A stretch of 64,000 nt of DNA from Octopus vulgaris (taxonomy: Eukaryota). The position numbers were made by a program, and so were the translations under genes. This document shows positions 1 through 64,000 of the stretch, piece by piece. Below the pieces are notes generated by a model. It had not been told where the DNA came from. It worked only from the letters and a program-made list of their open reading frames with translations, and did no database searches. The stretch lies in the NCBI GenBank assembly GCA_951406725.2, contig OX597814.1:203174001-203238000 (forward strand). The letters are read 5' to 3'. Every line of letters begins with the position of its first letter. Positions within the stretch are counted from its first letter, which is position 1.

Positions 1-1
1 T

Positions 2-43
2 GTCCCTTTCTGTAGAAGAGCGTAGGCTCGAAACGTAAAAGAC
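2..43 (+). ncRNA. Possible variant minimal hammerhead at window edge
   Basis: GUCCCUUU-CUGUAGA-A-GAGC guag GCUC-GAAA-C GUA-AAAGAC; A6 is replaced by U; followed by ~90 nt and a (TA)n tract. Confidence 0.4.
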
Positions 44-132
44 TTTTTCTATTCCTGAGCGTTATACTAATACATCTGTTTGTTTTGTACACCACCTGTC
101 TTCGTCTTTTGTTTTTTTCGTAAACTCTCCCA

Positions 133-207
<75 letters not shown>

Positions 208-1184
208 CACACATACATATATAGATATATACACATACATATATATATATATATAGATATGATGGGCTTCTTTCAATTTCCACCTACCAAATCCACTCTG
301 AAGGTTTTGATCAGCCTGGGGCCATAGAAGACACCAGCACAATGTGTCACACCATTGGACTGAAACTGGAACCGTGTGGTTGGGGAAGTAGACTTCTTGC
401 CACATAGTCATGCCGGAACCTATTTAGTTCACAGAAATCAAATTTATGTACATTTCTCTTAGTTTAAAAATAAAATCTATATTTGCAAAAATTTCACCTA
501 TATGTGTATCTATGTGTGTGTGTGCACTTGTGTGTTTCTGAATGTGTCCATATACATCTGTATTAGGAAAGATTTTAGTTCTGTCAACTTACTCTTCAAG
601 TTATTTCTACATTTTGTATTGGTAGGAGTGATTTCTTTCTGCTTTTATTTTTTGAATTAGTCTCTCTTATCTCCACCACCACCACCACCCCAACTCCCTT
701 TCTGTGCAATCTTTAACAATATTATTGCAATTTATATTTTCCATACTGTTCCTATCTTGAAATATTTTAAGCAACACTCTGTTATTTACCCCCCAATGTA
801 ATTTGCATACATTACTATAACAGATATAGCGACCATTTCACACACGAAAGTGAAACAATAACCACACCTGGATTACTTTACATTTCAGATTTGGTGTGAG
901 GAAGAAGTCGGGGAGAGGCAGGGAAAAAAATCCCACTTAATGACCTAGGCTTCAGTAAAACAATTGATTTGAATTAACTACAGAACGCACCTAATTTAGA
1001 TTCATAACATTTGAATGGTGAATTAACTTAGACTTGATTTTCTTTGTGTACACTGGAACTGTAGGTACCATATTGGTGATGGCAGTAGGATTATGTGACC
1101 TCAAGGAACTCTGCTTGGTGTCTAAAGACACCCCAATCACACTAACATGAAATCTGTAAAATCCAAATTAACATCTTTAATGTA

Positions 1185-1389
1185 TTTCGTTTTTGGATTT
1201 GGTTTGCAAGATTCTTTATATGAGTTCGTGTGTTGAAGCATATTCTATTGAGTCAAAACTATTGAAAAGGCTGCAAGACGCAAAGAAAATTTTAGGAAAA
1301 TAAAAATAAGAAAAAAGTGGAAATTTTACCAGTGAGTGTGTTACACAATAAGGCACAAAAAGAAAATGACTTTCCCCAGACACAATAGA
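1185..1389. mobile_element. Short internally inverted element (U3:A8 hammerhead family) with perfect 12-bp TSD
   Basis: ATCTTTAATGTA at 1173-1184 and 1390-1401; 1185-1250 is the reverse complement of 19542-19607; 1251-1391 matches 19410-19550. Confidence 0.8.
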
Positions 1390-3402
1390 ATCTTTAATGT
1401 AGTAAGCCAAATAAATTCTAATTAATGAAGATTACACTAGAAGGAAGAGAAAAAATATTTTTAGCATAATAATTCTTTTGCATTTTTGCTGCAGGCCAAC
1501 AATTTTTTAAGAGGTGGGGTCAATGTAGTCATTGACCCCAGTATATGGCCAATACTTCATTGACCCTGAAAGGATGAAAGACAAAGTTGACCTCAGCAGA
1601 ATTTGAGGTCAATTTACGCTCTTTATGTAAATTGACCTTCTGGCTCTTTAAGCAGGGTGTAAAGAACCGGAAGAAAAACATTCTGTCACTGCACTAAAAA
1701 TTCTGCCAGTTTGTCACCTTTATGTTTAATAATTAATTAATTCTTGATAATTAATTGTTGTTATGTAAGTTAGAGGAGACAACTTAGATGTTTTAATTAA
1801 ATAACATTGATTTGTAAATTGAATGGAAGTATACAGTGTGGAGTAAATGTGGTCTTTAGTGAATATGGATGACAACTTTGAACATATTTTAGTCTTATTA
1901 AATCTCCTCAACATAGCATAATTTGTACAGGCACTTGCCACCTCTTGAGATGACTGAGAGATATAAATATTGAGTGGATAAATACTGAGTCTGTTGTGTA
2001 TGACTACGAGGAGATTGTCATGGCATACTTCTGTTTTCTTGCCCCATTCTGCCTCTATAGTTTTGATCGTTCACTGGTTTCAGTCATTAGACTGCAGCCA
2101 TGCTGGAGCACAGCTTTTAAAAATTTTAGTTGATTGAATTAACCCCAGTATATATTTTTAAGCCTAGTAATTATTCTATTGGACTCTTTTGCTAAACTGT
2201 TAAGTCATGGGGACATAAACACACCAACACCAGTTGTCAAACAGTGGTGAGGGGACAAACAAAGATACACATTTAAATATATAGAAGATATTTGCCCAAA
2301 GTGCCACACAGTGGGACTGAACCTGGAACCATATGGTTGGGAAGCAAGCTTCTTTCCACAGTCCCCAGCACAGACAAAATACAGACCTGAAATAAGTAGT
2401 AAGGGGCCAAGTGATCTAATCTTCTACAACCATCACCCAGATTTGAGGTTCTGTAACCATGTTAAAAATCAATATTCTTTCTTTGGATTAATTTTCTTTC
2501 TTGTGGTGATTCCTTCTAATTTATTTTGGTGAAGTTTCACACAGCTAAATCTTTCAGCAAAGTATTACCATTATGACTTCACATTTTCTTTCCTCAAAAT
2601 GCCTCTAGCCTAAAATTTGCTCTAATTGTCAGATCAGCCCTGATCAAGTGTTCTAAGTACAAGAATCTGCTTGTTTTCCTCTGAGCAGGGAACCCAAGAC
2701 TTCATTATCAAATGTGCCCATCTTTAAGATGGTAAGGTGTAAATTGATGATTTAGCTGTTATTTCTAGCAGGTCAAGAATTCCTGTGGTCACAGGTCTGC
2801 TCATTTGAACAATAACAGCAAACTATTGCTAGCTACATGTTTAAATTGGGAGTTCTGTGACTGTGTAAAAATGTGACAACTGCTTCTCTAATCAGCTTTA
2901 GATTTTTATTTCATTAATTGTAAAGTCTCATCATAGTATTCAAAAAGCATTATACGGAGGTGACAGGGATAAGTGGTGATGTGTATAAATACAAGCCTGT
3001 TACCAGTTCAGGTATGCTTGAAGCATGTTTGAACCTGTAAGAAAGCCATTCACTGTTCTTTGTCATGGAGAAATTTTTTCGTTGTAGGCAAATAGGTGTA
3101 AATACACCAAGGTAGTTCACTGCATTCCCTAACCAGACTCTGGGATGCATGTGTTTCAGAGTCGTTATCTCCTCTTCAGTAACAGACACCAAAACAGCTG
3201 ATGTTATATGCTTAGACAAAAGACAGATCCCTCTTATGATATTCCTGTCATCGTTCAATGTGGTGTTCCAAAAGTTCTCTATTGTCTGATGACTGGTTAC
3301 ATAAAACAGATATTCTATGCAGTACACTATTATAGATCCATTTCAGCTTAAATATATCCCATTCTTTATTTGATATCTTTTATTTCTTTTTCTTTCCTTT
3401 AG

Positions 3403-3969
3403 GTGAAAGATAGTGGTCACAAACCGAAGAAAGGAACGTCCAAAGTGACCGTAATGGTCAGTAATATGATGTGTGAAACGCCACTGTTTAACCAGGAGTT
3501 CTATTTTTTCTACCTCTCCCATAGTCCAGTTCCAGCTGACCACCCTCTTGGTTATATTGGATATGAGAAAAATGGATTTGATTCGATATCTGTCGATATG
3601 GAGAAATCTTCTGTGAAGGAGTTCTTTGTTTTTGACGAACCGTTTGGCAAGAAAGTATTGTTAAAGAGCAAGAGGGAGATTTCGTTCAATGAAGTCCTTA
3701 CGTCTCTGTCAGCGTTTCTAGTCACCCATAACCTGTTGCGTTTCTCCATCTTGATTTGCTCTTCAACTTCAGTACATTGCGCACGTAGCAGCATCTTTTT
3801 ATCTTTGGAGCAGGTCAACAAGTTTGGGGACCAGACAAAAACAGTTAATATTTCCGAGAACAATTCACCAAATGCTGTAGTTATTAATACAGGGCATTTC
3901 ATGGGGAAACCAAATAGCATATACAGATTCGTTGAAAAATATCCAGATTTCAACATTCACCCAATAACG
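3403..3969 (+). CDS. Cadherin exon 1 in window (VKDSGHKP...FNIHPIT)
   Basis: Pyrimidine tract + AG at 3401-3402; GTAAGT at 3970; 567 nt; divergent EC repeats; joins GVITTNRSFDRE. Confidence 0.88.
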
Positions 3970-4467
3970 GTAAGTACATTTTGTTTAAATTTACCAATCT
4001 AGTTACATAGCATCTCAGTAAAAAAAAAAAAACTCTTCGTTATCTATCAACAAAGCATCTTTATCTTTGTTATCTATTCGCAAAACACTTTTATCATCAT
4101 TATATGTCAACAAATTCACATCTGTTTTCGTTATCTGTCTATAAAACACATCTTTGTGACTATGTTTGTATGTTAACTGGCTGATTATTTGTGTTAATAA
4201 GTTTCATTTTTGTAAGAAGAATCATAACAGTGATTATGAAATGTTTTACTGGATTTTAACTTTATAAACAAATTTAAATGGATAAATGATCAGGTTTGGT
4301 TTTGTTGAGACAAACCTGTTATATGGAAATAAGATGTGTATGATTAGAACCAAAGGATATATAGAAACAAAAGTTCCAATTTCATTGGTTTAAGAGGCAA
4401 CAAATAGGAATACTAAAACAACAAATTAAATTGAAGTTTTATCTATATATATATATATATATATATA

Positions 4468-5584
4468 TAACTTATAAAACAAGGGCAAAAGAAAAAATTC
4501 TAATGCCAAATATGCCAAAAATAGACAAATTGTCAATAACCATTATAATTTATCACTATTAACATGCGTCTCAAAACTAGCCGACAGAAATTTCTAAAAA
4601 ATTCCGTTATTACCGTATTGGTCCCAATTTCAGAGTTAATTCATAAGAAATTTCTCCTATTGGCATTAGAATTTTTTCTTTTGTCCTTGTTTTATAAGTT
4701 ATTTATAAATTTAACCTTTAAAGGTATTTTTTAATATGCTGGCCATTGATATAATTTTTTTCGAAAAATTGTATCCTATATTAGATATAAATTTAATAGT
4801 GTTCACTTCCGGACTCTCTCATTTGGGGTACTTAGGTCTGCTCATGATTTAGTGCTTGCTTTTTCCATGGGTATGAGTAAGTATTTCATTTATGTCTTAC
4901 CAGAATCGAAATCGATCAATGAAAATCGATCAATGGAAATTGCAGATGTGTTACCAGTGCCGGTGGCATGTAAGAGAACCTTCCGTTTTGCAACCGTTGC
5001 CAGCACCGCCCCGTTTCGTGTCCGTTGTCAGCCTCGCCTGGCCCTCGTGCTGGTGGCACATAAAAAGCACCATCCGTTCGTGGCCGTTTGCCAGCTCTGT
5101 CTGGCACCTGTGCGGGTGGCACGTAAAAAGCACCCACTACACTCTTGGAGTGGTTGGCGTTAGGAAGGGCATCCAGCCGTAGAAACACTGCCAGATTTGA
5201 CTGGGCCTGATGAAGCCTTCTGGCTTCACAGACCCCAGTAGAACCATCCAACCCATGCTAGCATGGAAAACGGACGCTAAACGATGATGATGATGATGTA
5301 TTTATCACTGACGAGGAGAAAATTCTTATGAATTAACTCTGAAATTGGAACCAATACGGTAATAATGGAATTTTTTAGAAATTTCTGTCAGCTAGTTTCG
5401 AGACGCATGTTAATAGTGATAAATTATAATGGTTATTGACAATTTGTCTATATTTGGCATTAGAATTTTTTCTTTTGATCTTGTTTTATAAGTTATTTAT
5501 AAATTTAACCTTTAAAGCTATTTTTTAATATGCTGGCCATTGATAAAAAATTTTTTCGAAAAATTGTATCCTATATTAGATATA
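4468..5584. mobile_element. Penelope pLTR/retrozyme-like element: inverted arm plus partial tandem copy, interrupted by a SINE-like repeat
   Basis: 4468-4658 is the reverse complement of 5314-5495; 4660-4789 is a direct repeat of 5454-5584; both ends in (TA)n; hammerhead motif at 5302-5362. Confidence 0.7.
5302..5362 (+). ncRNA. Type I hammerhead-like motif
   Basis: UUAUCA-CUGACGA-GGAG[aaaauucuuaugaauuaa]CUCU-GAAA-UUGG aa CCAA UA-CGGUAA; first stem I pair is mismatched. Confidence 0.62.
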
Positions 5585-6732
5585 TATATTTATATATTAC
5601 TTATTTACTGTGACAATGTAAACTATGTTGAGGTAACAAAGACCAGAAGATTAGCTAAGCTTCTCTGTGATCATCATTTTTTGTGTAAAAAACCTCAACT
5701 TGTTATGAAACATTTGTAGTCTGTATTTTACCTGTTCCACTCCTTTGCTTTTTGATTTTCATTCACATTCTTAGTGCACTACTTACTAAATTGTGAGTTG
5801 TGTGGAGACTGTCAGCTCATTGAAATTCCCTTTAACTTCAATATGGGAAGTAGTATATAACTTGCAATACTAATAAATATATTTTATCATATATTGTCCA
5901 GTTTTTGCCATCAGTACAAGCTGCCTGAATGGTTGATGCTTATTAACTTGCTACACTTAGTATAACGGTGTGGGTACTAATGCCACATAGTAAACACTGG
6001 TGATGGTGCCACATAAAAAGCACACAGCACACACTGTAGAGTGGTTGGCACTAGGAAGAGCATTCAGCTATAGAAACCAGGCTAAACAAACTATGGGACC
6101 TGGTGCAGCCCCTGGCCTTGCCAGTTCCCGTCAGGCCATCCAACACATGCCAGCATGGAAAACAGATATTAGATTTTGATGATGATGCTGATGATATTTA
6201 TATATATATATCATGCCAAATCAGGCTGAAGTCTGGTGCAGCCTTCCAGCTTACCAACCCTGTCAGACTGTCCAACCCGTGCCAGTATGGACAACATATG
6301 CTAAATGATGATGCTGATGATGATGATATCAATATATAAAATGTGTGTGTGTGTATGTGTTGTTTATTTATTTTTTTTTTCAATAGCTTTTGGATATTTT
6401 TGTAAAATTTTTGAGCTGCCAGCTATTTTTGTTAACCTGATTGTTAATTCATTTCAGTTGCAATTTCTTCCTTTTCAGATATAGAAAAGACAACATTTTT
6501 AACCCTATGAGGGCTTAACTGATTTTCTTTTTCTGTAAATCCTGAAGAAACTTCAAAATGTTATTGTTGTCAAAGTGGCACTAACATTTCCAAAATTCCA
6601 GTCTTCTGTATTATTAATGAAATTAAAAGTAAATAAAATAGAAGAGATCCAATATATGTGAAAAATTAAATATTTTGAAGAACGACTTTTTACAACATTT
6701 AGTAACTTGTATTTACTTTCACTTTTGAACAG

Positions 6733-6840
6733 GGTGTCATAACTACAAATAGAAGTTTTGATCGGGAAGCTGGCGATCGCCGGTTTATTATAAGAGTTGA
6801 AGCCATTAGTGATGCTGAAGATTCTTGCCGCAATATTGAG
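6733..6840 (+). CDS. Cadherin exon 2 (GVITTNRSFDREAG...CRNIE)
   Basis: ttttgaacAG acceptor; weak GTTTGC donor; 108 nt, phase 0/0; FDRE motif; not in ORF track. Confidence 0.87.
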
Positions 6841-8220
6841 GTTTGCATTAATTTACTTGTTTCTATAAAATTTATTAATTAATTAACAAATATTCTACTT
6901 ACATTCTTCCAATTATATTTATTAGTTCCTGTTATTCTTACCAATATTTCAACAATTTCACATATTATATATTAGTGATTCTATTTAGTTTGCAGCTGCA
7001 GAGACATTAACCAATTGGTTAATGGCGCCACAGAAAATTGGAATTGTGACTTTCCCAGTTAAATTATTGATTTGATATGAGTGAAAAGATACAGTGCCTC
7101 AACTAAGAATCAAAATGCCCAAACAAAAAGACCCCTATGTTGGCAGTAAGGTGTAAATATCGCAGGGCCAGTTTGTGTAAAGCCTTAAAGGCTTAGTGTA
7201 CTTGTATTAAACATTCCTATCTTCTTGATGAGAAATTCTAAATGAAAGCTAGAATAAAATCACAGACGGGGTAGCTCAGAAACAGAAGAAATTCTGTTGG
7301 TATGAGTGAAAGCAACTTTAAAAACTATGATCTGAATTACTAATCTAGTTTCAGGAACGAGGAAAAGAGAAATGCCACAGACTTATGCACTTATTTCTGT
7401 AGTTGGAGGAATGATGTATTGACAGTTATGGCATTAACTGTTTAATGATTGATCATAGAACACCATTCATCATCATCATCGTTTAACGTCCGCTTTCCAT
7501 GCTAGCATGGGTTGGACGATTTTGACTGAAGGCTGGCGAGCCAGATGGCTGCACCAGGCTCCAATTTTGATCTGGCAGAGTTTCTACAGCTGGATGCCCT
7601 TCCTAATGCCAACCACTCCAAGAGTCTGGTGGGTGCTTTTTACGTTCCACTGGCACGGGGGCCAGTCAGGCAGTACTGGCAATGACCTCACTCGAATCTT
7701 TTTACACGTGCCAGTGAGGCGACGTTGGTAACGATCACGTTCGAATGGTGCCCTTGTACGTGCCACGGGTACGGAAGCCAGTTGGATGCTCTGGCAACGA
7801 TCACGCTCGGATGGTGCTCTTGGCACCCTACTAGCACAGGCATAAGTGCCAGTAAGGCGATGCTGGTAACGATCATACTTGAATAACCATTATTTAAATA
7901 AAACAAAACAAAGCCATATATGTATGGTTGAGAAATCCATCATATTAACAAGACTAACTCTTACTTGAGAGAGAAAGATACGGGTGATGTCAATGGTACA
8001 AGCCATGACAGAGAAGTAGAACTGGACTGACGTACCACATTTGGAGAAAAAAGAGCAGCTGAATGTTGGCAGCACATTGTCCTGAATCTCTGAATACTGA
8101 TGAAAAAAAGTTAGCATTGGACATGTTTATTAGTTGATCGTTAATACAATCTCTGAGGATTGCTTATTCTTGTAAGAAACTTGAAGTTATGGAAATTTAG
8201 TCAACTTTAACAATTAATAG

Positions 8221-8533
8221 TGGCTTAGTGGTTAGGGTCTTTTGGCTCATGATTATAAGGTCATGAGTTCAATTCCCGGCGACATGTTGTGTCCTTGAGC
8301 AAGACACTTTATTTCATGTTGTTCCAGTCCGCTCAGCTGGCAAAAATGAGTTGTACTTGTATTTCAAAGGGCCAGTCTTGTCTCACACTGTGTCACGCTG
8401 AATCTCCCTGAGAACTACGTTAAGGGTACACGTGTCGGTGGATTGCTCAGTCACTTGCATGTTAATTTCACGAGCAAGCTGTTCCGTTGATCGTATCAGC
8501 CGGGACCCTCGTCGTCGTAACCGACAGAGTGCT
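8221..8533 (+). mobile_element. tRNA-headed SINE family D
   Basis: TGGCTTAGTGG A box, GAGTTCAATTCC B box, GTGTCCTTGAGCAAGACACTT; copies at ~23645-23967(-), ~46471-46760(-), ~27452-27620(+). Confidence 0.75.
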
Positions 8534-8540
8534 CCTATAA

Positions 8541-8574
<34 letters not shown>

Positions 8575-8631
8575 GGAGATGTACTTGCATAGCAAGTGAC
8601 CTGATCTGAAATCGTGTGCTAAAACAAAAAC

Positions 8632-8895
8632 AATTGCAGTGTGGAAGGTGTTTATAAGACATTTAAAAACACACAAAAACCATTAGATTCACTTCAACAT
8701 TGAAATTTAATTTGTTAAAATACTTTTGTCACTTTGAAACCGTAACCTGTTCACTGACAAAATTCTGTGCTGCACAGAATTTTGTCAGTGAACAGGTCAC
8801 GGTTTCAAAGTGATGAAAGTATTTAAATGTTGAAGTGAATCTAATGGCTTTTGTGTGTTTTTAAATGGCTTATAAACACCTTCCACGCTGCAATT
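8632..8895. repeat. Foldback palindrome with 1-nt spacer (centre 8771), flanked by (TA)n
   Basis: Arms 8632-8770 and 8772-8895; ~15-nt deletion in right arm. Confidence 0.9.
8781..8824 (+). ncRNA. Variant hammerhead-like motif with G3:C8 core (decayed)
   Basis: UUUGUCA-GUGAACA-G-GUCAC gguuucaaa GUGAU-GAAA-GUAUUU; the 3' strand of stem I is deleted here but present in the inverted copy at 8711-8762(-). Confidence 0.45.
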
Positions 8896-9084
8896 ATATA
8901 TATATTCTCTTGAATTTATTTTCTTTTGCAGAATTCAAGCCAGTCACTTACAAAGTGACAAGACTTTCTTTGATGAAGTCATGACAGCACTTTGGGGTTT
9001 GTGTATATGCGAATTGCTTGGTGTTGGCATATATGTATTTGTGTGTGTGAGGATGAACTTGCTGTCGTACATACATGTGTGAGC

Positions 9085-9116
<32 letters not shown>

Positions 9117-9216
9117 GCTGTAGTCAATTGACTGAAACAAGTAAAAGAATATACCTATACATATATAGAGACTTATATTGTGTGTGTATATATATGTATG
9201 TATATATATATTTATG

Positions 9217-9270
<54 letters not shown>

Positions 9271-9442
9271 TATATATATATATAATATATGTATATATAT
9301 ATATAATATATATGTATATATTTATGTATATATATATATATATCGACATACATATGTATATACATTCATATATATATATATATACATAGGTATATACATT
9401 CATCTATATTTATATGTAAGCATGTGTATGTATACATATGTG

Positions 9443-9499
<57 letters not shown>

Positions 9500-9609
9500 T
9501 TATGTATATATATATATATCGACATACATATGTATATACATTCATATATATATATATACATATGTATATACATTCATCTATATTTATATGTAAGCATGTG
9601 TATGTATAC

Positions 9610-9642
<33 letters not shown>

Positions 9643-9662
9643 CATATACATGTGTGTGTATG

Positions 9663-9693
<31 letters not shown>

Positions 9694-9982
9694 ATTCTTT
9701 CCTCTATTATTCACATATATAATAAGTGTTGAGGATTTGATGTTTAAAATTTGTCAGGTTTTTTTATGACTTATCATTATTCCAAACCCCACTTACCACT
9801 TATTTTTCCCATTTTTTATTTTTAACCAATCTATTTCCTTTAGATATAGTTTCAGAGAATCGTTTCTCGTTTAACTAATCTTCTCTTCCTTTTACAATCA
9901 TTTCTTATGTGATGCAAACAGTTACAGACTCAAGTATTTATTGTGAAAGGAAATGAAATATTATATTAGCATCTACAGAACC

Positions 9983-10023
<41 letters not shown>

Positions 10024-10134
10024 GTGTGTGTATATATATATATATATGTATGTATATATATGTATATATGTATGTATATATATGTATATATATATATATA
10101 TATATAAATGTGTGTGTGTATATATATGTATGTG

Positions 10135-10167
<33 letters not shown>

Positions 10168-10176
10168 GTATGTATG

Positions 10177-10208
<32 letters not shown>

Positions 10209-11983
10209 TAAATATATATATATATCTTGTCATTCCTCATTCATATGTTCTCTGTGAATAAAGAAGACAGTTGTAAATGGTTACAAGCATTCAGATCTGC
10301 CAGAATACAAAAACTGTCTGTTGCAAAATTTCTTAACGATAAAGAAAAGGAATTTACAGAAATATCAAAAAAAAAAAAAAAAAAAGAAAAAGAAAAAAAA
10401 ACAGATAAAGCAAATAATTATTTCAAATGATTTTATTGTTCCATAAATCTTAAAGTCAAAGCTTTTCATCATGTCCCCCATTTCTTGAGTGTTTTTATGT
10501 CGTCTGAATGACAAATACAAAACATCCACAAAAGTTTGTCCACATGCAGTTTTTGTTTATCTCTTTGTGTTGAAGAAACCTTTTGATACAAAACCCACCT
10601 GAGACAGCCTCTAGTTCTATAACATATAGCTTCTTGTTTAAAATATTCATCATCAATACCAGCAGCAGCAGCAGCATTATCATCATCGTTGTCATCATTT
10701 TTTTACATATTTGGATTTGACGAGACTTCTTAGGTAGTAATCTACCTGAACACCACACCTTGTCTGACATTTTTTGTTTGTAGGTGAATTAGACATCTTC
10801 ACCAAGGTAACGTTAAATACAAAGACTCTTTTACACACACACATACACACATGCATGCATGCACACACACTTAACATGGGTTCCCATATAGTTTTCTTCT
10901 ACCAAATTTCACTCCCAAAGCATTGGTCACCCTGAAGATATAGCAGGAGATGCTAGTTCTGGTTATCATACAGAGATAATTTTCTTTATCTTACTCTCCA
11001 ACTCATTCTCCTTTGTTTTCCAAATGGCGTATCCATGTATCTACTCTACAGCAAGACACCCATATTTGTCCCCTCTGTACCTTAAATCTCTCAACTGACA
11101 CAAACCCACACACCCCTCAAAACCACTCCCTTCCCTTCAGTTGAGAGTTATTTTGTCTTGCAAGATACCTGGTGACCCTGTTGAGGCTGGTGCCACATAA
11201 AAAGCACTGGTGCTGGTACCTTGTAAAAAGCACTAGTGCTATGTAAAAGGCATTGGTGCAGGTGCCACATAAAAATCACTGGTGATGTTGCCACATAAAA
11301 AGTACTAGTGATGTTACTGCCATATAAAATCGCCCAATACACTCTGTAAAGTGGTTGGTGTAAGGAAGGGCATCCAGCTGTAGTAATCATACCAAAACAG
11401 ACAATAGAACCAGATGTGGATCCTGGCTTTGCCAACCCCTGTCAAGCCATCCAACCCATGCCAGCATGGAAAATGGACATTAAATGAGGATGATAGTGAT
11501 GCTGATGAAATTAAACCCAAAACAAACTCCATAACCAAACAGCCATCATTCAAGCTTGCTATCATAATTCTTTGTACTTTGATGGTCCACACAGACACTT
11601 CATAGCTACTATTTTTATCTCTTCCTGCTCCAACCAATCACTCGCACCATCTCTTCTAAAATGTTTGTCATATGACTCCTCTACATCAAAAAATCTCTTT
11701 TGCTCTGGCCTCTTCTTTCATTAGTATAATGCTGCCGCCCTCTCTATTGTATCCCTCCTCATTCAATGAGGATTTTAGTCTTGCAAGCAGTATACACCCA
11801 GTACACATTGTACAGTGATTGTCTTTAGGAAGGTCATCCGGTTGTTGAAACCATGCCAAAGCATGACACTAGAGCACAATGCAGTCCTTGTGCCTGTTGG
11901 ATGCTACCAAACCCTTCAACAGAATACCAGCATGGAACATAGATATTGGATGGTAGTGGTGGTTGTGGTGGTGCTGTTGCTGC

Positions 11984-12388
11984 TTGTTTGTTTGTTTGTT
12001 GAGCAAAGCGGTCTTCATCCCAGAGCTCGCAAGGTCACGCCTCAGGATTGTCTGTAGTGGGAGAAGTCTGAAACATGGTCCTTTGCTATTCATAAGACCC
12101 GCAGAAAAGAAAGCAGGTCAACCCCCGACACCGAGAGCATCGACGGATGGATGAATGCACGTCCAGGCTCAGCGGTTGTGTAGGAAGTCGGGGACAAGAA
12201 ACAGGAAGAAAGAGTGAGAGAAAGTTGGAGCGAAAGAGTACAACAGGGGTCGCCACCACCCCCTGCTGGAGCCTCGTGGAGCTTTAGGTATTTTCGCTCA
12301 ATAAACACACAACGCCCGGCCTGGGAATTGAAACCGCGATCCTCCGACTGCAAGTCCACTACCCTAACCACTGGGCCATTGCGCCTCC
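11984..12388 (-). mobile_element. tRNA-headed SINE family E with (AAAC)n tail
   Basis: Minus strand TGGCCCAGTGG A box, GGTTTCAATTCC B box; same head at ~31225(+) and ~61918(+). Confidence 0.75.
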
Positions 12389-13018
12389 ACTGTTGTTGCT
12401 GCTGCATATAAACTTTGTCAGAGTAATCATGGACTCTAAAATCCTGCCTCAGCCTTCAATCACCTCCACATGAATATCCGTAAACCACAAAGAACATAAA
12501 ACTGCACAGTATTTCCATTGTTGCAGTTTTCTCAAAGACTACTGCCACAGACCAACAATGCTGCAAATCAAAAATACTAATTATCAAAAAAAATTTTTTT
12601 TTAAATCACCAAGAACCATCACAATCCATACCATTACACACACTTTGGGGGATTATAGAGTTAAAACTTCAAGTTTAGTTCATTGTTTAGAAGTCATAGC
12701 TTGTTTCTATTTTATCTGTTTCTGTCCTATATCAGAAGCTGCACTCAGTTAATTTTAATCAATTCCAGATCAATAAATCTATACAATTTATTGGTTTGAT
12801 ATTTGCAGTTGCATTCAAATTAAGTTGCTTGGCTTTAAAAATTTAGGACCAAATTGGAAGTGACAGAGCAGAGATAAAATTTGAAGAAAAAAAAAACTCA
12901 CTTAAATAAAATAAAAATTAACTTTAATTCTTCTGTAGTAGAGAATGAATTAGAGGAGGGAAAATCAGAACATTCATGCTGTGGTTTTATTTTGGAAAAT
13001 ATAAAAAGTATTCAAAAC

Positions 13019-13083
<65 letters not shown>

Positions 13084-15456
13084 TTATTATTTTATTGAAG
13101 AAATCAGTAAAATGTCTTATAGTTATTGTCTTTCCTGTTTTAACGACCATTTGAAATGAAATGTCAGTGATAATAGTCGATAATGATGACTTTAATGATT
13201 TCTTCATTAAAATTGGAAACAGTTGGTAATTGCAGTGAGATTTCATAAAACTCAACTAATTCATAATAACTAAAGAAGAATTAGATCATCGTCATTTTTA
13301 TGTCTGTTTTTCCATGCTTGCATGGGTTAGATAAGTCTTTCTCTAGCAGCTGTCACTCACCTGTATCATCTCCTTCATGAAGTTCAATCTCCTGTAATCA
13401 GCCTTCGCTGGTTCTTTTCGATTACAGGAACTTTCACCATAGACACTTGTGCCATAAGAAATTTTGCTTTAAATGACCTCATCACATTTTTTTTTTGTTT
13501 GATGTTGAATAAAGGCTTGCTTATTTAATGCTTCCATGCTGGTGGCACGTAAAAAGCACCATTCAAGCATGGTCATTGCCAGTGCCACCTGACTGGTCCT
13601 GTGCCGGAGGCAGATAAAAAGCACCATTCAAGCGTGGTCATTGCCAGTACTGTCTGACTGGCTCCCATGCTGGTGGCACATAAAAAGCACAATTCGAGCA
13701 TGGTCGTTGCCAGTATCACCTGACTAGCTCCCATGCCAGTGACACTTAAAAAGCACCATTCAAGCATGGTCGATGCCAGTGCCGTCTGACTGACCCTTGT
13801 GTCTGTGGCACATAAAAAGCACCCACTACACTCTCGGAGTGGTTGATGTTAGGAAGGGCGTCAAACTGTAGAAACATTGCCAGATAAGATTGGAGCTTGG
13901 TGCAGCTTTCTGGCTTGCCAGCCCCCAGTCAAACTATCCAATCCATGCCAGCATGGGAAGCGGATGATGATGATGAAAACTCTTCATCATTTCTTTTTTC
14001 TATAATATGCTGATGTAATATGCTCCACCAATATCCATGTAGCAAATTTGTCTCAGTGAAATTTCTTATAGCAAATTTTCTGGTCACTGTTCTTTCCATG
14101 TCTTCCTTGGTCTTCCTCTTTTGTGGGTTTCTTCTGGCAAGATTGTTTGTCACACATTTACTTAATACCACATGTGGTGCACAATACCTCTATGTCGCAC
14201 ACTTAATACTACCACTGGATGTAATACACTTGCACAATGATGCTACATGTAGCACACTTTATATTGCTTCGTGCTACACACCTGATCGATACCACTACAT
14301 GTATCACATTTAATCAATGCTGCTACATGTATACTTGATCAATATTGCTACATGTTGCACAATCAATACTGCCGCATGTAACACAATACCACTCATGTAA
14401 CACTAATTTTTGGTTTTTAGTTTGTCTACATGAGGGTACATCTCTCATGTAGCCATTGATTACAACAGTTACCCACTGTTAAATTTCTGCTTATTTCCCA
14501 ACTGAAACCAGTCATTTCTTCTACATTGTCATATGATCTCTACAACCAAACAGTGTTTCTAAAATAATCAGGGATGTATTTCTATGAGGACCTTTTGATT
14601 CTACATTCATTCACACTTATTCTGTAGCTCTTGGATTGTCGTCTATAATTACAACCAAATCATCTGAACATGAAAATTTCTGTGGGCAACTTCTGAAACC
14701 TTTTATGGGGCTTTAAAAGAATTGGACAAAGAAAGGAGCAAATGTTGATTTTGATTTGACGTACAGGAAATTTAACATTTAAAATTAACGGGAGTGCCTG
14801 TGGAGTAAGTAGCTTGCTTACCAATCATATGGTTCTGGGTTCAGTCCCACTGCGTGGCACCTTGGGCAAGTGTCTTCTACTATAGCCTTGGGCTGACCAA
14901 GGCCTTGTGAGTGGATTTGGTAGACGGAAACTCAAAGAAGCCCATCGTATAAATGTATACATATATATATATGTGTGTATGTTTGTGTCTGTGTTTGTCC
15001 CCCCAACATCACTTGACAACAGATGCTGGTGTGTTTACGTCCTTGTAACTTAGCAGTTCAGCAAAAGAGACCGATAGAATAAGTACCAGGCTTCCAACGA
15101 ATAAGTCCTGGGGTCGATTTGCTCGACTAAAGGTGGTGCTCCAGCATGGCCACAGTCATATAACTGTAACAAGTAAAAAAGTAAATCTGTTTATTGTGCC
15201 GGTGGCACATAAAAAGTACTATCCGAACATGATCGATGCCAGTCCAGTGACTGAAACAACTAACAGACAATAAAAGAAGAAAAAGAACCCCTATCACCAC
15301 TAACCTTTCTGTTACTTCTTGGAATTTTTTGTTTTCTCCACAAAATATTTCAATAAATTGTTTGTTTCTGATATGTTTATTCCAGCCAATCAGTGACTGC
15401 ATGTCATGTTTTATTGATTATTGATCTTGTAAAATATTTCTGTTTCTCTATTTCAG

Positions 15457-15594
15457 GATAGAATGATGGTTATTGTGAATATTCTTGATGAAAATGACAA
15501 CAATCCAGACTTCAACTTTGTCAGTGGGAAAACACTGAATGGAACAGTACCCGAAAATTCCTTATCGGGCACTGAAGTCATTCTGGACACTCCT
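15457..15594 (+). CDS. Cadherin exon 3 (DRMMVIVNILDENDNNPDF...VPENS...LDTP)
   Basis: tttcAG / GTAAGG; 138 nt; DENDNNP linker. Confidence 0.92.
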
Positions 15595-16687
15595 GTAAGG
15601 GGCTTCAGTTATATTTTTTGTGTCTGTTGATTTTTCTTATGTTTCTATATTTTTGTTATGTTTCGAATCAATCAATAGGCACAGACAAAGCTGGGTGATA
15701 AGAAGCTTGCTTCCCAACCACATGGTTCTGGGTTCACTCCCACTACATGTGTCTTCTGCCATAACCTCAGGCCGACCAAAGGCCTTGTGAGTGGATTTGG
15801 TTGATGGAAACTGAATGAAGCCCATCATATGTGTTTGTATTTATCCACCACCACCACTTGTCAAGTGGTGTTGGTGTGTTTATGTCCCTGTAACTTAGCA
15901 GTTCAGCAAAGAGTGACCAATAGCATAAGTACCAGACTTTATAAAGAAAATAAACTCAGGCATCAATTCATTCAGCTGAAAATTCTTCAAAGTGGTGCCC
16001 CAGCATGGCCACAGTCTAATGACTGAAACAAATAAGCGATAAAAGATAAAAGAAGTGTATTGCTGTGGACCATGGCTTAGTGGTTAGGGTGTTGTTCCCA
16101 CAATGGTAAGATCATTGTTTCAGTCCCTAAGACACGGATAGAATAAGTATTAGGCTTACAAAGAATAAGTCTTGGGATCAATTTGTTCGACTAAAGGCAG
16201 TGCTCCTGCATGGCCGCAGTCAAATGTCTGAAATGGCTGTGTGGTAAGTAGCTTGCTTATGAACCACATGGTTCCGGGTTCAGTCCCACTGCATGGCACC
16301 TTGGGCAAGTGTCTTCTACTTATAGCCTCGGCCGACCAAAGCCTTGTGAGTGGATTTGGTAGACAGAAACTGAAAGAATCCCGTCATATGTATGTGTGTG
16401 TGTATATGTGTTTGTCCCCCCAACATCGCTTGACAACTGGTGTGTTTACATCCCTGTAACTTAGCGGTTCAGCAAAAAAGACTGATAGAATAAGTACTAG
16501 GCTTACAAAGAATAAGTCCGGAGTTGATTTGCTCAACTAAAGGTGGTGCTCTAACATGGCCACAGTCACATGACTGAAACAAGTAAAAGAGTAGTTGAAT
16601 ATTATTTGGAATTGTATTTTTAAAAAATGTTAAAATGTTTTGTGCATTGCAAAAGTAAAACCAATTTATTGTGCTTAAATTTTAACA

Positions 16688-16910
16688 ACAAAATCTCATG
16701 GGTTCCCAAGGGTCATATGGACCCCTGTTTAGAACCAGTGTGTTAGACAATGTGGTCCTTGACAAAATCTCAAGGGTTCCCAAGGGTCATATGGACCCCT
16801 GTTTAGAACCAGTGTGTTAGACAATGTGGTCCTTGACAAAATCTTATGGGTTCCCAAGGCTCATATGGACCCCTGTTTAGAACCAGTGTGTTAGACAATG
16901 TGGTCCTTGA
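16688..16910. repeat. 3 x 74-bp tandem repeat
   Basis: Units start at 16688, 16762, 16836; near-identical. Confidence 0.95.
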
Positions 16911-17816
16911 TATGCAAAAAAAACAAAAAAAAACTCAGAAAACAGGAAGGTCATGGTTGGATTATAGGTCTGTCCAATAAAACTGACCTGGGGCTAAACA
17001 CCAACTGATCAACAAATTGCCATAACTCCACCACCGCTACCACTACCACTCATGTAAATCTAGATGGATACATGTAAAATAGCAACAGCAACAACAACAA
17101 CAAAACTGTTTGCGTTTTTGTTTAAATATCTGTAGATATTATCTGGAGTGCTTGCTAGGTTCAAATGGGAAATGAAAGGAAGTAGATCTAATATATGTAT
17201 AAAGTCAATGATTTACATCACATCCATTTAGAATGTTCTACATATAAACACATTCTGTTGTGCTGGGATTCACGCACCAGTAAGATTCAAACCAATATTG
17301 TAAGAAAGATGGGATTAGAAAGTATAATCAAGATATCTTTAATTCATGCGCCATCTCTCTTAAACATTTTATTTCCTTTCCCATTTTAGCAATATACCAA
17401 TTTTATTTATTTATTTTTTTTAAGCAGCTTCAAAAATATGGGAAAATTGTAGAATATGAAATACGTAATCAGAAATTCATATAATTGTTACAGATTCTTC
17501 GATGATTTATTCATGAGAAATTTCTCTATAGTTTTCTGATATTTCCATATCTGAATAGAAACACTCCATTTTGAAAATATCCCCTCAAACTTGACAATTT
17601 TAACTTTATTTCATTTTTAATATAGGATTATTCAGATGACAAACATAAAAAAAAAGAGAATCGTGTACGACTAAATCTGGCTTATCGTTCAATTTTCAGT
17701 TATCTCTGTGGTGGGGGTAGGAGCAGGGTGGATCTGTTGTTGTTGTTTTTCACTTGGAAACAAAATTCTGTTTTAGTTGTGGTGTTTTATTTTGGTGTTT
17801 GTTTTCTCTTTGCCAG

Positions 17817-18968
17817 GCACATCAACTGGAAGTCCAAGATATTGATGCCGGAGAAAATGGTACTGTAACTCTAAGTCTCAATGGAGCAACTCAGTTTCGT
17901 CTTCGCAAAGTCGAAAACTCTAGCTATGTTGTTTATGTAAAAGCCAATTGGTCCCTTGACCGTGAATGGCGCAGTAATTACAATGTGAGCATCACTGCTC
18001 GTGATGGGGGTGACCCACCAAGGTCATCTGTCATATATTTATTCATTAAAGTTTTAGATGTTAATGATCACAGTCCACAGTTTCAGTATACTTCATATAA
18101 TATGACAGCCACTGAAAACTCCCCCCTTGGTAAAGTTATTGGCTATGTTCATGCTGATGATGAAGACTCCGAGGTCAATGGAGAAATTGAATATTCTATT
18201 GTGAGTGGATCAATGGAGATGTTTGAAATTGGTGAGAAAAATGGCAGTATATATATCAGCCAACCTAAACTGGATCGAGAGAAGAAAGACATTTATCACA
18301 TCACTGTGCGTGCACAAGATAAAGGTTTTCCTCGAAAGCAGGCACATACAGTTGTGAACGTATATGTTGAAGATGTCAATGATAATGCACCAGAGTTTTC
18401 GCAACAGGCCTACACAGTTACTGTTCCTGAAAACACACCAGTTGGAGACATTATTTTCCAGGTGGATGCACGTGACAGGGATTTAGGAGCTGGCGGTCAG
18501 GTCTCTTTCTTTTTGGAGCCTCGTTCCAAATTTTTCTACATAGACAAGAACAATGGTAGTATCTACTTGAACAAATCTCTTGACTATGAAACGACAAGGA
18601 AACATTTTACTTTCAACATTCTTTCTCACGATCATGGCACCCCGAGCATCAGTTCAATTGCTCCCATTGAAATAAAAGTCACTGATGTAAATGATGAAGT
18701 TCCTGAATTCTCTCAGCCGTTGTATGTTAGCCAGATCACCAAAACTTCGCCAATAGGAAAAGCCATTACAGTCGTCCAAGCAAAAGATACAGATTCAGAG
18801 ATCATTTATTACTTGACACCGTCATCTTCTGAGTTCACCATTGACAAATCAGGTGTCATTGTCCAAACTGAGAACATTGATAAAACAATATTCTCACCAG
18901 GTACGCTGTATAAGGAATTTAATGTCGTGGCTACTGACTCAATCCACACCGCCAATACATCTGTTCAG
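17817..18968 (+). CDS. Cadherin exon 4 (AHQLEVQDIDAGENG...ANTSVQ), nearly 4 EC repeats
   Basis: ttgccAG / GTAGGT; 1152 nt; LDRE, LDYE, DVNDHSP, DVNDNAP, DVNDEVP motifs. Confidence 0.96.
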
Positions 18969-19078
18969 GTAGGTCATTATTTAACCCTTTTTGTTACCAC
19001 ATCTCCATTGAAATACACTGCCTCTGTTTCAATTAATTTTTGAAATAATGAAGAATTTAGTAAAATAACTTTGTCGTT

Positions 19079-19605
19079 CTGTTGCGTCTGGGGAGAGTCA
19101 TTTTCTTTTTGTGCCTTGTAATGTAAAACACTCACCGGTAAAATTTCCACTTAAATCTTATTTTTATTTTCCTAAAATTTTCGTTGCGTCTTACAACCTT
19201 TTCAATAGTCTTGTTGGCTATGTTCATGCTTTCCAAGAGTCAAGATTATTGAAAAGGTTGTAAGATGCAATGAAAATTTTAGGAAAATAAAAATAAGAAA
19301 ATAAGTGGAAATTTTACCAGTGAGTGTGTTACATTATAAGGCACAAAAAATTTTCATTGCGTTAGCAACATTTTCAATAGTCTTATTGGCTATGCTCATG
19401 CTTTTCAAGAGTCAAGACTATTGTAAAGGTTGCAAGATGCAACGAAAATTTTAGGAAAAGAAAAACAAGATTTAAGTGGAAATTTTACCGGTGAGTATGT
19501 TACATTATAAGGCACAAAAAGAGAATGACTCTCCCCAGACACAACAGAATATGCTTCAACACCCAAACTCATATAAAGAATCTTGCAAACCAAATCCACA
19601 AACGA
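19079..19605. mobile_element. Double foldback element (U3:A8 hammerhead family) inserted in a TTAA-type MITE
   Basis: Arms alternate -,+,-,+; near-perfect 12-bp TSD AACTTTGTCRTT at 19067-19078 and 19606-19617. Confidence 0.8.
19172..19208 (-). ncRNA. Variant hammerhead-like motif with U3:A8 core
   Basis: Minus strand: CUA-UUGAAAA-G-GUUGU aagac GCAAC-GAAA-AUUU-UAG; further copies at ~19246-19282(+), ~19350-19380(-), ~19418-19454(+), ~1259-1295(+). Confidence 0.5.
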
Positions 19606-20130
19606 AACTTTGTCATTATTAAGCTGGTATTTAGAACATAGCACGAAATTTTGATAAGAAGTTTTAATTTAGACCACCTTAACCATTTTGTTACCATATT
19701 TCCACTGAAATACTCTGCCTATTTCAGTTTTGAATATAACGAAGAATTAAGTAATATAACTACCATTGTTAAGTTACAGTTTCGGACATAAGTTAGCACA
19801 AAATTTGATGGAAGGTTTTAATTTAAATCACTTTAAAATGCAAAGTTTGTATCATGGAACCAAGGGCAGTTCCAGGTTGGCCAGTATCAAAAAAGTTCAT
19901 TCTTTGATACCCTACTTTTGTTAAAATACACTGCCTTTGTTTCAATTAAATTTATTAAATTAACTTAATCATTATTAAGCTGGTGTTTGAAGCACAAATT
20001 ACCATAGAATTGCCTAACGTGTCACTCAATAGGATTGAACCCAAAACCATGTGGTTGGGAAGCAAACTTCTCAACCACACAAATCTCTTGATATTTTTGT
20101 GTCTTCTAACTTTTATTTTTAATTCCGCAG

Positions 20131-20340
20131 ATTTTTGCCACAGAAGATGAACCGATTGAGTTTAGGCACCCAGTCTACAGACTTAAAATTCCTGAAGATA
20201 TTAGGCCAGGTGGCAGAGTTTTCCGGTTGAAAATGTCGCGTAATCGTAACTCTGGCATCTTGTCTTCCGACCCAAGTTTGGCCAATTTGACTTATCATAT
20301 GATGTTTCCTCTCGACTGGTTTACCGTCAATTCAACAACA
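20131..20340 (+). CDS. Cadherin exon 5 (IFATEDEPIEF...IPED...FTVNSTT)
   Basis: ccgcAG / GTTAGT; 210 nt, phase 0/0. Confidence 0.88.
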
Positions 20341-21359
20341 GTTAGTATTTACCGTCATTAGTATTTGGTATATGCGTGTGTGTGTGTGTGTGCATGTATG
20401 TATATGGGCTTAACTTTCAAGTGCTGGTAAAACATAGTTACTTTACCAGTTGCTGCTACATTAAAACAATGCTACTAAGATTATCTAATATTAACTCCAT
20501 TGAATTTTAAATTCCATCCGAGCGTGATCGTCGCCAGAACAGCTATCTGGCCTCTGTGCCGGTGGCACATAAAAGACACCATTCGAGTGTGATCGTTACC
20601 AGCATGCCGGTGGCATGTGTAAAAGATTCAAGCGCGGTCATTGCCAGTACCGTCTGACTGGCCCCGTGCCAGTGGCACGTAAAAAGCACCCTCTACACTC
20701 TCGGAGTGGTTGGCGTTAGGAAGGGCATCCAGCTGTAGAAACTCTGCCAGATCAAGACTGGAGCCTGATGCAGCCATCTGGTTGCCAGTCCTCAGTCAAA
20801 TTGTCCAACCCATGCTAGCATGGAAAGCAGACGTTAAATGATGATGATGATGATGATGATCTTTTCATATTGACAGACATGAAGCTATTTCTGCAGTTTC
20901 ACATTAATCAGATTTTGTAAAGCAAATATAAATAAGTAAGAGTAATAATAATAATCCTTTCTACTAAAGGCACAAGGCCTGAAATTTGGGAGAGGGGGGC
21001 CAGTCGATTAGATTGACCCCAGTACACAACTGGTACTTAATTTATTGATCCTGAGGAAATGCTGCTAAACATTTTACCCGCCATGCTAACGATTCTGCCA
21101 GCTCACCACCTTAGTAACAGTAATAATAATGGCATATCTACACATGTGTACCCACCACCAGCTTTGTTTTTTATTGTTTTACTTGTTTCAATTATTTGAC
21201 TGCGACCATGCTGGAGCACCGCCTTTTGTCGAGCAAATCGATCCCAGGACTTATTCTTTGTAAGCCTAGTACTTATTCTATCGGTCTCTTTTGCCGAACT
21301 GCTAAGTGATGGGGGCGTAAACACACACCATCGGTTGTCAAACGATGTTGGGGAGACAA

Positions 21360-21430
<71 letters not shown>

Positions 21431-21528
21431 CACACACAAATACATATATACGACAGGCTTCTTTCAGTTTCCGTCTACCAAAGCCTTCTGAGTAGATTTG
21501 GTAGATGAAAACTGAAAGAATCCTGTCA

Positions 21529-21580
<52 letters not shown>

Positions 21581-22798
21581 TGTATTTTTGTGTCTGTGTT
21601 TGTCCCCCACCATCGCTTGACAACCGATGTTGGTGTGTTTACGTCCCCAAAACTTAGCGGTTGGGCAGAAGAGACAAATAGAAAAAAGTATTAGGCTTAC
21701 AAAAAATAAGTCCCGGGATAGATTTGTTCGACTAAAGGCAGTGCTCCAGCATGGCTGCAGTTAAATGACTGAAACCAGTACAAGAATAAGAGAATATTAT
21801 GATTATACAAACATGGAACACCCACACACAGTACTTGAAGTTTCCCAGCAAGCCATGGGTATGAAGTTATCTAATTTTCGATTAGTATTCACTTCACAAA
21901 CCATCATCCCTCATTTGTATTAGATATATTTCTCTATTCCAAGGGACATTGGAGCCTACTTATTTTGTTGTTATATATATATCTATGGTTAATCATTTTT
22001 GTGCGTGTGTACGTGTGTGTAAAATAATAATTTATGATACTTAACAATAATTCAGATATGCTAACTAGGTTAATATTTTGAATTTTTCACTATTTTGCTT
22101 AGTCTCTCGATATATCTATATTGTGTGTATAAACTGACAAATGATATCTTTACACAGACAGATTTTCTTATGTTTTTAATTCTAATTTTCCTTGTGTTTA
22201 CTTTACCAATTATTGCCTTCTACTCTAATACAATAATCAATCTTTGAATTGTACAGCTACAGTCCTTTATATTCTTAAAGAATGAAAATTCTATTTTCTC
22301 CAGAAATTATCTTTACAATTTTTCTTCAGGCTGTATAAGTCTTGATTTGATCATTTCTGTAAAAATAATCGGCTACACCTTTATGTTTAGCCCCACTTGT
22401 CTGTTGCCTGGAACCATTTCAAAAACTACAGACGTAGTTGAGATCTTACAGTCGATAGTCTAAACTTAGTGTGGTATAACTGCAATCTCTCTCTTGCTAG
22501 TATTCCTCTCATTTCTTAAATGACTATTTTGAAATATATTTTTTATGTTGTTGTTGTAGATTTTTCTATTATTATTATTATTAAGGCAGCAAGCTGGCAG
22601 CATTGTTACTGTGCCAGACAAGATGCTTAGTGACATTTCTTCCAGTTCTTCATGTTCTGAGTTCAAATTCTACTAAGGTCAACTTTGCCGTTTATCCTTT
22701 CAGGGTTGATAAAATAAATACCAATTGAACATTGAAGTTGGAGTAATTGACATACTACTCCCTTGAAATTGCTGGCCTTATGCCTTTAGTAGAAAGGC

Positions 22799-22840
<42 letters not shown>

Positions 22841-23051
22841 GTGAGTGAGAGAGCAACGCTTACCATCAAAATGAAACTGGGGTATAAATATACAAAGTCC
22901 AATATACCCATCATGACTACTTGTCTAATAAGGGTACACAAGGCACATGCATCACAACCATATGTGCATGACATGGTGGTCTCATACCAAGATAAACAGT
23001 GGAGTTATATCCTGAATAAATAAAGTTTTTAATTAATAGCTGAACAATTAT

Positions 23052-23096
23052 TCTGTGCTGATGAGGGGAAATAACCCAGAAATTGCGATACACGGA
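23052..23096 (+). ncRNA. Type I hammerhead ribozyme, canonical core
   Basis: UCUGUG-CUGAUGA-GGGG aaauaa CCCA-GAAA-UUGCGA UA-CACGGA; stem I extends (AACAAU/AUUGUU); AUA triplet; first stem II position is a G.A mismatch. Confidence 0.78.
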
Positions 23097-25755
23097 TATT
23101 GTTTTGAGCTGAGTGGGGGTGCTAGATTCCCTTGTTTGAAAATATAAGGACACAAATCGTGTCATATAGCCGATTGGAGACGATGTCTCCTGGGGCTAAA
23201 TTACAGCAACATTCATCCTAAACCAGGACTGCCATGTTATGTTGACAAACAATCTTTACTCCTAATGTATCAATATTGTTTTAATTTGAAAATATTCTAA
23301 TTAGTTTTCATAATGATATAACTCAAGTGATATATTTTTTAAACAGTTCAGGTGTAAACTATTTCTTGTGCTCATCACCCTGACCCTTGTTCCTCTGTCC
23401 AGCAGCTTACTTCATCATCATCATTTTAACTTCCACTTGTCAAGGTTTGCATGGCTCAGGTGAAATTTGTTGAGGTAGAATTTCTATGATTAAATTCCTA
23501 TCCTGTTACCAACCCTCACTTGTTTACAAACAAGGTAATGTCATCACTTGACCTGACATGTTTTCACAAAGGACAAACGAACGAATGACAGTGTTTGTAT
23601 GAGGATGACACTCACTCTCAACTATCCGATGATGTCAAGAAACTGACACTCCATTGGTTTCAGTGATGAGGGTTCCAGATGATCTAATCAACAGAACAGC
23701 CTGCTTGTGAAATTAACATGCAAGTGGCTGAGTGTTCCACAGACACATGTACTCTTGACATAGTTCTCAGGGAGATTCAGCATGACATTGGGTGTGACAA
23801 GGCTGGCTCTTTGAAATACAGGTACTACTCATTTTTGCCAGCTGAATGGACTGCTGTAATGTGAAATAAAGTGTCTTGCTCAAGGACACAACGTGTCGCC
23901 AGGTATTGAACTCATGACCTTACAATCATGAGCCAAATATCCTAACCATTCAGCTACATGCCTTCATGTGATGTCAAGATAAGGAGACACACACACACAT
24001 ATATACACAAATGGTTGGCTTCTTTCAGTTTCCATCTACCAAATCTGCTCACATGATTCTGGCTCATCTAAGGCCGTAGAAAAGACTTGCCAAAGATACC
24101 ATGAAGTGGGACTGAACCTGAAACCATGTGGTTGGAAAGCAAGCTTCTTAGCCACCCTTTTGTTTGTTTGGGGTTTTTGTTTTGGTTTTTTTTTTTCTTG
24201 CTAATTATTTATCTATTTGGACTTTTTAATGGTGGAAATAGTGTTTGCAAAGATATTTAATTTATTTTTCAAGATCATGACAATCCTAACATCCATCTGT
24301 TCATTTTGACTAATTAAAATAAAGGTTGTCAGAGTAAAAAAAAACAAAATCTTTTAAATGTAATTAATACATAAACAAAAATATTTTAATTGATCAAGCC
24401 ACCTGCTGTTTAAAGTAATCAGAGTAAATTATATATTCTTTAATTAAATATCTCTAAGCACCGACACCATTATCGTTAGCATATTTCCATGCCATGGTTG
24501 TTGTTCTTCACAAAAGATTTCGTGAGTTCTTTTGTCACTAAACACTTCCAGAAAGTAAAACAATTGCATCATGGCAACATCATGTATCAACATGGCAGCT
24601 TTGTTGTGAATGACACAGTTGGATTCCTTAAGTAATTTTTATATTGCCATCACTACTGCTACTACTATCAGTATCATCATCAACACCATCATTGTTTTGT
24701 TTGGCAGACAATGTAATTTAAAAATTGCTCATTACCAAGTTTTTATCTTTGAGCTATCATCATTCATTTAGCGTCCGCTTTCCATCCTAGCATGGGTTGA
24801 ACGGTTCAACTGGGGTCTGGGAAGCCAGAAGGCTGCATCAGGCCCAGTCTGATCTGGCAGTGTTTCTACGGCTGGATGCCCTTCCTAACGCCAACCACTC
24901 CGTGAGTGTAGTGGGTGCTTTTTACGTGCCACCCGCACAGGTGCCAGACGGGGCTGGCAAACGGCCACGGACGGATGGTGCGCTTTTTACGTGCCACCGG
25001 CACGGAGGCCAGTTGGGGCGGCGCTGGGAGCCAGGCAAGGCTGGCAACGGCCACGATCGGATGGTGCTTTTTATGTGCCACCTGCACGGAAGCCAGTCGG
25101 GGCGGCGCTGGCAATGGACATGGTCGGGTGGTGCTCTTTACGTGCCACCGGCACGGGGGCCAGGCGAGGCTGGCAATGGCCACGATCGGATGGTGCTTTT
25201 TACGTGCCAATATACACGTGTGTGTGTGTATGTTTGTGTGTCTGTGTTTGTCCCCCCAACATTGCTCAACAACCGATGCTGGTGTGTTTACATCCCTGTA
25301 ACTTAGCGGTTCGGCTAAAGAGACCGATAGAATAAGTACTAAGCTTACAAAGAATAAGTCCTGGGGTCGATTTGCAACAACTATGCTCGAATGCTGTTTT
25401 TCACATGCCACTGGCACATGTGCCAGTAAGGCTCCACTGGCAATGATCATGTTCGAATGGTGCTTTTCCCCTGTTACCAGCACAGGAGCCAATCCGTGGC
25501 CCTGGCGATGATTACACTCTGATGTGCTTATAATGTTCCACTGGCACGAGTGCCAGTCAGGCAGTACTGTCATCGACCATGCCAGCAATTTTGGTTTTGA
25601 TTTCACTTGCCTCAATAGGTCATATATATGTATGTGTGTATATATATACATGTGTGTGTGTGTGTACATATATATATGTATAAATTATTAAGGTGGCTAG
25701 TTGCAGGTTAAAAACTAAAACGCACATGGTTCTTGTTTATATATATATGTGTGTG

Positions 25756-25812
<57 letters not shown>

Positions 25813-27921
25813 TGTTAGATGTACAACTAGTATTGTATAAGTTAGAGCTCCTCATAGATTATCATTATTCAATCAGCTTCCAATAATAGTGCGCTTTGCA
25901 TTGTTTTAGCTCAAATGATGCCATCCACTGGTTAGACAACCAGGACAACGTCTCCCCCCCTGATCAGAAGGATATTCTCTGACAGGGTCACACATTTACA
26001 GATGGGTGGACTGGTGTAATGTGAAATTAAGTATTTTGCTCAACACAACATGCCACCCAGGTTGGAAATTAAACCCATGATCTTGTAATTGTGAGTGTAT
26101 TACACAAGCCACTAAGCCATGTGATGAGCTTCTTTCAGTTTCCGTCAACCAAATCCACTCATAAAGCTTTGGCTCGCCCCAGGGCTATATCAGAAGACAA
26201 GGAGCTCAAGGTGGCATACAGTGAAACTGAGCCTGAAACACATGGTTGCAAAACAAACTCCGCAACACAGCCATGACTGTGCCTCTGTACACACACACAC
26301 AGATAGATACATTCGTTGCCAGAGCAGCCAACTGGCTTCCGTACACGTGGCACGTAAAAGGGCACCATCCAGGCATGATCGTTACCAACGTCGCTTCACT
26401 GGCACCTGTGTCAGTGGCATGTGTAAAAAGATTCGAGCAAGGTCATTGCCAGTACCACCGACTGGCCCCCATGCAGGTGGCACATAAAAAGCACCCACTA
26501 CACTCTCAGAGTTGTTGGCATTAGGAAGGGCATCCAGCTGTAGAAACTCTGCCATATCAAGATTGGAGCCTGGTGCAGCCATCTGGTTGCCAGCCCTCAG
26601 TCAAAACCGTCCAACCCATGCTAGCATGGAAAACGGACGTTAAACGATGATGATGATGATGATGATTCACAGACACACATATCTACAAACATACATATAT
26701 GCACACTTCAGAGGATTTGGTTGTAGTGTATAAGAGTCTTCTTTCACTTTGCAATACGATGCGTATGAAGAACGATGGCTGATTTGGAGGTGTGCCAAAT
26801 GATTCGAGCGAGAAGATTCACTGAAATAGAAAGACTGAAGAATGTTTGTGTAGACGGCAGTGACTGGATCTGATCTCATGACGCTTGACTTCACACAATG
26901 ATAAATTACCATGCTGCAACATGCTTTGCAGGAACAGACCAGTCCAATCCATATATGATCATGGAAATGATGGTGGTCATAGTAGTGGCGATTGTGGTGC
27001 TGCTGCTGCTGCTACTGCTGCTGCTGCTGCTGCTACTGCTGCTACTGGTGTCATGCATACACATGCATGCACATATACGTACATATTAAATTCTCCGTAT
27101 TGATTTTCCCAGTGGATTTTGAATGGTCATTTAAATTTGGACATTCAGAAGAATTATTGGTGCATATATTTATTTTACGGCCATAAACTTTTCTTGCTGA
27201 CCACTGACGCAAAGAGAAACTTTTCTGTTAAATAATCTCTTGACTAATATTCTTTGTCCAAGAATATATATATATATAATATCTGCAAACACAATGCCAG
27301 ACTCTTTCACAATCAGTGTGTATTTAGACAACTGAAATAATAACTGGAAAAGATTTCCCAGTGAGGCCTTCTGCACAGAGAACAAATAGTTAAGTGCAGT
27401 CCAATGTATTTCATATAGTGAGCGAAAAAAAATATGTTTAATTTATCACAGTGAAGGCACATGGCTTAGTGGTTAGGGTTCTTAGCTCAGAATTGTTAGG
27501 TCATGAGTTCAATTCCTAGCAGCATTATTGTGTTCTTGAACAAGACTTTCTATTTCACATTGCTTCAGTTTGCTCAGATGGCAAAAATGAGTAGTGCCTG
27601 TATTTCAAGGGGCCAGCCTGTTTATTATTATTATTATTAAGGTGGCAAGCTGGCAGAAACATCAGTATACTTAGCGGTATTTTGCCCATTGCTGTGTTCT
27701 GAGTTCAAATTCTGCTAAGGTCAGCTTTGCCTTTCATCCTTTCAGGGCCAATGAAATAAGTACCAGTTGAGAACTAGTGTTGGTGTAATCGACTTAACCT
27801 GCTTCCTCCTAAACTTGCTGGCCTTGTGCCAAAATTTGAAACGATTTTCTTTATTTATACAAGTTTAAGTAATCTTTGATTAATTCATTATTTTCTTGTT
27901 ATTTTCTTCTCTCTTCATCAG

Positions 27922-28032
27922 GGTATCATAACCACAACTTCTGAATTAGATCGAGAAGTACTGACCAGTTCTTACCAACAATTTGCTGTTGAAGCAGTAG
28001 ATTCAACTGGTCAAACAGTTGCCACAACTGCT
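27922..28032 (+). CDS. Cadherin exon 6 (GIITTTSELDRE...VATTA)
   Basis: catcAG / GTAAGT; 111 nt; LDRE. Confidence 0.92.
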
Positions 28033-28320
28033 GTAAGTAATTTTTCTAATGTATTCCATCCCTTCAGGTGGCTTTTTTTCCATTTTTTTTTACTTCACAG
28101 CATTTTTCTTGTATTATTTCTATTTATCTTTTATATGTATCAGTCATTGGACTATGGCCATGCTGGAGCACTGACTTCACTGGTTTAGTCAAGCAAATCG
28201 ACCTTTGTGCCTATTTTAAATCTTGTACTTATTTTATTGGCCTATTTTGCCAAACTGCTAAGTTAATAGGGGTATAAACAAACCAGCATTGGTTGTTAAG
28301 GTGGGAGATTAGCACACACG

Positions 28321-28369
<49 letters not shown>

Positions 28370-28585
28370 CTACAGATACCACAAAGATTCCATCTACCAA
28401 ATTCATTCACAAGCCTGAAGCTATAGTAGAAGCCCAAGGTGCCAAGCAGTGGGAATGAACCTGAAACCACATGGTTGCCAAGCGAGCTCCTTAACCACAC
28501 ATCCATACCTCATAATAGTTTTATAAGCTCAGGCAGACCAAAGCCTTGGGAGTGGATTTGGTAGACAGAAACTGAAAGAAGCCTG

Positions 28586-28662
<77 letters not shown>

Positions 28663-28678
28663 CATACATACATACATA

Positions 28679-29096
28679 GGCGCAGGAGTGGCTGGGTAAT
28701 AAGTAGCTTGCTTACCAACCACAAGGTTCCAGGTTCAGTCTCACTGCATGGCACCTTGGGCAAGTGTCTTCTACTATAGCCTTAGGCTGACCAAAGCCTT
28801 GTGAGTGGATTTGGTAGGCGGAAACTGAAAGAAGCCTGTCGTGTATATATATCTAGAGATATATATAGATATATCTAGATATATATATGTGTGTGTTTGT
28901 GTATCTGTGTTTGTCGCCCCAACATCACTTGACAACCGATGTTGGTGTGTTTACATCCCTGTATCTTAGCGGTTTGGCAAAAGAGACTGATAGAATAAGT
29001 ACTAGGCTTACAAAGAATATGTTCTGGGGTTGATTTGCTCGACTAAAGGTGATGCTCCAGCATGGCTGCAGTCAAATGACTAAAACAAATAAAAGA

Positions 29097-29097
<1 letters not shown>
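28679..29097 (+). mobile_element. tRNA-headed SINE family B, with CORE-like segment and internal (TA)/(TG) tract
   Basis: A-box-like TGGCTG...T, B-box-like GGTTCAGTC, CACCTTGGGCAAGT; many copies, e.g. ~14791-15180(+), ~16233-16592(+), ~32073-32472(-), ~51110-51530(-), ~61305-61685(+). Confidence 0.8.
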
Positions 29098-29128
<31 letters not shown>

Positions 29129-29212
29129 TTAGAGACAAAACCACTATTTTGCAAAACAAACAAGGAAAGACTTAATCAATACATAAAATTTTAATAAAAA
29201 GTAAAAAAACCG

Positions 29213-29255
29213 CCACTACAATTGTTTCATGTCTTGATCGACAATCTTCAGGTGG
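29213..29255 (-). ncRNA. Minimal type I hammerhead ribozyme
   Basis: Minus strand: CCAC-CUGAAGA-U UGUC gaucaa GACA U-GAAA-C AAUU GUA-GUGG; palindromic stem III ACAAUUGU; lies in a ~165-bp insert (29121-29284) between two (TA)n tracts. Confidence 0.8.
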
Positions 29256-29279
29256 ATTTCCGATTTTCAAGTCAGTTTC

Positions 29280-29317
<38 letters not shown>

Positions 29318-29810
29318 CAGGTAAAATTCCTGAGATCTATGGACGAGTTCTCTCCAGCATCTTTGTCCCTCATCATTGCTGCCATGTCTTGTGTCTCCCA
29401 GAGACCTGTGTCTGTCCTTAGGGCATCAATATGTCATACTTAGTCTCCTCTGTGTTATTTTCAAGCTAACTGTTGTATGTATGTATATCTGTGTCTGTGT
29501 TTGTCCCCCACCACCATCATCACCCAACTGGTGTTGGTGTGTTTACATCCCTGTAATTTAATGGTTCAGCGAAAAAGGACCACCAGAATAAGTACCAGGC
29601 TTTAAAAAAAAAAAAAAGGCCTGGAGCCAATTCACTTGACTAAAACTCTTCAAGACGCTGCTCCAACATGGCCGCAGTCAAATGACTGAAACAAGTGAAA
29701 GAATAAAAGAAAAATACAAATTAAAAATACTGTGAACAAATAACACTGTTTTGGGTCATAAAATTTTTACATAAGCAGCTGTAAACTTTGGCCTCTGGAT
29801 GAAGTAAACA

Positions 29811-29849
29811 CTCCTGATGAGCTGGCAAATGCCAGTGAAACTAGCTGAG
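29811..29849 (+). ncRNA. Hammerhead-like motif with mutated cleavage triplet
   Basis: CUC-CUGAUGA-GCUGGC aaau GCCAGU-GAAA-CUAGCU-GAG; clean stem II but GCU replaces GUH; more decayed copy at ~30085-30130. Confidence 0.55.
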
Positions 29850-30353
29850 CTTGTCCTTCAGTCTCTTCTGCAGAGAAGAACCGTTTCTTTAATTCACCAG
29901 AAAGTTTATTTTCACAGTCTGGCTAAAAATATGTTTGTTAATTATATGCACAAAAATATAATTACAATTTATAGATATAAATATATTTTTTAATATTTTA
30001 GTTAAATAGAGTATACTGCCTAAAAATGTATTGATATGCAAATAAGCAGAACCTATGGCACTTGTTTGTAATATTTTATGTAAGACACTTTTGATAAGTT
30101 AATTATGGCCAGTAAAACTAGTGAAGCTTATTCTTCTATTTCTCCTGCAGTGAGAGTGTGTGAAAGAGAGAGAGTAAAGGCTCTCTCTTTCTCATTTTCT
30201 CACTGCAGGAGAGAGAGAATATGCACATTATATAAATATAGAATATAATGCCCACACACATACACACACACTTCATACACACAGACACATATACCTACAT
30301 GAGAAAAAAATTGATATGTATGACCATCATTTCTTTGTGACTTTATTATTTAA

Positions 30354-30574
30354 CTCTTTCGTTACCAACTTGGTTGAAACTGGCTCTGGCTCTGTAGGAG
30401 AAATGTCCTGTTTTCATAAGTTTTCAATAAAAATCTTCCTCTAAACCTTAGTCACAATTTATGTTCCTAACACTAGCTTAATGATAACTAAGTTATTTTA
30501 CTAAATTCTTTGTTACATTTAAAGTAATTGAAAGAAACACAGAGCATCTTGACAGAAATACAGTAATGAAAGGG
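30354..30574. mobile_element. piggyBac-like MITE
   Basis: TTAA|CTCTTTCGTTAC...GTAATGAAAGGG|TTAA; related inverted copies at ~18985-19675 and ~19683-19895. Confidence 0.7.
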
Positions 30575-31511
30575 TTAAGTTTTACGATTCTTCACTTCCA
30601 CTTTTGCATTCAGTCCTCTTCCTGCTCCTCAGAGAAAGATTTTTTCAACTTATTCTTTATTGCTTCTTTCATTTTCATTCACTCTTCATCTGTCTATTTC
30701 TCATTTTCTTTTGTTCCCTTTCTCAGTTGTCTTTATTCCTTTTATTCCATCAAGTACCTGTTGATCAACTGATTTTCATTTTCGAAGCAGGAATTTTCAT
30801 GTGTGACAATCTTTTCATTTTCACTCTTCTCTTTCTTCTCTACATAGCTTCCCTGATACTGCCAAAGTTCTAAATATCAGTTTAACTATTCTACTCTTCC
30901 CTTGCTTCTCATTAAAGCAATTACCATTTAATCATGGTATCTGTTTGCTCTACAATGCAAGGTTATAGTGCCACATAAAAAGCACTATTGCTGGTACCAC
31001 GTAAAAAGCACTGGTGATGGTGTCACATAAAAAGCACCCAGTACACTCTGTAAAATGGTTGACATTAGGAAGGGCATCCAGCTGTAGAAACTATACCAAA
31101 ACAGACTATGGGCCCTGGTGTGGCTCTTGGCCTTACCAGCTCCTGTCAAGCTGTCCAACTCATGCCAGCATGGAAAACAGGCATTAAATGATAATGATAA
31201 ATGATGGTGATATATATATATATGTGAAGGCACAATGGCCCAGTGGTTAGGGCAGCGGACTCGCGTTTTCAATTCCCAGACCGGGCGTTGTGAGTGTTTA
31301 TTGAGTGAAAACACCTAAAGCTCCACGCGGATCCGGCAGGGAGTGGTGGCAATCCCTGCTGTACTCTTTTGCCACAACTTTCACTCACTCTTTCGTCTGT
31401 TGGCCTGCTCACTTAGCCAGTGGGGTGGCGTCATTTGAAGGCTAAAACAATGCGAAGCGCATTGTGACCAGTAATGTGTAGCAACATCTGATAGCCTGGT
31501 CGATCACTGTG

Positions 31512-32042
31512 CTCGGGTCCGTTGCCAGCCTCGGCTGGCCCCCGTGCCGGTGACACGTAAAAGCACCGTCCGCTCGTGGCCGTTTGCCAGCTCTGTCTGG
31601 CAACCGTGTCGGTGGCACGTAAAAGCACCATCCGTTCACATCCGTTGCCAGCCTCGGCTGGCCCCCGTGCCGGTGACACGTAAAAGCACCGTCCGTTCGT
31701 GGCCGTTTGCCAGCTCTGTCTGGCCCCGTGTCGGTGGCACATAAAAGCACCATCCGTTCATGTCCGTTGCCAGCATCGCCTGGCCCCGTGCCGGTGACAC
31801 GTAAAAGCACCATCCGTTCGTGGCCGTTCGCCAGCTCTGTCTGGCACCTGTGCAGGTGGCACGTAAAAAACACCCACTACACTCGCGGAGTGGTTGGCGT
31901 TAGGAAGGGCATCCAGCCGTAGAAACACTGCCAGATCTGACTGGGCCTGACGAAGCCTTCCAGCTTCACAGACCCCAGTTGACCCGTCCAACCCATGCTA
32001 GCATGGAAAGCGGACGCTAAACGATGATGATGATGATGATGA

Positions 32043-32045
<3 letters not shown>
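31512..32045 (+). mobile_element. SINE-like family A with internal ~60-bp tandem repeats and (GAT)n tail
   Basis: GTGCCGGTGGCACGTAAAAGCACC repeats, GGTTGGCGTTAGGAAGGGCATCCAG core, AAACGATGATGAT end; other copies at ~4908-5298, 7468-7890(-), 13534-13975, 20516-20860, 24757-25210(-), 26310-26665, 39246-39572, 51646-51930(-), 58395-58635, 63060-63337. Confidence 0.8.
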
Positions 32046-32073
<28 letters not shown>

Positions 32074-32880
32074 CTCTTTTACTCTACTCTTTTACTTGTT
32101 TCAGTCATTTGACTGCGGCCATGCTGGAGCACCGCCTTTAGTCGAGCAAATCGACCCCGGGACTTATTCTTTGTAAGCCCAGTACTTATTCTATCGGTCT
32201 CTTTTGCCGAAGCGCTAAGTGACGGGGACGTAAACACACCAGCATCGGTTGTCAAGCAATGCTAGGGGACAAACACAGACACACAAACACATATATATAT
32301 ATATATATATACATATATACGATGGGCTTCTTTCAGTTTCCGTCTACCAAATCCACTCACAAGGCATTGGTCGGCCCTGGGCTATAGCAGAAGACACTTG
32401 CCCAAGATGCCACGCAGTGGGACTGAACCCGCAACCATGTGGTTGGTTAGCAAGCTACTTACCACACAGCCATATATATATGGGTTCTCCTGTTAATTTC
32501 AATACAAGCATCCTAGTTGTTTTATCAAATAGATGACCTACTCATTGGATTAATATACAAAGGGTTTGAGTTTTCCATAGACATGCATATCCTTAAAGTA
32601 ATTCTACAGTAGACACAGCATGGCACCAGTGTGATGAAGTTGGGCTTTGGAATTACATGTATAGGCCATCCAACAGACTTTCACTCAGCCCCCATCCAAA
32701 TTCAGTCACAAAGCTGGAGTCAAGCCAAGTTTATGGGCAAAGGCACCTGACCATGATGCCACCCAGTGAGATTGAACCTTAGACATCATGATTATGAAGC
32801 TGACTTCTTAACCCCCTATCTGCTTGCACATCTGTATGTATGTAGATATATTTTTATATAATTGTATTCTATCACTGCAG

Positions 32881-33058
32881 ATTGTTGTGAACATCACTGA
32901 TGCCAATGATAATGCGCCCAGATGCACTTTCCCGCTGTATAAATTTACGCATGTAGAAGATTCCTTTTTGGGTTCCATTGTTGGAAGAATTCATGCCACA
33001 GATGAAGACAGTGGGAAAAATGCCAGATTGAAATTCAGCATCATCGGAGGCAATGTTG
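32881..33058 (+). CDS. Cadherin exon 7 (IVVNITDANDNAP...DEDSGKN...GGNV)
   Basis: ctgcAG / GTAAGT; 178 nt, phase 0/1. Confidence 0.93.
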
Positions 33059-36000
33059 GTAAGTTGTATTAATTTGTCTCTGTTATGACTCTTCCAGTAT
33101 TCTTTGTCTGTGTGATTCCATTCCCATTTGTCTTCTGAGATTGTCTGCTCTGTGCTAGGGAAATTGTGCCCAACCATTTCTTCAGATGATGATGATTATG
33201 ATCCACAAAATTCAAGAGAAAACTTCATAACCCACTGTTTCAAATTTTGGCACGAGGCCAGTAGTTTTGAGTGGAGGGAGTTCATCAATTATATTGACCC
33301 CAGTACATAACTGGTGCTTTTATTTTACCAACATTAACGGGTGAAAGGCAGAATTAACCTCAGCAAGATTTGAGCTGTTGTTAATGTGTTTCTTGATAAA
33401 ATTATATGATTGAGTTGTCAAAAAAAAAAGACAAACTGAATCCAAATCAGAAGTGGTCAGCCATCTCAGAGCCACCCATGGTAGAAAAGCATTACATCCA
33501 TGTGTGTTTTAAGTTGATTTGATAATGACATCAAGACAAGTACTGTGCATGCATTTGTATCCTTCTTTGCAGTTTTTCTTTATTTGACTTACATGTCTGC
33601 TCTCTGCCCTTTCTTTTAACCTTTTCTAACAAGTTGTAGCACACCTGAGCTCCATATGCAATAAGCTCAGCATCATCATCACCACCGCCACCACCATCAT
33701 CATCATCATTGTGGTGAGCTGGCGGAATTGTGAGAGAATCAAGAAAAATTACTTTGCACCATTCCTTCTAGCTCATTATGCTCTGTGTTCAAATCCTGCC
33801 AAGTTCAAGTTTACCTTTCATCCTTTTGAGGTCAATACAATAAGTATTGATCAAATACTGGAGTCAATGTAATCGGCTAAAACCCTCCCCTAAAATTGCT
33901 GGCCTTGTGTCAAGATTTGAAGCCATTGTTATTAATATAGTTTTTCTTCTAATCTGTATGTTTGATGTAATCACTTGCCATGACATACCTAGTACCCCAA
34001 AGTAAGTGACAGTTAAAAGATGTTGAAATATAAATGAAAACTTGGGGAGAGCAATACAGAATTATATTTATATAATACAAAACAAACATTTCAGCTGATG
34101 GGGTTTTTTCTAAGGCTGTGGCTGGTACTTGTCAGCAAAAACGGTTGGACTTCTGAGATATGGTTCTCCTGGGATGTTTCTGACTTCTTTATTTTTATCC
34201 ATACCTAGGGCATCTACAATAACTATTATTATTATCATCTACACAATTTTGTATACCTTTGTGTCAAAATATTAACATCTCTTGTTTTCTCTCTTCCTCT
34301 CTCTCTCTCTATATATATATATATATCTATCTCTCTATCTATCTATCTATCTATCTCTCTCTCTCTCTCTCTCTCTGAATACCACCAGGTTCGATGGAAT
34401 TTGTTGAAGCAGATTTTCTATGGCCAGGTACCCTTCCTCTCACCGTCCTTCATCAGTTTCCAAGCAAAGTAATATTCCCCACTATGACCAGGCATGGTTT
34501 TCACAGGAAATTGGAATCAAACTACATCACTAGTTTGCTGATGCTCATTTATAACCATCACATGATGTCATAACAAAGGCACACACTCACACACACACAC
34601 AAACACTCACACACGCATAAACACTCACACGCACACAGACATTTTGCTGATGCTCATTTATAAACATCACATGATGTCATAACAAAGGCACACAAACACA
34701 CACAAACACTTGCACACATACACAAACACATACACACACACATACAAACACTCACACAGGCAATGGAATCACACAGACATTCACAAACACTCACACAACA
34801 GTCTTCTTCCAGTCTCTGTCTGCCAAATCCTCTCCTGAGGCACTTGCCCAAAGTGTCACACCATAGGATTGAACCCCAAACCTTATGTTTAGGAAGCGAG
34901 CTTCTTAACCACACAACCACATAAATCTTTTATCTTCCTTTTGTCGAAACTAAACTCATATTAATTAATGGCACTCGTTTGATATTAATCACAGAGAATT
35001 TCTAGCCACGATCTTCTGACAAATAACTCTGTTGAATATGAATTCTGTTTTGTACTTGTTGTTGTTTTACCATATCACCCCCACCCCACCCCTCCCAGGC
35101 ATGTCATTTTCCATCAGTAATTAATCAGTTATTAACATTTGTATGTTATTCTTCTAATGAGATAATCAAGATGATTCTCAGATCTTATCATAAATTTTAT
35201 CACGCATTCATTTGTCCAATATCTTCCAATCTTATACCTGCTGGTTATATATCGTTAGAGGACTCACATTTAGTGGTGGTGGTCATCATCATTATAGCAT
35301 CCATTTTTCCATGATTGCATGGGTCAGATGGAACATTCTACAGCCAGATGCCCTTCCTGTCACCAGCCCTTACCTGTTTCCCAGCAAGGTTATAATTACC
35401 TTTTGGCCAGACATGTTTAACATGAAAAACTGGAAATGAACAGCAATGATCATGGACTTTATGACCATGATATCAAGGGCACACACATACACTCTCTCTC
35501 TCTCTCTCTCTCTCCATCCACACGCATATACATAACAGGCTTCTTTCAATTTCTTATTTCTTTATTGCCCACAAGGGGCTAAACATAGAGGGTACAAACA
35601 AAGACAGACAAAGGGATTAAGTCGATTAGATCGACCCCAGTGCACAACTGGTACTTAATTTATCGACCCTGAAAGGATGAAAGGCAAAGTCGACCTCGGC
35701 GGAATTTGAACTCAGAACGTAGCTGCAGACAAAATACCTATTTCTTTACTACCCACAAGGGGCTAAACACAGAGGGGACAAACAAGGACAGACACACGGA
35801 TTAAGTCGATTATATCGACCCCAGTGCGTAACTGGTACTTATTTAATCGACCCCAAAAGGATGAAAGGCAAAGTCGACCTCGGCTGAATTTGAACTCAGA
35901 ACGTAACTGCAGACGAAATGCGGCTATGCATTTCGCCCAGCATGCTAACATTTCTGCCAGCTCGCCACCTTCTTTCAATTTCTGTCAACTAAAAACTTTT

Positions 36001-36207
36001 GTCCCAGGTACCGCTCAGTGAGACTGAACCTGAAACTATGTAATCAGGAAGCAAACTTCTTAACCACACAACTGTACACGTGCTCATGGTGATATCTCTA
36101 TAAGTAAGAGAGAACTTATATCTATCGATGGTGTTCTTATACAATGTTAGAGAACTTATCCTACAGTTATATATACACTTATACTTCAGTTTGATTAACA
36201 TTGGCCA

Positions 36208-36247
<40 letters not shown>

Positions 36248-36853
36248 ATATCCTCCAGTAGAAGTCGGTTCGAAATATCTGTTTTTGATATTGATTGAAC
36301 ACTGTTCAATATTCTCCATAGACTGGAATTATTTTGACAATATTGAGTTGGAAGTATTAAAACTTTGTTTCTACAGATTGTTTTGTCAATATTTATTTAT
36401 CTGTTCCATAAAGAAGAAGAAGAAGAAGATGGTCAATAAGAGAAAACACAAGACATGATATTTCATTGTGGCTAGTTCAGTTTTTATTGTAACTAGTACA
36501 GTACCTTATTGTTCTGTAACAAAGATATATTTCTGGCTGGTTGACAGACGAACAAAAGTTTGTGTGATGCTCCAAACACAAAATACTTATATATTATTAA
36601 GGAAAAATGTTGTTATTGTGACAAATGACAGAAAAATTACATTTAAGCCAAGCGAGTCAGTCGGTGTGTAGCCATGAGAGATGTGTATCAGCAATGACAG
36701 GAGCTGTTAGAGGCATAGATTCTTGCAGTTATACCCCTCATCTCTGCACCCCTGATAAATAGGTTAACAGTCAGTTGATTATTGTTGTTATTAATCCTCA
36801 GGTAGGATCTGATTAAGCAAACCAATTTTCAGAAGTATCCCAGCCATTCCAGT

Positions 36854-36925
<72 letters not shown>

Positions 36926-37303
36926 AATGATGTATCTAGAATTACATTCTCTAAAATGTCTTTAAGACAGCAAGATTGTTTTGAGGAAGGTTTGGCTACT
37001 ATATTTTCAACAGCTTGAGTGACATCATAGAAGCTCCCCAACCCATCCCAGCTGGTTGTTTTAGATTGCACTCAGGCTGTTCCTGTATGCCATACAGCTT
37101 CACATTGTGGTTGCTTCTTCATTCCTTGAAGACACGTACTCTGGTGTATCCATTTGGCTTTAGTCCTGGCATATCCATACCAATTTCTCTCACACTAACA
37201 TTTCCAGCATCTTTGAGAAAATTCTCGCAATGTACATATAAAAACTGATCAAAACTTCAATACATATCTAACATGATTTTTTCTCTTTTCTCTTCTAAAT
37301 CAG

Positions 37304-37395
37304 GAAACACGTTTAAGATTACAAACAATGGTGACCTTACGTTGAATGAAATTCTTGACCGAGAAACAGTGAATATCTACAACTTGACCATTTTG
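37304..37395 (+). CDS. Cadherin exon 8 (NTFKITNNGDL...LDRE...LTIL)
   Basis: aatcAG / GTAAGA; 92 nt, phase 1/0. Confidence 0.92.
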
Positions 37396-38066
37396 GTAAG
37401 ATTTTTTTTTTTGTTTTTTTTTTGTTACTTAAATTTTCACATGGGAACAGACACAATAAAACCAACAGATTTATATTGAATTAAGGTTCATGATTAACTG
37501 ACCAATGGAAAGAAGGGGTCAGCAATTTGTTTTCATAATGGTTCACTTTCAATGTTTTACTCTTTCCCATAACCCGTGTAATATTTATATCATATCTTAG
37601 CAGTAACTCTGTCTTGAACCCTACAAGTAATCGAGCTGGTGTCCCAGTTTCCATGGCGTATGACTGAGATCACAAAAGTGTTCCTCCACCACCACCAAAT
37701 CTGAACAGGATGCTAGTTCATTGCTGGGTTACTCACCTGCAGCTAAGTGGACAGGAGCAACATAAAATGAAGTGTTTTGCTCCAGTACACTATGCCTTAT
37801 CCAGTTCGGGAATCAAAACATCTTCACATCATATCTTACATAAAAAAATATCTTTGCATATCTACCATCTTCTATTTCCAAGAGAACCTCTCAGATTTAT
37901 CTGTGAACTGTGGCCCACCTGTTATCAACCTCTTGATAACAGGTGGGCTGCAGATCATGGGAGTTATAGAAATAATTGAGGGCTGGATTACTCCCCCTTA
38001 TTTTCATTAGTTATGTCCCTTTAAGTGTTTCTGTTTTTTTGTTTATATATATATATATATATAATA

Positions 38067-38947
38067 CTAGCAGAGATACCCGACGTTGCTCGGAATAAAA
38101 ATCGTATAGTTTGTATATACAAAATTTTGTGCTGCATCTGAGAAAGTAACAGTTAGTTCATGTTATATATGTGTTTACGTATGTGTATATATATGTGTAA
38201 ATGCGTATACATGCATATATGTGTGTAGACGTGTCTGTATGTGTGTATATGTGTTGAGCACATGATCTCAGATTAAGACACTTGCTATACAAATACATCT
38301 CTGTAAATAGAAAAATTATCTCTATGAAATGTCATTGTTTTAATCAAAATGAAAATAAAATTTCGTATTGACATTGACCAGCCCTCACATACATATAGTG
38401 TGTTTAATAACATAACTTACAGAGAAAGACACAGACAGGTGGTGAGCTGGCAGAAATGATAGCATGCCGGGCAAAATGCTTAGCGGTATTTCGTCTGCCA
38501 CTACATTCTGAGTTCAAATTCCGCCAAGGTCAACTTTGTCTTTCATCTTTTTGAGGTCGATTAAATAAGTACCAGTTACGCACTGGGGTCGATATAATTG
38601 ACTTAATCCATTTGTCTGTCATTGTTTGTCCTCTCTGTGTATAGACCCTTGTGGGCAGTAAAGAAATAATACATTCACAGACAGATACACAGTCATACAC
38701 AAAATATGATGTCGTCATCGTCAGAATTAAAAATAGAAATATAAAAGTGAAATGATATATCACATTACAATATAGATGTTATTTTTTCACTTTTATTCTT
38801 TGAGTTTTGACACATAATATGGAACCAGTGCCAATATTGCATTGTTTTAATTCAAAAACCTTACATGTTGACACTCACAGGGTCTGATAGTATTACCATG
38901 TAAAATTTGATTTGATTTGGTTGAAACGTTTGTGATATAAATATAGA
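38067..38947 (-). mobile_element. Helitron-like element with nested SINE (5' boundary uncertain)
   Basis: Minus-strand 3' end CCGAGCAACGTCGGGTATCTCTGCTAG|T (hairpin + CTAG); candidate TCTATAT start near 38947. Confidence 0.55.
38438..38668 (+). mobile_element. tRNA-headed SINE family C (Nin/Deu-like core, inferred)
   Basis: GAGCTGGCAGAA...GAGTTCAAATTCC...GTCAACTTTGTCTTTCATC...AATAAGTACCAG; copies at ~35553-35970(-), ~44545-44930(-), ~59813-60015(+), ~27640-27845(+). Confidence 0.7.
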
Positions 38948-39699
38948 TTATATTATAATGATGTAACTAACAAGTTCAGCAAATAAAATAACATTAGTAA
39001 AATCAATATCATCTTTACTAGTTTGAATGCAATTAGCAAAGAGGGAAGCTTGGTAAAGTAACCTTTCATCACCAACAAGGGTAATGAGATCACAAAATTT
39101 TGGCATCACAAAACGAAACAACATGAAATATGATAAACTATGTCCACTGTCTTTGTCATTGTATATAATTGTCATGAAAGTTTATACAGCATGTATAAAC
39201 TTCAATCAGTACACTTCAATCATTGGGTAATAAACTGTGCTTGAGAAGACCTGTTGAGTCAAGTGAAATCATTGTCGTGGGCAATGCTAGTACTGCCTGA
39301 CTGGCACCTGTGCCAGTGGCACATAAAAATTGTCATTTGAGCATGGTCGATGCCAGTACCACCTGACTGGCTCCCATGCTGGTGGCATGTAAAATCCACC
39401 CACTACACTCTCTGAGTGGTTGGTATTAGGAAGGGCATCCAGCTGTAGTAACCTTGCCAGATCAGATTGGAGCCTGGTACAGCCTTCTGAGGCTTGCCAG
39501 TCCTCAGTCAAACCGTCCAACCCATGCCAGCATGGAAAACAGACATTAAACAATGATGATGATGATGATGATGGTATTTTCAAAATAATAATAATGAATT
39601 TGTTGTATACAGTGCTCCTTTGCACTGCAAATCATTTGAAAAGGTTAAAAGAGGGGACAGAGAGCAGACATATAAGTCAAGTAAAGAAAGACAGCAATG

Positions 39700-39885
39700 A
39701 AAGCTAGAATACGTGCAAAGTATCCAGAATATAGCACATTAAAACAGAAAAGTGAACTTTAAGGGAATCATAAAGAGGAAAATGGAGTACATAGACACTT
39801 CATTGGTGAGTTTCAGGAAGTATGGAATGTTTGAAGACTGCAGTGTTCTGCCTACTAACAACTAATATGGGCTTGTTTATTCCAT
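39700..39885 (-). mobile_element. Possible 3' end of a CR1/L2-like LINE
   Basis: Minus strand TGG AAT AAA ... GCA GTC TTC AAA resembles the WN.LP..VV......FK end of LINE ORF2; frameshifted. Confidence 0.35.
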
Positions 39886-40594
39886 GTTTACATTGAAATT
39901 ACATCCTCTGCTCTATGTCTTCCAGCTGCTAACATAATTGTAGGCAGGCTCTGATGAAAGAATTTTTTTACTCCGATAGTTAAATTAGTGTCAAACATTA
40001 TCATCATCATCATCATCGTTGTTTAATGTCTGCTTTCCCTGCTGGCATGGGTTGGATCGTTTGACTGAGGTCTGGCAAGCCAGAAGGCCTCACCAGGCGC
40101 CAATTTGATCTGACATGGTTTCTACAGCTGGATGTCCTTCCTAACACAACCAATCCGAGATAGTAGTGGGTGCTTTTTACATACCACCAGCACAGGAGCC
40201 AGTCAGGTGGCACTGGTATCAACCACGCACAAATGGTGCTTTTTATGTGCCACCAGCATGGAAGCCAGTCAGGTGGAACTGGCAACGACCACGCTTGATT
40301 AATGAATAAATTTTCATTAATTTTATAGAAGAATTAAAAGCACATAAAAATATTTCCATATAAAAGTATCTATACTGGAACAGGCATGGCTGTGTGGTTA
40401 AGCAACTTGCTTCCCAACCAAACTACTTACCACACAGCCACTCCTACACCTACATTCAAATGCCTGAAACAAGTGAAAGAATTGTATGTAGAAGCCATTT
40501 TTTCCTAATATTACCCATGGCAACAAAATTATGCTTTGAAAATTCGCCATTCTATGATGGGCAAAACATAACAAATTATTTATATACTATATAT

Positions 40595-40833
<239 letters not shown>

Positions 40834-41164
40834 CATACATATACATAAATCCAAAATTAAAAACAAAAACAACAAAAGTCAATTGAACATGCACAGTGAA
40901 TATATTAGATTGACGATCAGTGAAAGTTTTAAATGGAAAAATAGGAGTGGCATGGTTGATGCCATCCCCCTGTGCCAGTGACACATAAAAAAAGCACCCA
41001 CTACACTCTTGGAGTGGTTGGCATTAGGAAGGGCATCCAGCTGTAGAAACTCTGCCACAACAGACTGGAGCCTGGTGCAGCCTCCAAGCTTCCCAGACCC
41101 CAGTTGAACCGTCCAACCCATGCCAGCATGGAGTATGGACATTAAACGATGATGATGATATATT

Positions 41165-41222
<58 letters not shown>

Positions 41223-41300
41223 GATGACTATGGTATCTAAGTTAAGGCACCAGAATTTAGTATGGTATTATCCATACAATTTCAAAAATAAGGTGATTAA

Positions 41301-41701
41301 AATCAAAATAAGCAACAAGGATATCCAGAGGTAATGCAGTACGATTATGTCATGCAACTCCATTTATTTGAACAAAGCAATCATTACATCAATTTAAAAT
41401 GCAGAGCAATCTTCAGCTGCACAAAGACATAGAATTTAATTAAAGTAGAACAGATGGACACATTAGTATAATTATACGTAAAATCTCCAAGAAAATTATA
41501 CTTAAAATCTCTTCTTGGAGATTTTAGGTATAATTATACTAATGTGTCCGTCTGTTCTAATTTAATTAAATTCTATGTCTTTGTGCAGCTGAAGATAGCT
41601 CTGCATTTTAAATTGATGTAATGATTGCTTTGTTCAATTAAATGGAGTTGCATGAAATCATCGTACTGCATTACCTCTGGATATCCTTGTTGCTTATTTT
41701 G

Positions 41702-41704
<3 letters not shown>
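41301..41704. repeat. Foldback palindrome, ~193-bp arms, 18-nt spacer (second copy at 42733-43136)
   Basis: Arms 41301-41493 and 41512-41704; located between (TA)n tracts. Confidence 0.92.
41584..41670 (+). ncRNA. Duplicate copy of the long-stem-II hammerhead
   Basis: Same as 43016-43102 except GAAAU instead of GAAAC (U-G wobble in stem III). Confidence 0.68.
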
Positions 41705-41736
<32 letters not shown>

Positions 41737-42165
41737 GACCGTTGCCAGCACGACCGTTGCCAGCACCGCCCCGTTTCGTGTCCGTTGCCAGCCTCACCTG
41801 GCCCTCGTGCCGGTGGCACATAAAAATCACCATCCGTTCGTGGCCGTTTGCCAGCTCTGTCTGGCACCAGTGCGGGTGGCACGTAAAAAGCACCCACTAC
41901 ACTCACGGAGTGGTTGGCATTAGGAAGGGCATCCAGCCATAGAAACACTGCCAGATTTGACTGGGCCTGATGAAGCCTTCTGGCTTCACAGACCCCAGTA
42001 GAACTGTCCAACCCATGCTAGCATGGAAAACGGACGCTAAACGATGATGATGATGATGACACACACACACACACCTACATGTATTATTGACAGTGACTTC
42101 AAAGAAAAATTTATTTTATTATAACTGATCATAAAAGCAAACATTGGTGTGTGTATCTGTTTATG

Positions 42166-42266
<101 letters not shown>

Positions 42267-42597
42267 CATACATATACATAAATCCAAAATTAAAAACAAA
42301 AACAACAAAAGTCAATTGAACATGCACAGTGAATATATTAGATTGACGATCAGTGAAAGTTTTAAATGGAAAAATAGGAGTGGCATGGTTGATGCCATCC
42401 CCCTGTGCCAGTGACACATAAAAAAAGCACCCACTACACTCTTGGAGTGGTTGGCATTAGGAAGGGCATCCAGCTGTAGAAACTCTGCCACAACAGACTG
42501 GAGCCTGGTGCAGCCTCCAAGCTTCCCAGACCCCAGTTGAACCGTCCAACCCATGCCAGCATGGAGTATGGACATTAAACGATGATGATGATATATT

Positions 42598-42655
<58 letters not shown>

Positions 42656-43015
42656 GATGACTATGGTATCTAAGTTAAGGCACCAGAATTTAGTATGGTA
42701 TTATCCATACAATTTCAAAGTAAGGTGATTAAAATCAAAATAAGCAACAAGGATATCCAGAGGTAATGCAGTACGATTATGTCATGCAACTCTATTTATT
42801 TGAACAAAGCAATCATTACATCAATTTAAAATGCAGAGCAATCTTCAGCTGCACAAAGACATAGAATTTAATTAAAGTAGAACAGATGGACACATTAGTA
42901 TAATTATACGTAAAATCTCCAAGAAAATTATACTTAAAATCTCTTCTTGGAGATTTTAGGTATAATTATACTAATGTGTCCGTCTGTTCTAATTTAATTA
43001 AATTCTATGTCTTTG

Positions 43016-43102
43016 TGCAGCTGAAGATAGCTCTGCATTTTAAATTGATGTAATGATTGCTTTGTTCAATTAAATGGAGTTGCATGAAACCATCGTACTG
43101 CA
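43016..43102 (+). ncRNA. Type I hammerhead with long (~58 nt) stem II, in right arm of a foldback element
   Basis: UGCAG-CUGAAGA-[hairpin 43028-43085]-GAAA-C CAUC GUA-CUGCA. Confidence 0.72.
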
Positions 43103-43133
43103 TTACCTCTGGATATCCTTGTTGCTTATTTTG

Positions 43134-43170
<37 letters not shown>

Positions 43171-45473
43171 GACCGTTGCCAGCACGACCGTTGCCAGCAC
43201 CGCCCCGTTTCGTGTCCGTTGCCAGCCTCACCTGGCCCTCGTGCCGGTGGCACATAAAAAGCACCATCCGTTCGTGGCCGTTTGCCAGCTCTGTCTGGCA
43301 CCAGTGCGGGTGGCACGTAAAAAGCACCCACTACACTCACGGAGTGGTTGGCGTTAGGAAGGGCATCCAGCCATAGAAACACTACCAGATTTGACTGGGC
43401 CTGATGAAGCCTTCTGGCTTCACAGACCCCAGTAGAACTGTCCAACCCATGCTAGCATGGAAAACGGACGCTAAACGATGATGATGATGATGACACACAC
43501 ACACACACCTACATGTATTATTGACAGTGACTTCAAAGAAAAATTTATTTTATTATAACTGATCATAAAAGCAAACATTGGTGTGTGTATCTGTTTATGT
43601 ACTTGCACAACAGAATTCTGTACAATTTTCACATACTGAATTCTATGAAAGAAGATACCTGACCAAGATGTCACACAATGGAATTGTAATCAGAACTAAG
43701 TGGTTAAAAAGCAAACTTCTTAAATACCACAGCCCACAATTTTTTTTTTCTTTAAAAAAATAACTGTTCTACCATTTAGTAAAATGGTAGAACAGTAGAA
43801 ACACAAATATCTTTCAGTAGTTAGTTCCATTCCTCAAGATCCGTCTTACTTTTCGTCTCTCTCTCTGGAGAGTTTTATAAAATATGTGCTATTCATGTGC
43901 TAAAGTCAATACAATTCACTTGATTCCTGCTGTACAAATGCCTGGCTGTTTGCCAATGTAACCAATCAATATGTTCTGTTTAATAAAGCAAATTTATTGT
44001 TTCCTACTGGAGAACATAGTTAGTGAAGCAATATGAGACTAGTAAAGACATTCTGGAACAAACACTGTAAATGAAGAAAAGTCAACTTGATTCCATCAAA
44101 AATATTTACTAAACAGAATGGTAAAAGATTATTTTTTATTGAAGTTACTTTTACCTATTTCCAAGATACCTCATACACAGATACATGCTTATGTAAACAA
44201 AGCATCCATTCACACACACACACATACATCCTCATTTAACATTCGTTTTTCGATACTGGCATAGATTGGATCTGACACACCTCAAGACTGCATGAAACTT
44301 CAGCGTCTGCTTTGGCATGGTTTCTATGACTAGATGCTCTTCCTAACACAAACCACTTTGCAGTAAGCACTGAGTGCTTTTTTCATGTCACCAGTACTAA
44401 GAGGAGGTGATAGCTTCATGCCAAGTGTTAAGCACAGGTGTCTTGCTATAGAGGAGATACATAGCTATCCCACACATATAAACCCACAACAGTTACATAC
44501 ATAAATCAAAAAATATATTTACATACATATATACTCTTTTCTCCTCTAGACACAAGGCCCAAAATTTTTGGGGAGGTGGGGCAGTCAATTAGATTGATTC
44601 CAGTACACAACTGGTACTTAATTTATCAACCCTGAAAGGATTAAAGTCAACCTCGGCAGAATTTGAACTCAGATCATAAAGACAGACGAAATACCTATTT
44701 CTTTACTACCCACAAGGGGCTAAACACAGAGAGGACAAACAAGGACAGACAAAGGGATTAAGTCGATTATATCGACCTCAGTGTGTAACTGGTACTTACT
44801 TAATCAACCCCGAAAGGATGAAAGGCAAAGTCGACCTCAGCTGAATTTGAACTCAGAATGTAGCAGCAGATGAAATACCACTAAGCGTTTTGCCCGGCGT
44901 GCTAACGTTTCTGCCAGCTCACTGCCTTCCAATTTATATACATATATAAACACACAGATGACAGGTTTCTTCCAGTTTCTGTCAACCAAATCCACTCATA
45001 AGGCTTGGTTGACCCAGCATTGAACCCAAGAGCTTTTGGTTAGGAAGCAAGCTTCTTAACTAATCAGCCACAACTGCAATTAATATCCAATTCACATGAT
45101 CAACCAGACTTTTAGATGTTGTTATACACAATATGCTGACAATGTGCCTTGCATTGTTTTAGGTTTTGAATGATGCCACCCTGCTAGGTAGGTGGGCAGG
45201 CAAACATTCCCCTGATCAGAAGCCTAATCTGTCACAGGGTTACCATTTACAGCCGAGTGAACTGGAGCAACATGAAATGAAGTGCTTTGCTCAAGAGCAC
45301 AACACACATCCAGCCTGGAAATCAAAACCGCAATTCCATAATCACAAGTGCAATACCCTAACCACTTAGCCACTTCCAAATAAACTTACACATATATGTA
45401 CACATATAAACATTTACATGTACACACCCATATAAACCCACACATATTCATCCACCCATATACTATTCACATT

Positions 45474-46197
45474 TGTAACGGCAGAAATAAGTTTTGGTGT
45501 AGTTACCAGTTGTAATGGTAGAAATTGAATAGGTAAACATTATTATTGATGATGTTGGTGGTGGCAGTGGTAACAATAAAGATTTGTTGTTAAATTGCAT
45601 ACTGTAGGATGTGAAGGATGAACAATATATGAAGTTTTAAGGAAATCTTTACTTACCATTACGTTACAATACCTTGCCTCGACGGGCAGGCTTTGATACA
45701 TCCAAAAGCATGTGAAGTAAAGTTTGGGTTCTCTTCATTGTTTATAGTAGTAATTCACAGATAGCGATAGAATGGTGTTGTAAGAGACCAGGATTAGAGC
45801 TAGAGAGAATTATAGGGTGTTGTCTCGCAGTTGCTTTCTCCCTCTGACCAAGGTTGGTCAGCCAGACCTCGTTGAGTTGTTACCGGTTGGTGACTAACTG
45901 ATTTTTGCTTGGGATGTGCTTGCTTATATTAAGATCCAGAAGGATAGATATATCATTAAGAACAATAGATTTAGTTGTTGGTCTTGTTATCTATTCTAGC
46001 TTTTGGTGAAGTAGAAGAGGTTAGAAAGGGTCAAGTGGTGAAGACATTATTTCAGCCTAGCTAAAGGCATCTGGAAAATGTAAAACTGGTGTCAGAGAAA
46101 AACCATTGTTCCACCGATGGAAAAGTTCTGTAGCAGTGTTGATTTAAATTTGGCTATGTTGGATCGAATCCACTTCAAGCATGCAGGATTCGCTACA
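45474..46197. mobile_element. Solo LTR (724 bp)
   Basis: Starts TGTAACG, ends CGCTACA (imperfect terminal inverted repeat, TG...CA); 4-bp TSD CATT on both sides. Confidence 0.7.
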
Positions 46198-46280
46198 CAT
46201 TCATTAATTAAAATCCTGTTAATATTGATCTCCCTTAATATGGTTTTATTCTATAATTAATATTCAATGTTATTTTTCAG

Positions 46281-46421
46281 GTCCAAGATGGTGGTGACCC
46301 TCAGCTTAATGGGACATGTTCAGCCATTGTATCAGTGGAAGATGTCAACGATAATGACCCAGTCTTTGAACAGCCCCAATATAATGCTGCAGTCCGGGAA
46401 GAAGCACCACCGTATCAATCG
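46281..46421 (+). CDS. Cadherin exon 9 (VQDGGDP...DVNDNDP...PYQS)
   Basis: ttttcAG / GTAAGT; 141 nt. Confidence 0.94.
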
Positions 46422-48199
46422 GTAAGTTCTCTCTCAGAAATATCTAAGAGATGTTAGGTTTAACCATTTACTGGCACGCCATCAGTTACAACATTGAGGG
46501 TTCCAGTTGATGTGATCAACAGAACGACCTGCTCATGGAATTAAGGTGCAAGTGGCATTAATGTAGTTTTGGGAGTGATTCAGTGCGACACAGAGTGTGA
46601 CGAGTGACCCTTTTGAAATACAGGTACTACTCGTGTTTGTTAGCTGAGTGGACTGCTGTAATGTGAAATAAAATATCTTGCTCGAGGACAGAACATGCCA
46701 CCAGGAATCGAACTCATGACCTTATGATCATGAGCCAAATACCCTAACCACTAAGCCACTGAGTGGTCATCCAGTTTATATTGCTACAACATCTGAACGG
46801 AAATTATGTGCAGCTGCAATCAGAAATGTCTACATTACAATTACAATTTGGTTTGGAAATATCTTATCTTATTTTTTTAGGAAAGTTTGTTGTTATTATT
46901 CTAGATACAGTTTATATTCATGTCACAGATATTATCATCATGTAATGTCCATTTTCCATTCTGGCATCAGTTGGATGGTTTGACAGAGGCTGGTGAGCCA
47001 GAGGACTGTGCCATACTTCAATGTCTGCTTTAGCTTCGTTTTTGTGTCTGGATCTCCAGTTGAATGCCAACCACTTTACAGAGTGTACTGGGTGTTTTTT
47101 TATGTGGCTCTGGCACTAGAGAGGTTACTAAGTAACTTACTAGGGAAGACACCCCAAATGTAGTGTTGAAGGGAGGTGGCTTTGTGCCAGATGATGAGAA
47201 GTTAGTTTGATAAGGACAGGAACAGGTGTCATGTTGTGGGGGAAATACATGGTTACCCCAGTCAGAAGATGGTGATGAAGTCAGGGTGTACCCACGAGTT
47301 ACAGGAAGGTAAACTGAATATAAATGGTATGGGTGGGCAAGTTAGTTTGTAAGGGGTAAGTGGAAGCAAGGATCATTTGTGAATATCAGTTGGAGGATGT
47401 GAAATGAGTGAGGGTAGTGTGTGAGAGTGATGCACAGAGCTAGGGGCAAAGTCAGAAGTAATGGGAAGGGAAGAGGGCCACTGGCAAAATGTGGGTTTGT
47501 ACAGAAAAAGGAGAGGTGAAAATGGTGTTCAGTATAATAAGGAGGTAAGGGAAGATATAAGGGCACATGTAGCTGGAAGTGGTCTCAATCACAGGAACTG
47601 AATGGACAGTCCTGTAATTAGAAGTGGGGATGAACAGGTGGGTGTTAGGAAAATGTGTGAGGGATGGGTGATGGGAAGATTGGTTGCAGTGTAAGGAAAG
47701 AAGGAAGGTTTGTCTTGGTTATAGTGGGTGCAGGGGCGTCCCCAGTTTTAACATTTGATTCATCGTGCCTGCATGAACTGGTGCTCTTCTCCTGCACTGC
47801 ATATCGCCATTCAACACAGTCCTTTGCCGTCTCTGTGAGACAACTATTTCCGATTGGTTTTCCTCCTTCGGGCCATACTTTTCTCAGTCTCTATATTCCA
47901 CAGATTCTGTTCACTTTGAGCGCGTGGTTCTTATTTTCCGTACCCCCATCACATACCTGTTCCAAGCCAGTTTTCTCTCATTGCCCCTCTTTCCTTCAGA
48001 TACAAACACGTTCGCAGATTTCTCCCCTCTCACTGTTTTCCGTTTATTCCTAGTTTCAAGGGAACTAACTCTTTATTGAATCCGACAAGAGGAAAAGCCG
48101 CTACGATTATGTCCCTTGTATCTGTAACACGTAATTATGAGAACTACTGCTAACGTTCTTGAATATCTTTTTTTTATGTATGGGAAAGAAAACGGACAA

Positions 48200-48400
48200 C
48201 GATTTTAATCCGATGATTTTGACCATCATTTAGTAAAGTACTCAATGCATTTTAGATGGGTGAAATCACGTGGTTCCAGGTTTTGCAACACTGTGCAAGA
48301 GTCTTCTTCCATGTGAACACTCTTCACGTCAGAAAATCTTTGCCAGTAAACTTTGTTAAACGAAATTATCAAGTGCGAACAGTATCGATGTATCAAACAA
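48200..48400 (-). pseudogene. Decayed mariner-type transposase C-terminal fragment
   Basis: Frameshifted minus-strand peptides (GKDF..VKSV; CIEYFTK*WSK) resemble the mariner C-terminal pattern GK.F...GI..L..RW.K; judged by eye only. Confidence 0.4.
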
Positions 48401-48885
48401 AAATTACATGTAATTGAATTCATATCGATTACATTCCTTTACACATAACGATGTTGATATTACCTACGTTTATACTTATATACCATATCTGCTGACCTCT
48501 GCAGTTTCAGCATCGTATTTTCAGGAATTACAGTTTTTTATGCATTATAGCTTATGGGACGTCCAACTTTGTATAAAGGACACTGGTTCATTTTATTTTT
48601 AAACAATTTTTTGGAAAAATATGCGTCCTCTATTCCATCAAAAGCAGTATATATTTATATTCTCTACCTAAATAAAAAATGTCTTTTCAAGTGATGCCAA
48701 ACGGCTTGCCTTTTCATTTTTACTTTAATCTCTACCTGCTCCTGGAAAAATCATCTCTAGCCACTTCTGATAGGCAGTCTCAACATCACACATTCAGGTG
48801 CAGTTCAAACCAGAGTTTTACTGGTAAACAGAGCACTCATACTACACACCTATTACTTTAAGTCAGTTCACAAAAACACTTTGCA

Positions 48886-49232
48886 TCTCTATATATATAA
48901 ACGGCAAAAATATCTCTGTGTGTGCGTGTCCTTTATACAAATCCACAATTCTTCAGTTCACACTTTCTATGGTCGTTCAAAGCCGTCCAAGGGTGGTCGT
49001 GCACATCTTTACATTTCCCCAGTCACCCTGCATAGCCATTAAAAAATCAATAGAAGTGACTTTTTGGTGAATTTTTATCTAAAACCCAATCAAAATGCCT
49101 GAAACTTGATATGCCAATTGAATGCCAGCTAGCTGTATGTGATTGGTCAGAGATTTGGACAGCACTCGCGTGTATGTGCACACGCACGCAGCTGTATATG
49201 CATGCACTAGCACTATGACCTGGTGTTGCTAG
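48886..49232 (+). mobile_element. Non-autonomous Helitron
   Basis: A|TCTCTATATATATAAA start; subterminal hairpin (CACTAG/CTGGTG) and CTAG|T end; no TSD. Confidence 0.75.
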
Positions 49233-49431
49233 TATTCTATATAATGATGTCTATATTCTTCATACTTATGGTCATACTTTACAATGTTTTTCTTTTTTCT
49301 TTTTGACGTTTGTTGCAAGAATTAAACATTGGTATTTAGAATATATCTCTTTTATATCTTTCAAACAATTGCATAAACCCTCTTTATATTGTTATTGTTA
49401 ATCCTCACCTTGATTTCCTGTTCTTTTGTAG

Positions 49432-49519
49432 GTCCTGCGTGTACGGTGCTTGGATAAAGATGAACGAAGTAACATTCGCTACCAACTCTTAACCATCGAC
49501 TCTCTTTTTGCCTTGAATG
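49432..49519 (+). CDS. Cadherin exon 10 (VLRVRCLDKDERS...FALN)
   Basis: tttgtAG / GTAAAA; 88 nt, phase 0/1; DKD motif. Confidence 0.88.
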
Positions 49520-49984
49520 GTAAAACTCTTTATCACGCTATTTTACTGATAATAATACTAGTTATATAACTTATAATTGATCCGCAAGGATCTACAACTA
49601 GTTTTGTCTTAATTACATGTAATATAAAACCAGCTGAGGAATGGGATCAGGAAGAGCATGCAACCATAGCAAGTTCTGCTTTAATGCTGTCAAGTCTGAG
49701 CCATACAAGCATGGATAAGTAAAATTTACAACAGTGATTTTACATATATATATATATATATATGTAAACTTTGTTGCAAAGAGCAACAAAAAAATTTTGA
49801 CTAACAAATGACTGACTGATTATTTAACCAGTACAATAAGCAAAGGATCAATTAGTTAGCTGGTTAGATATTTAACTAATTGACTGACAATAAAGAAGTA
49901 ATATTGAATCAGTGTGTGTGTTATTATTGGTATTATGACCCTCCCAAGACACAAGTTGTGTGTGAATTTATACATACATACATA

Positions 49985-50426
49985 GGTGCTACTTTGGCAT
50001 GTGATCTACAAGGTTACTTTTTAGTTTACTTTTCAATTTCTAAAAACCCGTAAGATGTTGGCTAAAGATTTTTACAATGTGATCAGTGACGAGATGAAGG
50101 CAGTTGCACTTTTACAAGAAACTACTACTAAATTCATGTCATTTCTTAAGAAAAAGAAAGGTACTATTTTGGCATGTGATCTACAATTTCAAGAGAGATT
50201 ACTTTTTAGTTTACTTTGTATTAGTGCTACTTTACGTGAGATCTACGTGAGCAAATTTACTTTGGTGGGTGATCTACATGCTTATTTTAGTTATTATATG
50301 GTTTTCTTATTATTAAAATAGCAAGAATTTTGAAAAAAATACATTTACAATGCTAAGTATGTACAAAATAATTTTAAAACAAATCTAAAGTAATCTCCCT
50401 TGTAGACCACATGCCAAAGTAGCACC
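49985..50426. mobile_element. MITE with ~29-bp TIRs and internal TIR-like direct repeats, nested in a SINE
   Basis: GGTGCTACTTTGGCATGTGATCTACAAGG at left, reverse complement at 50398-50426; similar motifs at ~50160, ~50224, ~50258. Confidence 0.7.
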
Positions 50427-50814
50427 CATGCATACATACATGTGCATCTGACTTCTCACAGTTACCTTCTGTCAAATCCACTCACAAGGTTCTGGTCAGC
50501 CTGGAACTACAGTAGAAGATGCTTGCCCAAAGTGCTGCACTGAATCAAATATAATTTGAATCCAAATCAATGTGGTTAAAAAGCAAACCCCTTAACCACA
50601 GAGCCACATCTGTGCCTCTATATGTGAGTGTCTGCATAACAAAAAAGAAGTGTTCAGACTTAAAAAAAAAAGAATGTAACAGCAGTCCCTTATATTCAAC
50701 TTATTAAGAGGGTCGATACTTCTTGAATAAGAGAATGGAATAGGTTTTTATAGTTTGTTAAGATCAGTCCATTTAACAAACAGTTACATCTCATGTTCTT
50801 TTTAATACTTCCAG

Positions 50815-50941
50815 CTGAAACTGGTGTTCTTGAAACAATAGTCCGTCTTGATCACGAAACACATCCTGGCAGTTACCAACTATATGCCGAATGTACAGAC
50901 GGTGGGGATTTCCCCCGCTATTCCTCTCCTGTTATTTTGAA
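50815..50941 (+). CDS. Cadherin exon 11 (ETGVLETIVRLDHE...CTDGG...VIL)
   Basis: ttccAG / GTAAGT; 127 nt, phase 1/2. Confidence 0.91.
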
Positions 50942-52770
50942 GTAAGTCAATTTTGATATTCTCACTGTTACATCCAGCATTTTATTCGTGTACGACTGAG
51001 CTGCTGAAATAGAGAAATATAAATTAGAAATATAATTTGTGTAATTACTTTGCTGGTAATTGTCATCAACCCTAATTAGGGAATACTGTTAATGATATAT
51101 ACATTTTTGTTTCAGTCATTGGACTGTGGTCTTTTAAGGTTGGTTGAGCAAATTGACCCGTGTCCATATTTTAAATCTGGCACTTACTCTTTTGGTTTCT
51201 TTTGCTGATCCTCTAAGTTATGGGGGATGTAAACAAACCCATGTTGGTTGTCAAGTGGTTGGAGAAGAAATACAAAGACACATATAAATACACTCGTATC
51301 GTGTGTGTGACTATGTATATATTTGTATGGGTGTGTGTATATATTTTTAAATGCGTGTGTATGTGTGATGAGCTTGTCACAGTTTCCATCTATGAAATTC
51401 ACTCAGAAGGCATTGGCCACCCCTGGGATATAATAGAAGAGTCCCACTGCTTAAAGTACTGTGCAGTGGGACTGAACTCAAAACTATATGTTTGTGAAGC
51501 AAATTTCTTCAACTAGAGCCATGCCTGCACCATTATTATGTTGTGGGGGGGACTGTTTCTACCTATATAATGTATATGTGAAGGGCATATGAGTTGAAGG
51601 ATTTGTTAAAATCATTTGCATTAATATTTCTTAAATTGTTCATAGTCATTATCGTTTAACGTCTGCTTTCCATGCTAGCATGGGTTAGACGATTTTGACT
51701 GAGGGCTGGCGAACCAGATGGCTGCACCAGGCTCCAATCTTGATCTGGCAGAGTTTCTACAGCTGGATGCCCTTCCTAACGCCAACCACTCCGTGAGTGT
51801 AGTGGGTGCTTTTTACGTGCCACCAGCACGGGAGCCAGTCAGTCAGGCGGTACTGGCAATGACCTCGCTCAAATCTTTTTACACATGCCACCGGCACAGG
51901 TGCCAGTAAGGTGACGTTGGCACAGGTGCAATTGAAATCCTGCTTGTAACGGTTGTCAATAAGTCTGGGGAAAATAACTTACATTCTCAACAACACAGTG
52001 TATGCTGAAGAGCCAAGGAAAACTGGATAAATCACAGCATTAGGTTTGTTTCAGAAAATCATATAATAGTTACATAATAATACACCAGCCTTGGATAAGC
52101 AGATTTATGATCAAGAATTTTCCAAGTAGCAATCATCACGTTTATTATCAACATCTTCATCATTATCAAATGCTATATTTTCCCGTAAGATAGTCATTTG
52201 AATGCAGATTGACTGCTATTTCTAGCGGCCACGTAGAGGTTCTCTCGACAAACTCCTTCGATATATTTTTACCTTTATTTTCTCACATATAACTATTACT
52301 ACTACTATTTTTTCCGCTACCAGCCGGTGTTCGCCAAGGTAAATAACTCTGCATTTGTATGTAATTATTGCCCTTTAGCAGAAGTTTCTGTGGAAAGGTC
52401 TCCTTTGGATATTTAAATTATATTTGCCGATATTTAGATATCATTTGTCAGCTAATGAGAAGCTGACAGTAGTTTAAGTGATGCTAAGATGCCTTAGGTT
52501 TCATTGATGATTTTAGAAATCTGGTTTATCCAGAAAACTTCTTAAGGATTGTGTAGGGAGTCTGTGAATTCCTGGATTTTTCCTCACAAGATGTGTAGCA
52601 GTACACTTGTCTTTTAGTAATCCATTTCTGCATTCCGTCCAGATCAGATTAGTATTTAGGATTCTTTTCTTTTTTTTTTTATCTCAATGTGCAGCTTGTT
52701 CTAAATCATAATAATTAAATTACTATTTCAGTGGTAAATTTTCTAATTTTATTTGTTTGTTTTCCTCTAG

Positions 52771-52931
52771 TGTTACAGTAGAAGACATGAACGATAACCG
52801 GCCAACGTTTATTAATGAAACTTACCACGCCCAGTTGTATACCAATGCTACAATTGGAAGACACATTGCTTCTCTATCAGCAACTGACAAAGATAAAGGA
52901 CAGAATGGAGAAATATCTTATTATATAATAG
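52771..52931 (+). CDS. Cadherin exon 12 (VTVEDMNDNRP...DKDKGQNG...YYII)
   Basis: ctctAG / GTAATT; 161 nt, phase 2/1. Confidence 0.93.
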
Positions 52932-53537
52932 GTAATTAAAATATTTCACTTTCCATGGAGAAATTTGGAAATTCTCTTTGATATTTGTGTTTTGAAAGTG
53001 AATCACTTGTTCGCATTGTTATTAACACCAGGTCAACCCAGATCAAGTAGACTTATGATCAGAGACATTCCAGTCATGACTATCCCATATTATATTCAAA
53101 CTTAGTGTGTTTGAAACCACATTATCCAATTTCATCTTTCTTCAGACTGGTTGGATGTGATATGAGGGAAATTTGGCTTTTATTTCTAACAGACTGACTG
53201 AACCAATAGAGAAAGTATCATATTTTCACTATTTATGTCATTGTGATCAAACATAGATACCCTCATCCTTCACCCAGCAAAACATCCAAGATGGATAGAA
53301 AGAGGCTAGCACCAGTATACAGCTGGTACTCATTTACTTTCTGGCCTTGCTTGTCTGTTCCATCCTCATTGTTGAGGGTTGGGTACCACAAGCACATGCA
53401 GCCTCACTTCAATTCCTGCATCTGGCCATGGTCTTGCATTCAGCCAGAGGTTTTCCAGTCCATTCTTTGATGTTATCCGATCAACATCTTTTTTGGTCTC
53501 TCCCTTCCTTGTTTCCCATCGACACCTCCCTCTACAA

Positions 53538-53785
53538 CAATGGTTCTCAACCCCTTTGATTCCCATTTTGCTCAGGTGGATGCCCATAGCCGTTTGAGGC
53601 TTTAAAAATATCCTATTATATTTTTGTAATTAAATATTATTGGGAACTATATAGCAAAATTGTTAAAATATTTTGTATATTGTAGAAGTATAACCAGTTT
53701 ATTGATCATAAGCCCTAACAACAAAATCTTATATTCCCCTGTCACCCTGCCCCCGGATCATATGAACCCCAGTTCAGAACAACTG
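53538..53785. mobile_element. hAT (Charlie-like) MITE
   Basis: CAATGGTTCTCAAC...GTTCAGAACAACTG termini; degenerate 8-bp flanks CTCTACAA/TTCTAGGA. Confidence 0.55.
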
Positions 53786-53996
53786 TTCTAGGATGTGGGT
53801 GCTGAGGTTCAACGTTGTAGTACTCAGTTATGGCCCCTTGCATCCTGACCCAAACTCCACAAACATAATCTATGCTTGCATCCTTCCATTGTCAGTAAAA
53901 TAAAATGAAGTTGCAGTGAAATATCGGAATTGATTTCATTGATAATACCACACCCCCTCCTAAAACATGTGGGTTTCTTTCAACATTAGGAAAACA

Positions 53997-54512
53997 CGGG
54001 GTGGCCCAAAAGTGGGTTTACAGTTATTCAACTATCTCTTTCGCTTTCAAATATTAACAGCTTAGATCTTAATTATAAAAACATGACAGTCCCATAAAGG
54101 GAATTACACCACCGCTGTTTAGCCCTAAGAAGCATTGACGCTTCCTGTTGGCTTTGACACATTTCCTGTGTCCTTATATTTGCAAAGGGGAGGCAAGCAC
54201 CCCCACCAGCTAGGACTAGCAACCTGAAGACATGCATGTTTCTGGGTTTTGCCCATCATCAGTCCAGGGTATTAAGTCCTGCTAGTTGAGATACCTGCCA
54301 AACCTTCGCAAATGTATATATTTACAGCGAAATCTATTCACTGGTCACTGTAATTAGAAATATTTCTAATTACATTATTCTATGCTAATTTAGTTAATTT
54401 TGTCAAGTTCCCTTTTCAGTTTGTAAGATAAGAATTTAAATGTAATAAAATGTTTTAAAAGAAATTTAAAGTACGTACATGAAAACTGTAAACCTACTTT
54501 TGGGCCACCCTG
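53997..54512. mobile_element. Tc1/mariner-like MITE containing the hammerhead element
   Basis: 29-bp TIRs C(A/G)GGGTGGCCCAAAAGT(A/G)GGTTTACAGTT; TA at right flank (CA at left). Confidence 0.75.
54223..54268 (-). ncRNA. Type I hammerhead ribozyme, canonical core
   Basis: Minus strand: CCUGGA-CUGAUGA-UGGG caaaa CCCA-GAAA-C AUGCAU GUC-UUCAGG. Stems I and II pair; stem III is palindromic; GUC cleavage triplet; stem I extends further (AGGACU/AGUCCU). Confidence 0.85.
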
Positions 54513-54690
54513 TATTTTCGTATCAGATTTATTTTCCACAAAACGTCTTATTCTGCTGCCACTGCTCAAGGAAAGTAAACTTTGTTTTTCATCTTTTTTC
54601 AAAAGTAATATGTGTGTGTGTGTGTGTGTAAAAAATATTTCTTTATTCATGAAAATTCACAAAGAGAATATATTACTGATTTCTTTGAAG

Positions 54691-54842
54691 GTGGTGACCC
54701 ATTTGAAGAATTTGAATTGAATCCTAAATCCGGACTGTTAACAACAAAAGTATCATTCCAAGACCGTCTGTCTGGTTCTCGTATGTTGTTTGTGGAAGCA
54801 AAAGATGGCGGTTATCCCGATGCTTTAAGTGACGTTGCCAAA
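54691..54842 (+). CDS. Cadherin exon 13 (GDPFEEF...AKDGGYP...VAK)
   Basis: ttgaAG / GTAAAT; 152 nt, phase 1/0. Confidence 0.9.
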
Positions 54843-56914
54843 GTAAATTTCAGTTTCTTTTACTTTTAAATATATGCAAAAATTCTTCTATAACCATCAA
54901 TTTTTACCATTTTTATGTATTTTATGCTAAAACCTACAAAGTCTACATACTAACCACCCACCCTTTCTGCTACTCTATCTTATTTTCTCTCTTATATTCT
55001 CTTTATACCTTGAGGGTCTTTCCTCACCATCTCTTTCAAGTTCGCTAAATAGGTACCAGTTGAGTACTAGGGTTGATGTAATTCACTTACCTCCTATCCC
55101 AAACTTGCCTTCAGTAAGACACCTGTTCCTGACCTTCTATCATACTTTAACTTCTCATCACCTAGCACAAAGCCATCTCCCTCAACACTACACTCCCAAT
55201 CAGTTGAGGAAGGGCTTGTCTTGTGAGTTACTCAATGACTTCACTAATACTGTTGCCACATAGAAAGCAGCCCCTACACTCTCTAAAAAGTTGGTGTTGG
55301 GGCATTCCGCTGTGTAGAACCAAAGCCAACTTTGGTGTATGGCAGTTCTTGGCCTCAATGCTTGCTGTCACACTGTCCAACTCATGACAGCATGTAAAAC
55401 AGATACTAAATGATGATGATGATGATTTATGCATATATATATATATTTGCCAACCACATGCTTCTGGGTTTAGTCCAACTGCATGGCACCTTGGGCAAGT
55501 GTCTTCAACTATAGCCTCAGGCCAACCAAAGCCTTGTTAGTGGATTTGGTAGACAGAAATTGAAAGAAGCCCATCATATATATATGTGTGTGTGTGTATA
55601 TATATATATCAGAGTGGTTGGCATTAGGAAGGGTCAGGATAAGAAACAGGAAGAAACTCTGAGAGAAAGTTGGGGCGAAAGAGTACAACAGGGGTCGCCA
55701 CCACCCTCTGTCAGAGCCTCGTGAAGCTTTAGGTGTTTTCGCTCAACCCATGCTTGCATGGAAAGCGGACGTTAAACAATGACTATGTATGTATGTATTT
55801 GTGTGTGTCCCTACCGTAGCTTCACAACCAATGTTGGTGTGTTTATGTCCCTGTAACCAAGCCAAAACAAGCTGTGACTCCTGATGTGGCCCCTGGCCTT
55901 ACTAGTTCCTGTCAAGCTATTCAAATGGACATTAAATGATGATGAATTGTAATGCTTATTTATTCACATAGTTTTGAATTAGTCATGCATCATCATCTCA
56001 TAGCTTCAGTATTTCGATGATGTGATTGTTTATTTTTAGAATGACTAGGATAGGTGTAAGAGGCCAGATCTGGCTGTTTTGAATATAAAACAGAATTTTT
56101 GGACTGAATATGGCCAATTTGAATGTTAAAGGGTTAAATGTGAAGGAAAGGAAAAATGAATTTTTGATGCTTACTCTTGGTCCCCAACTTGACTATTATG
56201 TTTTTATATGAATGCATTCCTGGGTAATTTCTGCCATCATTATGGTAATGCTTGACTTGCCTGCATGTTACTGAGGAGGCTGAATAAGACAGTTACAAAT
56301 ACATCCAGAGTTGTTGCCCTTATGCTACAGTAGACTCAAGCTTTGTTTGGGACAAAATTATATTGATAAAAGTCCAGATCAGAGTCTCCTCAGCAGTTTA
56401 TTTTTAGATCATTTCAATTCCAAGGGTTGTCTCCCCTACCTTTATGGACCAGAATTGATTAGATATTTTTTGCTTTTTACTGGTTTCATTCATTGGACTG
56501 TGGCCATTCTGGGGCACTGCCTTGAAGAGCATAGTTGAACAAATTGACCTTAACACTTATTTTTTTGTATGCCTGGAACTACCACAGACACACACATACA
56601 TACATGTGTGTGTGTATATGATGAGCTTCCACACAGTGAGACTGAGCCCAAAATGACATAGTTGCAAAGCAAGCTTCTTATCCACACACCCATGCCTCTG
56701 AATTTGTCTTTTTATTACTGTAGATGTAATTTTAAATAATTAAATAATTAAAATTTCTTGGCTTACTACATCAAATGAGCTAGTGCACACTTTACTGTCT
56801 ATTTTCTATGTAGCAGGTGTCCCTCAGTATGTTAAGCTCACATAAGAACTGTGTTACCATTCCTGAAAACTCCTCCTTTTAATAATCCTCCACCCATTTT
56901 TCTTTCTATTTCAG

Positions 56915-57107
56915 GTACATATTGAAGTTATTCAGCTCAACCAACATGCGCCCAAGTTTACCTTGTCTGTATTTCGGGCTAATGTTACTGAGGAAAAGGT
57001 TATACGTAAGTTCCTGCAACTTAGAGCAAGTGATGAAGACCCAGATGATAAAATAGCGTATCATCTTCTCAGCTCCTCAAATGCAGAAAGTACAGTGAAT
57101 TGGACAG
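56915..57107 (+). CDS. Cadherin exon 14 (VHIEVIQLNQHAPKF...DEDPDD...NWT)
   Basis: tttcAG / GTAAAC; 193 nt, phase 0/1. Confidence 0.88.
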
Positions 57108-57130
57108 GTAAACTAGTTTTAAAAGCTTAA

Positions 57131-57348
57131 CCCTTTAGCTTTTAAACTGGCCATCTCCAGCCTAAATATTCTACTTGATTTTATGTCCAAACTGACTAGA
57201 TCCAACCTCTCACACCTACCCTACAATGTCATACTAAAAGTATACAACCCCATCATCAAAATCTCAAAATTACAAGATAATACATGATTAATTCAAAACA
57301 TGAATAAATAAACTTTATATTTGACAAACTAATCTGAATGCTAAAGAG
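57131..57348. mobile_element. piggyBac-like MITE, second family
   Basis: TTAA|CCCTTTAGC...GCTAAAGAG|TTAA; related copies at ~60110-60293 and ~55950-56133. Confidence 0.7.
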
Positions 57349-58901
57349 TTAAAGACTTATCTGTATATTTCTTACTTTTTAAGTCAATTTTCTTATTTTC
57401 TTAAAATATTGTTGTTCTTTTTTTTTTTTTTTTGCCTTTGTGCCATAGTTCATCATCTTTGTGATATTTCAGTATAGATATGACTATTTAAAAAATACTA
57501 ATATTTCACTAAGTGTATCTTGCTTTTTAGAAAAGATACACTATATCTTTGCAAGTGATGAGGGGTGTTTAAGACTGTTGGCATCAAGGCTATTTTCCCA
57601 TAAAATATTACCTCTAAAATTCCCAGCATAAAACAACATTGAACCTGAAACTATGTGGTTGGGAACCAAGCTTCACAACCACTCAACCATGCCTGTGGCT
57701 ATATTATTATTATTGAGAGAGATGCCAGTAAGTACTCCAAGTGATGCTGGGGTACAAATATACAAAGTTCAATATACCCATCATGACTACCCATCTGATA
57801 AGGATTCACCAGGCACATGCATCTCAACCATATGTGTATGACATGGTGACTTCATATCAAATTAAGCAACACATGACCTTTCAGATGGGGCCCAGTTATA
57901 ATTTTCTTCAGTTTGAGTAGCCCATCTTGCTCAAAAGGTCCCTGAATAAGGGTTGTTTAAGGATGATGAATGGAACACCAATGTTTCCAGGGGTGAATTA
58001 TTCGAACCCCAAAGAATTCCTCTCAACACATGGCCATGATGCTCCTCTATTTCTGCTTGTGATCAGAGATGCACATATCATCAGACGCTAAGGGATATGC
58101 TCAACTGATTAAGGTCAAGCAACTGACAAACAAATCTGTGGTATTCATCAGCATCATCATCATCATTTAATGTGTGCTTTCCATGCTGGCATGGGTTGGA
58201 AGAGTTGACTAAGGACTGACAAGCCAGGAGGCTACGCCAGGCTCCAATGTGATCTATTGAGCAGAATATTTACTGTAGCCCATCTTTTTATACCAAGACA
58301 ATGTACATGATAACACTTCCAATCAGTTAAGATCAGACGCCATGAGAGTCACTGCCTGGTACTGCATCAGGGCATTTATTATTATTGTTAAGGTTGTGGC
58401 ACATATAAAGCACCATTTGAGTGTGGCCGTTGCCAGTACCGCCTGACTGGCCCTCGTGCCGGTGACACATAAAAGAACCCACTACACTCTCGGAGTGGTT
58501 GGCGTTAGGAAGGGCATTCAGCTGTAGAAACTTTGCCAGATCAGATTGCAGCCTGGTGCAGCTATCTGGTTCGCCAGTCAAATCGTCCAACCCATGCTAG
58601 CATGGAAAGTGGACGTTAAACGATGATGATGATGTTGTGAGCTGACAGAATTATTAGCAAATCAAGCAAAATGCTTAATATCATTTTGTCTGTCTTTATG
58701 TTCTGAGTTCAAATACAGCTGAGGTCAACTTTCGCTTTTATCCATTCTGGGTCAATAAAATAAATACCTGTGGAACACTGAGGATGATGATGTCAACTTA
58801 AATATTCCCCTAAAATTGATAGCCTTGTGCCAAAATTTGAAACCATTATTATGTAATATTATTGGTTACTAGCTGTCAGCAATATATTTTTGTTATTTCA
58901 G

Positions 58902-59122
58902 ATTATTTCAGCATTTCATCTTCTGGTTGGATCAGTGTGAAGAATAAAATAGACAGAGACACTTTGAATATTTCTCAAGCATCGCTGACTGTTTATGCTG
59001 TGGATAATGGACTTCCACCCAAAACCGGCTCTACACTGCTTCTTGTAAATATTAGTGATATTAATGACAATATTCCAGATTTTGTAGGATATAACATGAC
59101 ATACGTCATTGAAATACCTCAA
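58902..59122 (+). CDS. Cadherin exon 15 (YFSISSSGW...IDRD...DINDNIP...EIPQ)
   Basis: tttcAG / GTAAGT; 221 nt, phase 1/0. Confidence 0.93.
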
Positions 59123-60747
59123 GTAAGTTTGAGTTTTTCTTTCGATAACTCTTTATTGTGCAAACATCAGACCACAAAATATTTACTGCTTCTAGTACAG
59201 AGACAAGGATAGATTCTTTTAGTGGTGTTGGAGTGGAGATGTTGATTATATCAACTTTAATACTTTATTGGTGGGTTCAATTCCTGTGCAGGGCCACACA
59301 TTGTGCCCTTGAGCAATGTACTTCATTTCACAATCCTCCAGTCAATACGGCTAAAAATGAGCACAAGTCAACTGCTGAGTCAACCCCCCCTCCACCTCAC
59401 ACACACACACACACACATATCCTGGATATTCTGCTGGGTCAAAGGAAAGAAGGAGGCAAGAAGGTGTCTGTATCTACTTCTGACTAATTAGGCATCTAAA
59501 ACAGTTAATGAAAGCTTAGTACATGCTACCTTAGCGAAGTTGCAAGTGGCAGCTATGGACAACTTGTTTTTTTTTTTACTTTGTAGATGCATTATTTTTA
59601 TTGACTTCCAGAAGAAAAACAAACAAAATTGGCAACAGCAGGGTTTGAACTCAGAACATAAAGAGCCAGGACAAATATACATATGCCAAAAGCATTTTGT
59701 TGGACATTCCAACAATTCTGCCATATTTTCCTTTATCCCATTCTTTAATGGAAACTAATTAACTCTAATGAAAAACACTTCCTTTTTCATTAATTAATAT
59801 GGCATTTGTTTCAGGGTTGCAAGCTAGCAGAATCGTTAGCACACCGGGCGAATTACTTAGCAGCATTTCGCCTGCTGTTTCATTCTGAGTTCAAATTCCA
59901 CTGAGGTCAACTTTGCCTTTCATTCTTTCGGAGTCGATTAAATAAGTACCAGTTACGCACTGGGGGTCGATGTAATCGACTTAATTTTTTTGTCTGTCCT
60001 TCTTTGCATTAAAGAAATCAATATGGCATTTGTTTCTGTTGTTTTTTTTATAATATAACAAAATGGGTTTTTTTTGCACATAAAATTATAATGGACAGTT
60101 TTAACTCAACCCTTTAGCTTTTAAACCACTCATATACCAAGGCCAAATATTCAATGTGTTTTATGTTCAAACTGGCCAGATTCAGCCTCTCACACCTACA
60201 AATAAACCATCACATCAAAACCACAAGATAATGCAGGATTAATTGAAAACAATAAGTATTATATTTAAAAGAGTAATCTGAATGCTTAAAGGGTAAAATA
60301 TAACTATTTAAAACTGTTTTGTATGAAAGAACCAGAAGCAGTCTGGGGTAAGATGGTACCAAAACAGGTTTGCTCTTAATAGGAAAATACTCAAAGACAG
60401 CCAGCTGGCAAAATCATTAACACACTGGGTGAAATGCTTAGCAGCATTTTATTCATCTTTATGTTCTGGGTTCAAATTCTGCCGAGGTCAGCTTTGTCAT
60501 TCATCCTTACTGGGTCAATAAAATAAGCACCGGTTGAACACTGGGATCAATGTAATCGACTTACCCCTCCCCCAAAATTGCTGGCCTTGTGCCAAAATTT
60601 GAAACCAATATGAAAATACTCTGGAACCTACAATACGTGGTCAGCTACAATTTTAAATGTTCTCTTACAATATTTTTATTTTGCTTTTCTTTTGAAGCAA
60701 TATCAATGATTTTAGAAAGCCCTGATTGTACGTTTTATATTTTACAG

Positions 60748-60972
60748 AATACACAAGGAAACAAAGAATGGTGGCTTCCAGAAGCCTTAGATCCTGATGA
60801 AGGTCAGAATGCTAAGGTGAAATACAGTGTACAGTTTGTACCCAACGAAGATCCAGAGATGACAGCATTGTTTGATGAGGTATTCTCCGTCAGCAAAGAC
60901 TTACGCAAACTTATCATCAAAAAACCTTTACCGACAAGCAGTTGGAGACCAGAAAATTTCAGTGTTGCACTT
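60748..60972 (+). CDS. Cadherin exon 16 (NTQGNKEWWLPEALDPDEGQN...FSVAL)
   Basis: ttacAG / GTAAGT; 225 nt; DPDEGQN motif. Confidence 0.9.
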
Positions 60973-62429
60973 GTAAGTTCTTCTAAACCTAACCCTAACC
61001 ATGTCTACATTTCTTGATTTATTTCAAGGAAAGGCAAGATTCCACTTTCCTAGTTATTTTATTCAAATTAAGAATCTTAAAAGGAAAACTAGCTCAGGCT
61101 AATGTAAGTTCTAAAATATCTTAATGATAGCCTCCACTTCAGTAAAGTATATACAAATCAAAGTCCAAAAATAGCAACTAAATCACTCTTAGATCATGCT
61201 CCACTGTCTGAAAATAATTTAGTATATACATTGGACTATGTAGTGCTTGACCGTTGTCATCTGCCTGCTGGATCGTGCATGGCCTGAGACTAAATAACTG
61301 TAGGTACAGGTATGGTTGTGTGGTAAGAAGCTTGCTTCCCAACCACATGGTTCCAGGTTCAGTCCCACAGCATGGCACCTTGGAAAAGTGTCTTTTACTA
61401 TAGCCCTGAGCTAACCAAAACCTTCTGACTGGATTTGGTAGACAGAATCTGAAAGAAGCCTGTCATGTGTGTGTATGTGTTTGTCCCACACCATCACTTG
61501 ACGACCAGTGTTGGTTTGTTTACGTCCCCATAACTTGAAAGTTCAGCAAAAAGAAGCTGACAGAAGCTTTAATAAAAATAAGTACTATGGAGTGGTGCAG
61601 GTAGTGATTTGGTTGACTAAAAGTTCTTCAAGGTGGGGCCTCAGCATGGCCGCAGTCCAATGACTGAAAAATGTAAAAGAGAGAGAATATCAATAGCAGT
61701 GGATAATGTTTGCGTATTGTGTCGAAAATAATTCTGAACATTTTTAAAGTAAAATAAAACTGTTTCAAATTAAAATGGTAAGCTGGGGACAGTTTCTACC
61801 TTTCATTACTCGGGGCAGGGCGGGTGGGGAGTGTAATTGACTAACCCCCACCCCTCAAAATTACTGGCCTTGTATCTGAATCAGAAGACATTTAAAGGCA
61901 GTAAGCTTCATTAGCATGGAGGTACATGGCCTAGTGGTTAGAGCAGTGGGATCGCGGGTTCGAATCTCAGACCGGGTGATGTGTGTGTTTGTGAGCAAAA
62001 CACCTCTAAGCTCCATGCGGCTCCGACAGGAGGTAATGGTGAACCTCTGCTGACTTTTTCACCACACCTTTCTCTCACTCTTTCCTCCTGCATCTAGCAG
62101 CTCACCTGCAATGGACCAGCGTCCTGTCCAGGTGGAGAACCTATATGCCAATGAAACCAGGAAACCAGCCCTTATGAGCCAGACATGGCTCAAGAAGGAA
62201 CAAACAACAACAAACTTCATTAGCACATCAAACAAAATACTCAGTAGCATTTCTTCTGGCTTCTTTTTATGTTCTGAGTTCAAATCCTGCCAAGGTCAAC
62301 ATAGCCTTTCATCTTTTGAGGGCCAATAAAAATGTATCACTTGAGCACTGGGATCAATGTTATCAACTAACACCCTTAACCTTAAATAGCTGACCGTGGG
62401 CCAAAATTTGAAATACTCATTATTGCTAC

Positions 62430-62474
<45 letters not shown>

Positions 62475-62487
62475 TGTCTTTGTTCAG

Positions 62488-62614
62488 CTTTCCTACAGAG
62501 CTCGAAATGTTGCTCCCCTTGAGAAAGCAACAAAACAGTCAGGAAGAGATGAAATTTATATCCGTGTAAAAATGATCTCCAACAATACCAATTTCTACCA
62601 ACCACACTTCATTG
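62488..62614 (+). CDS. Cadherin exon 17 (LSYRARNVAP...TNFYQPHFI)
   Basis: gttcAG at 62486-87 is the only nearby acceptor that keeps the frame open; GTAAGT donor; 127 nt, phase 0/1 as required to link exons 16 and 18. Confidence 0.8.
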
Positions 62615-63634
62615 GTAAGTTTTCAAACTTGTTATCTTGAGTTCCATTTGATATTGACCAAACTGCTGTCAAAGGAAATTTTTTTCATTCCTAGAAGGAG
62701 AGAGCCTGGTGCAGCCATCTGGTTCGCCAGTCCTCAGTCAAATCGTCCAACCCATGCTAGCATGGAAAGCAGACGTTAAACGATGATGATGATGACGACA
62801 TAAGGTGGCAAGCTGACAAAATGCAGAATCTATCTTTCCAGTTCTGCCCTCAGTTACTCCCACTCCCTCTTCAACAATACGAGTAGCCATGTAGCTCCTT
62901 TACTACCAGAAATCTTTTCTCTTCTATCCTTTCTTTCATACTTTATCCCCTCATCTCCTAGAATGGAGCTACCTCCCTCTCTACTGTAACCCAACAATGT
63001 TGAAAGGGAGCATAATTTTGTGAGTTACATGGTGACTCCACTGGTGTTGGTGCCACATGGAAAGGAAATAGTAGTTGTGATACCTGTGCCGGCGGCACGT
63101 AAAAAGCACCATCTGAACGTGGCCGATGCCAGCGCCACCTCGACTGGCTTCTGTGCCAGTGGCACATAAAAAGCACCCACTACACTCATGGAGTGGTTGG
63201 AGTTAGGAAGGGCATCCAGCTGTAGAAACATTGCCAGATCAGACTGGAGCTTGGTGCAGCCTTCTGGCTCCCCAGACCCCAGTCGAACGGTCCAACCCAT
63301 GCTAGCACAGAAAACGGACGTTAAATGATGATGATGAAGGATGTCTATCCATAAAAACCATTCCAAAGCTGACATTGGGACACAGTGTTGTCATCAGATC
63401 CATTAGAGTTTGTTAAACCAGCCAAACTCACACCAGCATGGAAGAGGGTCATTGGAGGAGGAGGACTAGGGGGTTAATTCACTGGAAACACTTATTGTTC
63501 ACAAGTCACTTTTGTTTCTGTGTCGGTTGTGATATAGAACTCAACTTAATGTGTGTTGTGTGTGTCTGTGTGTGTGTGTGTGTGAGAGAGAGAGTCTAGT
63601 TTCCACAGAGTCTAACTATTCTTTATTTTTCCAG

Positions 63635-63771
63635 GTGTTACTGATCCCTTGATTCTGTCAATATCAGAAAACACTTCAATTGGAGCAAACCTGTTCCAGT
63701 TTACTGCAATCGATGGTGATAAAGGCTCAAGTGAAAACATTACCTATTCCATGCAAACAAATAGTGCGAAG
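63635..63771 (+). CDS. Cadherin exon 18 (VTDPLILSISENTS...DGDKG...SAK)
   Basis: ttccAG / GTGAGT; 137 nt, phase 1/0; gene continues past the window. Confidence 0.92.
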
Positions 63772-63910
63772 GTGAGTAAAGTTTTATGTTTAATCAGCCA
63801 GCCCTGGCATTCAATGCAATCTTATTCCATCCTTATTCTAATGGTTTTGGTCAGATCAGTAAAACTATGCACAGGGTTCTAATGAAATCCTGATGTTTAT
63901 TTTGATCTAA

Positions 63911-64000
63911 TCTCTATATATATAAACGGCAAAATGTTTGTTTGTGTGTTTGTCCTTTATACAAATCCACAATTTTTCAGTTAGAGGGCTTGCACTTTCT
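63911..64000 (+). mobile_element. 5' part of a second copy of the same Helitron
   Basis: TCTCTATATATATAAACGGCAAAA...GTCCTTTATACAAATCCACAAT shared with the 48886 copy. Confidence 0.75.

What the first reader, a model, noticed from the sequence alone, without database searches (positions are those of the whole stretch)
8632..8895. Foldback element whose hammerhead core reads GUGAACA: a natural G3:C8 compensatory swap
Seen: both arms carry UUUGUCA-GUGAACA-G-GUCAC-loop-GUGA(C/U)-GAAA-GUAUUU-U(A)ACAAA. Relative to CUGANGA only positions 3 and 8 differ, and they remain complementary. Each arm has one separate lesion (right: 3' stem I deleted; left: G12 to A, consistent with CpG decay). Known: C3 and G8 form a Watson-Crick pair in the active hammerhead, and double swaps partly rescue activity. 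Inference: a whole element family uses a variant core that standard CUGANGA searches miss.
Basis: partly seen in the sequence, partly recalled or inferred. Interest (0 to 1): 0.8.

Follow-up and report, generated by a model that had tools for sequence, protein, structure and literature searches.

The report
Octopus retrotransposon with swapped-core hammerhead ribozyme
This is a decayed, back-to-back double copy of the front end of an octopus jumping gene whose thousands of copies carry a hammerhead self-cutting RNA motif with one core base pair flipped (G3:C8 for the usual C3:G8); the intact version would likely still cut RNA slowly, which is untested.

Summary
Observation confirmed and extended. 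Window 8572-8895 is a foldback insertion (centre 8771) of the 5' pLTR module of a Neptune-like Penelope retrotransposon (PLE), in (TA)n, with the PLE one-sided 'tail'. The swap is family-wide: G3:C8 in 2,981 of 3,362 older-subfamily matches and in 98 of 100 listed of 1,898 young-subfamily matches. The young subfamily is tied to ~99%-identical RT/GIY-YIG ORFs, changed loop II, and kept both stems and the core. The sister PLE family in the same genome (tree 100/100) has C3:G8. Four metagenome relatives show C3:G8 twice and U3:A8 twice, so the pair covaries three ways and G3:C8 looks derived. Papers I could read report natural U3:A8 and only engineered G3:C8 (partial rescue); four key papers were not available. 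Cleavage is unshown: copies are not enriched at the cut site, and a G3.G8 mismatch is over-represented. This scan earlier noted G3-C8-like PLE motifs in two other genomes (unchecked). New variant of a known kind.

The parts
8572..8895 (.). Whole insertion: two head-to-head copies of the pLTR module of a Neptune-like Penelope element (family A)
   Evidence: linked to the RT/GIY-YIG ORF
8572..8770 (-). Left arm, long form (with tail)
   Evidence: 90-93% identical to 39 other scored genome copies
8572..8631 (-). PLE 'tail', ~60 nt, on one arm only; it is early ORF sequence (about +30 to +90)
   Evidence: tail concept from PMC11167929 and PMC8557442
8660..8662 (-). Start codon of the element ORF in the left arm
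   Evidence: same ATG opens the ORF in L130/L193
8711..8761 (-). Left hammerhead remnant: stem I 5' strand 8761-8755, core G3-A9 8754-8748 (G3 8754, C8 8749), extra G 8747, stem II 8746-8728, G12A at 8727, stem III half 8724-8719, H17 8718, stem I 3' strand 8717-8711
   Evidence: sequence; family columns
8771..8771 (.). Centre of the foldback
8772..8895 (+). Right arm, short form (no tail), ending about 30 nt into the ORF (ATG at 8865)
8781..8824 (+). Right hammerhead remnant: stem I 5' strand 8781-8787, core 8788-8794 (G3 8788, C8 8793), extra G 8795, stem II 8796-8814 (C11.1U at 8814), GAAA 8815-8818, H17 8824; 15-nt deletion right after, between short T-rich microhomologies
8542..8571 (.). 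(TA)n target, left flank
8896..8905 (.). (AT)5 target, right flank

Best explanation
The locus is a decayed inverted double insertion of the 5' module of an octopus Neptune-like Penelope retrotransposon whose family carries a minimal type I hammerhead motif with a fixed G3:C8 core pair, likely derived from C3:G8, and predicted to cleave slowly, as a dimer or with help from the element's protein. Shown: element anatomy (pLTR with hammerhead, cut site 56 nt upstream of the AUG, RT-CxxC-GIY-YIG ORF, long CA-rich 3' region, second pLTR); the family-wide G3:C8; three Watson-Crick states of the 3:8 pair across the clade. Inferred: transcription starts about 58 nt upstream of the cut site; reverse transcription starts at two sites early in the ORF, which gives tailed and tailless arms that join head-to-head in (TA)n. 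In the intact element two motifs would pair through the AAUAUU palindrome, and G3:C8 would keep the stacked pair that positions the 2'-OH of residue 8, giving partial activity. Cleavage would trim or uncap a minority of transcripts rather than make the RT template. This window copy would not cleave: G12 is lost on the left, stem I on the right, and any transcript across it folds into one long hairpin.
For: Counts: 3,203 matches with G3, 222 of them not C8, against 159 without G3, so G3:C8 in 2,981 of 3,362; young subfamily 1,898 matches, 98 of 100 listed G3:C8. Parent: 26 of 30 endonuclease loci have the pLTR core downstream on the same strand, 25 of them G3:C8; 17 of 29 others are at least 99% identical to L107 over 360 nt; open frame of 1,025 aa with Pfam GIY-YIG 25.4 bits over cut-off 22.6; pLTR-ORF-pLTR unit of 4,261 nt in L193. 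Subfamily changes fall in loop II, in the flank, or give a U-G wobble in stem I (16 of 63 copies). Sister family B has C3:G8 (A+B clade 100/100); metagenome relatives L179 and L183 have C3:G8, L180 and (by eye) L181 have U3:A8. Fold: stems I and II are the MFE of L130 (-15.4 kcal/mol); the dimer MFE (-32.7) does not form the palindromic stem III. PLE hallmarks: inverted upstream partner in 20 of 30 position-ordered copies; in 52 of 55 foldback loci exactly one arm has the tail, never both. Literature: C3G/G8C partly restores cleavage in a PLE hammerhead, which is protein-assisted (PMC11167929); the extra nucleotide between 9 and 10.1 and the palindrome are PLE min-HHR hallmarks (PMC4209133). 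Contigs of three other coded organisms read the same core.
Against: No cleavage was measured. Copies do not pile up at the predicted cut site: by eye about 48 of 100 listed (103 in all) are junctions there, against about 17 of 100 listed (467 in all, so about 79) at a control site 4 nt downstream. Among non-C8 copies, G8 (unpaired G3.G8) is over-represented: by eye about 37 G, 10 A, 53 T of 100 listed, and G3.G8 occurs in long copies (L098, L136, L142), so the pair may not be needed for spread; 19 G8 copies had no private linked variant except one CpG-like site. Family B and L180 have C at position 9, so this clade tolerates other core departures, which fits relaxed catalysis too. The thermodynamic dimer fold does not produce the active junction. 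Only 4 of 14 metagenome loci gave a motif, one of them by eye only. PAc hammerhead mutants did not affect insertion in vitro.
Confidence: 0.7

Rival explanations
1. The motif is a hammerhead descendant kept for its fold (protein binding or RNP assembly at the 5' end of the element RNA) but with little or no catalysis; G3:C8 preserves shape, not chemistry.
For: No excess of copies starting at the cut site. Most short copies keep the whole motif, and 18 of 76 non-extended 5' junctions end in an untemplated-looking G before AGAUG, as from capped, uncleaved RNA. A9C in family B and L180. PLE min-HHRs cleave weakly in vitro (PMC4209133) and HHR mutants do not block PAc insertion.
Against: G5, A6, G12, A13, A14, A15.1-U16.1 and a non-G at position 17, the residues needed for chemistry, are all kept in family A across subfamilies and in the relatives. 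The engineered swap is partly active.
Confidence: 0.2
2. The swap is an unselected accident: two substitutions in a master copy that happen to be complementary, carried along by a successful element to which the ribozyme no longer matters.
For: All copies descend from few masters, so the counts are not independent events. A second change is complementary by chance about one time in three. G3.G8 copies are in excess.
Against: All six families with a motif have a Watson-Crick 3:8 pair, in three different states. Loop II turned over between family A subfamilies while stems and core did not.
Confidence: 0.08
3. C3G was favoured because it makes an initiator-like TCAGT in the pLTR promoter (consensus recalled, not from a call), and G8C followed as compensation.
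For: G3 does create TCAGT (sequence).
Against: No pile-up of 5' ends or extra G at that A: about 5 of 100 listed (136 in all) junctions with G, by eye. The apparent start lies about 22 nt further upstream.
Confidence: 0.02
4. A MITE or DNA foldback element whose likeness to a hammerhead is chance.
For: The locus looks like a long inverted repeat. Rfam finds nothing.
Against: Arms are unequal and vary between loci; 10 of 30 position-ordered copies have no partner; the unit is the pLTR of an RT/GIY-YIG element; 0 of 20,000 shuffles match as well.
Confidence: 0.01

Closest known systems
Minimal type I hammerheads (min-HHR) of Penelope-like elements (Cervera & de la Pena 2014, PMC4209133)
   Same: Sits in the pLTR; extra nucleotide between 9 and 10.1; G10.1-C11.1; small palindromic stem III implying a dimer; many dispersed or opposite-strand copies; the 3:8 pair can covary (U3-A8 in Schistosoma Cercyon).
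   Different: 3:8 pair is G-C. In their supplementary alignment none of the 4 word-start GUGA strings is a core. Stem I is longer (7 bp).
Poseidon element PAc of Anolis and its hammerhead (Frangieh et al. 2024, PMC11167929)
   Same: Hammerhead next to the ORF start; tail equals early ORF sequence between two RT start sites; AT-rich targets; C3G/G8C double mutant partly active; no ends seen at the cut site.
   Different: PAc is C3:G8 and the swap was engineered; here it is natural and fixed. The cut lies 56 nt before the AUG, not 26 nt after it; the tail is ~60 nt; the ORF has a Neptune-type CxxC linker.
Natural core variants of hammerheads (Perreault et al. 2011, PMC3088659)
   Same: Compensatory covariation of the 3:8 pair in nature.
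   Different: The passage read reports only U3-A8, not G3-C8.
Neptune-clade PLEs (Craig et al. 2021, PMC8557442)
   Same: RT then CX(2-5)CxxC linker then GIY-YIG; microsatellite targeting; inverted 5' copies; tail at one end.
   Different: Variant core that their CUGANGA string descriptor would miss; clade placement not tested against named Neptune references.

Membership tests
Minimal type I hammerhead of PLEs | Core boxes: U4 G5 A6 N7 and A9; G12 A13 A14 A15.1 | tested here: met
   Family majority, 51-63 of 63 copies per column; not met in the left window arm (G12A)
Minimal type I hammerhead of PLEs | Literal C3 and G8 (CUGANGA) | tested here: not met
   G3 and C8. Hence filed as a variant, not a canonical member
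Minimal type I hammerhead of PLEs | Watson-Crick pair between 3 and 8 | tested here: met
   G3:C8 in 2,981 of 3,362; C-G and U-A in relatives
Minimal type I hammerhead of PLEs | Stems I and II in the right register, with G10.1-C11.1 | tested here: met
   7-bp and 5-bp stems are the MFE of L130; 0 of 20,000 shuffles as good; not met in the right window arm (stem I strand deleted)
Minimal type I hammerhead of PLEs | Extra nucleotide between 9 and 10.1; palindromic 15.1-16.1 segment; NUH site | tested here: met
   Extra G, AAUAUU, UUU site
Minimal type I hammerhead of PLEs | Dimer folds into the active junction | tested here: inconclusive
   The cofold MFE swaps stems I and II between strands and does not pair the palindromes
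Minimal type I hammerhead of PLEs | Self-cleavage at position 17 | not testable with these tools
   Indirect test (copy ends at the cut site) showed no excess
Penelope-like element, EN+ | Single ORF with RT followed by GIY-YIG endonuclease | tested here: met
   YVDD and GIY-YIG in a 1,025-aa frame; Pfam PF01541 above cut-off; Pfam RVT_1 not hit, but homologs are named RT-domain proteins
Penelope-like element, EN+ | pLTR-ORF-pLTR, inverted 5' copies, one-sided tail, AT-rich targets | tested here: met
   L193
Penelope-like element, EN+ | Retained spliceosomal intron near the 5' end | tested here: inconclusive
   12 of 88 junctions continue into a branch-point/pyrimidine/AG-like stretch, but no spliced upstream exon is shared among copies
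Neptune clade | CX(2-5)CxxC linker between RT and EN | tested here: met
   C-x3-C-x2-C seen in the L123-L127 translations; feature per PMC8557442
Neptune clade | Phylogenetic placement with named Neptune elements | not tested
   The tree holds no named reference PLEs
Rfam hammerhead families | Score at the gathering threshold | tested here: not met
   0 hits in the window; an intact family copy was not scanned

The most novel reading that the evidence does not exclude
A recently active octopus retrotransposon runs on a natural G3:C8 hammerhead, the state known so far only as a laboratory rescue mutant, and it cleaves in vivo. PLE hammerheads then sample C-G, U-A and G-C at the catalytic 3:8 pair, and a hidden class of G3:C8 ribozymes, thousands of copies per genome, has been missed across eukaryotes by CUGANGA searches.
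Probability: 0.45. Interest if true: 0.72.

Novelty: new variant of a known kind. Interest (0 to 1): 0.56.

Why it matters
Residue 8 supplies the general acid of the hammerhead (recalled; G8C drops the rate 10^5-fold and C3G partly rescues it, PMC8495972). A natural fixed swap needs two steps through mismatched states, and here it sits in a young, high-copy autonomous element beside a C3:G8 sister family in the same genome. That is a ready natural comparison for the open question of whether PLE hammerheads must cleave at all. It also means ribozyme censuses and PLE annotation built on CUGANGA undercount: at least ~4,800 matches in this genome alone. The window copy itself is an ordinary dead insertion.

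Tried and rejected
Rfam scan of the window: nothing. First idea of a non-autonomous SINE-like family: dropped once the same unit was found as the pLTR of an RT-EN ORF. Idea that the motif is coding sequence in the upstream AUG frame: rejected, since subfamilies differ by 1-nt and 1-nt loop indels there and the ORF starts 56 nt past the cut site. Intron reading of the upstream CTAAC/pyrimidine/AG stretch: unresolved; bases upstream of the extra G differ among copies, which fits a cap-derived G better than a shared exon. Cut-site enrichment test: negative, by-eye counts of the first 100 rows. Initiator idea: negative. G3.G8 as a distinct subfamily: no linked markers in 19 copies. The strict descriptor with A9 found nothing in 30 family B loci; relaxing position 9 found the motif. 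10 of 14 metagenome loci gave no motif; several are fragments without the 3' region. Sequence-only MAFFT put L179 out of register, so the 3:8 states rest on the structure descriptor. Expression: no RNA holder listed on record; run X4 is only guessed to be RNA and is contigs, so it says nothing on starts, cut ends or strand. Sequence look-up in earlier findings: nothing. Papers not held, so unseen: Lunse et al. 2017 (PMC5785218), Przybilski & Hammann 2007 (PMC1986816), Hammann et al. 2012 (PMC3334697), Martick & Scott 2006 (PMC4447102); supplement file 1 of PMC4209133 was not searchable.

Full report
Observation. The window lies at G000:C1:203174001-203238000 of a 2.8-Gb genome. A protein that its source names Octopus vulgaris matches G000 at 100% over 123 aa, so I call the host an octopus. 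The finding is a foldback centred on 8771, with 26 perfect pairs and arms that align over 139 positions. Against the family majority the left arm has G12A, a broken stem I pair and a C-to-T in stem II; the right arm has C11.1U and a 15-nt deletion of the stem I 3' strand; both share changes in the palindrome and stem II. The motifs are on opposite strands, so a transcript across the locus folds into one hairpin (-178.6 kcal/mol). This copy is inferred dead.

Family. A DNA search gave 2,592 candidates, 40 scored. Whole-genome pattern counts for the older loop: 3,203 with G3, of which 222 lack C8, and 159 without G3, so G3:C8 in 2,981 of 3,362. None of the 100 listed non-G3 rows had CUGANGA. A separate young subfamily with another loop II gives 1,898 matches, 98 of 100 listed G3:C8. 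These copies come from few masters, so they show fixation, not thousands of independent events. An intact copy meets a minimal-hammerhead descriptor; 8 of 20,000 shuffles met it loosely and none as well.

Parent element. Two loci placed an inverted RT/GIY-YIG fragment next to the motif. A search with that endonuclease piece found a young family (4,819 candidates, 150 scored). In 26 of 30 fetched loci the pLTR core follows about 1 kb downstream on the same strand, 25 with G3:C8 and one with G3.G8; of the other four, one is the query locus, one lacks the 5' part and two show none within the flank. Seventeen of 29 loci are at least 99% identical to L107 over 360 nt. L124 holds a 1,025-aa open frame with YVDD, a C-x3-C-x2-C linker and a Pfam GIY-YIG hit above cut-off. 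In L130 and L193 the pLTR runs on into the ORF: the predicted cut lies 56 nt before the AUG, and L193 is a 4,261-nt pLTR-ORF-pLTR unit with a stop and a frameshift. The 'tail' is thus early ORF sequence, as shown for PAc (PMC11167929). An inverted partner lies upstream in 20 of 30 position-ordered copies (some of these loci are near-duplicates), and in 52 of 55 foldback loci exactly one arm has the tail, matching the PLE structure described in PMC8557442. Of 88 distinct 5' junctions, 12 continue into the upstream element sequence; of the other 76, 18 end in G-AG before AUGCAG where the template has C/U-AG. I infer a cap-derived G and a start at that A.

Polarity and covariation. A second young PLE family in G000 (frames to ~1,311 aa) has the motif at the same place with C3:G8 and C at position 9. 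Of 14 metagenome loci encoding relatives, three meet the descriptor: L179 and L183 with C3:G8, L180 with U3:A8; L181 shows U3:A8 by eye with a 3-bp stem II; ten gave nothing. All keep the extra G and a palindromic or near-palindromic stem III. In an 18-row tree, families A and B are sisters at 100/100; L183 is a long, unsure branch. With C3:G8 in the sister and outside, G3:C8 is most simply derived on the family A branch. Contigs of coded organisms B, C and D show no listed variant of 5% or more at positions 3 or 8 (11 rows not shown) and loose ends with the same core; these may be very close relatives.

Mechanism. The best reading is a real but probably slow hammerhead. Every other catalytic residue is kept while loop II turned over, and the one common stem I variant is a U-G wobble. 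In a PLE hammerhead the engineered double swap partly restores cleavage, which needs the element's protein. Against a required role: copies do not pile up at the cut site (by eye ~49 of 103 against ~79 of 467 at a control site), most short copies look like copies of capped, uncut RNA, G3.G8 is in excess (by eye 37 G, 10 A, 53 T of 100) without linked markers, relatives tolerate A9C, and the dimer MFE does not form the junction. I put hammerhead homology with a fixed swap at about 0.95 and measurable cleavage at about 0.6-0.7.

Literature. Seen: PMC4209133, parts 1-2 of 4 of the text and searches of supplement file 2 (file 1 not searchable); PMC11167929, parts 1-2 of 4 and passages; passages only of PMC8557442, PMC3088659, PMC3884650, PMC8495972, PMC6765202 and bioRxiv 10.64898/2026.07.22.740005. 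Natural U3-A8 is reported. G3-C8 appeared only as an engineered variant. Searches listed no natural G3:C8 and no octopus PLE hammerhead. Lunse 2017, Hammann 2012, Przybilski & Hammann 2007 and Martick & Scott 2006 were not held, and the first two could hold a prior case. Two earlier notes of this scan describe G3-C8-like motifs behind PLE RTs in other genomes; they are unchecked and not counted as support.

Verdict. It is a new variant of a known kind: a PLE minimal hammerhead with a natural G3:C8 pair, in a young autonomous element, with a canonical sister for comparison. Activity is untested. Interest 0.56.

Noticed in passing
window 54262-54215 (- strand), element about 54080-54350: A second, unrelated repeat with a canonical C3:G8 type I hammerhead (extra U after A9, long palindromic stem III, C17); 1,444 candidates genome-wide, some with inverted or tandem partners, so likely the pLTR of another PLE family. 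Rfam misses it.
   Followed up: partly
L148, L155, L169, L192 (family B); L180: Hammerheads with C at position 9 (A9C) in a very young PLE family with ~1,311-aa frames in tandem arrays, and in a metagenome relative that also has U3:A8.
   Followed up: partly
window 17721-19040, 58841-59209 (+); also near 32887 and 60556: Cadherin-repeat coding stretches (Pfam Cadherin), likely part of an octopus protocadherin cluster (cluster identity recalled).
   Followed up: partly
window 8912-9000 (+): Pyrimidine-rich AG at about 8931, 36 nt past the foldback, followed by a short open stretch; could be an exon, which would put a ~130-bp RNA hairpin (possible A-to-I editing substrate) beside a splice site. 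Not tested.
   Followed up: no
window 38244-38305 (+): Tail-only remnant of the same PLE family, 81% identical.
   Followed up: no
5' junctions of family A copies: Extra G before AGAUG in 18 of 76 junctions, suggesting that this PLE's RT copies the cap and marking the transcription start; the same site also looks like a 3' splice site.
   Followed up: partly
L143 (G000:C28:4994870-4997939): At least seven head-to-tail copies of the tailless pLTR module separated by short (TA)n, a natural array in which neighbouring hammerheads could pair as dimers.
   Followed up: no
L065, L066, L077, L078, L080, L088: Near-identical foldback loci with the same flanks within C1:4-33 Mb, i.e. copies spread inside a larger duplicated unit.
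   Followed up: no
window 40882-41241 and 42315-42674: Two stretches with identical translations, suggesting a ~1.4-kb local duplication.
   Followed up: no

Follow-up and report, generated by a model that had tools for sequence, protein, structure and literature searches.

The insertions of Penelope-like elements leave a footprint in which two start points are fixed, one arm is inverted and a tail stands on one side only (PMC8557442, PMC3846280), and the tail is described as 30–40 nt long (PMC8557442). The purified enzyme of a Penelope-like element cuts and extends both strands in vitro, at two sites in an AC-rich stretch, and in the same account the joining of the two cDNAs is described as not yet validated (PMC11167929). 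The features described for minimal hammerhead motifs include U3-A8 and an extra base before helix II (PMC4209133). Host capture and palindromes at the tip are already known in Penelope elements (PMC3846280); no report of a Penelope filler traced to a neighbouring donor was found in the open-licence literature.

Templated host sequence at a junction is a kind of event already known from L1, from R2 and from polymerase-theta repair. The insertions made by polymerase theta are 3–30 bp long, are direct-repeat or hairpin-primed, often arise in several rounds and use overlaps of less than 3 bp; their donors typically lie within 30 bp, and distal templates account for less than 0.1% of repair (PMC7165422). 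The donor of templated insertions at L1 typically lies within 15 bp of the site (10.1101/2024.08.27.596794), and one case of a co-inserted local pre-mRNA has been described (PMC10191854). At R2 insertions, snap-back after full-length cDNA synthesis and the use of extra RNA templates have been described (PMC11371274).

The locus analysed here lies in a 64,000-nt stretch of Octopus vulgaris DNA (contig OX597814.1, positions 203,174,001 to 203,238,000), hereafter named the window, and all coordinates are counted from its first letter. One 531-bp insertion (19077–19607), flanked by a 7–9-bp target duplication, begins 108 nt into the intron that follows a cadherin exon (17817–18968). It contains, in this order, an inverted arm (L1), loop 1, a partial direct arm (R1), a short inverted arm (L2), loop 2, a direct arm (R2) and a tail. 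These parts, the host features around them and a second copy of the same family are as follows.

17817..18968, plus strand: cadherin-repeat coding exon of 1152 nt, with an open frame, AG/GT borders and a Pfam Cadherin match
18136..18155, plus strand: donor 20-mer, within the VIGYVHA codons, 921 nt upstream of the insertion site
18985..19076, plus strand: left part of a host repeat that is older and of high copy number, interrupted by the element; an uninterrupted paralogue lies at about 30460–30510
19068..19076, plus strand: left copy of the target-site duplication, AACTTTGTC, the same on both flanks
19077..19213, minus strand: arm L1, family body in inverted orientation from the body/tail border onwards, 93% complementary to 19413–19549
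19172..19208, minus strand: predicted minimal hammerhead motif, with U3-A8 core, an extra base before helix II and a 3-bp helix I
19174..19519, plus strand: tandem duplication of 173 bp (19174–19346 and 19347–19519), with 19 differences and an A-run overlap at the break
19211..19230, plus strand: loop 1, exon-matching, with a non-family core at 19214–19228
19229..19235, plus strand: putative snap-back tract 1, with one mismatch to the arm
19236..19350, plus strand: arm R1, direct family body, cut short
19246..19282, plus strand: second predicted hammerhead motif, within R1, found with the same descriptor
19347..19384, minus strand: arm L2, short inverted arm, a product of the duplication
19383..19402, plus strand: loop 2, exon-matching, with a non-family core at 19385–19400
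19401..19407, plus strand: putative snap-back tract 2, identical to 19198–19204 and matching the 5' part of the family itself in reverse complement
19408..19550, plus strand: arm R2, direct family body, from the common 5' end of the family
19551..19607, plus strand: tail of about 57 nt, AC-rich, at one end only; the family depth stops at 19607
19606..19614, plus strand: right copy of the target-site duplication, its first two letters being the family's last two as well
1185..1389, minus strand: second family copy, inverted body and tail overlapping by 1 nt, no filler between them

The limits of the insertion were also seen in the contigs of sequencing runs. Joints from 19066 to 19606 had nine shared letters in three of the four runs and five in the fourth, and loose ends behind 19075 ran on into the right flank in all four, with the uninterrupted host repeat present in many contigs. 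Joints that skip the insertion were rejected as dating evidence, as they may stem from paralogues of the host repeat. Inside the insertion, the stretch 19174–19346 is repeated at 19347–19519, which indicates that the second loop was gained by the duplication of a simpler insertion consisting of arm, loop, arm and tail. Private letters are distributed among the arms as a mosaic (the letters at 19154-5/19471-2 are shared by L1 and R2, the one at 19261 by L1 and R1), which points either to later exchange between the arms or to more than one template RNA.

One important question is the identity of the element. An inverted arm lies head-to-head with a direct arm, target duplications stand on the flanks, and a tail of about 57 nt is present on one side only, between two fixed start sites. 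Both copies in the window have an inverted arm that starts at the body/tail border and an end that coincides with the tail end; in the copy at 1185–1389, which is flanked by a 12-bp target duplication (1173–1184 and 1390–1401), the tail is inverted. The inverted arm, the tail on one side and the two fixed start sites together make a Penelope-like footprint. A hammerhead descriptor, built on the features given in PMC4209133 after the motif had been seen, matched twice in the whole window, both times in this element (in L1 and R1) and with predicted cleavage; neither R2 nor the copy at 1185 has the motif intact, and no Rfam hammerhead match was obtained for the element. Hammerhead cleavage was rejected as the origin of the common 5' end at 19408, since the cut is predicted about 44 nt further in. 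Among the open frames of the window, none encoding a telomerase-like reverse transcriptase with a GIY-YIG endonuclease adjoins either copy. A LINE or SINE with a 5' inversion made by classical twin priming was also rejected, given the absence of poly(A) and the overlap of the arms over 137 nt. The element is read as a putative pLTR remnant of a Penelope-like element, a membership that rests on the layout and on the hammerhead motif.

It resembles endonuclease-bearing Penelope-like elements in having an inverted arm, a direct arm and a one-sided tail (PMC3846280, PMC8557442, PMC4209133, PMC11167929), and it also has in common with Penelope-like elements, as they are described, target duplications of 7–12 bp, a palindrome at the inverted junction and a minimal hammerhead of the U3-A8 type. 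It differs from those described in that the insertion lacks a coding frame and has a tail of about 57 nt rather than 30–40 nt. In rotifer Pen1 host DNA was captured as spacers of 0.9–1.5 kb, whereas the piece captured here is tiny and its donor has been identified next door.

The exon that holds the donor gave a Pfam Cadherin match over three stretches (E 8.7e-54), and its homologues are cadherins at only 30–40% identity, without a gene name. Since the donor, at residue 106 of the translated stretch, sits inside a full-length Pfam match (93–184), the exon is the older holder of the 20-mer and was not derived from the element. The exon makes up 91% of the 1.26 kb upstream, and the exonic position of the donor is therefore expected from geometry and uninformative. 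Three open frames on the plus strand (58841–59212, 3403–4002 and 60556–61017) resemble exons of the same large cadherin gene, the first being the only one of the three with a Pfam Cadherin match. The older high-copy repeat is clustered in the cadherin intron (18985–19076, 19606–19860, 19895–20010 and 30400–30560), and the element landed in one of its copies.

The match between loops and exon was real. An earlier note on this DNA had reported that the two hairpin spacers (19211–19230 and 19383–19402) each differ by one letter from 18136–18155, and both coordinates and letters were as given there; the segment is also missing, as that note had it, from the family copy at 1185–1389. At three mismatches or fewer, a search of the two strands together (128 kb) found the 20-mer exactly three times, without mismatch at 18136 and with a single one at 19211 and at 19383, whereas 100 shuffles of this search gave a mean of 0.01 matches and never reached three. 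Just one of the 1133 17-mers of the exon recurs within the window, at 19214. Among 20,000 simulated loops of 22 nt, exact matches within 2 kb reached at most 14 letters, against 17 for loop 1.

Two points in that account had to be narrowed. The two spacers both match the exon, but as they lie inside the 173-bp tandem duplication they are not independent and count as one event. The 20-nt exon match stands, but the part foreign to the family is only 15–16 nt long: the first two letters of the loop match (TT) are also those of the arm, and the last two (CT) are also those of the snap-back copy. The G mismatch of loop 1 at 19213 is the family letter, and family contigs extend to this position; because the mismatch is the family letter, it may result from correction between the arms. 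Loop 2 has the A of the exon where the family has G, which gives it the longer match.

Another question is whether the 20-mer simply belongs to the family. Contigs of six of the 24 sequencing runs listed (X1, X3, X4, X5, X7 and X11) were compared over loop 2. In X1, X7, X4 and X5 the depth at 19390–19394 was 23.4, 0, 11.4 and 0, respectively, and at 19425–19429 it was 189,958, 544,793, 575,287 and 71,993. For loop 1 the summed contig depth was 7–171 in four runs, against 10^4 to 10^6 over the arms, and all the loop 1 contigs differ from the loop. The 20-mer is thus not the family consensus, with the loops at or below the depth of a single contig and the arms 10^4-fold higher. The inverted arm of the family extends to 19213 and its direct arm usually begins at 19408; over 19400–19414 the depth climbs from tens to more than 100,000, and loose ends and joints pile up at 19408–19410. 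In the metagenome and viral contigs the 5' motif of the family had no matches in either set.

The junctions themselves were confirmed in part. One contig of X1 (116 nt, depth 23.4) is identical over 19325–19437, which covers the junction of the duplication, loop 2 and both of its borders; run X1 may be the source sample, and loop 2 is the only loop with such independent support. Loop 2 was seen in X1 only, one of the six runs, with no such contig in X3 (about 80% covered), X7 (76%), X4, X5 (98%) or X11. In X4 the contig lying over loop 2 has 11 gaps and was discarded as coming from another locus. For loop 1, located in the longest stem, there was no matching contig in X1, X3, X4 or X11 among the matches listed. 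Contigs drop variants, and a missing contig is no evidence on the age or polymorphism of the loops.

The junction at loop 2 can be followed letter by letter. The arm ends in TT, the first two letters of the donor, and 16 non-family letters follow; CT, the last two letters of the donor, then opens a 7-nt tract identical to 19198–19204, after which the family start is found. The non-family filler is fully accounted for by the exon, with an overlap of 2 nt on either side. On the bottom strand the full-length cDNA comes first, followed by the snap-back, the copy of the exon and the join to the other arm. The 7-nt tract is what a tail-primed cDNA would make on reaching the 5' end of its RNA and folding back, and the starting fold modelled for this step is weak (-0.3 kcal/mol). 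Loose ends before 19401 read as inverted arm in four of the four runs (10, 11, 6 and 8 contigs), three ending in GTCTTGCAAC and one in GTCTTATAAC. About 1–2% of the family depth passes through the snap-back tract ahead of the common 5' end, which indicates that perfect snap-back foldbacks are a regular product of the family.

The 20-mer is likely a templated-insertion scar at the joint, as read from the letters of the junction, and local capture by one route or another is in our opinion highly probable. The template must have been the sense strand upstream of the cut, either the resected top DNA strand or a nascent transcript. The earlier note had placed a capture of host sequence at the inversion junction during insertion, naming DNA or nascent pre-mRNA as the source and RT template jumping or polymerase-theta-like repair as the route, with no choice made between them. 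The overlaps and the snap-back tract support the capture; as to its timing, we infer that it took place during insertion and not at a later break of the hairpin.

In the reading that we prefer, to which we give slightly less than an even chance, the scar arose as the two halves were joined, with the upstream DNA strand as its template. The enzyme of the element would cut both strands 7–9 bp apart and prime cDNAs from the tail end and from the body/tail border. The tail-primed cDNA would reach the 5' end of the RNA, fold back and copy 7 nt of itself. Its new 3' end would then pair by 2 nt with the sense strand of the exon 0.92 kb upstream, the template probably being the top strand, bared when the left end was resected. 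A polymerase-theta-like enzyme (a candidate) would copy 18 nt. The released end would next pair over 2 nt with the second cDNA at its tip, and the break would thereby be sealed. A tandem duplication would subsequently double the loop, and point changes would accumulate.

A right-hand 3' end that copies the resected left end predicts both the direct orientation of the filler and an upstream donor, which argues for DNA as the template, and the short tract, the 2-nt overlaps and the adjoining hairpin-primed tract match polymerase-theta insertions; the window also has another, probably templated filler, the loop at 41494–41511, which repeats its own arm tip. On the other hand the donor, 921 nt off, is far beyond the usual range, overlaps of two letters are common by chance (about 1 in 14 each, as estimated from the local base composition), loop 1 had no matching contig in four runs among the matches listed, and a single insertion followed by simple duplication leaves the mosaic arms unexplained unless the arms exchanged sequence later. 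Furthermore, a nascent transcript predicts the same strand and the same side. If RNA was the template, the reverse transcriptase would have used a 2-nt overlap after snap-back to jump to the pre-mRNA of the cadherin gene, or to a short fragment of it, and copied 18 nt, the product being joined to the other arm. The strand of the donor (sense) and its side (upstream) are those at which nascent RNA is expected; a tethered transcript could easily span 921 nt, a distance that is long for polymerase theta, and the co-inserted pre-mRNA at L1 and the extra RNA templates at R2 count in the same direction. A captured tract of this size is, however, very short for a processive reverse transcriptase; the filler crosses no splice junction, the exonic donor is the default in surroundings that are nearly all exon, and the cadherin gene would have to be transcribed in the germ line. 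We consider this route possible although rather unlikely. A further alternative concerns the timing. Palindromes are known to be revised by breaks at their centre, and a near-perfect palindrome such as this one could have broken at its tip, by cleavage of a cruciform or hairpin, and been patched by end-joining with a local 20-mer. The element is a strong inverted repeat, and its internal duplication and mosaic arms bear witness to later instability; nevertheless the intact snap-back tract and the exact 5' end of the family beside the filler argue for a fresh cDNA end and not a resected break, and such later repair appears improbable.

The resemblance to the exon might instead be fortuitous, an untemplated or distantly templated filler that happened to match and was picked from a huge family in a large scan. 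The family is indeed huge, its depth being 10^4 to 10^5 times that of a single contig. For one filler, the chance of a match within 2 kb is 1.5e-6 if 17 letters count and 2.9e-8 if 20 letters do, and the exon's A in loop 2 extends the match. Over an assumed 10^3 fillers the expected chance matches are 1.5e-3 to 2.9e-5, and at the upper bound of 10^5, with fillers in all copies, they are 0.15 (17 letters, genome-wide) to 0.003. Coincidence is on this basis quite improbable. That the 20-mer belongs to the family or to a subfamily born at this place, or that the loops are an artefact of assembly, would agree with the lack of a matching contig for loop 1 and with the finding of loop 2 in one of six runs, perhaps the source sample. 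The loops are nonetheless no more than one contig deep, with arms 10^4-fold higher, and the X1 contig is identical across loop 2, and we regard this as very improbable. Finally, the loop could be a selected RNA element regulating the host exon, such as an editing guide or a small RNA, and the pre-mRNA would carry a long hairpin 108 nt beyond the splice donor. But the loop is a direct copy, not complementary, and cannot pair with the exon in the pre-mRNA, and both loops have drifted; this is hardly credible. All Rfam microRNA matches were far below gathering (best 87.8 bits vs 245), and the scar shows no sign of function.

When the junction is set beside described systems, the filler of 16 nt, the overlaps of 2+2 nt and the 7-nt hairpin tract agree with polymerase-theta repair, and the donor at 921 nt does not agree with its range of about 30 bp, the snap-back tract alone being local. 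As in the templated insertions of that enzyme (TINS; Carvajal-Garcia et al. 2020, PMC7165422), a short insert identical to flanking DNA is found with overlaps of about 2 nt and hairpin-primed tracts, made in several rounds; unlike in those insertions, the donor is 921 nt away instead of typically less than 30 bp, the ends joined are cDNA tips, and the enzyme is here only a candidate. L1 is similar in that host sequence near the target is copied in during integration, beside twin-priming inversions (10.1101/2024.08.27.596794, PMC10191854). The present element differs from what is described for L1 in being of Penelope type, in lacking poly(A), in having its donor well beyond 15 bp and in carrying a piece of 16–20 nt at a head-to-head tip. 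At R2 5' junctions the 3' end of a full-length cDNA, before it is joined, is extended on the cDNA's own sequence or on target DNA close by (PMC11371274), as proposed here, but there is one cDNA at R2 whereas two cDNA arms are bridged at this locus.

This junction keeps an ordered trace of full-length cDNA, snap-back, local capture and a 2-nt join. The family has very many copies and its fillers can be surveyed genome-wide, and the single event is mainly a seed for such a test. A bolder proposal, which we find doubtful, is that the Penelope-type reverse transcriptase bridges its own cDNA arms by hopping, after snap-back, onto host nascent RNA or a 20-nt fragment. If this were true and general, the tips of tens of thousands of foldback copies would be a fossil record of the Penelope joining step, and they would also record which genes the germ line was transcribing at the time of each insertion.

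Other foldbacks are present in the window. One at 41298–41707, found again at 42730–43139, has 196-nt arms followed by a TA run, and both examples lie within a 1.4-kb duplication. Its 18-nt loop (41494–41511) repeats the tip of its own arm (41470–41487) in direct orientation, with 17 of 18 letters identical; it is probably a second templated filler, and fillers of such size in the window appear to be templated. A further foldback (8632–8895) has a hairpin tip without filler and then a TA run. Four types of head-to-head junction were counted in the window, two of them with fillers of at least 15 nt, and for both a donor was found. The inverted repeats at 21171–21789, 30134–30219 and 37904–37957 were set aside, as they are not head-to-head arms with filler. 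In the folding of the element itself a strong inverted repeat was obtained (-258 kcal/mol as RNA). According to this model the insertion would give a very long double-stranded RNA hairpin in the cadherin pre-mRNA, a possible editing substrate.

Follow-up and report, generated by a model that had tools for sequence, protein, structure and literature searches.

A 527-bp insert at positions 19079-19605 of a 64-kb stretch of Octopus vulgaris DNA (64,000 nucleotides, hereafter the window) is likely a dead, non-coding remnant of the end of a Penelope-like element (PLE), made up of a pLTR and a tail and lodged in a host intron, whose four hammerhead motifs belong to the known dimer-type U3:A8 kind and are predicted neither to fold nor to cut. 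What is new at this locus is a short patch of host exon that occurs at both inversion junctions of the insert. Membership of the PLEs, which is likely, rests on architecture, with no reverse transcriptase (RT) or endonuclease gene linked to the insert. The wider family was followed through a second copy in the window and through contigs of public sequencing runs (coded X1, X3, X8, X13 and so on), which were read as showing presence only, such that summed contig depth was not taken as copy number.

The insert is flanked on the left by AACTTTGTCGTT (19067-19078, + strand, 12 bp) and on the right by AACTTTGTCATT (19606-19617, + strand, 12 bp), and these two copies of the target site duplication (TSD) are identical at 11 of 12 positions. 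In all four runs (2, 3, 3 and 1 contigs), other copies of the surrounding host repeat preserve the empty site, joining 19069 to 19609 and skipping exactly 539 bases, that is, 527 plus 12, and it is because of these joints that the TSD can be taken as real; loose ends past 19075 in the empty-site contigs resemble the right flank. The initial annotation had described a 527-bp insert bounded by a 12-bp TSD and holding four motif-derived copies in alternating orientation (-,+,-,+), and this outline is borne out on both points. The first inversion junction is no assembly artefact, since a contig from run X8 bridges 19163-19322 with 4 differing letters and no gaps. The host setting is an intron of a protocadherin Fat4-like gene (18972-20127, + strand, bounds approximate), where the insert lies within another repeat family: an open reading frame at 17754-19043 has 100% identity over 90% of its length to an Octopus vulgaris protocadherin Fat 4-like protein, and tblastn places the cadherin exons at 17817-18971 and 20128-20340 on the + strand.

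The four motifs are in very different states of repair. The first, U1, belongs to an inverted unit (19079-19213, - strand) whose tail-less 3′ end forms the left boundary of the insert, and it is the sole near-intact minimal hammerhead (19172-19208). U2 (19236-19346, + strand) is a forward unit cut at 19346, its hammerhead carrying a G10.1-U11.1 pair and a U-G pair in stem I; U3 (19347-19384, - strand) is an inverted remnant that lacks the 3′ strand of stem I, has UUU at its end in place of UAG, and also bears G10.1-U11.1; and U4 (19408-19549, + strand) is a forward unit whose core reads UUGUAAA, an A6U change. A strict minimal-hammerhead descriptor accepts U1 (- strand, 19172-19205) and U2 (+ strand, 19249-19282) and rejects U3 and U4; across the whole window it finds, besides these two, one unrelated canonical motif at 54223-54262, and it returned no match in any of 30 dinucleotide-shuffled 64-kb windows. 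The consensus that the initial annotation had written for all four copies therefore describes only some of them, with U1 alone agreeing with it throughout, U2 still passing the descriptor, and the others altered as above. The minimal features of a hammerhead (a Watson-Crick 3:8 pair, GAAA, a UH cleavage site, a palindromic 15.2-16.2, and stems I and II) are present in U1, in U2 and in the majority of the family.

Searches for related motifs gave little. Rfam yielded no match at gathering score in the window, and the 46 sub-threshold Rfam matches at 18900-19800, which are mostly to miRNA hairpin models and include no hammerhead family, were set aside as generic long-hairpin matches; exact-pattern scans for the motif in metagenome contigs, viral contigs and prokaryote genomes returned nothing. 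The unrelated motif at 54223-54262 (- strand) is a type I hammerhead with a canonical core (CUGAUGA), a 6-bp stem I, a 4-bp stem II and a long palindromic helix III; it sits in another cadherin intron, antisense to the gene, and is retrozyme- or PLE-like in look. Within U4, a perfect 7-bp complement (19408-19414 and 19526-19532, 110 nt apart) might form a long-range stem enclosing the hammerhead.

Loop-less, dimer-type hammerheads in PLE pLTRs were defined by Cervera and de la Pena in 2014 (PMC4209133), and the features that had been singled out in the octopus motifs are to be found there. The same source counts about 1,300 U3-A8 matches in Schistosoma mansoni, with pairs on opposite strands 100-700 bp apart, and its supplement includes a PLE-associated motif, Schistosoma mansoni(4), with a UUGAAAA core and a 3-bp stem I, as well as a PLE-associated motif from Crassostrea gigas with a 3-bp stem I, a 5-bp stem II and AUUU after GAAA. 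The U3:A8 pair, taken in the initial annotation as a novel option, is thus already published for PLE hammerheads (PMC4209133) and was described separately as a natural covariation that is active in vitro (PMC3088659). The reading of stem III as loop-less, and so foldable only in a dimer, stands as a description of the fold and loses its novelty, such a stem having been described for PLE hammerheads (PMC4209133); the 3-bp stem I, the AAUU and UUU sequences and the opposite-strand pairs are likewise all published. In sum, the octopus motifs resemble the minimal hammerheads (min-HHR) of metazoan PLEs, including the S. mansoni Cercyon U3-A8 and C. gigas examples, in their loop-less palindromic helix III and short stem I, in the extra base between positions 9 and 10.1, in G10.1-C11.1, U3:A8 and U at position 17, and in the opposite-strand pairing at 100-700 bp (PMC4209133). 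They differ from the min-HHR consensus in that the base after A9 is G here and H there (PMC4209133), and from the min-HHR PLEs in packing four copies into 300 bp, which is owed to a local duplication; the sequence of the family itself did not turn up in the parts of the sources that were searched. The hammerhead of the octopus element Hydra-1_Obim, as given in PMC8557442, has a C3:G8 core and other stems, and what that source provides of its sequence has no match to the family of the insert.

In the orientation of the hammerhead strand, a family unit comprises about 140 nt followed by a tail of 56-58 nt; the insert has a single such tail, at 19550-19605 (+ strand) on its right side. At each of its two boundaries lies a 3′ end of the hammerhead strand, tail-less on the left and tailed on the right. 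The inverted arms are 137 nt long and 93% identical, and the right arm ends 56 nt before the boundary, so that the insert is without a terminal inverted repeat. The second copy in the window (1185-1391) consists of an inverted tail and a forward unit between perfect 12-bp TSD copies of its own (1173-1184 and 1390-1401); it is a mirrored version of the same layout with no long arms, so that a 12-bp TSD and a head-to-head arrangement with an inverted, 5′-truncated copy are seen in two of two window copies. At the inversion junction of this second copy there is no filler, short microhomology being all that is found, and two pairs of its stem II are disrupted.

The two kinds of 3′ end, near 19549 and at 19607, are common to the two window copies and to independent contigs. 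Contigs that end at about 19550, or at the equivalent 19078/9, and continue into unrelated flank were found in X1 (records 2, 3 and 4) and X13 (record 10), and loose ends at 19607 number 216 in X1 and 232 in X3, with low agreement among them (about 0.45) and an AT-rich composition. The family is abundant and shared among organisms, with 3101, 2009, 1430 and 670 contigs matching 116 bases in four runs from four organisms. Measured from the start of stem II, the insert ends lie at 121 nt (tail-less) and 179 nt, both within the range of about 100-200 nt expected for a hammerhead on the sense strand of a pLTR.

This layout is what the PLE literature would lead one to expect, a point that the initial annotation had missed. 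Partial tandems, inverted 5′-truncated copies and a one-sided tail of 30-40 nt are described by Craig et al. 2021 (PMC8557442), who also report an element, Penelope-13_HM, with a hammerhead on each strand, and TSDs of 8-10 bp, palindromes at inverted junctions and the capture of longer host DNA between pLTRs are described in PMC3846280. The mechanism reported by Frangieh et al. 2024 (PMC11167929), in which both target strands are cut and extended and two internal RT start sites make the tail, explains such a layout; in the anole element Poseidon studied there, the first RT start lies 111-118 nt from the start of stem II, compared with 121 nt here. The insert is therefore like the inverted pLTR insertions of EN+ PLEs (PMC8557442, PMC3846280) in its head-to-head units, partial tandem, tail at one end, TSD, AT-rich flanks and a hammerhead some 120 nt from the first end, and unlike them in having no open reading frame and in the short host-exon patch within its inverted junction. 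Two measurements count against a perfect fit, namely the tail of 56-58 nt rather than 30-40 nt (PMC8557442) and the TSD of 12 bp rather than 8-10 bp (PMC3846280). As for the host, 31 recently active PLE families have been reported in O. vulgaris, with hammerheads unmentioned in the accessible part of that report (PMC13282606).

The insert contains no open reading frame of at least 100 amino acids, and no RT or GIY-YIG endonuclease gene could be tied to the family. Two short frames used as protein queries brought up no real homologue; phmmer against 1.84 billion representatives gave two matches, both to unrelated repetitive proteins; and word-index and Atlas searches with the short frames gave no homologue. 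In the accessible part of the Craig 2021 supplement (PMC8557442), none of four DNA words of 10-12 nt from the family and none of three peptide words occurred. A short ATG-started frame at 19525-19605 runs to the end of the tail, and its variation among copies looks synonymous; by analogy with Poseidon, the open reading frame of the parent element may begin here.

Given that no link to an RT was found, and that the insert has 137-nt inverted arms at 93% identity and a long TSD, it might instead be a MITE or foldback DNA transposon, or a SINE mobilised by a LINE and inverted by twin priming (which together with local co-insertion is known for L1; PMC10191854), with only an incidental likeness to a hammerhead. 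We regard this as improbable: the right arm stops 56 nt short, leaving no terminal inverted repeats, the second copy is without long arms, a poly(A) or simple-repeat tail is missing, and the two ends are both 3′ ends of one strand. Nor does incidental likeness sit well with a motif that is absent from 30 shuffles and fits the PLE consensus (PMC4209133) nearly point for point. Another class to be compared is that of the non-LTR retrozymes (bioRxiv 10.64898/2026.07.22.740005), which are likewise short and non-autonomous, carry a hammerhead and are related to PLE pLTRs. Retrozymes are described there as head-to-tail tandems of whole units; the insert is arranged head to head, with an inversion junction inside its direct repeat, and was rejected as a retrozyme on account of the alternating orientation of its units and the damage to three of its four motifs.

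The remnant of a PLE end that we favour is also predicted to be catalytically silent. The minimum free energy of the full insert is -253 kcal/mol on the + strand and -243 kcal/mol on the - strand, the folds being long hairpins (z = -28 for the + strand), and forcing both hammerhead folds in the full insert would cost 64 (+) and 56 (-) kcal/mol; these energies are equilibrium predictions that ignore co-transcriptional folding and proteins. In the two constructs proposed by the initial annotation, opening would still cost 25 and 44 kcal/mol, and the pairing probabilities of stem II in the full insert run from 2e-14 to 9e-6. The model thus has all the motifs buried by the inverted arms and locked shut.

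The cores of a double hammerhead act crosswise, each on the cleavage site of the other. Each strand of the insert offers one complete combination of core and substrate (the U2 core on the U4 site, and the U3 core on the U1 site), and the cores of both bear G10.1-U11.1; the remaining two combinations have either A6U or a 1-bp stem I. Changes at A6 lead to low hammerhead activity, as shown for A6C (PMC3088659), and even intact dimeric PLE hammerheads have low activity in vitro (PMC4209133). The earlier suggestion that the two same-strand copies on each strand make a working pair is accordingly not upheld, each strand having a single complete combination with a G10.1-U11.1 core and motifs predicted to be buried, and cleavage by the insert RNA is judged unlikely on these models.

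A functional reading would make the insert a dimer-dependent ribozyme switch working in both directions, with the cadherin pre-mRNA or an antisense RNA as the molecule that is cut. It draws on the presence of two same-strand motifs and one complete core/substrate combination on each strand, on the in vitro activity of U3:A8 cores (PMC3088659) and on the anole PLE hammerhead, which cuts when its protein is present (PMC11167929). Set against these are the G10.1-U11.1 pairs of both usable cores, the A6U or 1-bp stem I of the other combinations, the vanishing stem II probabilities and high opening costs even in the two proposed constructs, the weak in vitro cutting by intact dimeric PLE motifs (PMC4209133) and the lack of any sign of compensatory change in the family, so that a switch of this kind seems highly implausible. 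Hammerhead cleavage is dispensable for PLE insertion in vitro (PMC11167929).

Variation within the family is of little help to a functional reading. The core and stem II are near-invariant in the four runs, where six differences from U2 reach at least 4%; four of these are transitions at two CpGs, one of them weakening G10.1-C11.1, one of the remaining two reverts a change private to U2, and the other lies outside the motif. There is no sign of compensatory change in the stems among these differences at or above 4% in the four runs, nor among five window copies. Family-wide variation is CpG decay, and family conservation reflects descent from a source copy. The family's upstream motif was found twice in the window against 1.57 occurrences expected, which is chance level.

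The remnant is more informative about how it was assembled than about catalysis. Between the inverted and forward units the same spacer occurs at both inversion junctions, and it matches a host exon 1.08 kb upstream on the same strand: 20 nt at 19211-19230 (+) agree with exon positions 18136-18155 (+), coding sequence in the cadherin exon 17817-18971 and the likely donor, at 19 of 20 positions, 17 of them in an exact run, and the second copy at 19383-19402 (+) also agrees at 19 of 20, with a different mismatch. Over the two strands of 64 kb, 7e-5 exact 17-mers of this kind would be expected; when the spacer was shuffled 20,000 times, no shuffle matched the surrounding 3.6 kb over more than 14 nt; and the patch is the sole exact match of at least 15 nt between the 3,525 mapped exonic nucleotides and the rest of the window. 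A patch that matches the host exon points to a junction assembled at the site of insertion itself, from a local template. Literature searches at the level of titles found no report of locally copied patches in PLE junctions.

Two other origins for the spacer were considered. That it might be upstream sequence of the element was dropped, as other family copies carry different sequence there (upstream of 19236, loose ends occur in 15-28 contigs per run with an agreement of about 0.5) and the spacer itself matches the host exon. The spacer also matches the right flank over 9 nt (at 19634), which is within chance, as matches of at least 9 nt were reached in about one third of shuffles. Contig cover of the patch region is nil in X3, X4 and X7 and next to nil in X13, and, the data showing presence only, this was not counted as evidence. 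The 8 nt between the patch and the unit match the element's own minus strand weakly, at 12 of 13 positions at the second junction and 11 of 13 at the first, and may have been copied from it.

Because both junctions share a patch that matches a nearby host exon, the junction would have been made once at this locus and then duplicated. The duplication is visible as a 173-bp tandem: its first copy, D1 (19174-19346, +), contains the inversion junction, its second, D2 (19347-19518, +), starts with U3, the joint between them falls in an A-run common to both sides, and the two align as a direct repeat at 89% over 176 positions. Deleting one copy leaves a simple foldback of 355 nt. It is likely, to judge from these alignments, that a single junction was duplicated in this way and that two motifs thereby became four. 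Unit identities are 120/133 (90.2%) for U2/U4, 125/135 for U1/U4, 97/106 for U1/U2 and 101/110 for U2 against an independent copy; U2 and U4 are no more alike than independent copies are (87.9-91.8%), which counts against the reading favoured here and puts the duplication at about the age of the insertion, and we infer that it took place during or soon after integration.

The proposal of the initial annotation, a single insertion built by repeated template switching, is supported as to the single insertion, there being one TSD, and as to template switching at the inversion junction, where the host-exon patch lies; it gives way as to the repetition, the junctions being one that was duplicated rather than the product of separate switches for four units. 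A version in which all four units arose during integration itself, the nascent cDNA re-copying the new junction, differs from the sequence of events that we prefer in timing only, and we hold it to be a real possibility that falls somewhat short of probable. It gains from the low U2/U4 identity just given, from a junction that is already a patchwork of host sequence and possibly 8 nt of element minus strand, and from the frequency of partial-tandem insertion in PLEs (PMC8557442); what weighs against it is that the second junction copies the first down to its locus-specific patch, which calls for no new RNA template, and that one tandem duplication with its joint in an A-run suffices. The few sites at which the inner units differ from the outer pair could also be read as a second, independent family member nested in the first, but no inner TSD is seen, and an independent element would not be expected to carry the same host-derived patch at its junction, which makes nesting very hard to credit.

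One feature of the units counts against a plain duplication of the single junction. U1 and U4 share two adjacent changes (at 19471-2, positions at which A makes up about 95-98% of the depth in X1) that have no counterpart in U2, and U1 and U2 share one change missing from U4, the family being about 98% C at that position. A plain duplication would yield these patterns only if correction from arm to arm followed; that both sharing pairs are inverted-arm partners suggests such later correction.

Taken together, these observations can be arranged in a candidate course of events. An element-encoded GIY-YIG endonuclease, acting in trans, would have nicked both strands 12 nt apart, and reverse transcription would have been primed at each nick, in one case from the tail end and in the other from the internal start site. 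The two cDNAs would have met head to head and been joined via short microhomologies and a patch for which the host locus 1.08 kb upstream served as template; slippage in an A-run, during or soon after integration, would then have duplicated the centre of the 355-nt foldback, taking two motifs to four. The copies would afterwards have decayed, probably with some arm-to-arm correction of sequence.

Head-to-head joining with local sequence in the junction has a parallel in another class of element. For L1 twin priming, Nam et al. 2023 (PMC10191854) describe one somatic case with co-inserted local pre-mRNA, which they read as RT strand switching, and template switching and twin priming are summarised in PMC13174262; the octopus insert is like the L1 case (PMC10191854) in that two primed cDNAs appear joined head to head with local host sequence between them, the element class being different. 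For the patch itself, neighbouring DNA is somewhat more likely to have been the template than nascent pre-mRNA. The other option, that the patch is a fossil of a PLE RT that jumped from element RNA to the nascent pre-mRNA of the host while joining cDNAs from opposite nicks, we put forward tentatively and with considerable doubt; if it were true, inverted PLE junctions across the family would form a genome-wide record of how integration was resolved and of the genes transcribed at the time.

As a ribozyme locus the insert has small value, both the variant and its setting having been published already. Its interest is as a small natural experiment on the joining of head-to-head cDNAs, the least understood step of PLE transposition, and if patches were scored family-wide by strand (sense or antisense), by source (exon or intron, spliced or unspliced) and by distance, RNA templates could be told apart from DNA templates.

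Other repeat families in the window have left foldback inserts as well, at 8632-8895, 41298-41707 and 21171-21789; two of these end beside (TA)n, and they are possibly PLE ends or MITEs. At 40720-43601 there is a 1,434-bp tandem duplication of 99% identity that contains a 410-bp palindrome and is either a recent duplication or an assembly artefact.

Follow-up and report, generated by a model that had tools for sequence, protein, structure and literature searches.

The locus considered here raises the question of what kind of element carries two hammerhead ribozymes, each followed by the same body of sequence, where such an element begins and ends, and which enzyme spread it. The two copies lie on opposite strands of a 64,000-nucleotide stretch of Octopus vulgaris DNA (the window). 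An initial annotation had read them as a SINE-like or retrozyme RNA of about 200 nt, with a 5' end made by self-cleavage rather than a tRNA promoter and a 3' tail, GGGCTAAA, possibly borrowed from a LINE.

Type I hammerhead motifs are indeed present at +23058 and -54262, and the body that the two copies share is real. Its alignment scores 89, a value that none of 2,000 dinucleotide shuffles reached (0/2,000; mean 19.9, highest 44); by BLASTN the match has an E of 1.7e-7 within the window. The covariation first noticed in stem I also stands, since six of six pairs form in both copies though the sequences differ. Rfam gave no match at gathering score in the window, nor any at E<=1 to the ribozymes at four family loci. 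Motif and covariation are therefore the basis of the hammerhead call; the weak Rfam microRNA matches fell only on microsatellites or a palindromic junction.

The limits first drawn around the element, 23038-23210, proved wrong, and each copy is a fragment of its own larger family, A or B (Table 1). Stem I of copy A pairs 23052-57 with 23091-96, and its stem II has 3 bp with a mismatch at the base. Stem III is near-palindromic in copy A and palindromic in copy B; the copy A stem holds a U-G wobble, likely a product of CpG decay, where the family consensus is a perfect palindrome. The upstream partner of the G-rich/C-rich segment has mostly been lost in this truncated copy. The supposed tail, GGGCTAAA at 23193-23200, closes the AGCC...GGCT stem and is internal to the element.

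Copy B starts at the motif of the second fixed 3' site (S2) and stops about 25 nt before the first (S1), and its hammerhead forms the tip of a stem of about 50 bp. Its long arm has neither fixed 3' end, and the copy has no target duplication; the inverted mini-arm beside it makes a perfect palindrome with 54349-54361. The short element into which it inserted, which we take to be Tc1/mariner-like, is found in an empty version elsewhere (L165:2912-3150). The TATA-like box may be a promoter.

Table 1. Features of the two copies and of a neighbouring repeat, in window coordinates
Feature	Position	Strand	Remark
Family A copy	23037..23262	+	single 5'-truncated arm, monomer ~71 to ~297 of 350
Family A copy, 3' terminus	23262	+	first fixed 3' site S1 of family A
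Type I hammerhead motif, copy A	23052..23096	+	core from 23058, predicted cut after 23090
G-rich/C-rich segment, copy A	23113..23131	+	3' strand of long stem I extension
Conserved GACAC/GTGTC hairpin, copy A	23148..23163	+	
AGCC...GGCT stem with inner hairpin, copy A	23168..23200	+	
Hairpin H1 (23230-47) and S1 3' end	23230..23262	+	3' end 13-16 nt past H1
Family B copy	54080..54361	-	monomer ~346 round to ~273 of 354
Type I hammerhead motif, copy B	54223..54268	-	core -54262, predicted cut between 54229 and 54228
TATA-like box, copy B	54309..54324	-	~55 nt upstream of ribozyme core
Inverted mini-arm, 11-13 nt	54362..54374	+	reads as S2 end of family B
Host element of copy B	53987..54522		short, DNA-transposon-like, 39-nt terminal inverted repeats
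Outside the element: end of another repeat, ~150 nt	16957..17007	+	only CCTGGGGCTAAA motif in common

The surroundings include a cadherin-repeat coding stretch at 17721-19040 (+; Pfam PF00028) and a second cadherin-like frame at 60556-61014 (+) without a Pfam match. Copy A lies 4 kb past the first of these on the same strand and might be intronic. A third hammerhead motif, at 5300-5480 (+; core 5308), belongs to an unrelated repeat family with 74-77% matches in L110, L169 and L194. Several unrelated repeats with hammerheads are plentiful in this genome: a strict descriptor counted 15 motifs in a 600 kb random sample (L137-L196) and 0-1 in shuffled sequence.

Two sister families within a larger clan

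In place of the 200 nt first proposed, natural monomers measure 350 nt in family A and 354 nt in family B. Both units are circularly permuted and occur in tandem and in inverted arms, and comparison of flanks revealed the same sequence before the ribozyme and far downstream of it, as well as arrays of two or three units (a three-unit family A array is represented at L032/L035). The A and B monomers can be aligned over their whole length, with 239 identities, 92 mismatches and 42 gaps in the pairwise comparison and 55% identity in a five-way alignment. GC content is 39% in A and 45% in B, and the longest stop-free frames, 73 and 70 codons respectively, encode no reverse transcriptase (RT) or GIY-YIG domain. 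With no B box in either monomer and no tRNA gene at four family loci, the retrozyme half of the original proposal and its absence of a tRNA promoter are supported; the SINE half is not.

The searched genome comprises 2.8 Gb in 227 contigs. Copy A gave 2,912 first-look candidates, of which 40 were scored (best 92-94% identical), and copy B gave 2,470, again with 40 scored (best 92-96%); in neither search did the other family appear among the matches listed. The loci studied are the top-scoring matches and not a random sample. Copies of A diverge from their majority sequence by 3.8% (n=29, one duplicate locus excluded) and those of B by 3.3% (n=30), which marks both as old bursts, and about 80% of the differences are transitions. 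The hammerhead core is intact in 23 of 29 A copies and 29 of 30 B copies, all picked with ribozyme-spanning queries.

At least five further sister families exist: C, C2, D and the single copies E and F. Family C has a 360-nt unit in arrays whose members are 99-100% identical, and family D a 353-nt unit at 98-99% identity; both are young. Family C2 was seen at L137. Unit lengths met across the clan are 350, 354, 360, 359 and 353 nt, and five of the monomers share 49-77% identity. One family C array, with 100% identical 360-nt units, sits at L108:3136-4553, within the (TA)n that lies in the 3' region of a Penelope-like element. A clan profile found 10 loci at E<=2.3e-5 in 60 random 10-kb stretches (600 kb), two of which, L137 and L147, had contributed rows to the profile or led to such rows and had previously been found by BLAST. 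Extrapolated to the whole genome, this amounts to about 47,000 loci (95% range 22,000-86,000); none of the 10 is more than 90% like A or B.

Family A was also sought in three raw cDNA runs from a related organism. Family C gave only 2, 0 and 0 reads there and is nearly missing from that organism's DNA contigs, so the runs probably come from another species. The family A array drew 1,472-1,929 reads per 11.5-12.9 million, in both directions alike. Between 68 and 75% of these continue into unrelated sequence and look like fragments inside host transcripts. Reads pile up at position 1602 of the array and elsewhere, with no pile-up at the cut sites 1555, 1905 and 2255 in what is probably another species. 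Family A words occur in runs of five organisms.

Ends of the insertions and the enzyme they point to

The 5' ends were examined with queries beginning at the predicted cut, which gave 30 B loci and, after removal of one duplicate, 29 A loci. Retrieved in this way by the body alone, 45 of the 59 copies reach over the whole ribozyme, which upholds the original linkage of ribozyme and body, and 54 run more than 5 nt upstream of the cut. Since 54 of 59 copies pass the cut, self-cleavage does not define insertion, contrary to the first reading of the 5' end. What survives of that reading is a small excess of starts at the cut: three copies begin exactly there (P 0.003) and five within 0-5 nt (P 0.03), where the background is 0.29 starts per nt. 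This excess suggests that a minority of copies may derive from self-cleaved linear RNA templates. Families C and D provided no such starts (0/19 and 0/16).

Nor is GGGCTAAA a tail. Homology runs about 60-120 nt beyond it and extends up to 125 nt upstream of the cut, and the 3' ends of A and B sit 60-120 nt past it, at two fixed sites. Arms end at S1 or S2 in 68 of 83 cases in family A and 48 of 52 in family B (116/135 together, from 45 A and 44 B distinct loci), where the intervals counted as S1 and S2 span about one tenth of the unit. Copy A of the window is such a single arm, ending at S1. The two sites are 53-56 nt apart in A and B and 43 nt apart in C.

Among 49 pairs of head-to-head arms from families A-D, 37 have both ends fixed, and all 37 combine one S1 with one S2; no S1/S1 or S2/S2 pair was seen among these 37 classifiable pairs. 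In the remaining 12, one end lies elsewhere. Target duplications (score >=8) flank 25 of 40 A/B pairs and measure 9-16 bp, mostly 12-13, compared with a rate of 2.2% in 1,560 mismatched control pairs. Arms longer than one unit number 9 of 83 in A and 12 of 52 in B.

A similar end had been reported at about 16985, on another repeat. The resemblance amounts to a 12-nt identity (E 1.9) on a different repeat of about 150 nt, which has 12-23 nt in common with family A and no clan-profile match at E<=10; as a tail donor it was rejected on these grounds. Such repeats are old, end in CCTGGGGCTAAA and a CAA-rich run, and stand in tandem in L112 and L115 (among L112-L116). The 16985 site gives no support to a tail borrowed from a LINE, though clan and repeat may have a small motif in common. 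Three near-identical 74-bp tandem units (16688-16910) lie just upstream of it. Membership of GGGCTAAA in a ribozyme of HDV-like or twister type was considered and set aside as well; the neighbouring elements that the consensus structures require were not seen.

The insertion ends of A and B resemble those of Penelope-type elements. With two fixed 3' sites, and one of each per pair, the footprint fits a Penelope RT. In vitro, a Penelope protein cuts both strands of AT-rich DNA, two RT start sites bound the genomic tail, and ribozyme cleavage is unnecessary for insertion (PMC11167929); in genomes, Penelope elements have an inverted arm and a tail at one end only (PMC8557442).

Two Penelope-like families of this genome were compared as possible partners. 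The first, a young family whose 775-aa ORFs are intact and which we take to be Neptune-type, was retrieved with a Penelope-like fragment adjoining a B copy (L020). Its two 3' ends are 33-35 nt apart, and all 4 pairs in which both are fixed have one of each. These ends are preceded by a TATA box and then a hammerhead-like motif with a U3-A8 core, a variant that can be active. Members lie at L083, L110 (G000:C11:54592500-54601000) and about 25 more loci, inserted in (AT)n; the 33-35-nt tail is optional, and in the youngest subfamily GAAA has become GCAA, older ones retaining GAAA. The second, a Poseidon-type family with its own minimal hammerhead, adjoining at 10 of 30 loci (L197-L226), is abundant and decayed (5,694 candidates). 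Apart from clan copies residing there, neither the Neptune-type (30 + 20) nor the Poseidon-type (30) loci align to A, B or C. The A, B and Neptune-type elements all have an end at TTTCTAAT, which is a weak hint only, because that site is distal in A and B and proximal in Neptune; the common end may reflect AT-rich targets. At L020:1-1737 a B arm starts head to head with a Penelope-like coding fragment on the opposite strand, possibly a chimeric two-armed insertion.

RNA structure kept across the clan

Five families keep the same order of parts. The 5' portion comprises a TATA-like box, about 55 nt of sequence, the hammerhead and the partner strand of those 55 nt. It is followed by the GACAC/GTGTC hairpin, the AGCC...GGCT stem with its inner hairpin, GGGCTAAA, H1, S1, a last hairpin and S2. 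The TATA-like box is aligned about 55 nt upstream of the core in 5 of 5 families compared. What had been called the body has a first half that pairs with sequence lying 5' of the ribozyme, and the run GTGGGGGTGCT..TCCC noted there is the 3' strand of the extended stem I. In 5 of 5 families the upstream strand of this extension pairs best with its own family's downstream strand.

In stem I itself, over six families (A, B, C, C2, D and F), 36 of 36 pairs form within a family, partly by construction because the cut site was chosen for best pairing, against 116 of 180 when strands are crossed between families, and double-sided change occurs at all six positions. These pairs were counted by anchoring, as family B is out of register in stem I in the MAFFT alignment, on which RNAalifold found double-sided change in 15 of 35 pairs. 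The GGGCT motif closes an internal stem whose pairs covary. H1 sits 12-17 nt ahead of S1. Fold z-scores are -5.5 for the cut-to-cut A monomer and -6.6 for copy B of the window.

Stem III, palindromic or nearly so, does not fold by itself but self-dimerises at -5.9 to -13.3 kcal/mol, the layout of dimeric animal hammerheads (PMC4209133). The core, the stems and the palindromic stem III are retained across six families at about 50% identity. Against this, family A has a mismatch at the base of stem II.

The hairpins downstream of the ribozyme admit a further, tentative reading. Penelope RT is a telomerase-related enzyme, and the GACAC/GUGUC hairpin, the AGCC...GGCU stem and H1, kept across at least seven families at about 50% identity, might form a handle through which a putative circular RNA captures a dimeric Penelope RT and sets its two start sites, in the manner of a telomerase-RNA-like template element.

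Known retrozymes, a proposed route and its alternatives

The closest known elements are the non-LTR retrozymes of animals (Cervera and de la Pena 2020, PMC7229834), which in mussels measure 350-390 bp. Like them, A and B have a type I hammerhead in a non-coding tandem unit of about 350 nt (the range for retrozymes being ~170-450 bp), low GC (<50%), a highly self-paired RNA, target duplications of more than 4 bp and co-existing Penelope-like elements. The main text of that paper has no cephalopod example (0 matches to 'octopus' or 'cephalopod'), and its passages on these elements do not describe a body conserved across families. Penelope elements are named there as candidate mobilisers, a route proposed and not shown; circles and cleavage were shown for those retrozymes and are predicted here.

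Type I hammerheads also mark the vertebrate non-LTR retrozymes, which likewise occur as single, dimeric and multimeric units (Li, Clavereau, Pollet 2026, 10.64898/2026.07.22.740005). The frog members are related to the pseudo-LTRs (pLTRs) of Penelope elements and were proposed to be non-autonomous derivatives of them. They differ from A and B in that their link is pLTR sequence similarity, of which none was found to the Neptune-type and Poseidon-type loci sampled here, where the link is the insertion footprint; the sampling described in that study includes no mollusc.

Poseidon PAc (PMC11167929; layouts in PMC8557442) also has two fixed RT start sites, an optional tail, an inverted 5'-truncated arm, partial tandems and a hammerhead. 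Unlike the endonuclease-positive Penelope-like elements of those papers, A and B have no RT/GIY-YIG ORF, and their tail is 53-56 nt (43 nt in C) rather than 30-40 nt. With tRNA-derived SINEs the two families share a short, non-coding, dispersed habit and a borrowed RT; they lack a tRNA head, a B box and a single LINE-like 3' end, and they are circularly permuted, with two-armed insertions. A and B are best placed as new members of the animal non-LTR retrozymes rather than as a SINE carrying a LINE tail. Among the papers listed in literature searches none treats cephalopod retrozymes, though supplements, subscription journals, Repbase or Dfam may record these families.

The window copies are, with high probability, truncated copies of two sister non-LTR retrozyme families likely spread by a Penelope-like element. 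The proposed route would begin with read-through transcription of a tandem array. Two hammerheads are predicted to pair through their palindromic stems III and to excise a monomer whose ends would be held by the stem I of about 50 bp, and with moderate confidence we infer that this monomer would be ligated into a circle. The footprint at the insertions is that of a target cut with a 12-14-nt stagger, each DNA end priming at a different fixed site, S1 or S2; the outcome would be arms set back to back, tandem runs and 5' truncation at random points. Later decay has taken A and B about 3-4% from their majority sequences, and C and D remain young. The cleavage and circle steps may not hold, because insertion in vitro is independent of ribozyme cleavage (PMC11167929) and cleavage failed in 8 of 9 dimers of frog retrozymes (10.64898/2026.07.22.740005).

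That doubt leads to the best of the alternatives, in which the same element and Penelope machinery are at work and the template is an uncut linear multimer, the ribozyme being dispensable and no circle forming. An uncut template would readily yield arms that pass the cut (54/59) or exceed one unit (9/83 in A, 12/52 in B), features that a circle explains equally well, and ribozyme mutants had no effect on insertion in vitro (PMC11167929). In the L032/L035 array, moreover, private changes are common to two units and absent from the third. A dispensable ribozyme does not sit well with the retention of core, stems and palindromic stem III in six families at such low identity, nor with the few arms whose start coincides with the cut, and mussel retrozymes of this size form abundant circles (PMC7229834, section 14). 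We consider the uncut multimer possible, at well under even chances.

A markedly less probable alternative is that A and B are not independent families at all, being 5'-truncated pLTR fragments of an autonomous Penelope-like element. The insertion footprint is the same in kind as that of Penelope elements, frog retrozymes are related to pLTRs (10.64898/2026.07.22.740005), and the Poseidon-type elements of this genome have a hammerhead of their own. Against this, long arms run round into the start of their own unit and not into coding sequence. Penelope coding fragments occur in 5 distinct loci among 150 clan loci (482 kb, duplicates included), none directly upstream on the same strand, compared with 3 in 600 kb of random DNA. 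Penelope fragments were not named by Pfam.

The original picture, a SINE-like RNA of about 200 nt with a 5' end at the ribozyme cut and a 3' GGGCTAAA tail from a LINE, is very improbable: it can draw on the few starts at the cut (3/59 exact, 5/59 within 5 nt) and on another repeat's ending in CCTGGGGCTAAA and a CAA-rich run, but most copies extend upstream of the cut, 116 of 135 A/B arm ends lie at S1 or S2 beyond the supposed tail, GGGCT closes a covarying internal stem, and both tandem arrays and insertions with two inverted arms are foreign to SINEs.

Returning to retrozymes spread by a Penelope-like element, the class itself is already known, and it is the clan-wide conserved RNA structure that is new here. 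Penelope-like elements have so far been proposed, and not shown, to be the enzyme source that spreads animal retrozymes. The footprint of four families fits the mechanism of two start sites that was measured in vitro with a Penelope protein (PMC11167929), and the conserved clan hairpins point to possible features of enzyme recognition. If the handle reading is true, the conserved body would be part of an RNA machine and not filler. One genome has both the young families C and D and a young Penelope ORF that is intact, which makes mobilisation of retrozymes in trans testable in vitro.
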